A DNA stretch of 64,000 nucleotides from Candidatus Aenigmatarchaeota archaeon. Lineage in GTDB: Archaea; Aenigmatarchaeota; Aenigmatarchaeia; QMZP01; QMZT01. The DNA is taken from assembly GCA_041489155.1 (NCBI GenBank), contig JBGPQP010000001.1:32001-96000 (forward strand). Reading direction: 5' to 3'. Positions within the stretch are counted from its first letter, which is position 1; each line of letters begins with the position of its first letter. Both the position numbers and the translations under genes were made by a program. Shown piece by piece: positions 1 through 64,000 of the stretch. The notes below the pieces were generated by a model. That model did no database searches. It was not told the origin of the DNA and worked only from the letters and a program-made list of their open reading frames with translations.

Positions 1-947
1 CCGCTCCTCGGGTTCGTGCCGAGCATCTCGCCCTCGATTATGCACTCTCTCGCTTTGATGCCCTTTCTGGCGAGATCGAGCAGATCGGGGAACTGCTTTG
101 TCACGTTTTCCAGTCTTCGCGTATAAAACCAGAATTGGTCGCCTTTCTTATGCATGCAAACACGTGCGCCGTCGTATTTGAATTCGACAAGCGGGCGTTC
201 AAAGGTCTCAAGCGCTTCCCTGAGGTCCTTCGCTTTTTCAGCGAGCAGGACCTGGTAAGGCTTTCCAATCTCGACAGTCACATTCTCCAGGCCGCGAAGG
301 CCGCGTTCCTTGGCGATTTGAGCGATTTCAGCGTAATCTGGCCGCAGAAACCATGCCCATTCGATGGCGCTGATAATTTTCTTCTTCTCCTCCGGGTCTT
401 TCACATCGAAGAAAGCAGAAGCGATCGAATCGCGCAGCACGCCTTCCGCAACGCCGACCCTGAGCTGTTCAAGGACAGTTCGCACGATATACTTCGCTTC
501 CTTCGGTTTCGCAAATGATATAAGCTCCTTGACAAGCGATATTTTCGATTCCTGCGATCCCTTGCCCCCAATGGACGCGAGCTTCCGCAGGTTCTCGAAA
601 ACTTTGCCGACTTCAAGTTCCCTTGCCACGAGGCTTCTCTGTTTTTTCGATGCCATCAGCTTCTCGACTGCAAAGCCTAAATCTCCCGTCCTGTTGAATT
701 CGCTGACCACGTCTTTTTCGGCAAAGCCCGTCGCCGATGTTATCACCTTTATCATCACCTTGTCGGCGACACCCATCTCTTTTTCAGAGTAACTTGGAAA
801 AACCTTTCCCTGGATAAGCAGCGTTATCTTGTCAAGCGAATCCGAATCTGCGGCTTTCAGGAAAGTGGCGATGCCCTCGATTTTTTTCAGGCGCGACGAC
901 GTCTGTTCGAGATAATCGTAAAGCTCAACGAGCTTGGAATATTTCAT
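1..947 (-). CDS. lig: ATP-dependent DNA ligase (3' part runs off the window's left edge)
   Basis: Not in the ORF track. Manual translation from ATG at 947 gives MKYSKLVELYDYLEQTSSRLKKIEGIATFLK...LLIQGKVFPSYSEKEMGV, and the adenylation motif EFKYDGARVCMHKKG...FYTRRLENVTKQFPD. Confidence 0.95.
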   Translation of the reverse strand, partial: MKYSKLVELYDYLEQTSSRLKKIEGIATFLKAADSDSLDKITLLIQGKVFPSYSEKEMGVADKVMIKVITSATGFAEKDVVSEFNRTGDLGFAVEKLMASKKQRSLVARELEVGKVFENLRKLASIGGKGSQESKISLVKELISFAKPKEAKYIVRTVLEQLRVGVAEGVLRDSIASAFFDVKDPEEKKKIISAIEWAWFLRPDYAEIAQIAKERGLRGLENVTVEIGKPYQVLLAEKAKDLREALETFERPLVEFKYDGARVCMHKKGDQFWFYTRRLENVTKQFPDLLDLARKGIKARECIIEGEMLGTNPRS

Positions 948-1057
948 GATAAAATATTGTCTTCCCGATTTTAATTAAAACATCGCTATTTCTTGGGTCA
1001 GTATCTATTTAAAAAAATTGTCACGAACAGTTATTATTAACTTTCAGAGGTGATGAA

Positions 1058-1318
1058 GTGTCAAAAAGCACTAGCTATTTGAGGATAAATGCCCAGTCTA
1101 TACCCAAATTCCAGTTGCCTTGGCATAATTATGGGAACGATATGTTTAAGCCAGAATACTCGGAAAAAAAACTTTTGGAACTTTTAAAAGAAGCCAATCC
1201 CGATGTTAATATTAAAAAATTGAAATTAGGTTCAGATAATAAAGGAACTTTTGTGGAAGTGGTTTATAAAGGACAAACGATACAGGTCCCGGAAAATTTA
1301 AAGAAATGTTTCGAATGA
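1058..1318 (+). CDS. Hypothetical protein (86 aa, AT-rich orphan)
   Basis: GTG start preceded by a GAGGTGA Shine-Dalgarno; fills the intergenic gap; no motif recognised. Confidence 0.55.
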   Translation: MSKSTSYLRINAQSIPKFQLPWHNYGNDMFKPEYSEKKLLELLKEANPDVNIKKLKLGSDNKGTFVEVVYKGQTIQVPENLKKCFE

Positions 1319-1358
1319 AATAAAACTCCAATTTAATTAAACTCCTCATATTATTTAT

Positions 1359-2552
1359 ATGAGGGGGCAGTTTTATTCTATCATAGCGATATTTGTCACC
1401 ATACCTATCGTCTTCTTCATATCGCTCTACGTCGCCTCGCAAGGAGGCGAGAGCGGCGTCTACGAGAAAATAGTCTCCGACCAGATACATCAGGTGGAGA
1501 GGAGCGTGGAAAACGACTTCGGCAAAGCAATCGTTACTTCGGGGAAGAGGGCGATGATAGCTGGGGACGATTACGTCGTGATGAACGGCCAGCCCATGAG
1601 CAATGCTGTGAGCGGCATGAAAGAGCTTATGGAGAACGGGACGATCTACGGCAATGAAAGCATGCTCATGGTAAACAACACTATATCAAACTGGATCGCG
1701 AAAATTATCGCGGTTGCCGTGAACTTCGACGTCAACATAAGCTATTCTGGCCTACAGATTTCGGGCAATAACTCATTCAACCTGAAAGCGTCGGCAAACA
1801 TAAACGTGTCCGTTGCCGACGACCTCGGAATCGCGAGGGTGGACAGACTAAACCAGTATTACGAAGCCCTTGTTCCAATCGAGGGGGCGGAAGATCCTGT
1901 ATTCTCTCTCAAGACGAACGGCGTAATAACGAGGTCGATAAAGATATCGCCTTACCCCTACAGGGCGAAAAGGCTCGTCACTGGCGGCTTGAATTCGACC
2001 GGCAATTGCACCGGCAATGTCACTTTCAACAAGACGGACTGCACTTCCAAGATACTTGTTGCGGAAAACATTTCTGGCATCAGTTTCGGCTGCTTTTCCG
2101 GCTTCATTATAGAGGAATCGGCCAACCTTACCGCCAGTTCAGACTGTTTTGTGACCGGCAATTCCACTGCGTTCGAAAGCATGACGCAGGCCATTGCCAA
2201 CACAGGATATGCAAGAATTTATCTCGATGGCAGCACGAAATCGGCGTGGCATCTTCCGATACGGGAAGAAATAGACAACAAATATTATTTCACGGGGAAT
2301 GGACCGGATTTCCTAAAAAGGCTCGAAGGCGATTTGAACGCGACAACAGATGGCATTGAGACAATAGTGAATCTCCCGGAACTGGAAAGTTATGGAATTC
2401 CGATAGACGACAACGTCATCTCCGTGGATTATATATATTTCGGGAACCAAGACTATATTGGGTATCCCGTTAGGGGTTTGCAGGGCTGGCTCAGGCTAAA
2501 CAGGACTTTTGCTGACAGGTACGGCCTGACAGAATTGTGCGAAGGATGTTGA
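1359..2552 (+). CDS. Secreted/membrane-anchored protein with class III (prepilin-like) signal peptide; probable pilus-associated glycoprotein
   Basis: N-terminus MRG|QFYSIIAIFVTIPIVFFI, many N-x-S/T sequons, upstream of a pilus ATPase. Confidence 0.65.
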   Translation: MRGQFYSIIAIFVTIPIVFFISLYVASQGGESGVYEKIVSDQIHQVERSVENDFGKAIVTSGKRAMIAGDDYVVMNGQPMSNAVSGMKELMENGTIYGNESMLMVNNTISNWIAKIIAVAVNFDVNISYSGLQISGNNSFNLKASANINVSVADDLGIARVDRLNQYYEALVPIEGAEDPVFSLKTNGVITRSIKISPYPYRAKRLVTGGLNSTGNCTGNVTFNKTDCTSKILVAENISGISFGCFSGFIIEESANLTASSDCFVTGNSTAFESMTQAIANTGYARIYLDGSTKSAWHLPIREEIDNKYYFTGNGPDFLKRLEGDLNATTDGIETIVNLPELESYGIPIDDNVISVDYIYFGNQDYIGYPVRGLQGWLRLNRTFADRYGLTELCEGC

Positions 2553-3334
2553 TTATGGACGAGGAATATGTAGAGCTGGAAGGAGCGAAGGATGATGAAA
2601 AAAAGAAGCCTGCAAAAAGAATGAAACAGCAACCCCAAGCCGAAAAATCAGATGCTGTTAAAGAAGCATTCGAACCACCCAAGCCAGCCAAACCGGTCAA
2701 AGCGGAAACGGCCAAAACCATGAAGAAACTGCCCGAGGAGCAAAAAGAGGAGGGTCCGGAAAAACCAACAGAAGTGGAAGAAACCAAAAAACCGAAGCCC
2801 AAGAGCAAACCAGCAAAACCCAGAGAAGTAAAGGCTGAAAAAATAATGGATCATGTCGAAACCGATGTTGATAAGCTTTACGAGCTAGTCAGGGATAAAG
2901 GCATACTGAAGGTGAAGGAAGCATCCAAAATACTGGGCATCGACATGGATCAAGTCGAGGAATGGAGCAGAATCCTCGAGGAACACAAGCTGGTCAGGCT
3001 CCGCTATCCACCGGTAGGCGAGCCGGTTCTGATACTCAAAAGATTCACCACCGATTCAGAAAAATTACAGAAGCTGAAAGGCGGCAAGAAGCTCAAACCG
3101 AGAAGAAGGGTCTTCATAATAAACATAATTATTCTTGTCTTTTTCCTTGCAGTCATTGCCATATTCAGTGTCAGAATTCCCACAATAAGGATAACTTATA
3201 TCCAAGCTTATTTAGCCGTTGGAGCAATAATTATCATAGGAGCCGTGTTTGTTTTCAGGGTTGTGAGAGGTAGAAAAAATGCAGGCAAAAAAGATGCAAA
3301 ATCCGAAGAAAAGTCAGGAGAAAAAGCCGACTGA
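2546..3334 (+). CDS. Membrane protein with charged low-complexity N-terminus, winged-helix-like domain and two C-terminal TM helices
   Basis: K/E/P-rich N-terminus; ETDVDKLYELVRDKGILKVKEASKILG...VEEWSRILEEHKLVRLRYP (wHTH-like); two hydrophobic segments. Start codon uncertain (2537/2546/2555). Confidence 0.7.
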   Translation: MLIMDEEYVELEGAKDDEKKKPAKRMKQQPQAEKSDAVKEAFEPPKPAKPVKAETAKTMKKLPEEQKEEGPEKPTEVEETKKPKPKSKPAKPREVKAEKIMDHVETDVDKLYELVRDKGILKVKEASKILGIDMDQVEEWSRILEEHKLVRLRYPPVGEPVLILKRFTTDSEKLQKLKGGKKLKPRRRVFIINIIILVFFLAVIAIFSVRIPTIRITYIQAYLAVGAIIIIGAVFVFRVVRGRKNAGKKDAKSEEKSGEKAD

Positions 3335-4832
3335 TAGCAAAGAAAAAGGTATGGATGTTCTGGAGAATTATAATATAGAATACCAGAATGTCATCGCCAT
3401 AGTAAGGATTTATCACGACCAGAACGAATACGTGCCTATTTATGAAATAAAATATCCGAAAATAGAGGAGGCCACCTGGGCGATACTTGACTCAATAAGG
3501 GAAAAGATAGTCACCGAGCTTGCCTTCAGAACTGACGACATACTGAGCCCGGAAGAAACCGGTGACGTAAGAAAAAAATTCGTGCAGAAGGCAACCAACC
3601 TCGTTGAATCTGAATTGCCCAATCTGGCAAAAAACGACGTCGACATACTTGTAGGAATTCTATCGCAGGAATCGCTCGGGCTGGGACCAATCGAGTTCAT
3701 GCTTAAAGACAACAGCCTTGAAGAAATAGTGATAAACAACGCAAAAGAACCGATATGGGTTTACCACAGGACCTATGGCTGGCTGAAAACGAATGTCAAA
3801 CTCAACGACGAGACAAAAATCTACAACTACGCCGCGCAGATAGGCAGGAAAGTTGGGACTCAGATAACCAACCTGAACCCGCTCATGGACGCTTATCTGA
3901 CGACGGGCGACAGGGCAAACGCCACGCTTTTCCCGATTTCATCAAAGGGCAACACGCTGACCATAAGGAAATTCGCTAGGAGGCCATGGACCATAACTGA
4001 TTTCATAGAAACCAAGACCATTTCACCTGAAGTCGCCGCTTTCCTCTGGCTTGCGATACAGTTCGAAATGAACATCGTCTGCACGGGCGGAACGGCTTCC
4101 GGCAAAACGTCTTTCCTCAACGTCCTGTGCATGTTCATACCTCCGACGCAGAGGATAATATCGATAGAGGACACTAGGGAAATCCAGCTCCCGCCGTTCC
4201 TTCACTGGCTGCCGCTCACGACAAGGCCGCCCAACATAGAGGGCAGGGGAGAGGTCACGATGCTGCAACTCATGATAAACGCACTTCGCATGAGGCCGGA
4301 CAGGATGATAGTCGGGGAGATACGACGCTCGAAAGAGGCCGAGGTCCTCTTTGAAGCGATAAACACGGGCCACTCGGTGTATTCAACGCTCCACGCGAAC
4401 ACCGCGGAAGAAACTCTGAAGAGGCTTATTAACCCGCCCATCAACATCCCCTTGTCTTTGCTGACCTCGCTCCAGCTCATAGCGGTGATGCACAGGGACA
4501 GGAGAAAGAATATAAGAAGGGTTCTGGAGGTCACCGAACTCATACCATCCGGCGGGATCGACGAGATGAAAATCGAACTGAACAACGTTTTCAGGTGGGT
4601 GCCATCGAAGGACCAGATGATAGAATGGGGCAAATCCAACAGGGTGTGGAACGACATAAAATTGTTCTCGGGCATGGAGGACAACGAAATAAAGAAGAAT
4701 CTCGAGGAAAAAAAGAGCGTACTTCTCTGGATGGTGAAAAACAAGATAAACACGATAGACAAAGTAGGAAGGATAATATCGGACTACTATAAAGATCCTG
4801 AAAGCGTGCTAAAAATGGTAAGAAAGGCGTAG
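3279..4832 (+). CDS. Type II/IV secretion ATPase (VirB11/CpaF/ArlI family), pilus assembly ATPase 1
   Basis: Walker A GGTASGKT, Asp box SIEDTRE, LRMRPDRMIVGEIR, His box TGHSVYSTLHA. Confidence 0.95.
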   Translation: MQAKKMQNPKKSQEKKPTDSKEKGMDVLENYNIEYQNVIAIVRIYHDQNEYVPIYEIKYPKIEEATWAILDSIREKIVTELAFRTDDILSPEETGDVRKKFVQKATNLVESELPNLAKNDVDILVGILSQESLGLGPIEFMLKDNSLEEIVINNAKEPIWVYHRTYGWLKTNVKLNDETKIYNYAAQIGRKVGTQITNLNPLMDAYLTTGDRANATLFPISSKGNTLTIRKFARRPWTITDFIETKTISPEVAAFLWLAIQFEMNIVCTGGTASGKTSFLNVLCMFIPPTQRIISIEDTREIQLPPFLHWLPLTTRPPNIEGRGEVTMLQLMINALRMRPDRMIVGEIRRSKEAEVLFEAINTGHSVYSTLHANTAEETLKRLINPPINIPLSLLTSLQLIAVMHRDRRKNIRRVLEVTELIPSGGIDEMKIELNNVFRWVPSKDQMIEWGKSNRVWNDIKLFSGMEDNEIKKNLEEKKSVLLWMVKNKINTIDKVGRIISDYYKDPESVLKMVRKA

Positions 4833-4837
4833 CGGAT

Positions 4838-5419
4838 TTATCTTTGCATCTGCGTTTTCTCGAACTTCGGAACGAACACCCTGTACTTGTCCTTGTCTTC
4901 CATTTCTTCCAGTATCCTCTTTATTATCATCTTTTCCGGGTCCGGCAGCATGCTGACCCGCTTTTTCAGGTCATCGAAGCTTTCAAAGGACTTCTCCTTT
5001 CTCGCGGAAAGGATTTCCCAGAGATGTTTCTTGCCTATGCCCGGCAGAAGCTCAAGCTGGTGCAGTCTTGTAGTAATCGGTCCGGCCTTGTTGAAGAACT
5101 CAAGGAACTTCTGCTGGTTCACCTTCACTATGCCTTCTACGATGTCCGTGACCTCATCCTTGGCTGCAGTTGTCAGGTCCTTGAAGTCTATTCTTCTTTT
5201 TATGAATTTGACCTCATCCCTTTTGCCGTCGCCTATGTAAACCCGTGAACCGACCTTAAGGTAAACGCCGTCCCTCACTATTACCTCGAGCAGTGAGAAA
5301 TACGCCTCCCCCATTACCTGCGAAACCGGCTGGGAGATGCGCATGCCGTAATATCCGTGAGGCAGGTAGTCCAAAACTATCGCCCACTCGTCCTTTTTGA
5401 TTTCTTTATGTTGAAGCAT
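4838..5419 (-). CDS. DUF655 family putative RNA-binding protein (HhH)
   Basis: VLDYLPHG, RLHQLELLPGIGKKH; conserved position after rpo4. Confidence 0.9.
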   Translation of the reverse strand: MLQHKEIKKDEWAIVLDYLPHGYYGMRISQPVSQVMGEAYFSLLEVIVRDGVYLKVGSRVYIGDGKRDEVKFIKRRIDFKDLTTAAKDEVTDIVEGIVKVNQQKFLEFFNKAGPITTRLHQLELLPGIGKKHLWEILSARKEKSFESFDDLKKRVSMLPDPEKMIIKRILEEMEDKDKYRVFVPKFEKTQMQR

Positions 5420-5468
5420 AACCCACCTATCTTGTTTTAATAAGATTAAAACAGGGATTTATAAAACG

Positions 5469-5795
5469 CTATTTGTTGTCCTTGACTATCTTCAGTATTT
5501 TCCTCTTGTCGTCATCGTTGAGAACTAGTCTTTCGTTCGCAAACAATACCCTCAGGTCGTTCTGGTTCTCTGGAAGGAAATTGATGATGCTTACAATGTG
5601 CCTTTCCTTGAGTTTCTCTATCGCTTTCAAGTCCTCTACCATCTTCTCGTATTTCTTCTCCGGAAGCTTGCAGAATTTTCTAAGGTGTTCCAGCGCATTC
5701 TTCTGCTCATAAACAAGTTCCCTGGTCTTTTCCTTTTCCGAGAGGATTTTCTTCGCCTCGGCCCAGCTCACGACTTTTTCATCCTTAACGTTCAT
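5469..5795 (-). CDS. rpo4: DNA-directed RNA polymerase subunit Rpo4 (F)
   Basis: LVYEQKNALEHLRKF...IINFLPENQNDLRVLFANE; synteny eL21-rpo4-DUF655. Confidence 0.9.
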   Translation of the reverse strand: MNVKDEKVVSWAEAKKILSEKEKTRELVYEQKNALEHLRKFCKLPEKKYEKMVEDLKAIEKLKERHIVSIINFLPENQNDLRVLFANERLVLNDDDKRKILKIVKDNK

Positions 5796-5803
5796 GGAAT
5801 CAC

Positions 5804-6091
5804 CTATTTCTTAAGCACCAGATGCTCGGGCCTTGATATGACTTCCTTGTTTTTGTTGCCGACCCTGATGACTACTATATATGCGTCCCCTCTTCTTTCC
5901 TTGACCTTGCCAGCAAGACCCTTGAATTTGGGAAAGGGCATTCCTTTGTGTGACGAGGGGTCCGGTTTTATGACTACCATATCGTGCGGCTTGAATTCCT
6001 TTAGATATGGGGTTACCTTGAACTTGTGCCTCAATTCTCTCTTAAGCTTCCTTCTTGTCGATCTCCTAAAGCCTTTTGTTGCTCTTACCAT
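5804..6091 (-). CDS. rpl21e: 50S ribosomal protein eL21 (in frame with upstream pus10, no intervening stop)
   Basis: MVRATKGFRRSTRRKL...DPSSHKGMPFPKFKGLAGKV...ISRPEHL; own ATG at 6091. Confidence 0.93.
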   Translation of the reverse strand: MVRATKGFRRSTRRKLKRELRHKFKVTPYLKEFKPHDMVVIKPDPSSHKGMPFPKFKGLAGKVKERRGDAYIVVIRVGNKNKEVISRPEHLVLKK

Positions 6092-7249
6092 ATTATTCAG
6101 TCCTTGAAGACCTATCAGGTCGAACTCCTTTATTTTCGCGCTGTTTTTCAATACCTGCGAGACCGACGGCGTGGTTCTGCCAGCATCGCCGGTTATCAGT
6201 TCATGCAGGTATAAGCCGGACTCGACAGATATTTCAATTTGGTATCTTTTAGTATTAATCCTTTTCCATTTTATGCTTTTAACCTTTTTATGCTTTGTTT
6301 TGTCCGGTTTGCGACCCAAAACCCTGCTCGGCGTCCTCTGTTTTATTGTGCCGACCAGTTTTTTAAGTTCGCCTATTTCTGATACGGGATTTTCGAAATC
6401 AACTATTGCCCGGAAGATTTTGTAAGGTTTTTCTGACTTGATTCTGGCTATTTCATCCCTACCGGAAAGGCGGAGACCTGTAACCTTCACCTTCCTGTTC
6501 GCATTTATTGTTTTGGCGATTTCTTTCAGGTTCAGCCTCCTTCTGGCAGGCTGTTTTATTTCTATCACGAATGGTCTCCAGACGAGGCATCTTGCTTCCT
6601 TGTCCTCTCTTCCCAAGGCATGGAGCAGGTGTGTTTCGCCTTGCGTGGCTTTCATCATGGGTTTTGCTATTATATCCTCCACCGAATCCCTGTACCGATG
6701 CGAACTTGTCTGTGGGAGACCGCGACTGAATTTCTTGTATTTGCCGTACACAAAAACCGGGTTGTATGAAACCTCGAACGCCATTTTCTGGACGTCAAAT
6801 ATTATAAGAACGTCAGGTTTTTCGTGGTCAATTTTTGCCCCTGTTTTCTTTTTTATAATCTCAGAAAGCTGCCAGGATATTTCAGCTTTTATTGGCTCGG
6901 AATACTTTGCCCCGGTCTTCTCCCAGAGAGACTCTTCGTTCATGACTAGCGAGTCGCTCATCCTGACACCAACCATGAAAGTACGTAAATCCATCTTATT
7001 CAGGCCTTTTAATTTTTTATTCACCAAACCGCCAAGACCGGCGAGAAAATTTTCGCAGAGCATGCATTTTTCTGCTCTGTTTTGGGGGAATGACATCCCC
7101 TCCCTTTCAAGCATTCTGCGGACAAGGCGGCCTTTGTCATTATTGTTCTTTCCAATGACCGCTTTCGAGAACTGACGACCGAGGCAGTTGTCGCAAACAT
7201 ATCCCAAGCTGAGAAGTTTTATCGCAGCCTCTTTTATCGTCTTTTTCAT
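6092..7249 (-). CDS. pus10: tRNA pseudouridine(54/55) synthase Pus10 (ORF continues into eL21, 5804..7249)
   Basis: N-terminal CDNCLGRQF/CMLC zinc site, THUMP-like region, YGKYKKFSRGLPQT, catalytic GRED, IKQRTPSRV, GLYLHELITGDAGRTTPSVS. Confidence 0.9.
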
Positions 7250-7272
7250 ATTACCATTATGGCCGGCTGGTT

Positions 7273-8028
7273 TTAAACAGTTTTCAGGCGGAAAACGCGG
7301 ACGGCATTTTCCTTCGCCTTGGCTAGGACCTCTTCCTGCGTCGTCTTTTTTAGTTCAGCTATCTTCTCCGCGGAAAGCTTTATGTTCCATGGATAGTTTC
7401 TCGTGTCCTGTTCCTTGTTTGGCGAGAGGAAGGGTGAATCGGTTTCAAGAAGAAGCTTGTCAAACGGGAGATCTTTTGCGATCTTTCTTATGTTTTTGGA
7501 GAAAAGCACCATTGTCGATATGGAAATGTAAAAGCCATTTTCTACGATTTTCTTGGCCAGCTCCCTTGTCCCGGAGAAACAGTGGAACACCGCATCAAGA
7601 TTAGCAGCTCTGACCATTTCAAAACATTCCTCTTCCGCGTCCCATGAATGTATCACTATTGGTTTTTTCAGCTTCTGGGCAAGCTCGATGAAACTGGAAA
7701 ATACTTCTTTCTGCGTTCTTTGCTTGTCAGCATTCTTCTCCCAGTGGTGGTCGAGCCCTACTTCGCCGACACCAACGATTTTCTCCCTGTTGGATTTAAT
7801 GAGGTCCATTATCCTTTCCGGCCCGTCGCCTCCCTCTGTGGGGTGGTACCCAAGTGTTGAAAAAAGAAAACCGGGATCTTTTCCGGTGAGATCCAGTGCT
7901 TTCAACCCTTCGTCGTACCTTGCTGACGCGACTATTACGGCCGAAAGCTCTTGCCTGCATCTCGATATTATCGAAGCCATGTCTTTGTCGTAATCACCGA
8001 AACAAAGATGCGCGTGTATGTCTATCAT
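7273..8028 (-). CDS. tatD: TatD family deoxyribonuclease
   Basis: IDIHAHL, GEVGLD, IHS, FHCFSG, LLETDSPFL. Confidence 0.93.
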   Translation of the reverse strand: MIDIHAHLCFGDYDKDMASIISRCRQELSAVIVASARYDEGLKALDLTGKDPGFLFSTLGYHPTEGGDGPERIMDLIKSNREKIVGVGEVGLDHHWEKNADKQRTQKEVFSSFIELAQKLKKPIVIHSWDAEEECFEMVRAANLDAVFHCFSGTRELAKKIVENGFYISISTMVLFSKNIRKIAKDLPFDKLLLETDSPFLSPNKEQDTRNYPWNIKLSAEKIAELKKTTQEEVLAKAKENAVRVFRLKTV

Positions 8029-8029
8029 G

Positions 8030-8863
8030 TCATGCCTCGGAAAAGAAATACCTAAGCGCTTCCTGTATATCCTTGACTTCGATGACGTCTATTCCCACCT
8101 CTTCCGATATGTTGACTTTTTGGGGGACTTTCTCGTTGGTGCATATCTGGGCAGGACCTATCTGCTCGCAATATTTTCTTGTCTCGTACGTGATTTCCTG
8201 CGACTGCATAAGGGGGACAAGAAGCAGGCGCGCTCCGGCGTCTTTCGCTGCCTTTGCCTTTTCAAGCACCTGGCCGACCGGTCCTATCGTGCCGTCGTGG
8301 TTGATGGCGCCGGTTATGAAAACACGCTGGTCTATGTTCTTTTTCCATATTGCAGCGATGGTAGCGATGGTCAAAGCCGTCCCTGCTGACGGGCCTTCGA
8401 CCGAGGTGGCGTTTGTGGTAATCGTATATATCATGTCATAATTGGACATGTTCACGCCTGTTATGTTCGAAGCAACCTTGCTCGAGGTGCGGATAGAGTT
8501 CTGGGTATCGGTCCAGAAAAGCAGCTTGTCTATGTTCGCGAGGACCCTGCCGTCGCCTGGAACTATCTGGACTGTGATAACAGTCGTCAGGCCGTTGCCT
8601 TCCTCGTCCACCGCTGGTATTACTATGGATGTGTACGAAACGTTCGCAAAAGAGCCCTGGACAGGGTTGTAGGGGACGTAGTTGACGATATTGATTGGCC
8701 TTGTTTCATTGCGATATATGATGACCGTTTCGTTCATGTTGCCCATGTAATAACCAATCAGAAACACAAGCGTAACAGAAATCAGGGCGGCCAAAAACCT
8801 GATTGTTTTTTTCTTTCCGGTCGGTTTGCTGTGAACCGTTCTTCTGTAGGCGTACATTGGCAC
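8030..8863 (-). CDS. Membrane-anchored Lon-like (S16) serine protease, no ATPase domain
   Basis: N-terminal TM helix; VEGPSAG (Ser) and GTIGPVGQVLEKAKAA (Lys) dyad motifs. Confidence 0.88.
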   Translation of the reverse strand: MPMYAYRRTVHSKPTGKKKTIRFLAALISVTLVFLIGYYMGNMNETVIIYRNETRPINIVNYVPYNPVQGSFANVSYTSIVIPAVDEEGNGLTTVITVQIVPGDGRVLANIDKLLFWTDTQNSIRTSSKVASNITGVNMSNYDMIYTITTNATSVEGPSAGTALTIATIAAIWKKNIDQRVFITGAINHDGTIGPVGQVLEKAKAAKDAGARLLLVPLMQSQEITYETRKYCEQIGPAQICTNEKVPQKVNISEEVGIDVIEVKDIQEALRYFFSEA

Positions 8864-8911
8864 AACCCCGATGCTAGCATGATTTCTATCTTTTTCATTC
8901 GCTGTTAAACA

Positions 8912-8919
8912 ATTTAAAT
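8912..8919 (+). promoter_or_regulatory. TATA box, probably for the SRP RNA gene
   Basis: TTTAAATA about 22-30 nt upstream of the GC-rich structured RNA starting at about 8941. Confidence 0.5.
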
Positions 8920-8940
8920 ATTGACTGTTGGATTATTAAT

Positions 8941-9255
8941 GCAGGGGGCCTCCAACTGCGGGGCTAGGCCTACCGCACCTTCGGGTGGCAAACGGTCTTC
9001 ATGGCCGGTTGTAGTTTACGGGTGGCTTTGCGAGGACTGCAAGCCCAGTCCTGCCAACTGAGAAGCCTTGTCCTGCAGGATCATCTTCATAGTGAACCGG
9101 GTCAGGGTCGGAAAGTTTCGCACGTTCCGCGTGCGTGCCCCGAAAGACAGCAGCCCTAAACCGTGTTGGTGGTGCTTGCAGGGTTACAGGGTGGAGAAGG
9201 CGGACCGGATAACTTCCAGCTTTTCGTAAAAGTCTAACGTTAACACGCCTCCTGC
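8941..9255 (+). ncRNA. ffs: Archaeal signal recognition particle (7S) RNA with a 32-nt insertion/putative intron at 9114-9145
   Basis: GGGCTAGGCC 5' motif; helix 5 pairing (GTGGCTTTGC/GCAGGGTTAC, TGCCAAC/GTTGGTG); SRP54-binding helix 8 motif GAACCGGGTCAGG...AGCAGCCCTAA; terminal stem 8941-8949/9247-9255 followed by a T-rich tract. Core about 8956-9219. Confidence 0.9.
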
Positions 9256-9323
9256 TCTTTGTTATATTTCCGTAAACAAGCAGCAATTCTCGGATTTTTT
9301 ATAGGCGATGACAATATTTTAAT

Positions 9324-10202
9324 ATGCCTTCCTTTTACAGAAAATTGTCCCTCGTTCTTTTCGGGGGTCTGGTTGAGAAGAACATCGCTTCGTTCAAGCC
9401 GCTGGAGCTGCATATAAGAAATGCCAACATGAAAATCCTTCTGAAAACATGGATAAGCATGCTGTTTATGTCGACGTTCATTTCTTTCTTCGTTTCATTC
9501 ATTCTGATTTACGTGCTCCTGAGCTACATCGTCCAAGTGGAATTCTACATATACATATTCTGCATTATATTTTTCCCGGTCTTCGTTGCATCACTGGTTT
9601 TCATATTTTTTTACCTGTATCCGGTCGAAAAGGAGAGGTCAAGGCAACGTTCAATAGAAAATAACATGCCCTTTGCCATCACGCATATGGCGGCTATTGC
9701 CTCATCTGGAATACCAACCGAATTCATGTTTGAGTTATTGACTGGCTTCAAGGAGTACGGGGAGATATCACAGGATTCGAAGCTCATAATGAGGAACATA
9801 AAAACATTCGGCATGAGTTCGATCGATGCCTTGAAGGACATCGCCGATAGAACGCCTTCCCAGAGCTTCAGGGAGCTTCTGCTGGGCATAGTCTCAACTA
9901 CAGAGTCAGGAGGGGACATGGTGGAATACCTGCATGAGATGTCCGAGAGGGCCTTGTTTGACTACAGGATAAAAAGAGAGAGGTATATGAAAACGCTTTC
10001 CACATATGCAGACATATACACCGCGCTTCTTGTAGCCGCGCCTCTGATGATGCTCTCAATGCTTGCGACCATGAGCATAATAGGGGGAAGCGTGATGGGG
10101 CTTACGATAGATGAGATGATAATGCTGATTACATGGGTCATGCTGCCGTTCCTCAATGTAGCTTTCATTGTATTCATTCATATCACATATCCCGGTGTGT
10201 AA
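9324..10202 (+). CDS. Type II secretion system F domain / TadC-like pilus platform membrane protein
   Basis: IENNMPFAITHMAAIASSG, YGEIS, RTPSQSFRELLLGIVSTTESGG; multiple TMs. Confidence 0.9.
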   Translation: MPSFYRKLSLVLFGGLVEKNIASFKPLELHIRNANMKILLKTWISMLFMSTFISFFVSFILIYVLLSYIVQVEFYIYIFCIIFFPVFVASLVFIFFYLYPVEKERSRQRSIENNMPFAITHMAAIASSGIPTEFMFELLTGFKEYGEISQDSKLIMRNIKTFGMSSIDALKDIADRTPSQSFRELLLGIVSTTESGGDMVEYLHEMSERALFDYRIKRERYMKTLSTYADIYTALLVAAPLMMLSMLATMSIIGGSVMGLTIDEMIMLITWVMLPFLNVAFIVFIHITYPGV

Positions 10203-10203
10203 A

Positions 10204-11061
10204 ATGGAAATGAGCAAAAACGTTATGAACGAGGTGTTTTTTGTAGCGATAGGCATCTTGATACTGATGCTCAATTTCTTTGTAATAATCAATATATTCC
10301 CTTTCATATCACCGCTTTTCAACGTCCTCGGCGCCATGGTGGCTATAGTGCCGCCGTTCCTTATTTTCTATGGAAGATACAGGGTAAGCAAAGAGATAGA
10401 GGAACAATTCATAATATTCATAACCGATCTGACAGGGGCGATAGATTCCGGTATGACCCTGCCCATCGCCTTGAAGCATGTTTCAAAGAAAGACTACAGA
10501 TCGCTGACGCCTTACGTAAAGGAGATAGAAGGCAAGGTCGAGTGGGGCATTCCTTTCGAAAAGGCACTGAACATATTCTCGCATAAAGTGAAGTCAACGC
10601 CCATTAGAAGATCTGTCAGCACGATAATAGAAACGTACAAGGTGGGCGGCAAGATATCAGATACGTTAAAGGCAATAGGTCAGTCGCTTATCGAAATAAA
10701 CAAGATAAGGCAGGAACGTTCCACTTCTGTCCAATCGCAACTTGTTACGTCATACATGATATTCTTCGTTTTCATATTCATCCTTCTTATTCTGAAGAGC
10801 TTCCTGATCCCGTCACTGGGCAGCATGCAGATGTCACCAAGCTTGATGGAGGAACAGGAAGAGACGCAAACTATGCCAACAGAAATCTACAACCAAACTT
10901 TCGTGAATTTTATACTTGTTCAGGGCTTTTTCGCCGGCCTTGCCACGGGGAAGATGGCAGAGGGCTCGGTGGTCGCCGGCATTAAGCACAGCATCGTTTT
11001 GATAGTGATAGGTTATACGGTTTTCTCTGTTCTCGGGCAGTTCCAGCTATCAATGTTTTAA
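10204..11061 (+). CDS. Type II secretion system F domain / TadB-ArlJ-like pilus platform membrane protein
   Basis: IEEQFIIFITDLTGAIDSGMTLP, VEWGIPFEKAL, QGFFAGLATGKMAEGSVVAGIKHS. Confidence 0.9.
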   Translation: MEMSKNVMNEVFFVAIGILILMLNFFVIINIFPFISPLFNVLGAMVAIVPPFLIFYGRYRVSKEIEEQFIIFITDLTGAIDSGMTLPIALKHVSKKDYRSLTPYVKEIEGKVEWGIPFEKALNIFSHKVKSTPIRRSVSTIIETYKVGGKISDTLKAIGQSLIEINKIRQERSTSVQSQLVTSYMIFFVFIFILLILKSFLIPSLGSMQMSPSLMEEQEETQTMPTEIYNQTFVNFILVQGFFAGLATGKMAEGSVVAGIKHSIVLIVIGYTVFSVLGQFQLSMF

Positions 11062-11105
11062 ATATTCATCTGTAGGAATAAGTAATATTACTCAAGTGTG
11101 ATGTT

Positions 11106-11312
11106 ATGGGAAGAATAAAAACGACCCCGATAAAAACGCTCGGCGACCAGCTCATAAGAGAGCACACCGACAAGTTTAGCGTTGACTTTGAAAAGAACAA
11201 GGTTGTGCTGGGAGATTTAAAAGAGATAAAATCGAAGAAGGTGAGGAACATACTTGCTGGTTACATAACCAAGGAAATGCAAAAGCTGAAGAAGAGCGAC
11301 GTGAGTGTATGA
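11106..11312 (+). CDS. rps17e: 30S ribosomal protein eS17
   Basis: MGRIKTTPIK...FSVDFEKNK...SKKVRNILAGYIT. Confidence 0.96.
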   Translation: MGRIKTTPIKTLGDQLIREHTDKFSVDFEKNKVVLGDLKEIKSKKVRNILAGYITKEMQKLKKSDVSV

Positions 11313-12403
11313 AGCTTGAAGACGTGATAGAAAACGCATTCATGGTAAAGCCGGAAGAAGCGTTGTCGCAAGTGGCCTCAAGAATGGCAAACGAAAAGAA
11401 ATATGAGGCTTTCGTTTTTGACAAAGAACTGAAGGGCATCGTAACCCTTGACGACATAGTCAAAAAAAGAGTCAGCGAGCCGCAGAAGATGAAGATTTCA
11501 TATCTCATGAAGCCCGTGACCGTTTTTTCAGTAGAAGCGCCCGTCGAAGACATAATGAATTACATGTTGGTTAGTGAGCACAGGTCTTTGCCCATCGAGA
11601 AAGACGGTAAGATATACGCGATAACAAAACCTAAGTTGCTCAAATTCGTAAAAGACGAAATTTTTGCCGGTAAAAAAGCAATAGATGTAATGCAGAAAAC
11701 ATACTGCGCAAGCACCAACGACACGATATCTACTGTTGCAACAGTAATGCGTGACACGGGCGTTAACAGGATACCCGTTGTAGACGAAGAGGGCAGATTC
11801 GCAGGCCTTGTCGACAGCCTCAGCCTGGCAGGCATGCTTGTAGGCAGGGAGAGATCGCAGTTCGGCGAGAGGGATGGAGAAAAGGTGAAACTCGGCAACG
11901 TGGGTGTCAGCACGTTCCTAAGGACTGATATACTGAAGGTCTCGCCTGAAACCGACCTCAAACAAATCGTCAAGAAAATATCCAACGAGGATTCATGTAC
12001 CGCTATAGTAGAGGAAAACGGAAAGCTCATGGGCATGATAACAATAAAGGATATTTTCAAGCTGATAGGCAAATCGCTCGAAACCGTGTACATAAGAGTT
12101 AGCGGTCTCCATGACGAAGACGAATTCGTAAGAAATAAGATAGACGAGATGATAGAGAAGACCATAAACAAATTGCTGAAAACAGTCAAGGTGACTTACG
12201 TGGCACTCCATGTCGATACCCACAAAAAGAAGGTGAGGAGAGACGAAAGAATGAAATATTCGGTGCATGGCAGGCTTGTCACAGACAAGGGTAACTTCTA
12301 CGCGAGCGATTACGAATGGGAGCCGACGAAGGCAGTTAAGGTTTTTCTTGACAGAATAGAAACCGAAGTTCACAGACAGATAGAAAAGACAAGAGGCTAT
12401 TAG
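11309..12403 (+). CDS. Four-CBS-domain protein fused to a C-terminal HPF/RaiA-like domain; candidate ribosome hibernation factor
   Basis: Two CBS pairs (HRSLPI, VNRIPVVD, MGMITIKDI); C-terminal IRVSGL...KIDEMIEKTINKL...ALHVDTH...YSVHGRLVTDKGNFYASDYEWEPTKAVKVFLDRIETEV matches the HPF beta-alpha-beta-beta-beta-alpha pattern. Confidence 0.75.
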   Translation: MKLEDVIENAFMVKPEEALSQVASRMANEKKYEAFVFDKELKGIVTLDDIVKKRVSEPQKMKISYLMKPVTVFSVEAPVEDIMNYMLVSEHRSLPIEKDGKIYAITKPKLLKFVKDEIFAGKKAIDVMQKTYCASTNDTISTVATVMRDTGVNRIPVVDEEGRFAGLVDSLSLAGMLVGRERSQFGERDGEKVKLGNVGVSTFLRTDILKVSPETDLKQIVKKISNEDSCTAIVEENGKLMGMITIKDIFKLIGKSLETVYIRVSGLHDEDEFVRNKIDEMIEKTINKLLKTVKVTYVALHVDTHKKKVRRDERMKYSVHGRLVTDKGNFYASDYEWEPTKAVKVFLDRIETEVHRQIEKTRGY

Positions 12404-13869
12404 AAAATATTTTTACCTTCAAAAAATTCATCAATCTTCTGCGGTAAATCCTTTATCTTGATTCTTATCTGCTTCATTGAGTCCCTTTCACGAAGGGTTA
12501 CATCGTGTTTATCGACCGATTCGTAGTCGATGGTTATGGCCAGCGGAATGCCAAGCTGATCATATATTACGTAACGCTTTCCTATCGACTGCTTTTCATC
12601 GTATCTAACCTCATATTTGGTTTTTAGCGTCTCGTATACTTCCCTCGCTTTCACGTCAAGCCCGTCCTTCCTGACTAGCGGAAGTACTACGACGTCGAGC
12701 GGTGCAAGGCTGCGCGAAAACTGCAGGACAGGTTTCCCGTCCCTTTCTGAAAGCGAGTTTTCAAGGATGGAATAAAATATGCGATCGAGTCCCATTGAAA
12801 GTTCAAAAACGTGGGGGATGAATTTCTCCTCATCTTCAACGACCGAAAGATCTGTTCCGGAAACTTTTGAATGCGATGCCATGTCGTAGTCAGTCCTGTA
12901 GTTACATGCCACTAGCTCTAGCCATCCCACGCTGGTTTTTACCTCGAAGTCCCATGTCTCCTTCGAATAAAACGCCCTCGCATTTTCCTCAAGCTCACGG
13001 AAGCGCATGTCCTTCGGATCAAAGCCGCACTTCTCGAAAAACTGCTGGGTTACGGCAAGATAATAACCGATGAGTCTGCCGGACACTGTTTTCTTCTCAA
13101 CGGCTTTTTCAAGCGTGATGGATTGCGTTTCCTTTCCCATGAGCTTAAGCCTGAGCTCTAAGTTTTTGTATTTTTCAAATTCCGGGACATCATCTATCTT
13201 CTTGGGGTTGAAGAAAACTTCGGTCTCCAGCTGCGTGAATTCCCTCGAGCGAATCAGGCCCTGTCTGGGTGAAATTTCGTTCCTGAAGGATCTCCCGGCC
13301 TGTGAAATGCCTAGCGGCAGAGAAACCCTTGCAGTCTTGTATATCTTCTGGAAATCGGTAAATATGTTTTGGCATGTTTCAGGCCTCAGGTAGGCGTTCT
13401 TCTCGGCGGTGAGGGGACCAATAGAAACGCCGATCATCATGTTGAACTTCTGCACTTTTTCCAGTCTGCCTTTACACTCCGGGCATTTTACAGCGTGCTT
13501 TTCTATAAGTCCGTTGAACTCAGAGGGTTCCATTGCCTCCGGTATTGTTTTTCCGGCAACTTCCTCGATAAGCTTGTCTGCCCTGAATACCTTCCTGCAT
13601 TTGGAACACTGCACCAGAGGATCAACGAAGTTCTTCAAGTGACCTGACGCCTCGAAATTTTTTCTGGGGAGAATAAGACACCCGTCAATTTCCAGAGAGT
13701 CAGTTCTGCGGACGATTTCCCTTCTCCAGAGGTCAATGATTTTCCTGCGCATTACTGTCCCAAGGTGGCCGAAATCCAGAAAACCGGCCAGTGCCGAGTG
13801 TATTTCAGCGGTGGGAAAAAACAAACCGCGTTGATCGGCGAGCTCCTGTATACGGGCGAACTTATCCAT
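12400..13869 (-). CDS. glyS: Glycine--tRNA ligase (alpha2, archaeal/eukaryotic type)
   Basis: YLRPETCQNIF, FRNEISPRQGLIRSREFTQLE, PHVFELSMGLDR, anticodon-binding SIGKRY. Confidence 0.96.
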   Translation of the reverse strand: MDKFARIQELADQRGLFFPTAEIHSALAGFLDFGHLGTVMRRKIIDLWRREIVRRTDSLEIDGCLILPRKNFEASGHLKNFVDPLVQCSKCRKVFRADKLIEEVAGKTIPEAMEPSEFNGLIEKHAVKCPECKGRLEKVQKFNMMIGVSIGPLTAEKNAYLRPETCQNIFTDFQKIYKTARVSLPLGISQAGRSFRNEISPRQGLIRSREFTQLETEVFFNPKKIDDVPEFEKYKNLELRLKLMGKETQSITLEKAVEKKTVSGRLIGYYLAVTQQFFEKCGFDPKDMRFRELEENARAFYSKETWDFEVKTSVGWLELVACNYRTDYDMASHSKVSGTDLSVVEDEEKFIPHVFELSMGLDRIFYSILENSLSERDGKPVLQFSRSLAPLDVVVLPLVRKDGLDVKAREVYETLKTKYEVRYDEKQSIGKRYVIYDQLGIPLAITIDYESVDKHDVTLRERDSMKQIRIKIKDLPQKIDEFFEGKNIF

Positions 13870-13913
13870 GAAAATCACATATAAATTTATTATGATTGTT
13901 TAAATAAGATAGT

Positions 13914-14576
13914 ATGCCAAGGAAGAGCTCTTTGAAAGTCGATTTTCACGTCCACTCCGATGTTTCGAGAGACAGTGATATGACGCCTAGAACCATAATA
14001 AGTTCCGCAAGGAAAAACGGGCTCGATGCGATAGCCGTCACCGATCATGATACAATAAAAGGCGCGCTAGAGGTTCAGAAAATCTCAGATGGTTTGGTAG
14101 TTTTCGTTGGAGCAGAAATCAAAACCAAAAGCGGCGAGGTCATAGGTCTCAACCTTAAAAAAGACATCGAAGCAGGGCTTTCCCTTGAGGCGACATGCAA
14201 AAGGATAAAGGAACAGGGGGGGTTCCTGATCGTCCCTCATCCTTTCGATAGATTCAGGAACGGCATCGGCAAGGCTATAGAAAAAATTGTAAATTACATA
14301 GACGCGGTCGAAGTTTTCAACGCAAGGGTATTGGTAGACCGCTTCAACGAAGAGGCGATGGACTTCGCAAAAAAACACTCCCTCCCGGTTGTCGCAGGCT
14401 CTGATTCTCATTTTGTCAATGAAATCGGCTCTGCCTTCACTCTGGTTAAGGCTAACAAAAGCAGGGATGGCATACTAAGAGCGATAAAAAACGGTTATGC
14501 GGAAATAGGCGGCAAGAAAACAGGCGTACTGCCCCACTGGAAAACCTTTGTCACGAAAATGGGCAAAAAACTTTAG
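13914..14576 (+). CDS. PHP domain metal-dependent phosphoesterase
   Basis: DFHVHS, AVTDHDT, PHPFD, EVFNAR, GSDSH. Confidence 0.9.
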   Translation: MPRKSSLKVDFHVHSDVSRDSDMTPRTIISSARKNGLDAIAVTDHDTIKGALEVQKISDGLVVFVGAEIKTKSGEVIGLNLKKDIEAGLSLEATCKRIKEQGGFLIVPHPFDRFRNGIGKAIEKIVNYIDAVEVFNARVLVDRFNEEAMDFAKKHSLPVVAGSDSHFVNEIGSAFTLVKANKSRDGILRAIKNGYAEIGGKKTGVLPHWKTFVTKMGKKL

Positions 14577-14582
14577 CTTTGC

Positions 14583-15614
14583 TTACGGTATGTTACTTAT
14601 ATTTTTGGTTATGTTTTCAAGGCCTGCCTCTAGTTCCTTTTTCAAATCGTCCAGTGTTTTGTACTTCTTTAGTTCTTCTGTCAGGTTGTCCACCGGTTTT
14701 TTCAGGTCTTCAGGCATTTCCCTCATGACGTTTTCCCTGTATTCACCAATCATGTTTGCAATTTGATCATTGGCTTCTCCAACAATCGGTATTATGAGGA
14801 CCGCGAACGATATAATGACAATCGGCAGCAGCAGATACTCCAGCACTATCATGTTGCTTATCTTGTGAACCTCTATGTCCATTTTCTTGAAAAGAAGCAG
14901 TATAAAAAGCGGTATTAACACCAGAAGCGTCATGCTGAGCGGGAAACCGTATTGCACGAAGGATATAGCATAAGAAAACGCTCCTACAAGGCAGATAGTC
15001 GCGAACAGTTTTTTGTTGCTTTTTATGATGCTACCTGTAAATTTGAATTTGTATATAAGATAACTGGCAGTGTAAACAATCGAAAAAACGAATACTAGCC
15101 AGAAGGGGAATTTGGCTATATCAGACGTCAGCGCGAACCAGCCGCATGAAAATTTCAGAAATTCGATAGCCGTCATGTTGACAGCGGTTTTTTTCAGACC
15201 TCTTTTAAATCTGGTGTATGGGGATGAATGGAGAAAGTTGAGGAACAGCATTCCGGCAACCATCAAAAAAAACCATTGACTAACAAGCAAGGAAACCGAC
15301 AAACCGGTGATTACGAAAATGAGGGCAAGTATTTTCGCTGCTCTTTCGCTCAGCATCCCTCCTGCCACGAGCTTCCATTTGATCTTTTCAGCATCTTTCT
15401 TGTCCTCATGATAATCAACCAAGTCGTTGTAGACATAGACATAAGAGTAGGCTAATAGAAAGCCTGCAAGCGAAATGATAGCGACAAAAAGATCAGGTAT
15501 CCCCATTACGAACCAGTAAAGCAAAATACCCAAAGAGAACTGGACGATGTTTTTGGGTATGCTTATAGTTATGCTGTTGAAAATTATTTTTTTAGCGCGA
15601 CTCATTATCTGCAC
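14583..15614 (-). CDS. UbiA family prenyltransferase-like membrane protein
   Basis: [13 protein letters not shown] (NDxxDxxxD), multiple TMs, HSSPYTRFK; helical C-terminal extension. Confidence 0.75.
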
Positions 15615-15617
15615 CCA

Positions 15618-16367
15618 TCATTTCTCTTTAACCTTTCTAGCCTTTATTATTATTGTCGAGGCAAACGTTACTTTTCTGGCAAATGCAGAATCAACGCTGT
15701 TCCATAGCTTTTCCTTCCATTTCTTGCGCGAGCCGTCCGCCAGTATAGGGCTGCCTGCGAATTTCTCGACTGAAAACCCATTGAGAGCGAGCAGATCTGA
15801 AAGCGAGCGTTTTGTGAAGGCGTGTATGTGTCCCACGCCTTCTTTCACGAAGGGGTTGCCCGTGTAAGTCCGCAGGGAGGATTCGATCCATGTGGGCATG
15901 TAGCCAAGGAAAAGGAAGCCACGGTTGTACCAAGAAGCTATGTTCGGGACAGTGATAATTATATAACCGTTGGGCTTCAGCACGTTGCTTATGTTTTCAA
16001 GCAGCTTCTCTGTGTCGTACATGTGCTCCAGCACGTCGCCGCAGAAAGCGGCATCGAACGTGTTTTGGGGGAAGGGGAATTTGCCCCTGTCAAGATTTAC
16101 CACCTTCGCTTCTATATGCTTCTTCCTTGCATCTCTTACTGCGTTTTTGCTTATGTCCAGGCCGCAAACCTTCGCGTTTGTTTTCTTGGTTATAAGACTG
16201 GAAATGAAGCCGTCACCGCAACCGATATCGATTATCCTTCCGCTGTCGTGCTTTTCGAACATATCCAGAACTTTCTGTATCTTCCTTTCCTGTATTCTGT
16301 AGTACCTCTCGGCCTCTTTTACGAATATGTTAGAATAGAAATACCTGTTGTATTCGTTCGTGTCCAT
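15618..16367 (-). CDS. Class I SAM-dependent methyltransferase
   Basis: IIDIGCGDG, FDAAFCGDVLEH, LKPNGYIIITVPN. Confidence 0.9.
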   Translation of the reverse strand: MDTNEYNRYFYSNIFVKEAERYYRIQERKIQKVLDMFEKHDSGRIIDIGCGDGFISSLITKKTNAKVCGLDISKNAVRDARKKHIEAKVVNLDRGKFPFPQNTFDAAFCGDVLEHMYDTEKLLENISNVLKPNGYIIITVPNIASWYNRGFLFLGYMPTWIESSLRTYTGNPFVKEGVGHIHAFTKRSLSDLLALNGFSVEKFAGSPILADGSRKKWKEKLWNSVDSAFARKVTFASTIIIKARKVKEK

Positions 16368-16418
16368 GTAAAGATTTGTGGTCTAACAATTATAAAAAAG
16401 GAATCTCATTATTAATTT

Positions 16419-17924
16419 ATGGACTTGCAGAAAATTCTTGAGAGTCTGAGTCCCGTTGAAAGAAAGGTGCTGCCTTTTCTAAAGGATGGGCTTGAGTTGA
16501 GAGAAATCTCGAAAGTATCGAAAACCGAAGGAACAGAAGTTATGCGGGCTCTCCAGTGGCTTGAAAATAAGGGGGCCGTCAGGGTTAAAGCCTCGCCAAA
16601 GGAAATCATTGATCTGGGGGATAACGGCAAAATTTATGCTGACATCGGCCTTCCTGAAAAAAGATTCCTTGAAGTTCTTGCAGGCAAGATGGAGCTGGAC
16701 GCGATAAAGAAGGCGACCGGCCTCGACGACAATGAAATAAGGATCTGCCTTGGCCTGCTTAAAGCAAGGTATGCGATTTCCATAGACGGGAATGAAGTAA
16801 AACCGACAAGCGAAAGGGACCGCGTTCTGCAGCATGGTTTCCCGGAAGAAGCCTTGCTGAAAAAACTCCCGAAGGGTTTTGATGATCTCAGCGAGGATGA
16901 AAAATCAATGGTCAGCAGACTTATCAAAAGAAAGGACATCGTGAAAAAGGACATCGCCAAATTCAGGTATGTGGAACTAACAGAACTCGGCAAGAAGCTG
17001 GCAAAAGAAAGGGTGATGAAGGCTGATCTTATCGAAAATCTTACGCCACAAATGCTGAGGGAGAGGAAATGGGTCGGTAAGGGGTTCAGAAGGTACGACA
17101 TAAAAACCAGCGTACCTAGGCTTTACGCCGGCAACAGGCAGCCTTACAGCGAATTTTTGCAGGGTGTACGAGAGAAACTGGTTTCGCTGGGCTTCAGGGA
17201 GATGGATGGCCCCATAATCGAGCTTGAATTTTTCAACTTCGATTCGCTTTTTCAGCCGCAGAATCACCCGGCAAGGGACTGGAGCGCGACTTACAGGATA
17301 AAAGAACCCAGATATGGCATTCTCCCGGAAAGGGGGCTTGTGCTCGCCGTCAAAAAGGCGCATGAAGGCGGTATTGACGGTTCAACAGGATGGAAATATA
17401 AATGGGATGAAAAGATTGCCTCACAACTGATGCCGAGGGCGCATGACACTGCAATTTCGCCGAGATTCCTTGCCAAAGGCGTGGAAATACCCGGGAAATA
17501 CTTCAGCCTAGTACGCTGCTTCAGGCCGGACGTTATTGATGCCAAACACGGCGTTGAATTCAACCAGCTGGGAGGCTTCGTAATAGACGAGGATCTTTCA
17601 TTCCGGCATCTCTTGGGTCTGCTCAAAAATTTTGTTTTCGAAATCACGGGCATAGAGGATGTAAAATTCCTCCCTGACTATTTCCCGTTCACCGAGCCTT
17701 CGGTTCAGGTGTCAGCGAAACATCCGGAATTCGGCTGGATCGAGCTTGCAGGCGCAGGAGTATTCAGGCCTGAACTCACTAAACCGCTTGGTGTCAACGA
17801 ACCTGTAATAGCATGGGGTTTCGGCCTTGACAGGCTTGCAATGATGAGGCTGGGAGTAGGAGACATACGCAATCTCTTCTCCAATGATATGGAATTCCTT
17901 AGAAAAGCAAGGAAGGTGCTCTGA
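16419..17924 (+). CDS. pheS: Phenylalanine--tRNA ligase alpha subunit
   Basis: NFDSLFQPQNHPARD, RCFRPDVIDAKHGVEFNQ, YFPFTEPS, WGFGLDRLAM. Confidence 0.97.
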   Translation: MDLQKILESLSPVERKVLPFLKDGLELREISKVSKTEGTEVMRALQWLENKGAVRVKASPKEIIDLGDNGKIYADIGLPEKRFLEVLAGKMELDAIKKATGLDDNEIRICLGLLKARYAISIDGNEVKPTSERDRVLQHGFPEEALLKKLPKGFDDLSEDEKSMVSRLIKRKDIVKKDIAKFRYVELTELGKKLAKERVMKADLIENLTPQMLRERKWVGKGFRRYDIKTSVPRLYAGNRQPYSEFLQGVREKLVSLGFREMDGPIIELEFFNFDSLFQPQNHPARDWSATYRIKEPRYGILPERGLVLAVKKAHEGGIDGSTGWKYKWDEKIASQLMPRAHDTAISPRFLAKGVEIPGKYFSLVRCFRPDVIDAKHGVEFNQLGGFVIDEDLSFRHLLGLLKNFVFEITGIEDVKFLPDYFPFTEPSVQVSAKHPEFGWIELAGAGVFRPELTKPLGVNEPVIAWGFGLDRLAMMRLGVGDIRNLFSNDMEFLRKARKVL

Positions 17925-19594
17925 TGCCGACAATTGAAATTTCGCTTGAAGATCTCAGCAAAATGTCAGGTAAAAAATTCACAGAGAAATCACTAGGCAA
18001 AGCACTGGAATATGTAAAGGGCGAGATAGAATCAGCCGATGGCGACAGGATAAAAATAGAAATGGCAGATACCAATAGGCCGGACCTGTGGTCAACAGAA
18101 GGCGTAGCGAGAGAACTGCGGGCAAGATTTACGAAAGACAGGGGTCTTCCTAAATTCGCAACCAAGAAATCCGGTTTGATGGTAATAGTCAATAAAAACC
18201 TAGCAGACATAAGGCCAAAAACCGTGTGCGCTGTCGTAAGGGGGCTGAAAATCACCGAAGAATGCCTCTTACAGATGATACAACTGCAGGAGAAGATCTG
18301 CGAAAATTTCGGACGCGGACGGAGGGAGGTTGCGCTTGGGGTGTATGACTACCATAAGCTTTCACCGCCCATATATTACCGTGCTTACGGTCCGCATGAA
18401 ATAAAATTCGTGCCCCTTGATTTCGACAGGGAATTATATCTAAATGAAATACTCGAACAGCATCCAAAAGGCAAGGAATATGGCCAATTGCTGAAAGACA
18501 ATAAAAAATATCCTATTTTCATTGACGCCAAGGGTAACGTGCTTTCGATGCCACCGGTGATAAATTCAAATTATAGCGGCAAGGTAACGCAAGAGACAAG
18601 GGACGTATTCATTGAATGCTCGGGTTTCGATATGAAATTCCTGATGCCTTCGCTTAACATAATGGTGGCTGCTCTTGCAGAACATGGCGGGAGGATTGAA
18701 ACGGTTGACGTGATGTTCCCGAACGGAAAAATCGAGACTCCGGATCTCAAGCCGAAAAAAATAAATGTCAGCCTTAACCGCCTGAAAAAACTTTCAGGCC
18801 TCAATCTGAAAAAAAACCAGATCAAGAACATGCTTCAGAAATCAAGATACGACGTGAAAATCAAGAGGGATAATATGCTGGTATATTATCCTGCATACAG
18901 GCAGGATGTGATGCATGAAGTCGATGTGATAGAAGATGTGATAATATCGTACGGCTACAACAAGATCGAGCCTATGATGCCAAAAATAGCCAGCACAGGC
19001 AGGCTGACGGAAATAAACGAATTTTCCAGGAAAATAGCTGAAATGATGGTCGGCCTTGGAAGCCAAGAAACAATGTCGTACATACTGACGAACAGGGACA
19101 ACCTGGTCAATAGAATGAACCTGGAAGATATGAGAACGATAGAGGTTGAAAACCCAATATCCAAAAACTGGAGCGTCTTCAGGACATGGTTAACACCATC
19201 ACTGATCGAATTCCTCTCAAACAACACCAACAGAGAATATCCGCAAAACATTTTCGAAATCGGCGAAGTGGTTATATACGATGAAAAAACGGAAACAAAG
19301 TCATCAAATCCGACAAGACTCGCGTGGGCTTATGCTGGTTCTGGTGCGAATTTCACAAAAGCGAAGCAACATCTCGATTTTCTATTCAGAAATCTCGGGC
19401 TGGAATACAAAATAGAAGAAACAGAACATGCCTCATTCATACTTGGTAGATCCGGAAGAATATCGGTATCGGGAAAAAATGTCGCCTACATCGGAGAACT
19501 CCATCCAAAGGTTCTTGAAAATTTCGGCATCGAACAGCCTGTTTGCGCCTTCGAAATAAACCTGAGCGATATGCTTGGCATTTTGAAAAAATAG
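17924..19594 (+). CDS. pheT: Phenylalanine--tRNA ligase beta subunit
   Basis: MPTIEIS, DTNRPDLWSTEGVAR, LSMPPVINS, PAYRQDVMHEVDVIEDV. Confidence 0.97.
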   Translation: MPTIEISLEDLSKMSGKKFTEKSLGKALEYVKGEIESADGDRIKIEMADTNRPDLWSTEGVARELRARFTKDRGLPKFATKKSGLMVIVNKNLADIRPKTVCAVVRGLKITEECLLQMIQLQEKICENFGRGRREVALGVYDYHKLSPPIYYRAYGPHEIKFVPLDFDRELYLNEILEQHPKGKEYGQLLKDNKKYPIFIDAKGNVLSMPPVINSNYSGKVTQETRDVFIECSGFDMKFLMPSLNIMVAALAEHGGRIETVDVMFPNGKIETPDLKPKKINVSLNRLKKLSGLNLKKNQIKNMLQKSRYDVKIKRDNMLVYYPAYRQDVMHEVDVIEDVIISYGYNKIEPMMPKIASTGRLTEINEFSRKIAEMMVGLGSQETMSYILTNRDNLVNRMNLEDMRTIEVENPISKNWSVFRTWLTPSLIEFLSNNTNREYPQNIFEIGEVVIYDEKTETKSSNPTRLAWAYAGSGANFTKAKQHLDFLFRNLGLEYKIEETEHASFILGRSGRISVSGKNVAYIGELHPKVLENFGIEQPVCAFEINLSDMLGILKK

Positions 19595-19597
19595 CTT

Positions 19598-20362
19598 TTA
19601 TCTGGAAGAAAGCCAGTTGAACAGGCGGAAGCTGAATGGTATTCTAGGTTCATAAACCTCGCCGATCAAAGCTGCCGCCAACGCACGTATGTGCTGGGCG
19701 GCAGGCGATTTCGGGTTGTAAGTCATGACTGGTTCTTTTAGGGCGATGGCTTTCCTCACCTCCCTGTCTTCCGGTATTTTTCCTATCGCCGGAAGGTTCA
19801 GCATCTTCTCTATCTGTTCTATTGGAAGTTCGTGTGTTTCTCCTTTTATCCTGTTGACAACCACTCCGAGATTGTGGGTGGAGTATCTTTTTGCTATAAG
19901 GCTTAATTTAAGGGCGTCCGTCACGGCCGGAAGCTCCGGGTTGGTTACTGTTATCAGCTCGTCTGCAGCCTCTATCGCTGCGAGGGAATCCTTGCCGAGT
20001 CCGGCTGGCGAATCTATCAGTATGAAATCATTTCCATCAAGCAATTTGTACAGCACATCGATATAATGGTGTGATTTTATGTTCCTCTGCCGTCTTAATG
20101 AAATGTCCGCCGGAATTATTTTGAAGCCTGCTTTGTGCGTATATATAACATCCTTTATTCTTGCCCTGCCTTCGAAAACATCGTGAAGTGTTTTGGGATA
20201 AAGATGCATCCCGAGGTGAAGAGCGAGATTGGAGGTTGTGAGGTTGGCATCAACAGCCAGGACGGATTTCCCGTATTGCGCCAAGGCAGCCGAAAGATTG
20301 GAAACAAGCGTTGTCTTGCCAACGCCGCCCTTGCCAGAAGATATGGCTATTATTCTAGTCAT
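19598..20362 (-). CDS. minD: MinD family ATPase
   Basis: Deviant Walker A SGKGGVGKTT, VDANL, IDSPAGLG, VVVNR, IPEDREVRKA. Confidence 0.9.
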   Translation of the reverse strand: MTRIIAISSGKGGVGKTTLVSNLSAALAQYGKSVLAVDANLTTSNLALHLGMHLYPKTLHDVFEGRARIKDVIYTHKAGFKIIPADISLRRQRNIKSHHYIDVLYKLLDGNDFILIDSPAGLGKDSLAAIEAADELITVTNPELPAVTDALKLSLIAKRYSTHNLGVVVNRIKGETHELPIEQIEKMLNLPAIGKIPEDREVRKAIALKEPVMTYNPKSPAAQHIRALAAALIGEVYEPRIPFSFRLFNWLSSR

Positions 20363-20455
20363 GTTTATAGATTTATCTTCGAAAAGTTATAAATCCATAT
20401 TGTTTCGATTATGCGGCGGCCTGAATTGCAAATTCAAGTCGTGATAAATTAATTA

Positions 20456-20569
20456 CGGACCTGGGGGGATTCGAACCCCCGACCTTTAGCTTAGGAGGCT
20501 ACCGCTCTATTGTCGACCGAAGCAGACTATGTCTGCTTACTACGAAGTTTCCAACTGAGCTACAGGTCC
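20456..20569 (-). tRNA. tRNA-Arg(CCU) with a 40-nt non-canonical D-loop intron (20510-20549)
   Basis: Acceptor GGACCTG/CAGGTCC, D-stem GCTC/GAGC, anticodon loop CT-CCT-AA, T arm GGGGG-TTCGAAT-CCCCC; BHB GTTG/CGAC with GAA and AAT bulges. Confidence 0.93.
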
Positions 20570-20591
20570 ATGGCTGCCATGATGCTTTATT

Positions 20592-22427
20592 CTATAGTTT
20601 GAACAGGTTTTTAAAGAAATTCAGTACTCCGTTTATAGCCGCCGAGAACCAGTTGTCTTCCTTCTTTGAGACCAAGCTGCCGGTTGGGGTTTTTATTTGC
20701 TTTTCTTTGGGATTTTCATTTTTATTGTTTGTAGCATTTTCCTTTTCCAAGGTCTCGTTTGCCTGTTCACTGTCCTGGCCGCCGGTTTTTTGCTGCATTT
20801 CTTCTGACGGTTCTTTCACGAGTATGTCCCGTGTGATATCATGCTCCTTTCCGTCATAGATTATTTTGATACGCAGCTTATACCTGCCGGGCTCGGTATC
20901 ATTTGAAATTCTGTTATTTAGGGTAACTGTGGTTGAGTTTCTTGTAGTAACTTCAACTTTATTGGCGTTCCACGTGTTGAGCCATTTCTTTCCGTCAAAA
21001 CCGAGTGATAGCGGCTTATTGCCATCATAAATGTACGAGTATACCGTGAAGTTCTTCTCCTGCGGTGTCTTCAGCAGCAGTTTTATTGCAAGTTCGGCGT
21101 TTTTGGCTATTTCATCTGGACACGAAATTATTTCGAAATCCTTGGACACTTCATTAGGTTTTTCCGAATTATTGATTTTTTGACAAGGCGGGCAGGCGGA
21201 AGAGGAACAGGGTTTCGAGGTTTCAATCGTCTTTATTTTGCAGAAAGAACCGGAACTTCCTTCTATGTTTATTTGTTTTTCGTTGCTACCGTTAAGGCCT
21301 TCAATTTTTATAAAATACGTTCCATTCGGCAATACACCATCACAATTTGGACTTATCTGCAAAGGCACGGAAATCGTGTAATTCGAGAATTTGGTATATA
21401 TGTTGAAAGTTGTCTTGCCGGCCTTCCTGCCTTCGGTATCTTCAATCCGCATTTCAACCGCGTTCTTCGTCGTATCGCCCTTGTAAATATTTATCATGAC
21501 CTCTATTTCGTCGCCAAACCTCGCCTTCCCGTCAGAACCAAGTCCAGCATCAATGATGGAGATGCTGGAATCGGAAACCGGCGTGTCGCCTTCAACGACA
21601 ATGATTTTTTCTGCACGATTGTTCGAAACATTGGTGTCATTGCATTTGGCATCGGTTATTATTGCATTTATTTTATATCCTTCTGTTCCTGCCAAGGCGG
21701 GCGGAGTCCATGATTTTACAGTGGCCGTGTTGTTGGTTTTTGTTTTCGGCTTCAGAATATTGTCAAAAAAATCTTCTATCCAGTATTCAACCTCAGCTGC
21801 GTTTTCTGTTCCATTTAAATTTTTCACAACCAGTCTGAAACTGTTGCCCTTGCCCACCGCAAAAATTTCTTCGCTTTCTATGCTTATTGACATGTCGCAC
21901 TCACCATCTGTGGCGTTTGTCTGGTTAGCTGTTTGGTTCGTCTCGCTTACGCAAATATTTGGCAAACCGGGAGTAGAAATATTCTGTCTGACTAGTGTTT
22001 TTCCGCAAAGCCCATAAGAAATGTTTTTGGCAGCATTGAAATATTCGATTCGGCTTGTCTCGTTAGAACCATTAAGAATAGATATGTTGTCAGAGCTGTC
22101 TGCAAGCCTCATCCTGCTGTTTTCAAAAATCTTTATGTTGGTTGGTTTCCACATGCCTGAGAAAACGCTGGCGTTTTTGGTGATTATTATGAATTCCCCT
22201 TGCAGGATTGTGCCATTGAGACGTGTTAACGTAGACTCGCCTGTGTCTACACTGATATTTTCTATCACCTCATCTTGATCGCTGGCAAGTTCTATCCACT
22301 CTGAGCATTGGGAACAAGTATCGTTGGGAGCAGGCATAAATTCATTAACAAACAGGGCTTCAGCATCTGAAGGGTATATGAGCAAGATAATAACTAGGCA
22401 AAATACAATGCAGCATCTCAAGTCCAT
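20592..22427 (-). CDS. Secreted lamin-tail-domain / Ig-like surface protein
   Basis: Signal peptide, LFVNEFMPAP...SEWIEL (LTD-like), NISTPGLPN, many sequons and Cys pairs; C-terminal TPTGSLV...FFKNLF tail. Confidence 0.7.
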   Translation of the reverse strand: MDLRCCIVFCLVIILLIYPSDAEALFVNEFMPAPNDTCSQCSEWIELASDQDEVIENISVDTGESTLTRLNGTILQGEFIIITKNASVFSGMWKPTNIKIFENSRMRLADSSDNISILNGSNETSRIEYFNAAKNISYGLCGKTLVRQNISTPGLPNICVSETNQTANQTNATDGECDMSISIESEEIFAVGKGNSFRLVVKNLNGTENAAEVEYWIEDFFDNILKPKTKTNNTATVKSWTPPALAGTEGYKINAIITDAKCNDTNVSNNRAEKIIVVEGDTPVSDSSISIIDAGLGSDGKARFGDEIEVMINIYKGDTTKNAVEMRIEDTEGRKAGKTTFNIYTKFSNYTISVPLQISPNCDGVLPNGTYFIKIEGLNGSNEKQINIEGSSGSFCKIKTIETSKPCSSSACPPCQKINNSEKPNEVSKDFEIISCPDEIAKNAELAIKLLLKTPQEKNFTVYSYIYDGNKPLSLGFDGKKWLNTWNANKVEVTTRNSTTVTLNNRISNDTEPGRYKLRIKIIYDGKEHDITRDILVKEPSEEMQQKTGGQDSEQANETLEKENATNNKNENPKEKQIKTPTGSLVSKKEDNWFSAAINGVLNFFKNLFKL

Positions 22428-22490
22428 GAAACTAAAATGAAATATATATTAAAATATCTATGTTTAAACATTTGTTTAAACATCGCCGGC

Positions 22491-23027
22491 TCAGAGTTCC
22501 CGGCAGTCGTAGCAAATCCATCTGCCATTGACGTTTCTAAGATCTTCTGTGAATTCCCCGCATTTCTCGCATATGCCTGAGATGGCCTGATCCGGCCTTG
22601 CGACGGCCTCTGCTTTCGCCTTCAATCTCTCCGAAAGAATTTCGATAAGCTCAGGGGACACTATCAGGACCTCTTTAGTCGAAACTATTCCCTTGAGCTC
22701 GTTGTTATAAACTACGGGGAATCTTTTGTAGCCAGTTTTCAGCATTTTCTTGGCGACTTTCATCAGGCTCTCTTCCGGAGAAACTGTCATGAAAGGTCTT
22801 TTAAGGCTCTTCCAGAAATCTCCTGCCCTGACTCTTCTCAGATCCTTGTCTTTTGCGACGAGAGTCACTATGTCATTCGTTGTTACTAGACCGTTCGGTT
22901 TCTGTCTGTCCACTATAACAACGCAGCCTATTTTGTTGTTTGTAAGAATCTTCGCTATCGTCGACATGTTCATTTTTGGATCCACTGTGACAACGTGCTT
23001 CTTCATTACGTCTTTTACTCTTATCAT
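22491..23027 (-). CDS. CBS-pair protein with C-terminal zinc ribbon
   Basis: VKDVM, KIGCVVIV, YKRFPVV; GICEKCG...WICYDC. Confidence 0.88.
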   Translation of the reverse strand: MIRVKDVMKKHVVTVDPKMNMSTIAKILTNNKIGCVVIVDRQKPNGLVTTNDIVTLVAKDKDLRRVRAGDFWKSLKRPFMTVSPEESLMKVAKKMLKTGYKRFPVVYNNELKGIVSTKEVLIVSPELIEILSERLKAKAEAVARPDQAISGICEKCGEFTEDLRNVNGRWICYDCREL

Positions 23028-23099
23028 TTTATCCCCAGATTATTATTGTACCAGATGTTTTTAAACCTTCTTCGCTGCAGCTACCAATATCGGTTTTCG

Positions 23100-25832
23100 T
23101 TATTTCATTTTTTCTTTTATTTTCGCCTGCGCGGCAGCGAGTCTCGCTATCGGAACCCTGAAAGGCGAGCAGCTTACATAATCCATGCCGACCTTGTGGC
23201 AGAATTCTATGGATTTCGGGTCTCCTCCGTGTTCTCCGCATATTCCGATTTCCAAGTTTTTTCTGGTTTTCCTCCCGCGCTCAATTCCGATTTTTATCAG
23301 CTCGCCTATGCCTTCCTGGTCGATGGACTGGAAAGGATCTTCGGGCAGTATGCCATTTTTTATATACTCCGGAAGGAAGCTGCCTATGTCGTCTCTTGAG
23401 AAACCGAAACCCATCTGGGTCAGATCGTTGGTTCCGAAGGAGAAGAATTCAGACACCTCTGCAAGCCTGTTCGCGAGTATTGATGCCCTGGGTATCTCTA
23501 TCATGGTTCCGAACATGTGCCTTATGTTTTTCAGCTTGTATTTAGCAAGCACTTCCTGATAGACTGTTTTTAATATTTCATACTGGTTTTTCAATTCCTT
23601 GACATCCGAAACAACTGGTATCATTATTTCAGGCCAGGGCTTTTTGCCTTCTTTTATAAGCTCGGCAGCTGCCTCAAATATCGCACGTATCTGGGCTTCT
23701 GATATCTCTTTGTACGTTATTCCGAGGCGGACGCCACGATGGCCCATCATCGGGTTTGATTCGTGAAGATTCTCTGCTCTCTGTTCCAATTCATCAAGAG
23801 AGATGTTCAAGTCATTTGCGAGCTGCCGTAATTTTTCACTGTCTTTTGGAACGAATTCATGCAGAGGCGGGTCCAACAAACGTATGACCACCGGGAACCC
23901 ATGCATCGTCTCAAGAGTTCCCTTGATGTCCTTTTTCATGTAGGGAAAAAGCTCCTGCAACGCTCTCCTCCTTTCATCTTCTGTTTTTGATACTATCATT
24001 TTGCGCAGGATGAACAAAGGCTGTTCAGAGCCTTTTCCGTAAAACATGTGTTCTGTCCTGAAAAGGCCGATGCCCTCTGCCCCGAATAGCCTTGCCTTCG
24101 CTGCGTCTTCCGGCGTGTCGGCATTTGTTCGGACTCCCAGCTTCCTTACAGAATCGCAAAGCCTGAGGAATTCCTTAAGTTTCTTGTTCTCCTCCATCGC
24201 ATCTATCATGGGAAGCTGTCCTTCGTATACAACGCCTTTTGTACCGTTAACCGTGATCCAGTCTCCTTCCTTTACAAGCTTCCCTTCTGCGTGGATTTCT
24301 CTTTTTTCCATGTCGATATGAAGCGCGCCAGCCCCTACTATGCAGGATTTGCCCCACCCTCTTGCAACGAGCGCGGCATGCGAAGTCATGCCGCCGCGGG
24401 CTGTAAGGATGGCATGCGCAGCCCTCATGCCCTCAACGTCCTCCGGATTTGTCTCCTCCCTTACGAGAATAACTTTCTTGCCCTGTCTGGTCCATTCTAC
24501 AGCGTCCTTTGCGCTGAACACCACTTGGCCAGAAGCGCCTCCTGGCCCTGCAGGAAGGCCCTTGGCAATTGGTTTTTTGGCGGCCTCTGCCTTCGGGTCG
24601 ATCACCGGGTGAAGCAATTCGTCAAGCTGGCTGGGCGTGACGCGCATTATCGCCTCTTCCCTGCTTATCAATCTTTCCCTGAACATATCGAGTGCCATTG
24701 CGATTGCAGCGGGGCCATTCCTTTTGCCGACCCTGCACTGCAGCATGTAGAACTTGTCTTTCTCTATCGTGAACTCAATGTCCTGCATGTCTCTGTAATG
24801 CCTTTCCAGGCGCTTTTGATATTCAAAAAGCTCCTTGTAAAGTTTAGGCATTGCTTTTTCAAGCGTGACCAGCGACTTGTTTTGCTCTGATTTAGAATAT
24901 TCGTTTACCGGAGCAGGCGTTCTTATGCCGGCGACAACGTCCTCGCCTTGGGCGTTTATCAGGTACTCGCCATAGAATCGGTTATCTCCGTTACCAGGGT
25001 TTCTGGTAAAGCCCACGCCAGTCGCCGAATCACTTCCCATGTTTCCGAAAACCATGGTCTGGACATTAACTGCAGTCCCCCAGTCGTCCGGTATGTTCTC
25101 TATGCGGCGATAAGCGACTGCGCGTTTCCCGTTCCATGAGGCGAACACCGCTCCTACCCCTCCCCACAACTGCTGGTTGTGATCGTCGGGGAAGTCCTTT
25201 TTCAGCACTTCTTTCACCTTTTCCTTGAAAAGGCTGCAAAGTTTTTTGAGATCGTCCGCTGTAAGATCTGTGTCGCTTTTGTATCCCTTCTGCTTTTTCA
25301 TGTCGTCCATTATCCTGTCGAGCTGCTTGCGTATTCCGGCCTCGTCGTTCTTGGGTTCAATTCCTGCTGCCTTCTCCATGACGACATCTGAATACATCAT
25401 TATCAGCCTTCTGTAGGCGTCATACACGAAGCGCTCATTGCCGCTGTGTTTCACAAGACCGGGAATGGTTTTATCAGTGAGACCGATGTTAAGCACGGTT
25501 TCCATCATGCCTGGCATCGAGCGCCTTGCGCCGGAACGGACAGAAACAAGAAGCGGGTTGTCAGGATCACCGAATTTTTTGTGCGTGAGGGACTCTATCC
25601 TTCTCATCGCCTTTTCAACATTTTCCTTGAGTCCAGTAGGGTATTTTTTGTTTTTATTATAATAGTACATGCAAACCTCAGTTGTAATGGTGAAACCGGG
25701 AGGCACCGGGAGGCGAAGATCTTTATGCCCCGCCATTTCCGCAAGGTTCGCTCCCTTGCCACCGAGGAGCTCTTTCATTTTTTCATTACCATCCGCCTTT
25801 CCCCCGCCGAAAAAGTAAACCATCTTCTTCAT
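23100..25832 (-). CDS. ppdK: Pyruvate, phosphate dikinase
   Basis: LLGGKGANLAEM, VSVRSGA, GGMTSHAALVARG (phospho-His), GIGLFRTEHMF, FSFGTNDLTQ, GICGEHGGDP. Confidence 0.98.
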   Translation of the reverse strand: MKKMVYFFGGGKADGNEKMKELLGGKGANLAEMAGHKDLRLPVPPGFTITTEVCMYYYNKNKKYPTGLKENVEKAMRRIESLTHKKFGDPDNPLLVSVRSGARRSMPGMMETVLNIGLTDKTIPGLVKHSGNERFVYDAYRRLIMMYSDVVMEKAAGIEPKNDEAGIRKQLDRIMDDMKKQKGYKSDTDLTADDLKKLCSLFKEKVKEVLKKDFPDDHNQQLWGGVGAVFASWNGKRAVAYRRIENIPDDWGTAVNVQTMVFGNMGSDSATGVGFTRNPGNGDNRFYGEYLINAQGEDVVAGIRTPAPVNEYSKSEQNKSLVTLEKAMPKLYKELFEYQKRLERHYRDMQDIEFTIEKDKFYMLQCRVGKRNGPAAIAMALDMFRERLISREEAIMRVTPSQLDELLHPVIDPKAEAAKKPIAKGLPAGPGGASGQVVFSAKDAVEWTRQGKKVILVREETNPEDVEGMRAAHAILTARGGMTSHAALVARGWGKSCIVGAGALHIDMEKREIHAEGKLVKEGDWITVNGTKGVVYEGQLPMIDAMEENKKLKEFLRLCDSVRKLGVRTNADTPEDAAKARLFGAEGIGLFRTEHMFYGKGSEQPLFILRKMIVSKTEDERRRALQELFPYMKKDIKGTLETMHGFPVVIRLLDPPLHEFVPKDSEKLRQLANDLNISLDELEQRAENLHESNPMMGHRGVRLGITYKEISEAQIRAIFEAAAELIKEGKKPWPEIMIPVVSDVKELKNQYEILKTVYQEVLAKYKLKNIRHMFGTMIEIPRASILANRLAEVSEFFSFGTNDLTQMGFGFSRDDIGSFLPEYIKNGILPEDPFQSIDQEGIGELIKIGIERGRKTRKNLEIGICGEHGGDPKSIEFCHKVGMDYVSCSPFRVPIARLAAAQAKIKEKMK

Positions 25833-25944
25833 ATTATCATCCCGCCTTTATCCTTTTTCAATAGTTGTTAAGCATTCCTATAAGGATTAAATCTGTGTCT
25901 TTTTATTTTAAAATATATATTAAAGCCGGTCCAAACTTATATAT

Positions 25945-26424
25945 ATGGGCATGAAAGGGGTGTCACCAGTAATAGCCAGCGTGCTGCTAATCGGCATAAC
26001 CGTCGCGATCGGCGTCATGCTGTCGTCATGGTTGACGCACTGGGTCTCCACAAGAACGCAACAGGCGAGCAGCGCGTGCGTGACGAGCACGAATTACAGG
26101 ATCGATACAGCGATCTTCTCTTCAGTGACCGATAACGCCACAATAATAATAACCAATCTTGGAAGCGTTGAGCTTTACGGCTTCAGCGTGCAGGTGATGA
26201 ACAAAACGGATGTTTCGGTTTTCAATTCAAGCGACTCCAGATTCAGGATAAGCCCGAACATAACACAGACTAGTCCCCTGAAAGAGCAGAGGTCTGCCAT
26301 AATCATACTGGATATGAATGGAGATTATGAATCGAATCTCGGAAGCACAGCGGACTTGATAAAGGTCCTCAACAGCGCATGCCCGACGTCTTCGGCCGAG
26401 ACTTCGAGCATAATAAAGGAGTGA
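25945..26424 (+). CDS. Archaeal type IV pilin (class III signal peptide)
   Basis: MKG|VSPVIASVLLIGITVAIG. Confidence 0.88.
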   Translation: MGMKGVSPVIASVLLIGITVAIGVMLSSWLTHWVSTRTQQASSACVTSTNYRIDTAIFSSVTDNATIIITNLGSVELYGFSVQVMNKTDVSVFNSSDSRFRISPNITQTSPLKEQRSAIIILDMNGDYESNLGSTADLIKVLNSACPTSSAETSSIIKE

Positions 26425-26891
26425 TGAAGATGAGAAAAGGAATATCCCCGCTGATATCAGTTATAATGTTGATAGCTTTTACGATGATAGTCGCCGGTAT
26501 TCTGGCAGGATGGGCAACGCAGTTCGTTACGCAGAGCCGTTCAGAACTGCAATTCTGTTCCAAGGCACAAGTTTTGATACAAAGGGCATACTATAACAAC
26601 GATTCCAAGACCCTCAGCCTTGCGTTGTTCAATACAGGTGATGTCCCTCTGCACGGGTTTTCGGTCAGGATAACTTACAACAATGAATCCTTAATGTCGA
26701 CGAAGTTTGAAACCCTGAACATATCATTCCAGGAAATAAAAACAATAAACCTGCCTGCAGATGACCTGCTCAATCAACTCGCTGTCGATGACACGATAAA
26801 GCAGGTAGTGGTGCAGTCGATGGAATGCAGGGGCGCGCAGGACCTAGTTGGCAGGTATGATATACAGGGCCTTGGCTTCAAGGCATACTAA
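26424..26891 (+). CDS. Archaeal type IV pilin (class III signal peptide)
   Basis: MRKG|ISPLISVIMLIAFTMIVAG; start overlaps the previous stop (TGATG). Confidence 0.88.
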   Translation: MKMRKGISPLISVIMLIAFTMIVAGILAGWATQFVTQSRSELQFCSKAQVLIQRAYYNNDSKTLSLALFNTGDVPLHGFSVRITYNNESLMSTKFETLNISFQEIKTINLPADDLLNQLAVDDTIKQVVVQSMECRGAQDLVGRYDIQGLGFKAY

Positions 26892-26938
26892 ACCATAGGA
26901 GCAAGCTGTTTTTATTTATTTTAAGCGTAATTCTTTCT

Positions 26939-27349
26939 ATGAAGTTCAAGTTTGTTAGCGATCTGACTTCGGACGTTGTTTTCGAGGCGTACGGGAAGGA
27001 TCTGAAGGAAGTTTTTGAAAACGCAGCCATCGCTCTATTCAGCGTGATATGCGATATCAAGAAAGTGAACCCTCTCATGAGAAAGGATGCCGAAGTCCAA
27101 GGCAAAGATGCCAAAGATCTTATGTTCAACTGGCTCCAGACCCTGATAAGCATGGTCGACATCGAGTGTGCCTTTTTCTCAAAATTCGAAATAAAAAAAA
27201 TATCCGAAAAACATTTGAAGGCACAGGTCTATGGTGAGGATGCCGAACCGAAAAAGGGCCTTACTGTCGTGAAGGCCGTGACCTATTACAAGTTCAACTT
27301 GGAAGAAACAAAAAGCGGGTACAAGGTAACAGTGGCGCTGGATATATAG
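26939..27349 (+). CDS. Archease (RtcB cofactor)
   Basis: LTSDVVFEAYGKDLKEVFENAA...VKAVTYY...ALDI; adjacent to rtcB. Confidence 0.93.
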   Translation: MKFKFVSDLTSDVVFEAYGKDLKEVFENAAIALFSVICDIKKVNPLMRKDAEVQGKDAKDLMFNWLQTLISMVDIECAFFSKFEIKKISEKHLKAQVYGEDAEPKKGLTVVKAVTYYKFNLEETKSGYKVTVALDI

Positions 27350-27354
27350 CTTGT

Positions 27355-28761
27355 TTATCCTTTGCATACGCCAACAGGCACCGCTCTTGCAACTTTGAGC
27401 GAGATGCCGATGCCGTGCACGCTTTCTATCACGTCGTCGACGTTTTTGTAGGCATCAGGCGCTTCCTCAGCTAAGACCATGGGATGGGTTGACTGCGCAA
27501 TTATGCCCTTCCTAGCAAGGTCTTCCTTGACCTTGCCGCCCCAGAACCTCTTTATGGCATCATTCCTCGACATCGCTCTTCCTGCACCGTGCACGGTCGA
27601 GCCGAACGCCTTTTCCATCGATTTCTCGGTTCCCTTGAGCAGATAGCTTGAAGTGCCCATGGTACCGGCAATAAGCACCGGATCGCCGGGAAAGCTCCTT
27701 GTCGAGCCTTTACGGTGCACATAAACCTTGCGCTTCTTTTCCTCGATCTTGTGCTCCTCAACTTTCACGACGTTATGACAGAGGCCGTAAACCGTATGCA
27801 TATCCATCGCCTCCCAATTCTTATGAAAAACTTTTTCAAACGTCTCGCGAATCCACTGGGTCATCACCAAACGGTTTGTAAAGGAATAATTCACGGCGCA
27901 TTTCATGGCTGAAAAATAATCCAGGCCTTCCGGCGATTTCGCAGGCGCGCAGGCGAGCTGCCTGTCAGGAAGCCATATCTTGTATTTGTCGACCGCTTCC
28001 TCCTGAATTTTTAGGTAATCTGTCGCCACTTGGTGACCAAGACCGCGCGAACCGCAGTGAAGCATTATCAGTACCTGATCCTGATTTCTAATGCCCCATT
28101 TTTTTGCAGTTTCTGCGTCGTAAATATCAGTGACCCTCTGCACTTCAAGGAAATGGTTTCCTGCACCCAGCGTACCGAGCTGCTGAAGGCCACGCTGCCT
28201 TGCAAGAGGCGAAACCTTTTTCGGGTCCCCGCCGTTCATGCATCCCTTCTCTTCCATGTGTTCCTTGTCATCGGCGATGCCATAACCGTTCTCTATTGCC
28301 CAGTTCACGCCGCGCGTCAGGACCTGATCAAGCTGGTCGCTCGTCAGCTTAAGCGTGCCCTTCGCCCCGACGCCACAGGGTATCTTTTTGAAAAGCGATG
28401 ATATGAGCTCGTTTAGCTTTGGTTTCAGTTCGCTGTAAGTCAGATTGGTCCTTATCGAATTGACGCCGCAGTTGATGTCAAAGCCACATAGGCCGGACGA
28501 TATTATGCCGTCCTCGAAATCAAAAGCGCTCACCGCTCCCATCGGCAGGCCGTATCCCCAGTGCATGTCCGGCAGGCCGATAACAGGCTCTATCACGCCG
28601 GGCAGGCAGGCGACATTCGTAAGCTGTTCTACAGCCGCGTTTTCAAGACCATCAATCACCTTTTTGTTGCCTATGATCTTCGCCTTGACGTTCATCCTTG
28701 GTCTAACGTTTTTTTCCAGTTCCCATTCGTAAGGCGAAATCTGCTTCAGTTTTTCTTTCAT
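27355..28761 (-). CDS. rtcB: tRNA-splicing ligase RtcB
   Basis: LPDMHWGYG, GFDINCG, GTLGAGNHFLE, HCGSRGLGH, HN, HRKG, STVHGAGR, EEAPDAYK. Confidence 0.97.
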   Translation of the reverse strand: MKEKLKQISPYEWELEKNVRPRMNVKAKIIGNKKVIDGLENAAVEQLTNVACLPGVIEPVIGLPDMHWGYGLPMGAVSAFDFEDGIISSGLCGFDINCGVNSIRTNLTYSELKPKLNELISSLFKKIPCGVGAKGTLKLTSDQLDQVLTRGVNWAIENGYGIADDKEHMEEKGCMNGGDPKKVSPLARQRGLQQLGTLGAGNHFLEVQRVTDIYDAETAKKWGIRNQDQVLIMLHCGSRGLGHQVATDYLKIQEEAVDKYKIWLPDRQLACAPAKSPEGLDYFSAMKCAVNYSFTNRLVMTQWIRETFEKVFHKNWEAMDMHTVYGLCHNVVKVEEHKIEEKKRKVYVHRKGSTRSFPGDPVLIAGTMGTSSYLLKGTEKSMEKAFGSTVHGAGRAMSRNDAIKRFWGGKVKEDLARKGIIAQSTHPMVLAEEAPDAYKNVDDVIESVHGIGISLKVARAVPVGVCKG

Positions 28762-28857
28762 CTCTATCCCTCCAAGAACTATCTGTCTATGTTATTAATA
28801 TTTAAAAATTTTTCTTATATAGGAATAACCAATATATTATAATTGTTGGCAGGTGAG

Positions 28858-29115
28858 ATGATGTCGAGGAAACAGTTCTACAAAAGGGGTTGGCACCACA
28901 CGAAGACCAGGGGGAAGGAGACCAATGTAACATGCGGTTTTTGCGGAAGAATGGTTCCTAAATACAAAACCTTCGCAGTCTTCAGGGGCTTCTCAATATC
29001 AGACCCTTCGCTCAGGAAAGAGCTCGGAGGGAGAAATTTTTCGCTCTCCTCCACAAAAATTTACGCATGCCCCTCGTGTGCCAGACATAGAAGAATAATA
29101 AAAAAGAAAAGATAG
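28858..29115 (+). CDS. rps26e: 30S ribosomal protein eS26
   Basis: Basic N-terminus, RG..VTCGFCGRMVPKYK, DPSLRKEL, TKIYACPSCARHRRIIK (eS26 two-CxxC pattern); AGGTGA SD. Confidence 0.8.
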   Translation: MMSRKQFYKRGWHHTKTRGKETNVTCGFCGRMVPKYKTFAVFRGFSISDPSLRKELGGRNFSLSSTKIYACPSCARHRRIIKKKR

Positions 29116-29127
29116 TGGTGTTTTGTA

Positions 29128-30813
29128 ATGGGTTTCAGGGGGAAGTTGAGGGAAAAAATAGTCAACATAAGAAAATTCAGCAAAATAGAGTATCCGCATT
29201 TGGAAATAAGGGAGCCAAAAAATTTCATCATATTCCCTTCTTTCAAGAAGCCTTCTGAGATAGACATAAAATATCCTCTCCTCGAGCCATTTGTTTATGC
29301 ACACATAAGATGGGAGCCACGCAAAAGGGGCCTTGTTTACGAGGTGGTAGAACCCTGTCTTTCCAATAACGAAAAAGAGATTCTGGAAACAATAAAGAAG
29401 GATCTACTCGAGATAATAGACGTGGAGCTTTCCGCAGTAAAGGAAGGCGGAAAGGTTCTGAAATATGTACAAGAAAAAATTGAGAAAATACTCGAAGAAG
29501 AGAACATGGTTTTGCCCAAGGAAACGTATGTCAAGATGATGTATTACATCTACAGGGATTTTGTCGGGTTCAACGAGATTGAAGGCCTTCTCCATGACCC
29601 TTACATTGAAGACATAGGCTGCCCTGGGCTGGATATACCTGTTTTTGTGGTGCACAGGAAGTTCGGTTCTGTAGAAACTAACATCGTTTTCACAGACAGC
29701 GGTTACTTTAACAATTTCGTTATCAAACTTGCGGAGCGCAGCGGCAGATATATTTCATATGCAAAACCCCTGCTGGACGGCTCCCTGCCAGATGGTTCAA
29801 GGGTGCAGGCAACACTCGCGAAGGATGTCACTACCAAAGGACCGACGTTCTCGATAAGAAAATTCAGGGTCGAGCCGTTTTCGCCGATAGACGTGATAAA
29901 CTTCAATACCGCCTCATCTGAAATAATGGCATACCTGTGGCTGATGGTGGAATCGAGGACTTCTACGCTGATATGCGGTGGCGTTTCGACTGGAAAGACT
30001 ACATTTCTGAACGTAATGGGCATGTTCATACCTCCGGAGGACAAGATTGTCTCGATAGAAGACACCCGCGAACTGAACCTACAGCATGAAAACTGGATAC
30101 CAAGCGTTTCCAGGGTGGGCTTCGGCGTGCCTGAAATAGGCGGCAAAAGATACGGCGAAGTAACGCTTTTCGAGTTGCTCAAGGAATCCTTCAGGCAGAA
30201 TCCGGATTATGTTATCGTGGGCGAGGTGAGGGGAAAGGAAGCTTACGTGATGTTCCAGGGGATGGCAAGCGGGCACCCATCGATGGGGACCATACACGCG
30301 GGATCTGTCGAAGACGTCATAAAGCGCCTGGAAATGCCGCCAATCGAGCTTTCTCCTAGCCTCATAGAGACATTGGACATCGTGGTGGTCATGACACATG
30401 CAAAGGAAAGGGGCAAGTCCGCGAGAAGGGTAAAGGAAATCGATGAAATAGAATCCATAGACCCTAAAACAGGGACTGCCCATAACATAAAGATTTTTTC
30501 CTGGAACCCGTCCTCAGATACCTACTCCACAAATCTTGACGAATCCTATCTGACGAAAAAGATGGCCTTCGAGAAGGGCATAACCTATGAGGAAATGATG
30601 AAGGAAATGAGGAAACGCGAGAAAATACTTGAATGGATGAGAAAATTCGGGGTGACGAATTTCGACGATGTGGCAAAAATGATCAATCTCTATTGCAAGG
30701 AGCCTTCCATAGTGATGGAATGGGTTGAAAAAGGAGTCCCGCCCTACAAGACAAAGGCCAAGGAAGCGAGTAAAATACTACAATCCTTCAGCGGCCTGAG
30801 GGTAATCGAGTGA
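29128..30813 (+). CDS. Type II/IV secretion ATPase (VirB11/ArlI family), pilus assembly ATPase 2
   Basis: LPDGSRVQAT, Walker A GGVSTGKT, SIEDTRE, RQNPDYVIVGEVRG, GHPSMGTIHA. Confidence 0.95.
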   Translation: MGFRGKLREKIVNIRKFSKIEYPHLEIREPKNFIIFPSFKKPSEIDIKYPLLEPFVYAHIRWEPRKRGLVYEVVEPCLSNNEKEILETIKKDLLEIIDVELSAVKEGGKVLKYVQEKIEKILEEENMVLPKETYVKMMYYIYRDFVGFNEIEGLLHDPYIEDIGCPGLDIPVFVVHRKFGSVETNIVFTDSGYFNNFVIKLAERSGRYISYAKPLLDGSLPDGSRVQATLAKDVTTKGPTFSIRKFRVEPFSPIDVINFNTASSEIMAYLWLMVESRTSTLICGGVSTGKTTFLNVMGMFIPPEDKIVSIEDTRELNLQHENWIPSVSRVGFGVPEIGGKRYGEVTLFELLKESFRQNPDYVIVGEVRGKEAYVMFQGMASGHPSMGTIHAGSVEDVIKRLEMPPIELSPSLIETLDIVVVMTHAKERGKSARRVKEIDEIESIDPKTGTAHNIKIFSWNPSSDTYSTNLDESYLTKKMAFEKGITYEEMMKEMRKREKILEWMRKFGVTNFDDVAKMINLYCKEPSIVMEWVEKGVPPYKTKAKEASKILQSFSGLRVIE

Positions 30814-30868
30814 AGTTTAAACATAGACTTTTATAACTATTCCTCAATCTTTATTCAGGGGTTTTAAT

Positions 30869-31900
30869 ATGTTTTCCGTGAAAGAGATGGTGAAGGAGAT
30901 TTCAAAGGCATCAGGCCTTAGTGAAGATGACGTGAAACATAAAATAGAGGACAAACAGCTTGAGCTTTCGGGGCTTGTTTCACCGGAGGGGGCGGCCTAC
31001 ATCGTAGGCAAGGAGCTGGGAGCGAATCTCCTGGGAGAAACGGTTAACAGAAGGCTCAAAATCAAAAATGTCACCCCTGGCCTGAGATCCGCGGACATAA
31101 CCGGAAGAATCATAAGAATTTCGAACAGGAGAGATTTCGAAAAAGACGGGAAGACAAAGGGTGTCGTGAATCTCGACATAGGTGACGAGACAGGGACGAT
31201 AAAGTTCTCTTTGTGGGACAATGAAATAGAATTGCTTAGCAGGCTTGGTGTGGGAGAAGGCGATGCCATCGACATAAGGAACGGGTATGTGAAAGAAACG
31301 AACACTGGCAATGTTGAAATACGCCTTGGAAGAAAGGGCAGATTTAGCAAATCAGAACTTAAAATAGCTGAATTGGACGAGATTAAAAAGAGTTTCGAAG
31401 CCGTGAAGGCGAAGAAAATAAGCGAACTGAGGGAAGCCGAATACGATGAAATCAGGGCCTCACTGGTTCAGATTTTCAGGCGCCATCCGTTCTTCGAGGT
31501 ATGCCCCAAATGCGAATCACGCATCGAGAATGTTGATGGGGTCTGGAAATGCAAGGAGCACGATAGTGTTGAACCAAAATACAATCTGGTGCTCTCGGGC
31601 GTGCTTGACGATGGTTCGGGTAACATACGCGTTGTTTTCTTCCGCGAACTTGCCGAAAAGGTTTTCGGCATGGATGCGAATACGCTTCAAAAAATGGCAA
31701 AAGGTAAAGGCGGCGATGAGGAAATATACGAAAAACTTCAATTGGGGAAGGAGCTCGTAATAAGAGGCAGGGTTAAGAAAAACCAGGTTACAGAGAAGCT
31801 GGAACTTGTTGCCAGCGACGTGGAAGAAGTAGATCCGAAAAGAGAATCTGAAAAACTTGTCAAGGAAATAGAGGGATTAAAGATTAAAAATCTAAGATGA
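30869..31900 (+). CDS. rpa: Replication protein A (OB folds plus zinc finger)
   Basis: LSGLVSPEGAAYIVGKELG N-domain, IGDETGTIKFSLW, CPKC...CKEH, LDDGSGNIRVVFF; upstream of radA. Confidence 0.88.
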   Translation: MFSVKEMVKEISKASGLSEDDVKHKIEDKQLELSGLVSPEGAAYIVGKELGANLLGETVNRRLKIKNVTPGLRSADITGRIIRISNRRDFEKDGKTKGVVNLDIGDETGTIKFSLWDNEIELLSRLGVGEGDAIDIRNGYVKETNTGNVEIRLGRKGRFSKSELKIAELDEIKKSFEAVKAKKISELREAEYDEIRASLVQIFRRHPFFEVCPKCESRIENVDGVWKCKEHDSVEPKYNLVLSGVLDDGSGNIRVVFFRELAEKVFGMDANTLQKMAKGKGGDEEIYEKLQLGKELVIRGRVKKNQVTEKLELVASDVEEVDPKRESEKLVKEIEGLKIKNLR

Positions 31901-31929
31901 AATATAAATTCCCTGAGTGAGGTGTTGGT

Positions 31930-32874
31930 ATGACAAAGGATGATATTGAGAGTCTGCCAGGTGTGGGCGAAAAAACTCTTGAAAAATTCATAGAAGCTGG
32001 TTATGATAACCTGATGGGCATAGCCGCTGCTTCTGCGGGCGAGCTTGTGGCCGCGACCGGAATAGGCGTGGACACTGCAAATAAGATAATAACTGCCGCG
32101 CGGCAAAGGATGAAAATGGGGTTTGAGACAGCGAAGGACGTTATGAAGAAGCGAGAGAAGGTAGGGAGGATAACCACGTGTTCGAAGTCTCTTGACACGC
32201 TTCTTGGTGGCGGCATCGAAACCCAGGCCATAACAGAAATGTACGGTGCTTTTGGTTCCGGTAAATCGCAACTTGCGCACCAGCTTTCCGTTTCGGTCCA
32301 GCTTCCGAAGGAAAAGGGTGGTTTGGGGGGAAAGGCGATATTCATAGACACGGAGCAAACCTTCAGGCCGGAAAGGGTGAAGCAGATGGCAGATGGGCTT
32401 GGTTTGGATCCGGAGAAAACCATGGAAAACATATTCGTCGCCAGAGCTTACAACTCTGACCACCAGGTCATTCTTTTGGACAGCGCAGAAGATATAATAA
32501 AGAAGGAGGGCAGCATAAAACTGATAGTAATCGACTCCCTTACATCATCCTTCAGATCAGAATACGCTGGGAGAGGAACGCTCGCGGACCGCCAGCAAAA
32601 GCTTAACAGGCACCTCCACCAGCTTCAAAAACTTGCAGACGTTTACAATCTGGCAGTTTACGTTACAAACCAAGTGATGTCTAGGCCGGACGTGCTTTTT
32701 GGAGACCCGACTGCTCCAATTGGAGGCCACATCGTGGGTCATCAGGCAACGTATAGGGTATACCTGCGAAAGTCGAAAGAAGACAAGAGGATAGCGAAAT
32801 TGATAGATTCCCCGAACCTCCCGGAAGGTGAGACCGTGTTCAGAGTGTTGCTCGAAGGAGTGAGAGATATTTAA
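31930..32874 (+). CDS. radA: DNA repair and recombination protein RadA
   Basis: Hh[44 protein letters not shown]; no intein. Confidence 0.98.
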
Positions 32875-33173
32875 AAAGTGAGACTTCGCAGCTTAAGGAA
32901 CCTCAGAGCCTGCTCTTTTGTCATTTTCGGATTCTTCAGCCTCACGAATTTTATCTTGAGACCGACCTCATCGAAACCTTCAGGGATTGAAATTTCGACA
33001 TACGGAGCCATATAAATGTCCAATGTTCTTGAAACGGTCCATTTGTGAAGCCCTGTAAGCCTCGAGATTTTTGAAATTGTTAAAATCTCTCCCCCGGCTT
33101 CGGCCTCTTTTAGAAGATTGAAGACCTGCATAACGTTTTTTAAAGTTTTCTTATAGTAATCCTTCTTTGCCAT
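32871..33173 (-). CDS. Small winged-helix DNA-binding protein
   Basis: [24 protein letters not shown]. Confidence 0.7.
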
Positions 33174-33240
33174 GATATATATTTGACGGGGTCAAAATTT
33201 ATATCTATTTTCTTCTAGAAAAGGAGGAAAATATAAAGAT

Positions 33241-33504
33241 TTACATTATGTCCTTTTCGGATACTATGACGAAGTCCCCCACGGATTTGACCGCAGAGAA
33301 TGGTACCAGCGTGCGTCCTTTGTCATCTTCCTGCAGGTTGAGTTCACCAGCATGCTTCGTTGGTTGAACTAGGACCAGATTGATGAGTTCTCCAGATTCA
33401 ACAATGTAATCAAGATCGCCTACCACTCCGAATTTCTTTCCGCTTTCCTCCGAAATGAGTATCTTACCTATAAGGTCCCTGCTTCTTACTCTTTCTTCTG
33501 ACAT
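33241..33504 (-). CDS. PRC-barrel domain protein
   Basis: LIGKILISEESGKKFGVVGDL...SGELINLVL...LVPFSAVKSVGDFVIV. Confidence 0.9.
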   Translation of the reverse strand: MSEERVRSRDLIGKILISEESGKKFGVVGDLDYIVESGELINLVLVQPTKHAGELNLQEDDKGRTLVPFSAVKSVGDFVIVSEKDIM

Positions 33505-33553
33505 AAAAACCCTCCCTCGATAATGATATTATTAAAGTGTGATATTTAAAAAT

Positions 33554-34645
33554 TTATGCATGAACCATAAGGGTTCTTATCTTTTCAGATAATACATACT
33601 GGTAGCTTTTGCCTCTTTTCTTTCTTATGATAGTTGCGTCTTTCACAAGCCTTTTAAGAATGTTGTTTATGGACCGTATCGCATTATCCTTGCTCTTGTA
33701 GTCGCCCATGTCCATTTTCTCAACGATTTCCGTCGGTGTCAGCTCTCCGTATTTCCATAATATTTCGATTATATTCCTTTGTTTTGACGGCAGAGATTTC
33801 AGGGAACCGAATGAGGTTCTTCGAGAATGGCTAATGTGTGTTTCGAATTCTGCATCTCTCATGAAGTTCATGTCAACAGTAGAGATGTTGTCCACAAGTG
33901 CCTTGTTCACCAAATCGTTGCACATCCTTATAACTTCACGCGGGAAGCCTCCTGTTTTTTCGTATATCATTTCTACTGTTTCCGAAGTGAACGGCTTTAT
34001 GTCTTCGCCACCAACGTGTTCTATCCTTCTTTTTATAAGCTCCCTGATTTCTGATTTTGTAAGATTTATGAGTTCAACCTTTGTGTTGGCCCTTCTCATG
34101 AATGTTTCAAGTCTGTCTCTCAGAATAGGTTCTAGTGTAGGCAGACCTGCAATTACAACAGATAGATTGTCTATCTGGTCGGTAAGAGTTCTAAGCCACT
34201 CTAGCGTTTCCGTGCTTGCCTCATGGCCTTCATCCACGAGAAGAACGGCTTTTTTATTCTTCATTTTTTCGTTCACCCATTCACTGAGATTGTAAATGTT
34301 TATGTTTTTGCTGCGTGAAAATAATCTTTCGAGTGTTCCTACGTGTATGAAGTTGGTGAAAATCTTCACCCAGTCGTCTGGATTGCTCGGTGGTTTCGAA
34401 AGGTAAAATATTTTTCTGTGTTTTTCGAACCTATTCGTCAAAAACTTCAAGAGCGTTGTTTTTCCTGATCCCGTTGGGCCTATTAATATTGACAATTTGT
34501 CATTGTTTTGTATACTGGTTGACAATTTTTCTGTCTCTCTGCTATATCCTACGATTAAATCCGGAAGTATCTTGAAACTGAAGGGGTTTTCTCTCCAGCT
34601 AAATACCTTCATATATTTTTCATCTAACTTCATTTCCAAATTCAT
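33554..34645 (-). CDS. ExeA/GspA-like AAA+ ATPase with C-terminal winged helix
   Basis: WRENPF, GPTGSGKT, LLVDEGH, TGGFPRE, C-terminal ELTPTEIVE...LKRLVKDATIIRKKRGKSYQY. Confidence 0.85.
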   Translation of the reverse strand: MNLEMKLDEKYMKVFSWRENPFSFKILPDLIVGYSRETEKLSTSIQNNDKLSILIGPTGSGKTTLLKFLTNRFEKHRKIFYLSKPPSNPDDWVKIFTNFIHVGTLERLFSRSKNINIYNLSEWVNEKMKNKKAVLLVDEGHEASTETLEWLRTLTDQIDNLSVVIAGLPTLEPILRDRLETFMRRANTKVELINLTKSEIRELIKRRIEHVGGEDIKPFTSETVEMIYEKTGGFPREVIRMCNDLVNKALVDNISTVDMNFMRDAEFETHISHSRRTSFGSLKSLPSKQRNIIEILWKYGELTPTEIVEKMDMGDYKSKDNAIRSINNILKRLVKDATIIRKKRGKSYQYVLSEKIRTLMVHA

Positions 34646-34767
34646 AATTTCATATAATTAGGAAAGCTATTTAAATGCTTTTCGTGAAGTTGTGTGAACT
34701 TTGACTGAAAAAGGTCTATGTTTATACGTGATGAAAACAATTTATATAAGTTCTCCAAATTCATTTC

Positions 34768-35322
34768 ATGAGGTGCTTCATAGCTATAGACGTCGATGAA
34801 AAACTTTTTGATAAGATTACAGAACTGCAGAAAGGAATTAATAAACTGAATGTTGACGTGAAGCTTGTTGAACCTGAAAATCTTCATTTCACGGTTAAAT
34901 TTCTGGGGGACATGAATGAAGATGAAGTGAATGAAATTAAGAATTCGCTTGGCGAATGTCTTAAAAATGAACATGAATTTAAAATCAACATTACAGGCTT
35001 TAATTATTTTGGAAACCCGAGCTACATTAGAACTCTGTGGTTGGATGTGAAAGAAGGCCAAAATGAGCTTAAAAAACTGGTTCAAATGGTTAACGATTGT
35101 GTTAAAATAGGCAAACTTGAAGTTTTGCCTCATCTGACACTTGGAAGAGTGAAAAGTCCCATAAATAAAGATTATTTGATCAAGTTCATAAACGAGAATA
35201 AAAACGTGAAGATTGGTGAAATGAACGTGAACTACGTGAAATTAAAAGCGAGTACGCTTACGAAAAACGGTCCAGTATACAATAATTTGGCTGTTTTCAA
35301 CTTGGTGCCTTGTTATGAATGA
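34768..35322 (+). CDS. thpR: RNA 2',3'-cyclic phosphodiesterase (2H family, ThpR/LigT)
   Basis: MRCFIAID, two HxT motifs (LHFTVKFLG, PHLTLGR). Confidence 0.92.
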   Translation: MRCFIAIDVDEKLFDKITELQKGINKLNVDVKLVEPENLHFTVKFLGDMNEDEVNEIKNSLGECLKNEHEFKINITGFNYFGNPSYIRTLWLDVKEGQNELKKLVQMVNDCVKIGKLEVLPHLTLGRVKSPINKDYLIKFINENKNVKIGEMNVNYVKLKASTLTKNGPVYNNLAVFNLVPCYE

Positions 35323-35698
35323 GAAAAAACTAACGAAGATAAGTGCTGTTGGTGTGTGCATAAGCATAATAGCTCTGTATATTGTAACAAATCAAATCTT
35401 TTCAGTAAATGTGAATATTGGTGAAATTGACAAGTCATTCATCGGAAAGAGCGTTAATATAACAGGTACGGTGGTTGGCATAACAAAAAACAAGGGTAAT
35501 TTTTTCGTGGACCTTGAAGATGACACGGGCAAAATAAAATTGATATTGTGGGAGGATACTGCTGAATTGTTGCAATCAAACGGCATTGAAATCAACGAAC
35601 TGAACAAAGGTAACATTATTAACGTTGTGGGTGAGGTTCAGGTATACAGGGGCGAATTAGAAATTATACCTATAAGAGGAAATTTGAATTTTTTGTGA
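35315..35698 (+). CDS. Membrane-anchored OB-fold protein
   Basis: N-terminal TM; VNITGTV, LEDDTGKIKLILW, VVGEVQVYRGELEI. Confidence 0.8.
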   Translation: MNEKKLTKISAVGVCISIIALYIVTNQIFSVNVNIGEIDKSFIGKSVNITGTVVGITKNKGNFFVDLEDDTGKIKLILWEDTAELLQSNGIEINELNKGNIINVVGEVQVYRGELEIIPIRGNLNFL

Positions 35699-35699
35699 A

Positions 35700-36737
35700 C
35701 TAGAAACGTTCATGCGCAGTTTTGATAAGTTCTGTCACGAGTTTAATTATATCCTTCACATCATTCATATCCGAAACTTCTGTTGGTGTGTGAAGATAAC
35801 GTGAAGGTGCCAATATCGCTAGTGAGGGTATACCTTCTCTTATCATCGGTGTCATTGAAGCGTCAGTTGCACCTCCTGAAACAATGTCGAATTGTATCTT
35901 CATGTTGTTCTTTTTTGCAGTATCAACTACCCATTGTTTAACCTCATTTTGTATAATACTTATTGCATCTTTTATCATAAGAACCGGTCCTTCTCCAAGT
36001 TTTGCAGTGGCCTCATATGGTTTGATTTCAGGTGTATCGCCGGCTGTTGTTACATCAAGGGATATCACTATGTCAGGGTTTGTTGCAAATACAGAGCCCC
36101 TTATGCCTATAAGCCCTATTTCTTCTTTCACTGTTCCAACTGCATAAACTGTCCCTTTGAATTTAGTTTTCTTTAAATTTTTCATGACTTCTATTAATTC
36201 CAAGCATCCTATGCGATCATCGAATCCATATCCCGTTATTCTAGAACCACAAAGTTTGTCGAACTCGCCATAATTTGTTATGAAATCTCCTGTCCTGATA
36301 CCCATTTTTTCAACTTCTTTTTTGTTCTTTGCCCCCACATCTATGAACATTTCTGCTAACTTCACGGGCTTGTTCACGTCTTCTTTGTCTTGGAGGTGAA
36401 TTGGTTTTGAACCAATAACTCCTATGACGGGTCCCTTGGAGCTATGTATCTTGAATTTTTGCGAAAGAAGGATTTTGGGATCCCATCCTCCTATGGTTTC
36501 AAATCTTATGAAACCCTCATCGTCTATATATTTCACCATTAAACCTACTTCATCCATGTGGGCACTGAGCATTATTTTAGGAGAACCAGATCCTTTTCTG
36601 CATATCAAGTTACCTATTTTGTCAACTTTAAGTTCTTCAACATATGGTTTCAGTTCTTTAATCAGCACATCTCTTACGTTTTTTTCATCGCCGGAAATTG
36701 AAGGAGAATCTACAAGTTTTTTCAATGTTTCTTCCAT
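35700..36737 (-). CDS. M42 family (TET-like) aminopeptidase
   Basis: SAHMDEVG, FDDRIG, KEEIG, GGATDA, RYLHTPTE. Confidence 0.94.
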   Translation of the reverse strand: MEETLKKLVDSPSISGDEKNVRDVLIKELKPYVEELKVDKIGNLICRKGSGSPKIMLSAHMDEVGLMVKYIDDEGFIRFETIGGWDPKILLSQKFKIHSSKGPVIGVIGSKPIHLQDKEDVNKPVKLAEMFIDVGAKNKKEVEKMGIRTGDFITNYGEFDKLCGSRITGYGFDDRIGCLELIEVMKNLKKTKFKGTVYAVGTVKEEIGLIGIRGSVFATNPDIVISLDVTTAGDTPEIKPYEATAKLGEGPVLMIKDAISIIQNEVKQWVVDTAKKNNMKIQFDIVSGGATDASMTPMIREGIPSLAILAPSRYLHTPTEVSDMNDVKDIIKLVTELIKTAHERF

Positions 36738-36797
36738 ACGGACACCACCTACCTACTATCGACTAGATATAAAATATTGGTTTTCCGGTCTATAAAT

Positions 36798-38084
36798 TCA
36801 TTCTATATCTTCTTTTGACAGGATGTTAACTGGAGATTTTAAGTTTTCCTTTTCCATTCCAACCAAGAACTTCACGGATTTCCTTCTGGCTATCATGTCA
36901 AGTTTGTAGTCAACCCTGCCGTCGAATATGACTGCGTACGGGTTGTCAAGCGTTTTCAGCGTATTCTGTAATTCTTTGGTTGGAACCTTACCCAGAATGT
37001 TGAAAAAAGAATCGAAAATGCATGCGGCTCTGGTTCCTATAAGTTCGTCAAGTGTTTTCTTGAATATCTTTTTCTGTTCATCGGTTATCGTTGTTCTCTT
37101 GGGAAGAGGTTGCTGCTGTTTAAAATCCTTATCTCTCTGGACGAATTCGTTCATTGGTCTTTCTGTCGATGGCGGCCTCTCAAAGGGTTTCTCAATTGGT
37201 CTTTCAATGGGCCTTTCTATGGGTCTTTCTCTTCTTTCATTGTTGTTCTGCCTATCGATCTTGCCTTCGAGTTTAAATTGTGATGCCGATATCTTGTCCC
37301 TCAATGCCTTGAAAACCTCTTTTTTGGTGAGCTCTTCTACCTCTTTGCCTTCTGGAGCAATGGCAACAAAATCAAGGTCTGTCGTTTCCATCAGGCTTTT
37401 CAAGTTCAAAAAGCCGCCCCTGTCACCATCAAAAAATGCAGTGGTTGTTTTTTGTTTTGAAAGGTTGATTATTGTTTGTGGTATCGAGCTGCCTTCTATG
37501 GCTATTACGTTCTTGATTCCGTATCTAATCATATTTATTACGTCTGCCCTTCCTTCAACTATTATTATTTCTTCCGACTCTAGAACACCTGGGCCGCAAG
37601 GCAAACCCTGATAGCTGGTTATTTCATAGGTCTTTATCTCCTGTCTTATCTCTTCCGCTATCTTGGTTGTGTCCGGTATGCCTTTCTCAAGAAGTTCTCT
37701 CAATATCGATTTTGCCTTTTCTATGACGAATTTTCTCTTTAATTCCCTAGTGTCCTCGACTGATTTCAGTATTATCTTTGCGATGCAGGGTCCGACCCTC
37801 TCTATAGTTTCCAAAGTAGCGGCTATTAGAGCAGTTTCTGCTGAGTCGAGAGAAGACGGAATTATGACCTCTCCGTGAGATTTACCTCTTTCGGAATTTA
37901 TGTTAACCTCGATTCTTCCAATTCTTCCAGTTCTTTGCAGTTCCCTGAGATCGAGATCAGAACCAAGCAGCCCTTCTGTTTGTCCGAATATTGCTCCTAT
38001 AACATCAGGTTTTTCTATTACTCCCTGAGCGTCTATTTCTGCCCTTACAACGTATTTTATCGACGTTGGCGCGAGTTTTGACAT
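36798..38084 (-). CDS. dnaG: Archaeal DnaG (primase-like, exosome-associated)
   Basis: EKPDVIGAIFGQTEGLLG..LDLRELQRTGRIGRI, IIVEGRADV, DGDRGG; GGAGG SD before MSKLAP. Confidence 0.96.
   Translation of the reverse strand: MSKLAPTSIKYVVRAEIDAQGVIEKPDVIGAIFGQTEGLLGSDLDLRELQRTGRIGRIEVNINSERGKSHGEVIIPSSLDSAETALIAATLETIERVGPCIAKIILKSVEDTRELKRKFVIEKAKSILRELLEKGIPDTTKIAEEIRQEIKTYEITSYQGLPCGPGVLESEEIIIVEGRADVINMIRYGIKNVIAIEGSSIPQTIINLSKQKTTTAFFDGDRGGFLNLKSLMETTDLDFVAIAPEGKEVEELTKKEVFKALRDKISASQFKLEGKIDRQNNNERRERPIERPIERPIEKPFERPPSTERPMNEFVQRDKDFKQQQPLPKRTTITDEQKKIFKKTLDELIGTRAACIFDSFFNILGKVPTKELQNTLKTLDNPYAVIFDGRVDYKLDMIARRKSVKFLVGMEKENLKSPVNILSKEDIE
37160..37235 (-). repeat. Degenerate 12-nt coding tandem repeat (ERP[I/F]) in the dnaG linker
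   Basis: Protein RERPIERPIERPIEKPFERPPSTERP. Confidence 0.7.
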
Positions 38085-38463
38085 GAACATCCTCCTCCAA
38101 TGAAAGAGAATCCGGGCTATTCAGAGCTCCGAAATCCTCAATTTTATTTTTTCCCAAAGTCATTACCTTCCACCTTAATTCCGAATTTGGACTTTTTCCT
38201 TGCCTTTGAAGCAGGTATTTCAATTTTTTTGCAATCTCCCTGCCTTTTGTGTCGAAATCGGTCAGTATGACTACCTGTTTTTTCGCACTTAATGCGACCT
38301 CGGCCACCTCATAAAGCGGCCTGCCGTTGATCGCAATAATATCTTTCAGGCCGAGGGTTTTTAAAGCTTTTTTGTCCATTTTCCCCTCGACTATGATCAG
38401 TTTGTCCTCCAAGCCCCTTATAACCTCATCGAGTTGCTCTTCATCGATTTGTTTGTTTTTCAT
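38005..38463 (-). CDS. Small TOPRIM domain protein
   Basis: IIVEGKMDKKAL, VILTDFDTKGREI; 3' end overlaps the dnaG start by about 80 nt. Confidence 0.88.
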   Translation of the reverse strand: MKNKQIDEEQLDEVIRGLEDKLIIVEGKMDKKALKTLGLKDIIAINGRPLYEVAEVALSAKKQVVILTDFDTKGREIAKKLKYLLQRQGKSPNSELRWKVMTLGKNKIEDFGALNSPDSLSLEEDVHVKTRANVDKIRCKGRNRRSGSNRKT

Positions 38464-39290
38464 ATCAATGCGTCCACTATGTCTCTTTTAGTTACAATGC
38501 CAATAAGCTCTTCTTCATCAGTGACTGGCAAGCCACCTATATGCATGCTTTTCATGAGGTTTATTACTGAAAACAAGTCAGCATTGAACTGGATTGTGAC
38601 CAGATCCTTGTTCATAATTTTTTCTATCTTCGTCTTATCCGTGACTAGAGTATTCAAACTCTTGTTTTTATATAAATGCTTCAGTATATCGATCGGTGTC
38701 ACAACACCAAGCAGTATGTTGTCTTCCACGACTGGCAGCCTCCTAAAACCACCCCTGCACATCATTTTTGCGACATCGTGTATATTGTTGTCTTTCCGTA
38801 TGAATATTGGCCTTTCCACCATTATTTCGCTTACCTCTATGCCCACTGGTCTGTTTATTAGTTTGACTAAATCCAATTCGGAGACCACCGATATTATCTT
38901 TTTGGAATCAACTATTGGATAAAGACCACTTCTTTCCATCTTGAAAATTTCAAGCGCTCTGCCTATACTGGTCATGTAATGTATGGTTCTAACGTGTGTT
39001 GTCATGAATTTTTCGACTTTAAGTTCTATGTTTTCCCTGTTTCTCTTGAAAATCTCGTGTTTTTCGCCGCCACCGAGCAATTCCAACAGATCAATTGTTG
39101 TAACCATGCCCTTCAGAGATTCCGAATGATCGACTACTGGTATTTTTCTTACCCCTTCCGAGAACATGAGCCTCAAAACATCCAAAAGTTTTGTTTTTTC
39201 ATCAGAAAACACCAATCTTCTTGATGATATCTCTGTTACTGTCTTTTTTGTGTCCACAAAGGCTCCGAGAACAACTTTTCTGTTAAGCAT
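38460..39290 (-). CDS. Four-CBS-domain protein
   Basis: GVRKIPVVD, GGFRRLPVV, HIGGLPV; start reassigned to MLNRKVV. Confidence 0.88.
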   Translation of the reverse strand: MLNRKVVLGAFVDTKKTVTEISSRRLVFSDEKTKLLDVLRLMFSEGVRKIPVVDHSESLKGMVTTIDLLELLGGGEKHEIFKRNRENIELKVEKFMTTHVRTIHYMTSIGRALEIFKMERSGLYPIVDSKKIISVVSELDLVKLINRPVGIEVSEIMVERPIFIRKDNNIHDVAKMMCRGGFRRLPVVEDNILLGVVTPIDILKHLYKNKSLNTLVTDKTKIEKIMNKDLVTIQFNADLFSVINLMKSMHIGGLPVTDEEELIGIVTKRDIVDALI

Positions 39291-39339
39291 AACAATCCAT
39301 GAACATTTTATTTTAATTGGAATGAAATAAAAAATTATC

Positions 39340-40440
39340 ATGCCGAATTTTAAAGGAGCGCTGAAAACAAAGCTACCAAAAAAATTAGAGGACAGGGTAT
39401 CTCTGCTGTTTATAATCATTACGCTGCTTTTGGCTTTTTTTCTTACGTTTTCCATTTCATTTATAGTAGGTAAACCGATTGGCACAGATTTCTGGTTTCA
39501 CCTTAAAATAGCAGAATCTTACGCGAGAGGCGAGAACGCGCTCTTCAATGAAGAATTCATGGCCCCCAACAGAGGTCCATATCCACCGCTTTTTCACCTG
39601 ATGCTGGCATTGTTTGTTACTTCGGGTTTTATTTTGCAGATAGCAACTTTTCTGCAGGTAATGTTTTATCCTTTGGCTTTGTTCACATCTGTTTTTCTGG
39701 TTTGGAAAAGGATTAATGCGTCTTCAGCGTCTTTTGTTTCTATTGCCCTCTTTTCATCGGTCGCCTTCTTTGACAGATCTATGCAAGTAATTCCTCAGGC
39801 CTTCGACATGATACTCTTTCCGCTTGCAATTTATTTTTTTCTCACAAAGAGACGGATATTCTTCCTGATTTCTATGTCGATAATGATATATTCACACGGT
39901 GCGTTTGGTTTTCTCCTATTTAGTTCTCTCGTCTTATACAATTTAAAATACAAAGTTTCAAAGAAAATGATAATAGATGTTCTTGTTGCAACTATTCCAA
40001 TACTGGTATTAATACTTGTTTTTCTTCCATCACAAATCGGTTTGATCAATGACATAAAAAATCCGCAGGAAAAACTTATCAAGGAAAATCCAATATCTTT
40101 ATTTGTTTATATGGGTATTTTTCCCACATCAACATTCATAGTTTCATTGATGCATTTTTTTCATAAAAAGAGGAAATTAAGTAAAACGGAAATAATGTCA
40201 CTTTTGTGGTTAATAGTATTACTGCCGGTGATAGTTTTTTACCCAGACAGATTTTGTACCTATGCAGTCGTTCCCGTGTCAATCTTGGCTTCAAAATTTT
40301 TGTCAGATATTTCTTTTGCTCATGGTAGATGGTTGGGTCTCTTATTACTCGTATTTTCATTTGCAATATCATTGATTACATATTTGAACTGGTGGCAGGT
40401 TTTATATGAAACTTCTTCTGTGAGTTTTGATATTCATTAA
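39340..40440 (+). CDS. Polytopic membrane protein, GT-C-like glycosyltransferase
   Basis: First external loop GTDFWFH, YPPLFH, about 10 TM helices. Confidence 0.6.
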   Translation: MPNFKGALKTKLPKKLEDRVSLLFIIITLLLAFFLTFSISFIVGKPIGTDFWFHLKIAESYARGENALFNEEFMAPNRGPYPPLFHLMLALFVTSGFILQIATFLQVMFYPLALFTSVFLVWKRINASSASFVSIALFSSVAFFDRSMQVIPQAFDMILFPLAIYFFLTKRRIFFLISMSIMIYSHGAFGFLLFSSLVLYNLKYKVSKKMIIDVLVATIPILVLILVFLPSQIGLINDIKNPQEKLIKENPISLFVYMGIFPTSTFIVSLMHFFHKKRKLSKTEIMSLLWLIVLLPVIVFYPDRFCTYAVVPVSILASKFLSDISFAHGRWLGLLLLVFSFAISLITYLNWWQVLYETSSVSFDIH

Positions 40441-40462
40441 TAAGAATGGATAAATTATAACT

Positions 40463-41842
40463 ATGAAAAATGTACTTGAAAAGGTTCTTAAAAAAATAGT
40501 GCCAAGCAAGAATGAGATAGAAGAATTTTCTAGAATACTGAAAGACGTTCTGCATGCCGCCGACATGGTTTTGAAGCCTCTGAAGCTTGAAAAAACAATC
40601 GCCGGTTCATTCATACGTGATACGTGGCTTGCTGACAAGCGTGAGCTGGATCTTTTCATAATGTTTCCTGTTTCATATTCGCGCGAAAGACTTGAGAAGG
40701 TTGGCATAAAGATTGGCAAAAAAATCATGAAAAAACTAAATGGCAGATACGAGATAGCCTATGCTGAACATCCGTATGTTAAGGGGTGGTTCAGAGGCTT
40801 CATGTTAGATATAGTTCCATGTTATAAAGTCGAATCAGCTTCAAAAATAAAATCTGCTGTCGATAGAACGCCTTTCCATAACAAATACATTATTGAAAAT
40901 CTGAAACCGAAAATGGCAAACGAGGTCCGTCTTCTTAAACAATTCTGCAAGGCGATGGGGGTTTATGGCTCTGACGTAAGAACCCAGGGATTTTCGGGTT
41001 ACCTATGCGAACTGCTGATAATAAAATACAAAACTTTCAAAAATTTGTTGATTGAAGCTAAAAAATGGGAATTCGGCATTTTTATAGATTTGGAGAACCA
41101 CTGCAAATTCGACTATCCTACCGAACAATTTAAAGGCCAGCCATTGATTGTTATAGACCCAACAGACCCAAAAAGAAATGTTGCTGCTGCCCTCTCAGAC
41201 GATAATTTCATGAAATTCATTGAAACCTCTGGGGAGTTTATTAAAAACCCATCTACAAAGTTTTTCGAAATAGACAAGACTGCACTTAAAGGAATTCTGT
41301 TAAAAAAATATTTGAAAAAAAGAGGTACGGAGTTTTTTGTGATAGAGTTCAAAAGACCGGAAATTGTTGATGATATATTATGGTCCCAGATGAGGAAAAC
41401 TTCAGTTAGAATGGCCAATCTTTTGGGAGAAAACGAATTCGAAATTTTCAAAAAAGAGGTATGGAGTGATGAAAAACGTTCTTATCTATTATTCGAGATG
41501 AAGGTGTGGAAACTGCCAGAAATAAGAAAGGTTATGGGGCCACCCGTCGGTTCGCAGAAACACGCAGATGAATTTAAAAAGAAATATGCAAGTAGTGCTT
41601 ACATAGAAGGAGATAGATGGGCAGCCGAAGTTAAGAGAAAAAACAGGGACTGCGCTTTACTTTTTAAAAAATTCCTAAAAAAACCTAGTAAAAAATTGCA
41701 GAACGAAGGGGTAAGATCTTATATTGCAAAGAGCATTTCTAACGGTTTTAAAATTCTTGGAAGCAAAAAAATTGAAGAGTTGATTGCAAAAAATAAAGAT
41801 TTTGCTGTTTTTCTCAAAAAATATTTTGAGAGGAAATTATGA
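40463..41842 (+). CDS. cca: CCA-adding enzyme (archaeal class I)
   Basis: AGSFIRDTWL..ELDLF, YAEHPYV, DIVPCY, SAVDRTPFH, GFSGYLCELL. Confidence 0.97.
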   Translation: MKNVLEKVLKKIVPSKNEIEEFSRILKDVLHAADMVLKPLKLEKTIAGSFIRDTWLADKRELDLFIMFPVSYSRERLEKVGIKIGKKIMKKLNGRYEIAYAEHPYVKGWFRGFMLDIVPCYKVESASKIKSAVDRTPFHNKYIIENLKPKMANEVRLLKQFCKAMGVYGSDVRTQGFSGYLCELLIIKYKTFKNLLIEAKKWEFGIFIDLENHCKFDYPTEQFKGQPLIVIDPTDPKRNVAAALSDDNFMKFIETSGEFIKNPSTKFFEIDKTALKGILLKKYLKKRGTEFFVIEFKRPEIVDDILWSQMRKTSVRMANLLGENEFEIFKKEVWSDEKRSYLLFEMKVWKLPEIRKVMGPPVGSQKHADEFKKKYASSAYIEGDRWAAEVKRKNRDCALLFKKFLKKPSKKLQNEGVRSYIAKSISNGFKILGSKKIEELIAKNKDFAVFLKKYFERKL

Positions 41843-42306
41843 ATATTCTGTTTCATTTTCTCTTGAATTATCTTTTCGTTGATTTGTTTTTTGGAAATGC
41901 CTGGAATTACTTAATTGCCATATTTGTCTTTTCCGTGCTGATTGATATCACCCATTTGCCATATCTTTTCAAGTTCGGAAAGAACGTCGTTAAAAAAAGA
42001 TTCGGCTCGGAGGCGAGAACGAGATTTCATGAAATATATGGCTTGACTCTGTTTTCAGCGATTGGCTGCCTGCTTTATTTCTTCTTTGATCAGATGATAG
42101 TGGAAATGGCCGTATTGTGCGTGATCCTGCATTTTGCAGTGGATTTCGTGGCAGGAAAATCCATGCCTTTTTACCCATACTCCAGAACCGAGATTTTTCT
42201 TGGCGTATCACCTTATGGGTACAGAAACAAGATAATTTTTGAAATTGTTTCTACTGTTTTGGTGGGGGTGTTATTCTGGTTCAATACAGCAAGCCTTCTT
42301 TTATGA
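41839..42306 (+). CDS. Membrane-bound metal-dependent hydrolase (YdjM/DUF457-like)
   Basis: H..., LIDITH, RTRFHE, LHFAVD motifs with TMs. Confidence 0.7.
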   Translation: MNILFHFLLNYLFVDLFFGNAWNYLIAIFVFSVLIDITHLPYLFKFGKNVVKKRFGSEARTRFHEIYGLTLFSAIGCLLYFFFDQMIVEMAVLCVILHFAVDFVAGKSMPFYPYSRTEIFLGVSPYGYRNKIIFEIVSTVLVGVLFWFNTASLLL

Positions 42307-42731
42307 AAAAAATGCGAAACTACACGGACAAAATTGGTTTGAAGCTACCATTGCCAGATGTGAATCCCAATATGCTTTCAGGGCTGTCCGTAATAACTTC
42401 TTTTATTTTTCTCTTGACAATAAAATTCTCGTTTATACTTTCTCTGGTGATTTTACTAACAACGCTTTTGCTCGACTGGTTTGACGGCATAGTTGCAAGA
42501 AAATTCGGCCATGCCTCCGAGGGGGGACATATAGTTGATGTTGCGAGCGACAGGTTCTCTGAGGGGCTGTTTTTTGTGGCTCCAGCTTTCTTTTTTCCAT
42601 GGTTCTACTTGTTCACCCTTAACTGTGCACTTTCGCTTCTCTCTATAAAGAGGAAAAGGCATGTGATACTCCCCCTGAGGCACGTTTTTTTCGTGTTTTG
42701 CGTGTTTATTCTGCTCTTTGGCGGTAGGTGA
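42303..42731 (+). CDS. CDP-alcohol phosphatidyltransferase family protein
   Basis: PNMLS; DWFDGIVARKFGHASEGGHIVDVASDR (complete family signature). Confidence 0.9.
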   Translation: MKKMRNYTDKIGLKLPLPDVNPNMLSGLSVITSFIFLLTIKFSFILSLVILLTTLLLDWFDGIVARKFGHASEGGHIVDVASDRFSEGLFFVAPAFFFPWFYLFTLNCALSLLSIKRKRHVILPLRHVFFVFCVFILLFGGR

Positions 42732-42802
42732 ATATTTAAATACCTTATCTGACAAGAATAAAGAATTACAGCCGTGTACTGCGTAAGCAGGAGGTTGCCA
42801 TA

Positions 42803-43435
42803 ATGGAAGAATTTTTGAAGGAAATAAAGGAAGCCAAAGAAAAGGCAAAAAAAAGGAAATTTGTCCAAACTTGGGACCTAATTATCAACCTAAAGAATCT
42901 AGACCTGAAAAAACCGGAGAACAAGCTTAACCTCGAATTCGCTCTACCAGAAGGTAAGGGCAAAGAATCGAAATTCTTGTTCATAGCCGACATGCTTCTC
43001 TCCGAAGCAAATAAGACCGGAGGCATGGTCATAGTTAAGAACGATCTTGAGACTTTGGGGAGAGACAAGAAAAGATTGAAAAAATTCGCTGACGAATACG
43101 AATGGTGGTTTTGCGAGGCGCCACTTATGCCTATTGTGGGCAAAACGCTCGGTGTGGTGCTGGGTCCACGCGGCAAGATGCCAAAGCCCATTCCACCGAA
43201 GGGAAGTTTACAGCCCTTCGTAGAAATGTCCAAAAGAATGATTAAAATAAGAATCAAGGATTCGCCGGTAATTCACGTCGCAATTGGAAGGGAGGACATG
43301 AAAGAGGAGCAAATAATGAAGAATGCAATTGCCGTCATGAACTTCGTAAAGGAAAAGCTTCCAAAGGGTAATATGAACATAAAGAATGCTTATGTTAAAT
43401 TAACGATGGGACCGCCGATTAAACTCAAGGTGTAA
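42803..43435 (+). CDS. rpl1: 50S ribosomal protein uL1
   Basis: RKFVQTWDLIINLK, LGPRGKMPKP, VKLTMG. Confidence 0.97.
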   Translation: MEEFLKEIKEAKEKAKKRKFVQTWDLIINLKNLDLKKPENKLNLEFALPEGKGKESKFLFIADMLLSEANKTGGMVIVKNDLETLGRDKKRLKKFADEYEWWFCEAPLMPIVGKTLGVVLGPRGKMPKPIPPKGSLQPFVEMSKRMIKIRIKDSPVIHVAIGREDMKEEQIMKNAIAVMNFVKEKLPKGNMNIKNAYVKLTMGPPIKLKV

Positions 43436-43437
43436 AT

Positions 43438-44262
43438 ATGGTTTCGGAAATTAAAAAACAAGCCGTCAAGCAACTGAGCAAAGAAATGAAAGAGTACTCG
43501 GTAATAGGATTGCTGGACATGCACAAGTTGCCCGCCAAGCAGCTTCAGGAATTGAGGGACAGCCTTAGGGGGAAGGCTACAATAAAGGTCACGAAGAAAA
43601 ATGTGATCAAACTTGCGATAGAAAATTCAGGCATAGGTGGACTTGGCAAGCTTGAAGACTTGATGAAAAGCCAGCCTGCCTTGTTACTTAGCAATGTTGA
43701 TCCATTCGAGCTTGCAAGAATCATAGAATCATCCAAATCTTCGGCCCCTGCGAAACCGGGTGACATCGCCAACAAAAAAATAATGATTCCGGCAGGTCCG
43801 ACTAGCCTTAAACCAGGACCGGTAATAGGCGAATTACAGAGGGTGAAATTACCAGCAGGCGTTGAGGGGGATAAAATAGTGATAAAAAAAGACACTGTGA
43901 TTGTGAAGGAAGGGGAAACGATAACAAAGCCAGTTGCTGATGTGCTGATGAAACTCGGTGTCGAGCCAGTGGAAATATCGCTCAATCTCCTTGCAGCATA
44001 CGACAGAGGGATGATATACAATAAAGAACTGCTGTTCATACCGAGGGAGAAATACGTAAATGATGTCGTGAATGCTTACAGAAATGCACTGGGTCTAGCC
44101 TTGGGTATTGGGCTTTCAACACCCGAAACGTTGCCGATATTAATAACAAAAGCACAGAGGGAGGCGATGAGCATCGCATCGAAAGTTAATTTGCCGAGCG
44201 AGTCGCCTATTATGGCAGAAGAAGCTGATGTTAATAAAAAACCAGAGGAGGAGTCAGAATGA
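43438..44262 (+). CDS. rpl10: 50S ribosomal protein uL10 (P0)
   Basis: LPAKQLQELR, APAKPGDIA, PAGPTSLKPGP. Confidence 0.96.
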   Translation: MVSEIKKQAVKQLSKEMKEYSVIGLLDMHKLPAKQLQELRDSLRGKATIKVTKKNVIKLAIENSGIGGLGKLEDLMKSQPALLLSNVDPFELARIIESSKSSAPAKPGDIANKKIMIPAGPTSLKPGPVIGELQRVKLPAGVEGDKIVIKKDTVIVKEGETITKPVADVLMKLGVEPVEISLNLLAAYDRGMIYNKELLFIPREKYVNDVVNAYRNALGLALGIGLSTPETLPILITKAQREAMSIASKVNLPSESPIMAEEADVNKKPEEESE

Positions 44263-44561
44263 AAATGATATATGCAGCCTTGCTCCTTCACTCTCTTGGA
44301 AAGGAAGTCGACGAAACTGGCATAAAGCATGTGATGGAAGCAGCAGGTGCCAGCGTCGATCACGCAGAGCTTAAGGCGCTAGTGTCGAACCTGAAGAGCG
44401 TGAACATAGACGAAGCGATAAAAAACGCATCGCTCATGCAGGCAGCACCGGTAGCATCTGAAAAACCAGCAGAGGAGAAGGCTGAAGGCAAAAAAGAAGA
44501 AAAGGCAGATGAAGAGAAAGCAGAAGAAGCTGCAGCGGGGCTTAGCGCGCTTTTTGGTTAA
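44259..44561 (+). CDS. rpl12: 50S ribosomal stalk protein P1 (L12)
   Basis: YAALLLH...EEAAAGLSALFG. Confidence 0.97.
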   Translation: MKMIYAALLLHSLGKEVDETGIKHVMEAAGASVDHAELKALVSNLKSVNIDEAIKNASLMQAAPVASEKPAEEKAEGKKEEKADEEKAEEAAAGLSALFG

Positions 44562-44693
44562 TTCATTTTGATCTCTTAGGAAAAGCGCGGCCCTTTCCTA
44601 ATTCTGAAAATGTTAAAAGGTTTGCAGAAGGAATATTGCATGTGGGTCGGAATTCCACGTTAATTTAAGCAGTCGATTAGAAAATAATAAATT

Positions 44694-47528
44694 ATGAAAC
44701 CGGATAAGGAAATTAAAAAGGAGTTTCGCCCGAAGTTCTGGGCGCATCCCGAGAAATATTATGCGACCGAGGTTTTGAAAGATGAAGGTTTTTCGAGAAA
44801 AATTTGTGTTAAGTGCAAAAAACCTTTCTGGTCAACGGATATTGAAAGAAAGGTTTGCGGGGACCCTTCATGCAGCGGTGAAGGCTTCGCCTTCATAGGC
44901 AATTCGCCTGCGAAAAGGAAGCTGGGTTATGTTGAAGTCTGGCAGGATTTCTCAAGGATGTTCAAAGGCTTAGGATACACGCCGATAAACAGATACCCTG
45001 TTGTGGCGAGATGGAATCCGACCATGGATTACGTAAATGCTTCCATCGCTGCATTTCAGCCTTACGTTATTTCTGGTGAGGTCGAACCACCGGCGAATCC
45101 GCTGGTAATCCCTCAGTTCTGTCTCAGGTTTAATGATATAGATAATGTAGGTATTACCCAATCGCATAACACCGGCTTCGTTATGATCGGCCAGCACATG
45201 TTTGTAAAACCGATGCAGTGGGATCAGAACAGGGTATTCAGAGACATACATACATGGCTGAAGAAGGGTCTTGGCTTGCAGAACTCCGATATAATATTTC
45301 ATGAGGATGCATGGGCAGGAGGGGGAAACTTCGGGCCCTGCATGGAATTTTTTTCAAAGGGATGCGAGCTGGGAAACCAGGTTTACATGCTCTACGAACA
45401 AACGCCTTCTGGCAACAGGGACCTGAGCATAAAAGTTCTTGACATGGGAATGGGGCAGGAAAGAAATGCCTGGTTTTCGCAAGGTTGCGAGACGATTTAT
45501 GATGCATCATTTCCGCACGTAATTGAAAAACTTTTATCATTAACTGGCTTGAAAGTCGACAATGACCTTATGAGAAAATACATTCATCATGCTGGCCTTC
45601 TGAATCTGGATGAAACTGAAAATATAGAAAAGGCATGGAAGACCGTGGCGAAATTGGTAGGAGCGGATGTTGATTTTTTGAGGAACTTCATACTTCCCCT
45701 ATCCGGCGTCTATTCAATTGCAGAGCACATGAGAACGCTCCTATTTGCACTGGCTGACGGCGGTCTTCCTAGCAACGTGGGAGGCGGCTATAATCTCAGG
45801 GTAGTTGCCAGAAGGGCTATGATGTTCAAAAGCAGATACGGATGGGAAATCGATTTCACAAAGGTTTGTGAATGGCATGCAAGTTACCTAAAGCCAATTT
45901 TCCCAGAACTTTCAGAAAACATAGAAGACGTTAAAAAAATAATAGAGGTTGAGGAAAGGAAATACGAAAATACGAGAAGGAACTCTATAGCCATCGTCGG
46001 CAAACTGATTGAAAAAGGCGTGAACGAGCATGACCTTGTAAGACTTTATGACAGTCATGGCATACCACCAGAGATAATAAAAATGGAGTTCGAGGAACGA
46101 GGGAAAAAATTGATGGTGCCGGATGACTTCTATTCAAAAGTCTCGGCACTTCATGAAAAAACGAAACAGGAAACTGAAACTGAAAGATCAGAGAAACTAC
46201 CGCTTGATGGAATCCCTGATACCATAAATCTTTATTTTGGCGACTACAAGAAGCTTGGGTTCGAGGCTAAAGTTCTCAAGGCCGGTAGTGATTTTGTAGT
46301 TCTTGACCAGACAGCTTTTTATCCGACATCGGGCGGACAACTGCATGACATCGGTGAAATAAGCGGCAGGGTGGTGGATGACGTATTCAAACAGGGCGGC
46401 ATCATAGTTCACAAGGTTGAGAAGGGTCATGGTTTAAAGGAAGGTGCTGAAGTTGTCGGGAAGGTTAACTTGCAGAGACGATTAAAGCTTTCGCAACAGC
46501 ACACTGCAGCGCATATAATCAATGCAGCAGCAAGAAAGGTATTAGGTAATCATGTTAATCAGGCAGGTGCAAAAAAAACCGAGGATAAATCCCATCTGGA
46601 CATAACCCATTATCAGCCACTGGGCACGGAAGAAATCAGAAGGATAGAAGAAATCTCCAACAAAATGGTGCAGGATGAAATAAAGGTTGAGAAGCTTCTG
46701 ATGCCGAGAAACGATGCTGAAAAGAGATTCGGCATGAGAATATACCAAGGTGGCGCAGTTCCGGGCAAGCTTTTAAGGATAGTTAACATTCCGGGGATAG
46801 ATGTTGAGGCATGCGGTGGAACCCATTTAAACAACACGAAAGAAGTCGGAAATATCAAGATATTAAAAACCACTAAAATACAAGACGGGATCGATAGAAT
46901 AGAATTCACAGTCGGCGAAGAGGCCGGTAAAATATCAGAAAGGGAAGGGAGAATTTTCGATGAAGTTGTACTTAATGTGAAAAAATTCGCTGCATTTGAT
47001 TATGACAAGGCTTCTTCTAAACAATTAAGAGATTGCGCAGAGTTCTTTTCTGTTCCAGTGGAACAAGTTGGCAAAACAACCAAAAAATTCGCCGAGGAGG
47101 CAGAGAATTACAGCAAGAAGACCGGGAAGCGGATAGTCAAAAGAAAGGCCAAAAACATGAAAGAAGCATGCGAAATTCTGTTTGAAACATGGAAAGACCT
47201 GAAGAAGGAATCTGAAAGAATGTCGAAGGATATAGCTGATTCCAGAATAGAAGATCTTGTTGGCAAAGCCAAAAATAATGAAATTTTCGAGATTGTTGAT
47301 ATGGGAAGGGAAGATATGATAAATCTCTGCGATTTGCTCGTCACGCAAGATCCAGAGCTAACCGTGATTCTGGTGAACAAGGGTGGCGATGTAGTTGGCA
47401 TGAGCGAAAAAAAAGACATATCAAAGGCTGTCAAACATCTGTGCGAAAAATTCTCCGGATGCGGCGGCGGAAGGGGGAGATTAGCGCAAGGTAAATTGGA
47501 CCCGGAAAGGCTAGAAAGCAAAGAATAA
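44694..47528 (+). CDS. alaS: Alanine--tRNA ligase (archaeal type)
   Basis: RYPVVARW, QFCLRFNDIDNVG, DMGMGQER, FYPTSGGQLHD, editing QHTAAH and ACGGTH, GGGRGRLAQG. Confidence 0.97.
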   Translation: MKPDKEIKKEFRPKFWAHPEKYYATEVLKDEGFSRKICVKCKKPFWSTDIERKVCGDPSCSGEGFAFIGNSPAKRKLGYVEVWQDFSRMFKGLGYTPINRYPVVARWNPTMDYVNASIAAFQPYVISGEVEPPANPLVIPQFCLRFNDIDNVGITQSHNTGFVMIGQHMFVKPMQWDQNRVFRDIHTWLKKGLGLQNSDIIFHEDAWAGGGNFGPCMEFFSKGCELGNQVYMLYEQTPSGNRDLSIKVLDMGMGQERNAWFSQGCETIYDASFPHVIEKLLSLTGLKVDNDLMRKYIHHAGLLNLDETENIEKAWKTVAKLVGADVDFLRNFILPLSGVYSIAEHMRTLLFALADGGLPSNVGGGYNLRVVARRAMMFKSRYGWEIDFTKVCEWHASYLKPIFPELSENIEDVKKIIEVEERKYENTRRNSIAIVGKLIEKGVNEHDLVRLYDSHGIPPEIIKMEFEERGKKLMVPDDFYSKVSALHEKTKQETETERSEKLPLDGIPDTINLYFGDYKKLGFEAKVLKAGSDFVVLDQTAFYPTSGGQLHDIGEISGRVVDDVFKQGGIIVHKVEKGHGLKEGAEVVGKVNLQRRLKLSQQHTAAHIINAAARKVLGNHVNQAGAKKTEDKSHLDITHYQPLGTEEIRRIEEISNKMVQDEIKVEKLLMPRNDAEKRFGMRIYQGGAVPGKLLRIVNIPGIDVEACGGTHLNNTKEVGNIKILKTTKIQDGIDRIEFTVGEEAGKISEREGRIFDEVVLNVKKFAAFDYDKASSKQLRDCAEFFSVPVEQVGKTTKKFAEEAENYSKKTGKRIVKRKAKNMKEACEILFETWKDLKKESERMSKDIADSRIEDLVGKAKNNEIFEIVDMGREDMINLCDLLVTQDPELTVILVNKGGDVVGMSEKKDISKAVKHLCEKFSGCGGGRGRLAQGKLDPERLESKE

Positions 47529-47583
47529 TAGAAATATGTTATTTTTTCAATTAAAATTAAGAAATGCCCAGATGCTTTTTATT

Positions 47584-48024
47584 TTAAGCGCCTGGACAAT
47601 AGACGCTTATCGACTGTGCTCTGCCTGAAACAATCATGTCATATGAGCATGTTCTCGGACAATCAGTTGAGCAGCATGCCGTGTTTATTGTCACTTTTGC
47701 ATAGCCGCCTGAGTTTATTAACGTTTTTTCAGTCGTCGTGCATGTTGTTTGGTTCAGCTCACACCAGTCCAGTTGCGTATCGCTCAGGGCGGTACTGCCT
47801 AACATCACCAGTATGTCGTTTCTTATGTTTATCGACTGCGTCCCTATGTTGTGCAGTATCGCCATTACGTTCTGGCCGTTGGGGCATTTTTGTGTCGGGA
47901 TTTCCACAACCTTCGCTGTCAGCGACGTGAAGTAGTTGCTCATGTATGTCCATGCAGCTGATGCCAAGCCGACTGTTATCAGCAAAAGTATTATTACCGA
48001 TATTATTGGCGTTATACCCTTCAT
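47584..48024 (-). CDS. Archaeal type IV pilin, Cys-rich
   Basis: MKG|ITPIISVIILLLITVGLA; 8 Cys in the globular part. Confidence 0.85.
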   Translation of the reverse strand: MKGITPIISVIILLLITVGLASAAWTYMSNYFTSLTAKVVEIPTQKCPNGQNVMAILHNIGTQSINIRNDILVMLGSTALSDTQLDWCELNQTTCTTTEKTLINSGGYAKVTINTACCSTDCPRTCSYDMIVSGRAQSISVYCPGA

Positions 48025-48236
48025 TTTTTTGACCTCCCTAATTGATCTTGAATCTGGCTTAGTATCGACATTATAGCCAGCAGGATTATGCCTATCACTA
48101 TTAATATTAGCGATATTATTGTATTCTGCGGGTCAAGGAAACCGACAGATAGTAGCATAAAAAAGCTTAAGGCTAACACTATGCTTACTACGATCGTCCC
48201 TCCCTGTATTATCAGGTATTTCTTCATGCCAGTCAC
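48021..48236 (-). CDS. Small two-TM membrane protein
   Basis: Two hydrophobic helices; 4-nt overlaps with both neighbours. Confidence 0.65.
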   Translation of the reverse strand: MTGMKKYLIIQGGTIVVSIVLALSFFMLLSVGFLDPQNTIISLILIVIGIILLAIMSILSQIQDQLGRSKK

Positions 48237-48742
48237 CTGAGCTCTGTCCTGTATTCAGAAGCTGGTCTCACTGGCCCCATTGCAGGCGAGGGCGCTGGAG
48301 CATAGAATCTCTTGAGTCTTTTCTCGATTATACCAAGGGTTGTCAGAACTGCCTGGTTGGTCTCAAAGCTTTTCTTGTTCTGCTCTATGAGCTCTGTCAT
48401 TTTGTCCACAAGCGGTGTCATGACCTCTTTCGAAATGTTGGAGACTTCATCTTCCTCGGCCGATATTTTCAGCAGCTTCATGAACTCTCTCATCTCGAGT
48501 ATAAGGTCGTCTATTTTTTTGGGGAGCTTCGAAACCTCTGTTATCAGGTCATTGTTTGCTCTTATGGTGCTGTCGATTATTTTCTGATTCGCTTTTATGA
48601 GGTCAACCACCTGTTCTATGAGCCTGCCGACCTCCGAAGAATACGTCCCTCCCTCAACCTTCTCTATCCTTTTTTCAAGCCTTCTTATGGGCGATGTCGG
48701 TATTATCTCGAATTCCTCGTCTGGACTAATGTCTGGTGTCAT
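48233..48742 (-). CDS. Hypothetical coiled-coil protein
   Basis: EEFEIIPTSPIRRLEKRIEKVE followed by heptad-like helices. Confidence 0.7.
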   Translation of the reverse strand: MTPDISPDEEFEIIPTSPIRRLEKRIEKVEGGTYSSEVGRLIEQVVDLIKANQKIIDSTIRANNDLITEVSKLPKKIDDLILEMREFMKLLKISAEEDEVSNISKEVMTPLVDKMTELIEQNKKSFETNQAVLTTLGIIEKRLKRFYAPAPSPAMGPVRPASEYRTELR

Positions 48743-48807
48743 AATAATAATTGGCTCAAGCCTAATATAAATATTTAAAGGGGGAAGGAACGGGGATATA
48801 CGTCGCT

Positions 48808-50445
48808 TTAGTATTCTTCCGGCATTCCTCCGCCTGACGGCATCGGCATGCCTTTCTTCTCGCCTGAGCCGGCGGAAATTATATCGTCAATCCTGAGTAT
48901 CATTTCCGCTACCTCACTCGCGCTCTTTATTGCCTGTATCTTTATTTTCAGCGGCTCTATCACGCCGAGGGCCATCATGTCCTGGACGTTTCCGGTGAAA
49001 ACGTCAAGGCCGACTGTTATCCTGTTCTTGTCGTGCTCTGCCCTGAGCTGCGCTATTTTGTCAATAGGGTCTAGACCGGCGTTTTCAGCGAGACTCCTGG
49101 GAACGACTTCCATTGCATTCGCAAACGCGTTTACTGCTAGCTGCTCCCTTCCCTTGAACGAATCGGCGTATTTTCTGAGCTGTCTGGCGACCTGCATTTC
49201 TGCTGCTCCGCCTCCGGCTACTATCTTTCCAAGTTCAAGCGACGCTGCCACTCCTTTAACTGCGTCTACCATTGCCCTTTCTACTTCGTCTATAACATGT
49301 TCGCTGCCGCCGCGGATAAGTATCGTGACTGCCTTCGGCTCCTTGCATTTCTCCACGAACAGCATCTCGTCGCCGGCAATTTTCTTCTCCTCTACGACGC
49401 CAGCGAAGCCGAGGTCTGTTTTGTTAAGTTCTTTGATGCTGCTTACAAGCTTGGCACCAGTCGCCCTTGCCAGCTTCTCCATGTCAGATTTCTTGACTCT
49501 TCTGGCGGCAATTATGCCTGCCTTGGCAAGATAATGCTGCGCCATGTCATCTATGCCTTTCTGGCAGAAGACGACGTTCGCCCCTGATTTTATAACCATG
49601 TCAGCCATTTCTTTAAGAACCCTTTCCTCTCCGTCAAGGAATGCCTGGAGTTTTTCAGGAGAATCTATGCTTATTTTCGCATCCCCTTCCAGTTCTTTGA
49701 TTTCGAGGGCGGAATCGAGCAATGCTATTTTTGCTTTTTCAAGCCTCTTCGGCATTGCTGAATGCACGACTTCCTTGTCAAGGACTATGCCGTCTATCAG
49801 TTCGGTCTCGTTCATCGAGCCACCTGACTTTTTCTCGATTTTCACATTTTCTGTGTCAACATAGACCTTGCCCTCCTTTACCTCTGCTATTTTCTTAACT
49901 GCCCTCACTGCAAGGTCGGAGAGCTTTTCTGACGCCCTATCTGCTGATTTTCCTGTCATTGCGGTTTTGGCTATATTGTGCAGGGTTTCCTCGTTTTCTA
50001 TGGTAACGTTTTTTGCAAGCTTTTCGACGATCTCAAGTGCCTTTAGCTTCGCGAGTCTGAAGCCTTTTGTGACGACGGTCGGGTGTATCTGCTGCTCCAA
50101 GAGTTTTTCTGCTTCATGCAGAAGCTCGCCTGCAATTATGACAGCCGTGGTCGTTCCATCGCCCACTGCCTCGTCCTGCGTTTTAGCTACTTCCACCATC
50201 ATCTTCGCAGCAGGATGCTCTATCTGCATCTCGCTGAGTATAGTCGCCCCGTCATTCGTTATCGTCACGTCGCCCAATGAGTCTACCAGCATTTTGTCCA
50301 TGCCTTTCGGACCCAATGTCGTTCGAACAGCATCAGCCACCAGCTTTGCTGCGGCTATGTTGTTTTTGTGCGCCTCCCTTCCTTTCGTCCTCAAAGTGCC
50401 TTCCGGCAGAATAAATATCGGCTGTATAGTCTGCGCTCCATTCAT
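48808..50445 (-). CDS. ths: Thermosome (group II chaperonin) subunit
   Basis: [37 protein letters not shown]. Confidence 0.98.
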
Positions 50446-50599
50446 GAAACCACATCTCCTTTGCCTCTATTTATCGATTTATAACTATCTAATGGATATA
50501 CAGATTATGAATGGGTTATTTATAAGCTTTTCTCCAATTTTTCTAAGCACCGTCATTAACCAATTAATTTAAGCCTTGACCAATATAGATTATCAAAAC

Positions 50600-50729
50600 G
50601 GGCTCGTAGCTCAGCTGGTTAGAGCGCCGGTCTTATAAGACCGTCAGGCGTCATGCCTGATAGCTTTGAACCGACAATCATCGGTTATAGGAAAGCCGGA
50701 GGCCAGGGGTTCGAATCCCCTCGAGCCCA
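50600..50729 (+). tRNA. tRNA-Ile(UAU) with a 56-nt canonical 37/38 intron (50638-50693)
   Basis: Acceptor GGGCTCG/CGAGCCC+A, D arm GCTC..GAGC, anticodon stem CCGGT/GCCGG, loop CT-TAT-A|A, T arm AGGGG-TTCGAAT-CCCCT; BHB CTTA/TAGG. Confidence 0.92.
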
Positions 50730-50731
50730 TG

Positions 50732-51055
50732 CTACTTTTTGATTTTTAAAAGGCTGAAAAACCACGATAACTTTTCATACAAATTTTCATACAAATAGAC
50801 TGTTATACTAATGCAGAAACCCTCTGCCAACGTCATTGTTACAGGCACGCCATTGAAAAATAGTTTCATGTAAGCTTGTTCCGTGTAGCTATAATATCCC
50901 ATATTTACCTGAATTATGTCGAAAAGGAAACCCGTCAACGCGCCAAAAATGAAGTAAAGAATGAATCTGTAGTCTCTTTCGCGCACCAAAATGTAGGCAA
51001 ATGATAAGAAAAATACAATGAAACTGGAGGCCCAGAATAACGGAGCGTCAATCAT
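50732..51055 (-). CDS. Small membrane protein (paralogue of the neighbouring gene)
   Basis: 3 TMs, FDIIQVNMGYYSY...GVP; GGAGG SD before MIDAP. Confidence 0.6.
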   Translation of the reverse strand: MIDAPLFWASSFIVFFLSFAYILVRERDYRFILYFIFGALTGFLFDIIQVNMGYYSYTEQAYMKLFFNGVPVTMTLAEGFCISITVYLYENLYEKLSWFFSLLKIKK

Positions 51056-51326
51056 TTTTAAACCTCCTGAAAACAACATCGGCCAGAAAATATGAAATGC
51101 AAATGAACTGAAAATATGCAAAAAGCGTGATGATGGAAACCCCCAAAAACTGCGGATATGCATGATATTCCCACAGGCCGAAATAAACACCAATCGGCTC
51201 CCACACAGAAGCCAGTAACACGGTAAACAACCCCAGAGTTATGTATTTTCCAAGTTTTTTTCTTTCGGCAAACAGTATGAGAATAAGAGGCAGGGACATT
51301 ATCAGGAAAAAGACAAGTTGCTCCAT
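51048..51326 (-). CDS. Small membrane protein (paralogue of the neighbouring gene)
   Basis: 3 TMs, WEPIGVYFGLWEY...LGVS; start reassigned to MEQLV. Confidence 0.6.
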   Translation of the reverse strand: MEQLVFFLIMSLPLILILFAERKKLGKYITLGLFTVLLASVWEPIGVYFGLWEYHAYPQFLGVSIITLFAYFQFICISYFLADVVFRRFKND

Positions 51327-51362
51327 ATTTATAATTAAAATAACCACATTAAAACTGATTAT

Positions 51363-52622
51363 ATGAAAATCATATCGGATCTGCACATCCATTCCCGTTT
51401 TTCCAGGGCGACAAGCAGCGACCTCAGCATAGCCAATCTCGTGAAATACGCCAAGATGAAAGGCCTTCATCTTCTCGGTACTGGCGACTTCACCCATCCC
51501 GCCTGGCTCCAGGAGCTGAAAAACGAGCTGAAGGAAGACGGGACGGGAATACTAAAAACAGATGACGGGTTTCCTTTCATCCTTTCGGGCGAGATAGCGA
51601 GCATTTACAACCAGAATAATGCTCTGAGGAGAATACATAACATCCTGCTTTGTCCGGATTTTGCAACAGCCGAGCAGGTACATGAAACTCTGAAAGGGAA
51701 GCACGTCAAAATAGACGCTGACGGCAGGCCGATATGCGGCATCCGCTGCCCTGAATTGGTTGAAACCCTGAAAGGCATAAATCCAAGAATCGAAATTATT
51801 CCTGCCCACATATGGACGCCGTGGTTCTCGCTTTTCGGGTCGAAATCTGGTTTCGACCGTATAGGGGATTGTTTTCAGGATCAGACAAAAAACATACATG
51901 CGCTGGAGACAGGCTTGTCTTCGGATCCAGCCATGAACTGGCGGCTGTCACAGCTTGACGGGTTTTCTCTCGTTTCGTTTTCAGATTCCCATTCATTCTG
52001 GCCATGGAGGATCGGGAGAGAGGCGACGGTATTTGATCTGAAACATGTCAACTATGACAATCTGATAAAGGCCTTGAGAACCGGGGATGGTTTAGTGGAG
52101 ACGATAGAAGTCGACCCTTCTTATGGCAAATATCATTATGATGGCCACAGGGACTGTAATGTTTCGCTCAGTCCGGAGGAATCGAAAAAATTGCGGAACA
52201 TCTGCCCGGTGTGCGGGAGGCCGCTGACAATAGGTGTTTTGCACCGTGTGGAAGAACTTGCAGACAGGCCGGAAGGCTTCACGCCCAAAGATTCAAGACC
52301 CTTTCGTTCCGTTGTCCCGTTATCGGAAATAATATCTTTTGCTCTGGGGGCGAGCATGAGTTCTTCGAAGGTCTGGGGGGAATACAGCAGGCTCGTGGGC
52401 GCCTTCGGGTCCGAACTTGGAGTGTTGTTTGACGCAGATGAAGAGAAATTAAGAACTACAACAGAAAGTAAAATTGCAGAACTGATAAACAAGATGGGAA
52501 GCAGCAGGATAAAAATAAAGCCCGGATATGATGGCGTGTACGGGGAAATCGAAACCGAAAGCGTGAGAAGATCTCAGAAAAAAAGTATAACAAAACCTCA
52601 AAAGAGGCTGGTTGATTTCTAA
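51363..52622 (+). CDS. Endonuclease Q family protein (PHP domain plus Zn finger)
   Basis: DLHIHSRFSRATS, GTGDFTHP, PAHIWTPWFS, ETGLSSDP, GKYHYDGHRDC, CPVCG, GVLHRVEELADR, PGYDGVYG. Confidence 0.92.
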   Translation: MKIISDLHIHSRFSRATSSDLSIANLVKYAKMKGLHLLGTGDFTHPAWLQELKNELKEDGTGILKTDDGFPFILSGEIASIYNQNNALRRIHNILLCPDFATAEQVHETLKGKHVKIDADGRPICGIRCPELVETLKGINPRIEIIPAHIWTPWFSLFGSKSGFDRIGDCFQDQTKNIHALETGLSSDPAMNWRLSQLDGFSLVSFSDSHSFWPWRIGREATVFDLKHVNYDNLIKALRTGDGLVETIEVDPSYGKYHYDGHRDCNVSLSPEESKKLRNICPVCGRPLTIGVLHRVEELADRPEGFTPKDSRPFRSVVPLSEIISFALGASMSSSKVWGEYSRLVGAFGSELGVLFDADEEKLRTTTESKIAELINKMGSSRIKIKPGYDGVYGEIETESVRRSQKKSITKPQKRLVDF

Positions 52623-53581
52623 ATATATGGTTTCCTTCCGATTACATTTACTGATGTGGATGCGTCCACGAAATAATCATATTCCAGTTTAAATATTAGG
52701 TTTTTCTGTATGTATTTGGCCGTGCTGCCAGGGGGTACCGGCATCTCAATTTCGCATGTCAGGGTCGCTGCTTGGCTCTTCCATAAATCAACAAGCATGC
52801 TTCTCTCGGGAATGCCTGAATTGCATATAAGATTGACCGAAACGTCACTTTCAAAAAAGAGTTTTGCCTTGTTCCAGTTGTCTGTTTTTTGACAGCCTTG
52901 TTGCTCGGGGTTGCAGACAACGCCGCCGCCTATGTTCTGTATTTTTATATTTATAGGGAAGTTGATCTTCCCCTCACCGCTCCAGTATCTTATGGGGCCG
53001 TTGACAACGATCTCCATGCTCACCGGACCGCTGGTCGTGCTGACATCCTCAAGGGGGAGTGATTCACCGCGTGTTTCAAGTGATATAAGTTCTTCCTGTG
53101 AGGCTATATTGACCGCTTTTATCGTGCTGGTCTTGTACATATAATAAGTTCTCATGCTCGGGTTGAAGGTTACAGAAATGCCTTCTGGTATGTTGGGTGG
53201 TGCTATGCAGTCCCATGTGCATGTTTTTGTTTCCCCCACTGTGCCACTCTCCTGATCAGGGGCCAGCAAAACCTCTTCAGAAGCGCATAAGTCAAAACGT
53301 TCTATGCATGAAATTTCTATTTTGTTGCCGCCAAATACGCTTTCTACATTGTAAAGCTTCATAAAAACATTTTCCGCGTCGGAAGCGCCGATATTTCTTA
53401 TTTTCGCTCTTAATTCGAATGCTTCGCTGGCATAGATATCTTTCAGTGGGCTGACCTCAAAATTTTCTATAACAACGCCGCTGCCTGCGGCTATGTTGCC
53501 TCCGAAAAAGGTGCAACCTGAAATTAAAACTGCTGCTAAAATTACAAGCAATGCCGCAGTAGCTGCCTGTAGCTTGGTCAT
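52619..53581 (-). CDS. Secreted lipoprotein-like protein, tandem paralogue 4
   Basis: Lipobox-like ISG|C; motifs shared with the three upstream paralogues. Confidence 0.75.
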   Translation of the reverse strand: MTKLQAATAALLVILAAVLISGCTFFGGNIAAGSGVVIENFEVSPLKDIYASEAFELRAKIRNIGASDAENVFMKLYNVESVFGGNKIEISCIERFDLCASEEVLLAPDQESGTVGETKTCTWDCIAPPNIPEGISVTFNPSMRTYYMYKTSTIKAVNIASQEELISLETRGESLPLEDVSTTSGPVSMEIVVNGPIRYWSGEGKINFPINIKIQNIGGGVVCNPEQQGCQKTDNWNKAKLFFESDVSVNLICNSGIPERSMLVDLWKSQAATLTCEIEMPVPPGSTAKYIQKNLIFKLEYDYFVDASTSVNVIGRKPYI

Positions 53582-53617
53582 ATTTATAAAATGAGATTCA
53601 GCCTTTTATCCTTTCGG

Positions 53618-54607
53618 TCAGCCTGGCATTGTAGACGGTTTCACGTAAACTTCTGATGCTTTGTCTATGAAATAACCGTATTTTGCATTCAGTTCTATGT
53701 TCTTTTGAACAAGGCCTACGTATTGGCTGGTATCAGCGATTATTTTGCAAGAAATAGTCTGCGGATCTCCGCCGACAAGGAGTATATCTTCTGTGGTACC
53801 GCAAGAGCCTTGGGCCGGTTGAAACCCAATCGGTAATACTATGTTCAGCTTAAGTTTATAAAGGTCGGGGTTTGTCATCAGGCCGCCTTCTTTTTTGCAG
53901 TTGGTGCTTTCTTCTAGGCAGACTGTTCCGCCGCCCACATTCTTTACCGTAATGACAATCGGAAATTCGACGCTGCTGCTGTACGTTCTTATCGGTGTTG
54001 TTGCCTCCATCTCTATGGATATGGGTGAATTGGTCTTGCTGTACGCTTCCGTTGGCAGACTCTTGCCCTGATCCTGCAGTGTCTTGAGCTCGTCTTTTGA
54101 AACCAGAGTTACTGTTTTTATGGTAGTTGACTTGTATGTGTAATAAAATCTTACCCTCGGATTCGCAGTTATGCTTAAACCCGGCAGAACTTCAGGGGCG
54201 ATGTATCTCCAACTACATGTCGTTTCTCCGCCAGTTATGCCTGCATTCGTATCTTCTGGCAGAAGTCTTATTTGACGAGTGGTATATCTGCAATAATTTT
54301 CGTCCGGGAAGTTCTCGCCTGTGGGGTTTGAGGTGGTGCCAGCTGCTCTTCTCCATACCTGGTCCAAGCCAAGCAATTCAGCGAAGCCGTTTTCTGCTGT
54401 GACCGAGCCGGTGTTTTTCACCTTTAGCTTGAACGCGACAGTCTCACCTGAATTGACATTCTGGAAATCTGGGCCGAATTCCTCTACTATAACGCCCGTG
54501 CCTGGCGGTGTATCGGAATTGAAAGGTGTTATCGACGGCAGAGTGCAGCCAGATGCCAGAATAATCGAGAAAATAGACAAAAACAAAATGGGATATTTAT
54601 TGCTCAT
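53618..54607 (-). CDS. Secreted lipoprotein-like protein, tandem paralogue 3
   Basis: Lipobox-like ASG|C; GVIVEEFGP, VKNVGGG, YGY. Confidence 0.75.
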   Translation of the reverse strand: MSNKYPILFLSIFSIILASGCTLPSITPFNSDTPPGTGVIVEEFGPDFQNVNSGETVAFKLKVKNTGSVTAENGFAELLGLDQVWRRAAGTTSNPTGENFPDENYCRYTTRQIRLLPEDTNAGITGGETTCSWRYIAPEVLPGLSITANPRVRFYYTYKSTTIKTVTLVSKDELKTLQDQGKSLPTEAYSKTNSPISIEMEATTPIRTYSSSVEFPIVITVKNVGGGTVCLEESTNCKKEGGLMTNPDLYKLKLNIVLPIGFQPAQGSCGTTEDILLVGGDPQTISCKIIADTSQYVGLVQKNIELNAKYGYFIDKASEVYVKPSTMPG

Positions 54608-54640
54608 GCTATATAATTTGGAAAAAAACAAATAAAAGGT

Positions 54641-55606
54641 TTAGAATTCTTCCATGCCTTTGACTGTTATCTGTGTTGAAGCGTCCACTGAGTAGAGGTA
54701 GTTGAGATTCACCTTGAAGTTGCCCTGTGTTCTGCTAGACGGCGGCTGCATTATCTGGAATTCGCATGTGACGTCTGTTGTTCTTCCGTCCCATATGTAT
54801 ACGAAAGTCCCTGTAGGCTGCGGCAGAAGCGTTGGCACATCAGTGTACAACGGCGTTCCCCATTGCGTCTGTGTCGGGCAATAGCCACCGACTGGCGAAA
54901 CCCATGTCGGCCATTCGACCGATATCGCGACCGGGTAGTTTCTGCCCCTTATCTGCCCTCCGCCTGTGTTATCAATTCTTATTTGCAACTGGAATCTGGC
55001 ATCTGTGAGTTCTCTTGCCTTAACGAATGGACCTGCGTTAACCGTGACCGTCAAAGGACCTGCCGTCTGTGACACGACTTCGCTGGTCAGTGATTCACCG
55101 GACTGGACGAGTCTCCTAAGCTCCTCGCTAGTCACAAACCATACAGGTTTTATTGCCTTGGTTTCATACAGGTAGTAAACTCTCGCCCTCACTGGATAGA
55201 GTTTCCTCTCACCCCTCTGAAGGGTCGGAGCGGTTAGTTCCCATGTTACCTTTCCCAGACCGCCTTCCGTCTGTGACTCTACGTCTGGTGCAAGAAGTGA
55301 ACCAAGGTCCACGACTGTTGATGGTGTTACGATCCATTCTGTGGGATCTATAGCCATTATCTCCGCGACTGCGGGTGCTCCTGATCCCATAAGGCCGTTG
55401 TAGTCTCCTCTGTTCCTCACTTCAAGCTGTAGTCCTACTGGTTCCCCTGATTCTATGGCAGTGTCTAGTGTTGGCAGGAATTTTTCTATCACGAGGCCCT
55501 GTCCTATTGCTGTCTGGTTGCCTCCTCCTATGCAACCTGAAACTGGCAGTATAGCTAGCACGAATAACAGCGAAAGTAAATTCGTTTTTTTGAATGCGTC
55601 GGCCAT
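54641..55606 (-). CDS. Secreted lipoprotein-like protein, tandem paralogue 2
   Basis: Lipobox-like VSG|C; GLVIEKFLP, IDNTGGG, YLY. Confidence 0.75.
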   Translation of the reverse strand: MADAFKKTNLLSLLFVLAILPVSGCIGGGNQTAIGQGLVIEKFLPTLDTAIESGEPVGLQLEVRNRGDYNGLMGSGAPAVAEIMAIDPTEWIVTPSTVVDLGSLLAPDVESQTEGGLGKVTWELTAPTLQRGERKLYPVRARVYYLYETKAIKPVWFVTSEELRRLVQSGESLTSEVVSQTAGPLTVTVNAGPFVKARELTDARFQLQIRIDNTGGGQIRGRNYPVAISVEWPTWVSPVGGYCPTQTQWGTPLYTDVPTLLPQPTGTFVYIWDGRTTDVTCEFQIMQPPSSRTQGNFKVNLNYLYSVDASTQITVKGMEEF

Positions 55607-55640
55607 ATTTATTTTATACACAAATAAGCTTTTATATCTT

Positions 55641-56741
55641 TCACAGCTTTATTTTAGGCTCGACCGTTATCGACAACTCTTTTGTGAACTTATACCAGTA
55701 GCCGATTTCCGCGGTTATCTGGGAGGTGAGCTCCTGCTTTATTCTTGTTCTGTCTGCGGCTGTTATGGCACAGGAATATTTGGGCGTGGCTTTGCCTATG
55801 AAATTTATACTGATGATATCATTCCCGTTCGCCTTGCTTTTCAGGTGCGTTTCAATGCATCTGATTATTGCATTCTGGTTGCCGTTGGTGTCAATCGCGG
55901 TCACGAATTCACTGCTTATCTTAAGGCACAGCTTCTTCTGGCTTTGGTCCATGTTCTTGCAATCCGTTGTTGATATATCAACATTAGGTGTGGATGAGTC
56001 GGAAAGTTCTAATATGCCGCCGCCCTTGTTCTCTATCCAGAAGCTCATTATGCCTCCGCCCTGGTTTTTGACATCGCCTTCTGCATCAATTACCAGCGGC
56101 TGATTAAGCACTTCTATATATGGTTTGACCGGGCCTTCACCTATTGAAAGGATGCCTGTTTCTGAGAAGCTCTTGCCTTCGGAAATTATCCTTTCAAGCT
56201 CTGCCTTATTTACAAAGGTGACTGACGCGGTCGAAAATGTCCTGTATTTGTATTTGGCCATCACGCCCATTTTGCACGGGGTCTCTACGTTCAGGTTTTC
56301 CCTTGCTGTAAGTTTCCATTCGACAAGCGCCGTCGACTGCGGATGCATTTCTATTGTGCACTCTGACATGCCAGTTGCCGGGTTGTATCTTGGAGCGGTT
56401 GTGCCTGAGCAAAACTCACCGCTTACGCCTTCATTTTTTTCGTCCAAGCCAAAGAGGCCGCAATCGTTGTAAAGACCTATTGTGACTGTTGTTTTGTCGT
56501 ATTCTGGGCTTTGCAGGTTCTTTACTACCGCCCTCAGGCGCATTGTCTGGCCTGCCCGGACGGTTGATGAAGGTATCGCCTGCAGGCTTTCTATCGAGAT
56601 TACGTCATGTCGTTGTTCCTGTACACTAACGCCGCCAAAAATGTCCGGCAAAAACGGAATTTCTATGTCAAGCAAAGGAACCGTGCAGCCAGAGCTTAAC
56701 AACACCAGAAACAGCGCTGATAGGACTAGAATCCTTTTCAT
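55641..56741 (-). CDS. Secreted lipoprotein-like protein, tandem paralogue 1
   Basis: Lipobox-like SSG|C; YKYRT, ELERIISEGKS, IENKGGG, YWY. Confidence 0.75.
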   Translation of the reverse strand: MKRILVLSALFLVLLSSGCTVPLLDIEIPFLPDIFGGVSVQEQRHDVISIESLQAIPSSTVRAGQTMRLRAVVKNLQSPEYDKTTVTIGLYNDCGLFGLDEKNEGVSGEFCSGTTAPRYNPATGMSECTIEMHPQSTALVEWKLTARENLNVETPCKMGVMAKYKYRTFSTASVTFVNKAELERIISEGKSFSETGILSIGEGPVKPYIEVLNQPLVIDAEGDVKNQGGGIMSFWIENKGGGILELSDSSTPNVDISTTDCKNMDQSQKKLCLKISSEFVTAIDTNGNQNAIIRCIETHLKSKANGNDIISINFIGKATPKYSCAITAADRTRIKQELTSQITAEIGYWYKFTKELSITVEPKIKL

Positions 56742-56802
56742 GATAATATATTATTCGACACGTGAGCATTTATTTTTATTGACAGCTCAGAAAGTATAGA
56801 TT

Positions 56803-57294
56803 ATGAAAGGTCAGCTAATTTTCGAGTTCCTTATAGCCGGCTTCCTTTTTTTTGCAATTGTTCTCTATGCCATAAATTACATGAACGTGAACGTCACGGA
56901 TTTCAAGGGCAAATTTTACCAGAGCCGGCTACAGAGCAGGGCGGTTCAGATATCAGAGATTTTGATGGGTGGTACATCCTCAATGAGTCTTATGGACAAC
57001 TCGGAATTTAACATCACGAAAATCCAGAAATTTAATTCAACCTACTGTTCTTTCGAGAACTACAATAAACTGGTAAACGACCTGTATCTTTATGAAACGA
57101 CCGGTTTCGCTATCCTGCCTGATAATATCAGGATAGAACTCGCTTCAATACAGTCAGGCGTATTGCTTGCCTGCGGACCCAACTTCCCGAGGGGCGCACC
57201 TACAGGAAGTGCAAAAGCAGAGATAGGAAGGGTTGGTATGCTGCAAAACGGGTCTGCAAAAGAAACTATGAAATTGATGGTTGTTGTGTGGTAG
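56803..57294 (+). CDS. Class III signal peptide (GQ-type) pilin-like protein
   Basis: MKG|QLIFEFLIAGFLFFAIV with Glu at +5. Confidence 0.75.
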   Translation: MKGQLIFEFLIAGFLFFAIVLYAINYMNVNVTDFKGKFYQSRLQSRAVQISEILMGGTSSMSLMDNSEFNITKIQKFNSTYCSFENYNKLVNDLYLYETTGFAILPDNIRIELASIQSGVLLACGPNFPRGAPTGSAKAEIGRVGMLQNGSAKETMKLMVVVW

Positions 57295-57359
57295 GCGGAT
57301 TTCTCGTGGTTTCTGCTCGCACTCGGATGGAATATTAATTAATGCACCAATATATTTAC

Positions 57360-58001
57360 ATGAAAATAATTGTGGTTGGCGGCGGTAAACTGGGCGAAAC
57401 GCTTTCGAAAATTCTTGTCAAGGAAAGGCACGACGTTGTCCTGATAGAGAGTAACGAATCGCTGGCTGAAGAACTTGCCGACCGCCTTGATGCCCTTGTT
57501 TTGTACGGTGATGGTTCAGACAGGGATCTTCTTAAGGATGCGAACATTGAAAATGCCGATGCTGTTGTTGCCGCAACAGGCGACGACAAGGTTAATCTCG
57601 CAGTTTGCGAGGCAGCGAAGGAAGCGAAGGTTTCCAGCATAGTTTCAAGGATAAACCAGCAGGCCAGCGAGAAGGATTTCTCAAAACTCGGCATTGCCAA
57701 TGTGATTAACGCGACTGAGACTGCCGTGCTCGCGTTCAAGAAGATGGTCGAAAAGCCTGGCAAGCATCTGGTCACGTTCGTGGCGGGAGGCAAGGGCGAG
57801 ATATTCGAAGTTCATGCCCATAAGGATTCGAAACTTGCCGGCAAGAACGTCGCCGACATCGCGAGAGATTTCGCAATCGCCTGCATCTACCGTGAGGACA
57901 AGCTCATCATACCCAAGCCGGACACAAGAATCAGGGAAGGCGACATCCTGACCATCTGCGCACCAACCGAAGAAATCAGAAAGATTGAAGCTTTGCTTTA
58001 G
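57360..58001 (+). CDS. trkA: TrkA family potassium uptake regulatory subunit (RCK-N and RCK-C)
   Basis: MKIIVVGGGKLG, GDGS, AATGDDKVN, IIPKPDTRIREGD. Confidence 0.9.
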   Translation: MKIIVVGGGKLGETLSKILVKERHDVVLIESNESLAEELADRLDALVLYGDGSDRDLLKDANIENADAVVAATGDDKVNLAVCEAAKEAKVSSIVSRINQQASEKDFSKLGIANVINATETAVLAFKKMVEKPGKHLVTFVAGGKGEIFEVHAHKDSKLAGKNVADIARDFAIACIYREDKLIIPKPDTRIREGDILTICAPTEEIRKIEALL

Positions 58002-59323
58002 AATTTTCTTTTGATAAATTCTTTCAGAACCTGCTCGAGGTCCGGCTTGCCCCTTTCTTTCAGATAATAAGTTACGTGGACGGATGGCTTGTTTATCTTT
58101 ATTATCTTTGTAAGGTCGATCGGAGTCGCAACCACTACCAAATCGCATGGTATCCTGTTTATTGTCTCTTCTAGCTCGCTGATCTGGTGCTTGCTGTAGC
58201 CAAGCGCCGGCAGGACATCTGAAATCTGGGTGTATTTTTCGTATGCCTGTTTTATTGTTCCGACCGCGTATTGCTTCGGTTTGACTATCGCCTTAGCGCC
58301 GAACTTCTTCGCGGCGACCCAGCCAGCGCCATACGCCATCTCGCCGTGCGTCAGCGTCGGGCCGTCCTCTACGATGAGGACGTTCTTTCCTTTTATTTTG
58401 TCCGGATCTTCGACCGAAACTTCAGAATCGGCATGGATGACTTGCGCATGCGGATTCGCTGCCTTTACGTTTTCAAGGACTTTTTCAATTTTCTCTTTTG
58501 CTGCAGTATTTTCTTTGTTTATAATAACAACATCTGCCATTCGCAGATTAGTTTCGCCCGGATAGTATGCTAGCTCATGGCCTGCCCTGTGCGGGTCTGC
58601 GACAACTATATGCAAATCCGTTCTGAAAAATGGCGTGTCGTTGTTGCCTCCGTCCCAGAGGATGATATCCGCTTCCATCTCCGCGGCGCGCAGGATCTTT
58701 TCATAATCGACTCCCGCGAACACTATGAAGCCGTTTTTTATGTGCTGCTCGTATTCCTCGCGCTCCTCGATCGTGCATTTGTTTTTTTCCATGTCTGCAT
58801 AAGTCGCAAAGCGCTGGCAGACTTGCCTACGAAGATCACCATAAGGCATGGGATGGCGGATGACAACCACTTTATAACCCATATCTCTAAGAAGGAGGGA
58901 TATCTTGCGCGTGGTCTGCGATTTGCCGCTGCCTGTCCTTACCGCGCATACAGATATAACCGGCTTGCTGGATATTAGCATCGTCTTTTGCGTGCCTAGC
59001 AGGACGAAGTTTGCGCCGCACGCATTTGCTATGCTCGCTTTATGCATCACTTCAGCGAAAGCGAGGTCGGAATAAGAAAGCACAACTACGTCCGCTCTGT
59101 ATTTTTTTATGAGCCCGGGCAAGGCTTTTTCGTCAAAGATTGGTATGCCTCTGGGGTACAGGCTGCCTGCAAGTTCCCTTGGATAATGCCTGCCAGCGAT
59201 ATCCGGTATTTGCGCTGCTGTAAAGCAGACGACGTCGTAGTCCCTGTTGTTCCGGAAGAAAACGTTGAAATTGTGGAAATCGCGGCCTGCTGCCCCCATG
59301 ATTATGACTCTACCCCTCTTCAT
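57998..59323 (-). CDS. COG2403-type P-loop protein (cDPG-synthetase-like family); probable arginine synthetase ArcE
   Basis: RVIIMGAAGRDFHNFN, AVRTGSGKSQT, RHPMPYGDL, TIEEREEYE, WDGGNND, EDGPTLTHG, LPALGY. The function is inferred. Confidence 0.7.
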   Translation of the reverse strand: MKRGRVIIMGAAGRDFHNFNVFFRNNRDYDVVCFTAAQIPDIAGRHYPRELAGSLYPRGIPIFDEKALPGLIKKYRADVVVLSYSDLAFAEVMHKASIANACGANFVLLGTQKTMLISSKPVISVCAVRTGSGKSQTTRKISLLLRDMGYKVVVIRHPMPYGDLRRQVCQRFATYADMEKNKCTIEEREEYEQHIKNGFIVFAGVDYEKILRAAEMEADIILWDGGNNDTPFFRTDLHIVVADPHRAGHELAYYPGETNLRMADVVIINKENTAAKEKIEKVLENVKAANPHAQVIHADSEVSVEDPDKIKGKNVLIVEDGPTLTHGEMAYGAGWVAAKKFGAKAIVKPKQYAVGTIKQAYEKYTQISDVLPALGYSKHQISELEETINRIPCDLVVVATPIDLTKIIKINKPSVHVTYYLKERGKPDLEQVLKEFIKRKF

Positions 59324-60710
59324 CACATTTCTTCTTGTTTTTTTCCTGGCCGAACTCATACAGAACCCTCATAGATTTCGCTGCGTTTTGCGGGTACGAA
59401 AATGTGGGTATGCCTATGTCCTCCATTGTTTTTTTCAGTACCTCCGTATAATCACCGCCCGCAGATACGACAAAAATCGGTTTCTTGCTCGACTTGAAGG
59501 CGTTTATTATCGTGTCTACGATTTCCCCGCCGAGCCTTGGAACCTGAACCAGGACTATGAGACCTATTATGTCGACGTTTGGGTCTTCGAGCACGATTTC
59601 CAGAGCCTGCCTGTACCTCTCGGTGTCCGCGTCTCCCGTCAGGTCGATTGGGTTTTTTATGATAACATGGCCCGGCATTTTCTTTTTCAATTCCTCCACG
59701 TTCTCATCGGTCATTTTGGAAAGCCTGAGACCCTGCTGTATTATGTTGTCGGTAAGCAGGACGCCGAAGCCTCCTCCATCCGTTATTATCTGCACCCTAT
59801 TGCATCCGGGTTTGGGGAGGCATGACAGCGTGCGTGCATAATCGAAAAGCTCCTCCATGTCATCCGCTTGTATGACGCCCGCCTGTTTAAAAGCTGCTGA
59901 ATATATTTCGAACGAGCCGGCGAGCGAGCCCGTGTGCGACGAAACCGCTTTCGTGCCTGCCGAAGTTGTGCCGCCTTTGAGAACGATTATTGGCTTCCTG
60001 CCGGCAATTTTTCGCGTTATTTCGAAGAACTTCCTGCCCTCCTTCACACCCTCGAAGTACGCGCATATGACTTTCGTCTTCTTGTCATTGACGAGGTATT
60101 TTAATAAATCAGCTTCGTCCACGTCGACGGCGTTGCCATAGGAAATGAATTTCGACATTTTGTAGCCCTTTCTGGCCATCCAGTCTATCACAACCGAACC
60201 AACAGCACCGGACTGGGTTACGAAAGCTATATCGCCGGCCTTTGGTCTTCCGAGTTTGTAGCGCGGAAGGAATACTGTGTCGACTCCGCTATATGGATCG
60301 AAGACACCGAGGCAGTTTGGGCCTATAATCCTGATTTTGTATTTTTTTGCAATGCCTGACAATTTCTCCTCAAGTTCCGTGTTGCCTATCTCCTTGAAGC
60401 CGCCGCTTATGACGACTACGTGTTTTATTCCCTTCCTGCCACATTCCTCAAGCGCCTTCGGCACGAATTCCGCAGGGATCGATATGACTGCGAGGTCGAC
60501 CCTATCCTTTATGCGCATCACGCTTTCATAACATTTCATGCCGAGGATTTTTTTGGCGCTCGGGTTGACGGGAAAAACTTTGCCTTTGAAATCGCCTTCA
60601 ACCATGTTTCTGAAAACCACGTGCCCTATCTTGCTCTGATCCCTTGATGCCCCGATGACGGCGATGGTTTTCGGTTTGAAAAACGGTTCAAGTCCGTTTG
60701 TTTTGCTCAT
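59310..60710 (-). CDS. acdA: Acetate--CoA ligase (ADP-forming), alpha subunit
   Basis: AVIGAS, IIGPNCLG, TQSGA, SYGN, SHTGSLAG (phospho-His), NPIDLTGDA; no ATP-grasp beta part fused. Confidence 0.93.
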   Translation of the reverse strand: MSKTNGLEPFFKPKTIAVIGASRDQSKIGHVVFRNMVEGDFKGKVFPVNPSAKKILGMKCYESVMRIKDRVDLAVISIPAEFVPKALEECGRKGIKHVVVISGGFKEIGNTELEEKLSGIAKKYKIRIIGPNCLGVFDPYSGVDTVFLPRYKLGRPKAGDIAFVTQSGAVGSVVIDWMARKGYKMSKFISYGNAVDVDEADLLKYLVNDKKTKVICAYFEGVKEGRKFFEITRKIAGRKPIIVLKGGTTSAGTKAVSSHTGSLAGSFEIYSAAFKQAGVIQADDMEELFDYARTLSCLPKPGCNRVQIITDGGGFGVLLTDNIIQQGLRLSKMTDENVEELKKKMPGHVIIKNPIDLTGDADTERYRQALEIVLEDPNVDIIGLIVLVQVPRLGGEIVDTIINAFKSSKKPIFVVSAGGDYTEVLKKTMEDIGIPTFSYPQNAAKSMRVLYEFGQEKNKKKCDEEG

Positions 60711-60743
60711 AAAACATATTATTGACGCTGACAATATATTATT

Positions 60744-61925
60744 ATGCCAGTCCGGAGGATAATTTCAGAGAGGGAGGAAGAGCTTCCTGTTTCAACGATT
60801 GGCGAACTCATAAAAATCGCCGAGGAAAGCAAGGGCATAATATCGCTCGGCCCCGGCGAGCCTGACTTTGACACGCCCAAACATATAATCAGATTCGCAT
60901 GCAAAAAACTCAGGGAGGGATACACGCACTATTCTCCGCCTGCCGGCAGGGAGAAACTGCGCGAGGCTATAGCGAAAAAACTGAAGAAGGAAAACAGGAT
61001 TGACGTTTCGCCCGACCAGATTATAGTGACCGTTGGCTCGACCGAAGCGATACTGCTTTCGCTGATGTGCACCGTCGACCCAGGCGAGGGCGTTTTGGTG
61101 CCTGATCCGGGCTTCCTGGCGTACACGCCGACGGTCGAGGTTCTAAACGGCATGCCTTTGTGCATGCCCCTTTGCGAGGAGAACGGCTTCCAGTTTAATA
61201 TAGAGCAGGCTAAAAAGGCGATACTGCCCGAAAAAACCAACGTAATAATCGTGAATTCTCCTTCAAACCCAACTGGCGTTGTTTACAAAAAGAAAACGCT
61301 GGAGGAGATAGCAGATTTTGTGAATGAATATGATTTGCTGGCGATTTCTGACGAGGCATACGAGAAGCTGGTCTACGACGGCGAGAAACATATTTCACTC
61401 GCTTCATTGAACGGGATGGAGGAACGCGTTCTCACGCTGCACTCTTTTTCAAAAACGCATGCCATGCCTGGTTTCAGGCTTGGCTACGCGGCCGGGCCAG
61501 AAAAAATCATAAAGGCAATGAAAAAGATTCATATTTATTCAACCGTCTGCGCGCCAACGATCTCGCAGGAAGCTGCGCTGGCTGCGTTGTCGGGACCGCA
61601 AAAACACGTTGCCAAGATGATCAGAGAGTATGACAGACGCAGAAAGCTGATGTTTGAAAGGCTGAACGAAATCCCTGGTTTCAGCTGCGTTGAACCGAAA
61701 GGCGCCTTCTATGCCTTCCCGAATGTGAAGAGTTTTGGTATGTCTTCGTTGAAATTCTCGGCATGGCTGGTAAAAAACGCGAAGGTTGCTGTGGTTCCGG
61801 GTACTGAGTTCGGCAGATGCGGTGAGGGGTATGTGCGCTGCTCCTTCGCGACATCTTATGAAAAAATTAAGACTGCTTTGGAGCGTACGGAGAAGGCAAC
61901 CAAAAAGTTAAAAAGGAAGAAATAA
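60744..61925 (+). CDS. PLP-dependent aminotransferase class I/II (aspartate/aromatic type)
   Basis: LGPGEPDFDTP, NSPSNPTG, SDEAYE, SFSKTHAMPGFRLG. Confidence 0.94.
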   Translation: MPVRRIISEREEELPVSTIGELIKIAEESKGIISLGPGEPDFDTPKHIIRFACKKLREGYTHYSPPAGREKLREAIAKKLKKENRIDVSPDQIIVTVGSTEAILLSLMCTVDPGEGVLVPDPGFLAYTPTVEVLNGMPLCMPLCEENGFQFNIEQAKKAILPEKTNVIIVNSPSNPTGVVYKKKTLEEIADFVNEYDLLAISDEAYEKLVYDGEKHISLASLNGMEERVLTLHSFSKTHAMPGFRLGYAAGPEKIIKAMKKIHIYSTVCAPTISQEAALAALSGPQKHVAKMIREYDRRRKLMFERLNEIPGFSCVEPKGAFYAFPNVKSFGMSSLKFSAWLVKNAKVAVVPGTEFGRCGEGYVRCSFATSYEKIKTALERTEKATKKLKRKK

Positions 61926-61927
61926 GA

Positions 61928-62101
61928 CCCTATCACCTTTATTTCCACTGGAGTTTTGTTTTTTGTTTTAAAGCTAAACTTTACGTATACGTATACGTAT
62001 TATAACGATGTTATAAGTTTCCACAGGAAATTAAAATATAGTTCCACAGGAAATTGGGGTGTGCGAGGCAAAAACATTTAAACCCCCGTTTCATATGGAA
62101 A
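61928..62101. other. Probable chromosomal replication origin (oriC) with four ORB elements and an AT-rich unwinding element
   Basis: Minus-strand CTCCAGTGGAAATAAAGG (about 61936-61953); plus-strand TTTCCACAGGAAAT (62018-62031) and GTTCCACAGGAAATTGGGG (62041-62059); minus-strand TTTCCATATGAAACGGGGG (62083-62101); directly upstream of orc1/cdc6. Confidence 0.85.
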
Positions 62102-62103
62102 AC

Positions 62104-63312
62104 ATGGCCCAAGTTTCCCTCAATAATATTTTCCAAGATTATCTGGAAAAGAAGCCCATTTTCAAGAAAAAAGACATGCTAACAAGTCAGTTCACACCGG
62201 ACACCATACCACACAGGGATAAACAGATCAATCATATCGGTCTCATCCTGGCGCCGGTGCTCCGCGGCGAAAAACCATCCAACATATTCATTTACGGAAA
62301 GACAGGCACCGGCAAGTCTCTCTGCGTCCAGCACACGGTTTCAAGGCTGCTGGAAACGGCCAAAAAAAACGAGGGCGAAAACATCAAGGTAATCTACATT
62401 AACTGCAAGATGAGCAAGGTCTCCGATACCGAGTACAGGATGCTTTCGCAGCTTATACTAAATTTTGGCGTCAGTGTCCCTTTCACGGGCCTGCCGACAA
62501 ACCAACTTTACCAACAGTTTTTCAGCCTGCTTGACGCCAAAAAACAGAGCATCATCCTGGTCCTTGACGAGATAGATGCGCTGATTAACAAAATAGGAGA
62601 CGGCGTGCTTTACAACCTCACAAGGGTCAATCAGGACCTGAAGAACGCAAAACTCACGCTTGTCGGCATATCCAACAACATATCCTTCATAAACGATCTT
62701 GACCCGCGGGTCAAATCCTCGCTGTCGGAAGAGGAAATAGTTTTTCCGCCCTACAACGCAAACGAGCTTAAGGACATACTAACCGAAAGGGTAGGTTCCG
62801 CCTTCAATGAGGGAACGATTACTCCATCCGTTATAGCGAAGTGCGCGGCCCTGGCAGCGCAGGAGCACGGCGACGCAAGGAAGGCGCTCGATCTGCTGAG
62901 GGTTGCCGGAGAGACAGCAGAGAGAATGAGCAACAACATGGTGGCCGAAGAGCACGTTGACCAGGCAGAAAGGAGGCTGGACATGGACAAGACGACAGAA
63001 ATAATAAAAAACCAGCCAAAACAATCCCAATGCGTCCTTATTGCGATACTAAAACTCGCGAAGAACGGCAACAGCGGCATACAGACAGGCGACATATACG
63101 ACGTGTACGTAGACGTCTGCAGGAATAACAATCTCAAGCCGCTGACCCAGAGAAGGGTGTCAGACCTAATATCCGAACTCGACATGTTCGGGATAGTGAA
63201 CGCCAAGGTGATATCCAAAGGAAGATACGGAAGGACAAGGGAAATAAAGACGGACCTTTCGAAAGAAACCACGGAAAAGATAGAAAAGATGTTCAGCGGC
63301 GAGTTTATTTGA
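62104..63312 (+). CDS. cdc6: Orc1/Cdc6 replication initiator
   Basis: PHRDKQI, YGKTGTGKS, VLDEID, LDPRVKSSL, FPPYNA, HGDARKALDLLR, wHTH SKGRYGRTR. Start 62095 or 62104. Confidence 0.97.
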   Translation: MAQVSLNNIFQDYLEKKPIFKKKDMLTSQFTPDTIPHRDKQINHIGLILAPVLRGEKPSNIFIYGKTGTGKSLCVQHTVSRLLETAKKNEGENIKVIYINCKMSKVSDTEYRMLSQLILNFGVSVPFTGLPTNQLYQQFFSLLDAKKQSIILVLDEIDALINKIGDGVLYNLTRVNQDLKNAKLTLVGISNNISFINDLDPRVKSSLSEEEIVFPPYNANELKDILTERVGSAFNEGTITPSVIAKCAALAAQEHGDARKALDLLRVAGETAERMSNNMVAEEHVDQAERRLDMDKTTEIIKNQPKQSQCVLIAILKLAKNGNSGIQTGDIYDVYVDVCRNNNLKPLTQRRVSDLISELDMFGIVNAKVISKGRYGRTREIKTDLSKETTEKIEKMFSGEFI

Positions 63313-63321
63313 ATTAAGGTT

Positions 63322-64000
63322 ATGGCCAAGCTTATGAACAAAAAAGACATAATCGATTTGTTTCTTAAAAACGGCGTCATGCTCGCGCCGGATGAACTGG
63401 AAAACATCAGCGAGCAGAACTACATGCAGGTGCTCGAGAAAAAGCTTGGCGAGACGAATGACGAGATATTGATCGCCAAACAGAGCAGCGGTAAAATTTC
63501 ATGCGGCGATTTCATAAAATTATGCAACAGGAAATTCGAGTTCCTCAGGGAGATCCTGCTTAAAAAAACAGACGCCGTGTCGATAAACAAGGGAAGGAAG
63601 GTTTTTGCCGAGGCGACAATCATAGGAAGGGTGAAGGAAAGGAACGCAAACGGATTCGTGCTCGAAGATGTAACGGGAGAGACAGAAGTAGTGAGTGAAA
63701 ACAACGACATAAAAACAGGCGATATTGTCGGTTTGCGCGGCTTTTTCAAGGAGAATCGTTTTTTCCCGAACCAAATCATATGGCCCGACATCCCGCTCGA
63801 GAATAATCCAAGGCCACCCGGCATAAAAATCACGCTCACAACTAGGGCAAAAGACAGCATGGCCGGCCTGATAGTATGCTCTTCCGGCGGCAAGGCTAGC
63901 AACATGATATCCGGGTTCGGAAGGCTCGGATCCATAAAAATAAAAAAGCATGGCAGCGAAATTCATCTGCTCGCCTTTTCGCCTGAAAAGGAGATGAGCG
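63322..64000 (+). CDS. DNA polymerase D small subunit (DP1)-like protein, apparently nuclease-inactive; truncated by the window end
   Basis: Not in the ORF track. Manual translation gives DFIKLCNRKFEFLREIL, IIGRVKE, LEDVTG, DIVGLRG, IIWPDIP (DP1 OB-fold region); lies directly after cdc6. Confidence 0.75.
   Translation, partial: MAKLMNKKDIIDLFLKNGVMLAPDELENISEQNYMQVLEKKLGETNDEILIAKQSSGKISCGDFIKLCNRKFEFLREILLKKTDAVSINKGRKVFAEATIIGRVKERNANGFVLEDVTGETEVVSENNDIKTGDIVGLRGFFKENRFFPNQIIWPDIPLENNPRPPGIKITLTTRAKDSMAGLIVCSSGGKASNMISGFGRLGSIKIKKHGSEIHLLAFSPEKEMS

Follow-up and report, generated by a model that had tools for sequence, protein, structure and literature searches.

A predicted bulge-helix-bulge intron in the helix 8 loop of the SRP RNA gene of a member of the Aenigmatarchaeota

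Introduction

SRP RNA is universal and essential. The closest described case in which its helix 8 is formed by processing at a bulge-helix-bulge (BHB) motif is that of Thermoproteus tenax and T. uzoniensis, which have a circularly permuted SRP RNA (Plagens et al. 2015, eLife, PMC4731332); a 'simple intron' ancestor was postulated there for the permuted gene. BHB introns also occur in archaeal rRNA and in cbf5 pre-mRNA, and non-canonical motifs are reported to be cut only by EndA enzymes of the (alpha-beta)2 and epsilon2 types (PMC5829648). The structure 4FZ2 represents the three-unit epsilon2 EndA of ARMAN-2, for which it is reported that K161 in the loop GTYKVSEH confers broad specificity and cleavage of relaxed BHB motifs, and that the catalytic triad consists of Y236, H251 and K282 (PMC3488258). 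Regarding the architecture of the archaeal particle, a 2010 review describes helix 6 and SRP19 in all archaeal groups (PMC2905702). A full-text literature search, which had most subscription journals outside its reach, found no published internal intron of an SRP RNA, the Thermoproteus article being the one pertinent work among otherwise unrelated ones.

Here the SRP RNA gene of a member of the Aenigmatarchaeota is described, which lies in a stretch of 64,000 nucleotides (positions 32,001 to 96,000 of contig JBGPQP010000001.1, assembly GCA_041489155.1; in the following, the window). An earlier note, made from the letters of the window alone, had proposed an intron in helix 8 of this gene, and on re-reading the letters of positions 9100-9155 were exactly as given there. 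The bases 9114-9145 are very probably a tRNA-type BHB intron, spliced by EndA and by RtcB with archease.

The SRP RNA gene and its genomic context

The gene, which specifies a precursor of 313 nt, was delimited by a cmscan match to Archaea_SRP (RF01857), in which positions 1-317 of the model are covered by positions 8942-9254 of the forward strand (Infernal, 80.3 bits, E 1.9e-18). The match is full-length and collinear; the Alu domain and helix 5 were matched, and the CAGG and AGCA loops, i.e. the SRP54-binding loops of helix 8, were aligned to the model. A 33-nt insertion was placed by the Infernal alignment at a single unshown loop position of helix 8. No SRP RNA match other than that at 8942-9254 was obtained in the genome (1.13 Mb, about 90% complete). 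The gene is flanked by protein-coding frames at 8030-8863 (reverse strand) and 9324-10202 (forward strand). A TATA-box-like TTTAAATA was read from the forward strand at 8913..8920, some 25 nt ahead of the start of the RNA, and is a putative promoter; this spacing is the one expected of archaeal promoters.

The score of 80.3 bits is lower than the gathering threshold of RF01857 (96.5 bits), so that the gene is left unreported by a default Rfam scan. The intron-less members of the same genus, which are the natural comparison for the cost of the intron in terms of score, yielded 100.9-108.0 bits. Within the order, 10 of the 25 insert-bearing genes were below the gathering score, as against 6 of the 58 others. 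The shortfall under 96.5 bits matches the penalty for the intron plus the order-wide lack of helix 6. These scores and counts bear out the expectation of the earlier note that SRP genes with such inserts would be missed or mis-scored by standard models, and it follows for annotation that SRP RNA can be wrongly called missing in DPANN genomes.

The BHB motif and the predicted splice sites

At the point at which a GGAA tetraloop should close helix 8, the sequence contains 32 additional bases (9114-9145), as had been claimed and in line with the Infernal alignment. Under the BHB rule, exon 1 (8942..9113) ends with the GGAA of the future tetraloop, the BHB-type intron of 32 nt (9114..9145) is delimited in agreement with the Infernal insertion and the alignment of the relatives, and exon 2 (9146..9254) opens with GAC, the 3' half of the apical stem, all on the forward strand. 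The end of exon 1 agrees with the intron-less congeners and with the joint in the RNA contig treated below. The register originally suggested for a relaxed BHB held: the 5' strand of the central helix, UCGG (9108..9111), forms four of four pairs with the 3' strand CCGA (9140..9143), and the two 3-nt bulges, AAA (9112..9114, predicted cut after 9113) and AAG (9144..9146, predicted cut after 9145), are situated one on either strand, 3' of the respective half of the 4-bp central helix. UCGG lies in the exon, where it straddles the border between apical stem and tetraloop with two bases on either side; CCGA belongs to the intron. An inner hairpin of the intron (CGCACG/CGUGCG with a 5-nt loop, 9119..9135, same strand as the elements above) appears in both the MFE and the centroid structure. 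Taking out 9114-9145 produces, as the earlier note had it, a stem-GGAA-stem apex of the kind that the intron-less congeners encode directly, the predicted ligated apex being a 3-bp stem with GGAA (GUC-GGAA-GAC).

The helices that flank the motif are imperfect. In the outer helix one of the first four positions is paired, the very first being G.A; in the inner helix four of the first six positions are paired, with an interruption ahead of the 6-bp hairpin. The strict hBHBh' form is thus not seen at 9114-9145, and the motif is a relaxed BHB. Folding of 9094-9161 resulted in a z-score of -0.39, which is no better than shuffles; the MFE structure, which retains the mature stem, and the centroid structure, which is the BHB form, both have -19.8 kcal/mol. 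Since single-sequence folding is not distinctive, the case rests on comparison and not on folding energy. A short direct repeat, GAAAG, borders the insert on both sides.

Comparison with related genomes

Regarding the same genus, G002, G003 and G004 are without the insert and read stem-GGAA-stem, which equals the predicted spliced apex (helix 8 of G002 is canonical and uninterrupted; Infernal, 100.9 bits), and G001 carries a diverged 32-nt insert at the same place of helix 8. A helix-8 insert is also found in three of the four genomes of genus g9 and in one of the three of genus g6. SRP RNA is present in all 40 relatives from the same order, typically with 272-281 nt, several being longer. The survey of the order yielded an SRP RNA match in 83 of 91 genomes, 25 of the 83 having a length of at least 300 nt; all 25 long genes were aligned with 36 of normal length, and the other 22 matches were judged by length alone (270-275 nt, one of them cut short by the end of its contig). 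Altogether 30 inserts, distributed over about nine alignment sites, were located in the 25 long genes, and the helix-8 loop is occupied in 13 of the 83 genes, of which seven belong to family f1, five to f5 and one to f3.

Public metagenome contigs were searched with a sequence pattern, which matched 111 stretches; 8 true SRP sites and 4 new distinct helix-8 inserts were among the 80 loci listed. A phylum-wide scan of 371 genomes with such a pattern gave true SRP matches in 8 genomes, all from the order of the window; as this narrow pattern fails to recover 5 of the 13 known cases, the scan informs little about other orders. Five further matches of the phylum scan were rejected because they are not SRP RNA according to cmscan, and two extra pattern matches in the genome of the window (G000) are located outside the SRP locus.

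With the site filled in 13 species genomes and empty in close relatives, the insert is more than a matter of chance. The presence or absence among relatives is precise and the conserved exon sequence is restored where the insert is left out, which is the behaviour of an intron.

In total, 17 distinct helix-8 inserts of 31-86 nt were compared. When the BHB cutting rule is applied, a perfectly paired 3-bp stem closing GGAA results in all 17. The 5' bulge is AAA or AAU throughout (17 of 17), and both bulges read AAN or AUG. Four base pairs make up the central helix in 12 inserts and three in the other five, where the mismatch is always in the outermost pair (A.A four times, G.A once). G071 and G085 have a different exon stem, and the 3' end of their introns differs in step, UCGG/CCGA being replaced by CAGG/CCUG or CAGG/CUUG with two compensatory positions.

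Among the nine alignable insert-bearing sequences the proposed structure is paired in 97.9% of the cells, and the central helix in 100%. Five pairs are changed on both sides, four of these in the inner hairpin (i.e., four of the six hairpin pairs). The observed pairing and covariation were reached by none of 500 shuffles, a count that is not a probability since the aligned sequences are related, and sliding the structure by 1-3 columns reduced the paired cells to 21-61%. Variable inserts at the same site with a covarying BHB, the pattern which the earlier note had suggested looking for among relatives, were accordingly found.

RNA and independent DNA sequences

Words are shared with the region by 24 runs, one of which (X21) is a metatranscriptome. 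Compared with 8900-9300, X21 yielded a single contig of 206 nt at a depth of 4.1, which is located wholly within the RNA gene, covers 8967-9111 and 9144-9203 and skips exactly 32 nt. The joint is reported at 9111/9144 with two ambiguous letters, and is compatible with the predicted 9113|9146. Ten of 205 positions of the contig deviate from the window, so that it represents a relative with 95% identity, whereas the nearest intron-less species representative is 87.8% identical over the region covered by X21; judged by these identities, the organism behind the contig is related far more closely than is any intron-less one known. X21 is represented by an assembled contig, contigs drop minor forms, and RNA libraries can hold DNA; the contig may also derive from an intron-less gene of the 95% relative, and a skip during reverse transcription, favoured by the GAAAG repeats at the borders, is conceivable. 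The stretches before 8967 and after 9203, which the contig leaves uncovered, were not used as evidence, and neither were run shares below 0.2. Neither circular-intron nor unspliced-precursor reads were seen.

The insert is retained in the DNA runs X1, X3 and X4, and the joint occurs in none of the three. X1 is possibly the source run, and X3 is identical to the window. X4 has 7 differences in 382 nt, two of them within the insert, one of which replaces a G.U pair in the inner helix by A-U. The presence of the insert in X3 and X4, which are independent, answers the question of an assembly artefact that the earlier note had raised.

Splicing enzymes and SRP components

A single EndA of 396 aa was found, with two stretches of catalytic type besides an N-terminal domain. 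Its full length is matched by PDB 4fz2 (E 6e-110), and residues K161, Y236, H251 and K282 of the latter are all aligned to identical residues, the loop reading GVYK-QER. The nearest titled relatives are from Candidatus Aenigmatarchaeota (84-88% identity for the four closest), those from Micrarchaeota having about 48% identity. From its sequence, the EndA of this genome is classified as a broad-specificity enzyme of the epsilon2 type. An RtcB RNA ligase is encoded at 27358..28626 on the reverse strand (PF01139, 518.8 bits, profile positions 1-426; uninterrupted frame of 478 aa), and an archease at 26960..27346 on the forward strand (PF01951, 118.5 bits; Pfam coordinates, within an open frame of 162 aa). 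The two genes are neighbours (about 26960-28626) and are separated by some 18 kb from that of the SRP RNA, the vicinity already pointed out in the earlier note. By homology, the host appears equipped with the machinery that a BHB intron calls for, i.e. an epsilon2-type EndA and an RtcB ligase.

SRP54 is present on another contig. Helix 6 with its GNAR loop (40 positions of the model) is deleted in this SRP RNA as well as in the best-scoring relative (184.2 bits), and it is missing from every relative examined. SRP19 (PF01922) was detected in none of 41 genomes of the order and in none of 198 genomes of the phylum with at least 85% completeness, by a search of imperfect sensitivity whose control missed one of four archaeal reference genomes. 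The suggestion that the restored apex is needed for SRP19 clamping therefore did not stand, since helix 6 is absent and SRP19 was detected in none of these genomes of the order and the phylum. In bacterial SRP the tetraloop acts in SRP54-FtsY assembly, and by analogy this is likely to be its role here. The SRP of this group is thus a minimal archaeal one, from a phylum without detectable SRP19 and an order whose SRP RNAs are without helix 6.

tRNA introns in the window

Two intron-bearing tRNA genes are located in the window, in which ARAGORN reported no tRNA despite their presence. The gene for tRNA-Arg(CCU) at 20456..20569 (reverse strand), read from the sequence, has a 38-nt D-loop intron (20511-20548) with a relaxed BHB (UUGG-AAA / UCGA-CAA, four of four central pairs); only its T-arm was flagged, as a tmRNA fragment. 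The likeness to the SRP insert that the earlier note had drawn holds for the D-loop intron with a similar motif, but the purine mismatch is at the second outer position and not at the first. The gene for tRNA-Ile(UAU) at 50600..50729 (forward strand; Rfam tRNA, 62.2 bits) has a 56-nt intron at 37/38 (50638-50693) with the BHB CUUA-UAA / UAGG-AAA and a 4-bp outer helix. The style of A-rich bulges is common to the two tRNA introns and the SRP insert.

Proposed mechanism and alternative explanations

According to the proposed mechanism, the gene would be transcribed as a precursor of 313 nt, in which the 3' end of the insert (CCGA) would pair with the exon bases UCGG, i.e. two from the end of the apical stem and two from the beginning of GGAA. 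The resulting 4-bp helix would be flanked by the AAA and AAG bulges, with the intron hairpin inside and a weak outer helix. The three-unit epsilon2 EndA would then cut after the second base of each bulge, and RtcB, aided by archease, would ligate the exons, so that helix 8 would end in GUC-GGAA-GAC. The action of EndA and RtcB is presumed, and where exactly the cuts fall and what becomes of the intron are likewise predictions. Since the tetraloop would not exist before splicing, mature SRP RNA would depend on the tRNA-splicing machinery. The G.A as first outer pair, the single paired position among the first four outer ones and the mismatch in the outermost central pair of 5 of the 17 inserts count against the motif.

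Such a poor outer helix would also fit an insert that is kept in the mature SRP RNA as a lineage-specific expansion segment of helix 8, and so would the MFE fold, which keeps the GUC/GAC stem and stacks the hairpin onto an internal loop, and the fact that splicing is backed by one contig only. An expansion segment is nevertheless highly unlikely. It would destroy the universal GGAA tetraloop, and the insert is precisely missing in close relatives. The conserved parts of the inserts are the boundaries, of which the 3' one covaries with the exon stem, a feature needless for an expansion; in addition, the RNA contig skips the insert, and relatives have inserts of the same style at about eight further sites in the gene. 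Practically negligible is the explanation of the insert as an artefact of assembly or binning, or of the gene as a decaying one, for which the score below the Rfam gathering threshold might be adduced. The insert is found in the independent DNA runs X3 and X4, in 13 species genomes and in 8 metagenome contigs; moreover, the gene is the only SRP RNA of the genome, its exons are conserved and SRP54 is present.

A different question is whether the insert is removed by EndA and RtcB. Other RNases plus a ligase might do so, or the junction might be a skip of the reverse transcriptase over a hairpin flanked by GAAAG; in favour are the relaxed motif and a junction that has two ambiguous letters and is placed between short direct repeats. 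Both are regarded as very improbable, because the BHB rule leads to the right product in 17 of 17 inserts despite differing sequences and lengths from 31 to 86 nt, the genome has the type of EndA shown to cut relaxed motifs, and the tRNA introns of the window have the same style of motif. A BHB intron removed by the tRNA-splicing enzymes is thus the preferred explanation of 9114-9145.

Inserts at other sites and intron mobility

At the other sites of the gene the best registers have 4-bp central helices and A-rich bulges of 3 nt, and the predicted ligation products match intron-less relatives, e.g. in G035 and G060 (with two introns each), G033, G041, G048, G066, G067, G009 and G031. The register at site F (G024, G034, G037, G075) is less clear; a candidate UAUU-AAA register with a central helix of 3 or 4 bp and a plausible ligation product was noted in G034, G037 and G024. 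The automatic choice of the best BHB often favoured spurious registers at the helix-8 site.

A suggestive similarity exists between some introns of different sites, with z up to 6.3 in global alignment; an example is that of the site-D intron of G009 to the helix-8 intron of G055 (z 6.3, none of 200 shuffles), and the sequence of the apical stem of G009 is that of intron-bearing lineages and not of its congeners; the exon flanks of G009 look as if co-converted. Comparison of introns from different sites with blastn-short gave no match at E <= 0.01. The mobility of the introns is put forward as a hypothesis because the signals in its favour come from global alignment against shuffles and not from blastn-short. 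A joint reading of these observations, which is rather doubtful, is that small mobile BHB introns colonise the SRP RNAs of the order, that the helix-8 intron is the collinear 'simple intron' ancestor of Plagens et al., and that splicing is an obligatory checkpoint of assembly. If this were true, splicing would withhold the tetraloop of an SRP devoid of SRP19 and helix 6 until EndA and RtcB act.

Comparison with known systems

The predicted intron is internal to an SRP RNA and interrupts its most conserved loop, by which co-translational protein targeting would come to depend on the tRNA-splicing machinery. It would also add a further kind to the archaeal RNAs that contain BHB introns, namely tRNA, rRNA and a few mRNAs.

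The introns of archaeal rRNA and of cbf5 are similar in being BHB introns of non-tRNA genes that depend on EndA and RtcB, the host gene being a different one. A further likeness exists with the relaxed-BHB tRNA introns of ARMAN-2 / Micrarchaeota (PMC3488258, PMC5829648): the EndA is of the epsilon2 type with the ASL lysine and the catalytic triad conserved, and relaxed motifs are found outside the anticodon loop, the D-loop intron of tRNA-Arg in the window being of this kind. In contrast to the introns of ARMAN-2, the host RNA is here SRP RNA and not tRNA, and the phylum is Aenigmatarchaeota.

The permuted SRP RNA of Thermoproteus, as described in PMC4731332, shares with the present gene a BHB motif at the same helix tip, the processing of which creates the apical loop of helix 8. 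Unlike in Thermoproteus, the gene is collinear (1-317 of the model) and not permuted, its termini are not at the tip of helix 8, and the predicted product of splicing is linear instead of a circle. The host is a member of the DPANN with an epsilon2 EndA, whereas Thermoproteus is a crenarchaeon with an (alpha-beta)2 enzyme, and the SRP of the former is without helix 6 or SRP19. Provided that it is spliced as predicted, the gene supplies the collinear intermediate, located at the tip of the same helix, which had been postulated for the permuted and circular RNA of Thermoproteus without having been observed.

SRP RNA gene and its inserts

The SRP RNA gene of the window (8942-9254, forward strand) carries its predicted 32-nt BHB intron (9114-9145) at the tetraloop of helix 8. 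An independent DNA run covering this gene (X4), from a 98%-identical strain, differed within the intron by two substitutions, at window positions 9125 and 9137; one falls in the hairpin loop, and the G>A change at 9137 turns a G.U pair of the inner helix into A-U. Outside the helix-8 site, 17 more inserts of 29-44 nt were found at about eight other sites in SRP RNA genes of the order (loci L038, L041, L125-L136, L040, L007, L028, L032 and L036), most of them with a central helix of 4 bp and A-rich 3-nt bulges. Some genomes (G009, G031, G033, G035 and G060) contain two inserts per SRP RNA gene. The longest helix-8 intron, with 86 nt, was that of G031 (L040); this intron holds a UGAUGA (box-C-like) motif. 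A non-GNRA apex of helix 8, e.g., a CUGAC-type loop, was observed at L006, L021, L016, L020, L024, L022, L137, L139 and other loci; none of the relatives with such an apex had a helix-8 intron.

Likeness among introns and the apical stem of G009

When introns from different SRP RNA sites were compared by global alignment (324 pairs tested), likeness was detected at z values of 6.3, 6.1 and 5.5 (0 of 200 shuffles each). The introns concerned were that of L007 at site D, one of the sites outside helix 8, with the helix-8 introns of L128 and L130, as well as the two introns of L041 with each other. A blastn-short search between introns of different sites yielded no match at E <= 0.01. The alignment-based likeness across sites hints at duplication or transposition of SRP RNA introns. 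Genome G009 (L007) combines a helix-8 intron with the apical stem GUC/GAC, as is typical of distant intron-bearing genera; the apical stem of its intron-less congeners G014 and G018 (L005 and L008) is ACC/GGU, and the remainder of the G009 SRP RNA is only 54-58% identical to that of the distant intron-bearing genera. The stem of G009 could reflect transfer of the intron with co-conversion, or it could have been co-adapted to the intron.

tRNA introns and splicing machinery

The gene for tRNA-Arg(CCU) (window 20456-20569, reverse strand) has a 38-nt intron in the D-loop and was matched neither by ARAGORN nor by the Rfam tRNA model, its sole trace being the T-arm, reported as a weak tmRNA fragment. 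The gene for tRNA-Ile(UAU) (window 50600-50729, forward strand), which is interrupted at position 37/38 by an intron of 56 nt, was detected by Rfam and missed by ARAGORN. The gene for the RNA ligase RtcB (window 27358-28626, reverse strand) is uninterrupted, one open frame spanning positions 1-426 of the Pfam profile. The tRNA-splicing endonuclease (EndA) of the window's genome is of the three-unit epsilon2 type (G000:C7, L042:859-2049).

Comparison with known systems

Helix 6 is absent from the SRP RNA of the window, with all 40 model positions deleted where helix 5 joins helix 8 (9085-9100); the same deletion is present in the SRP RNA of the best-scoring relative (184.2 bits). The search with the SRP19 profile (PF01922) found the protein in none of the 41 genomes searched from the order and in none of the 198 searched from the phylum. 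In a 2010 review, all archaeal subgroups are stated to have SRP19, coexisting with helix 6 (PMC2905702). The epsilon2 EndA is widespread: 199 relatives of the enzyme, among them loci L045-L124, were found in genomes recorded under the titles Aenigmatarchaeota, Micrarchaeota and others; according to a 2018 paper, this type was known only in ARMAN-1 and ARMAN-2, plus the homologous epsilon2-type EndAs of the related Mancarchaeum Mia14 (PMC5829648).
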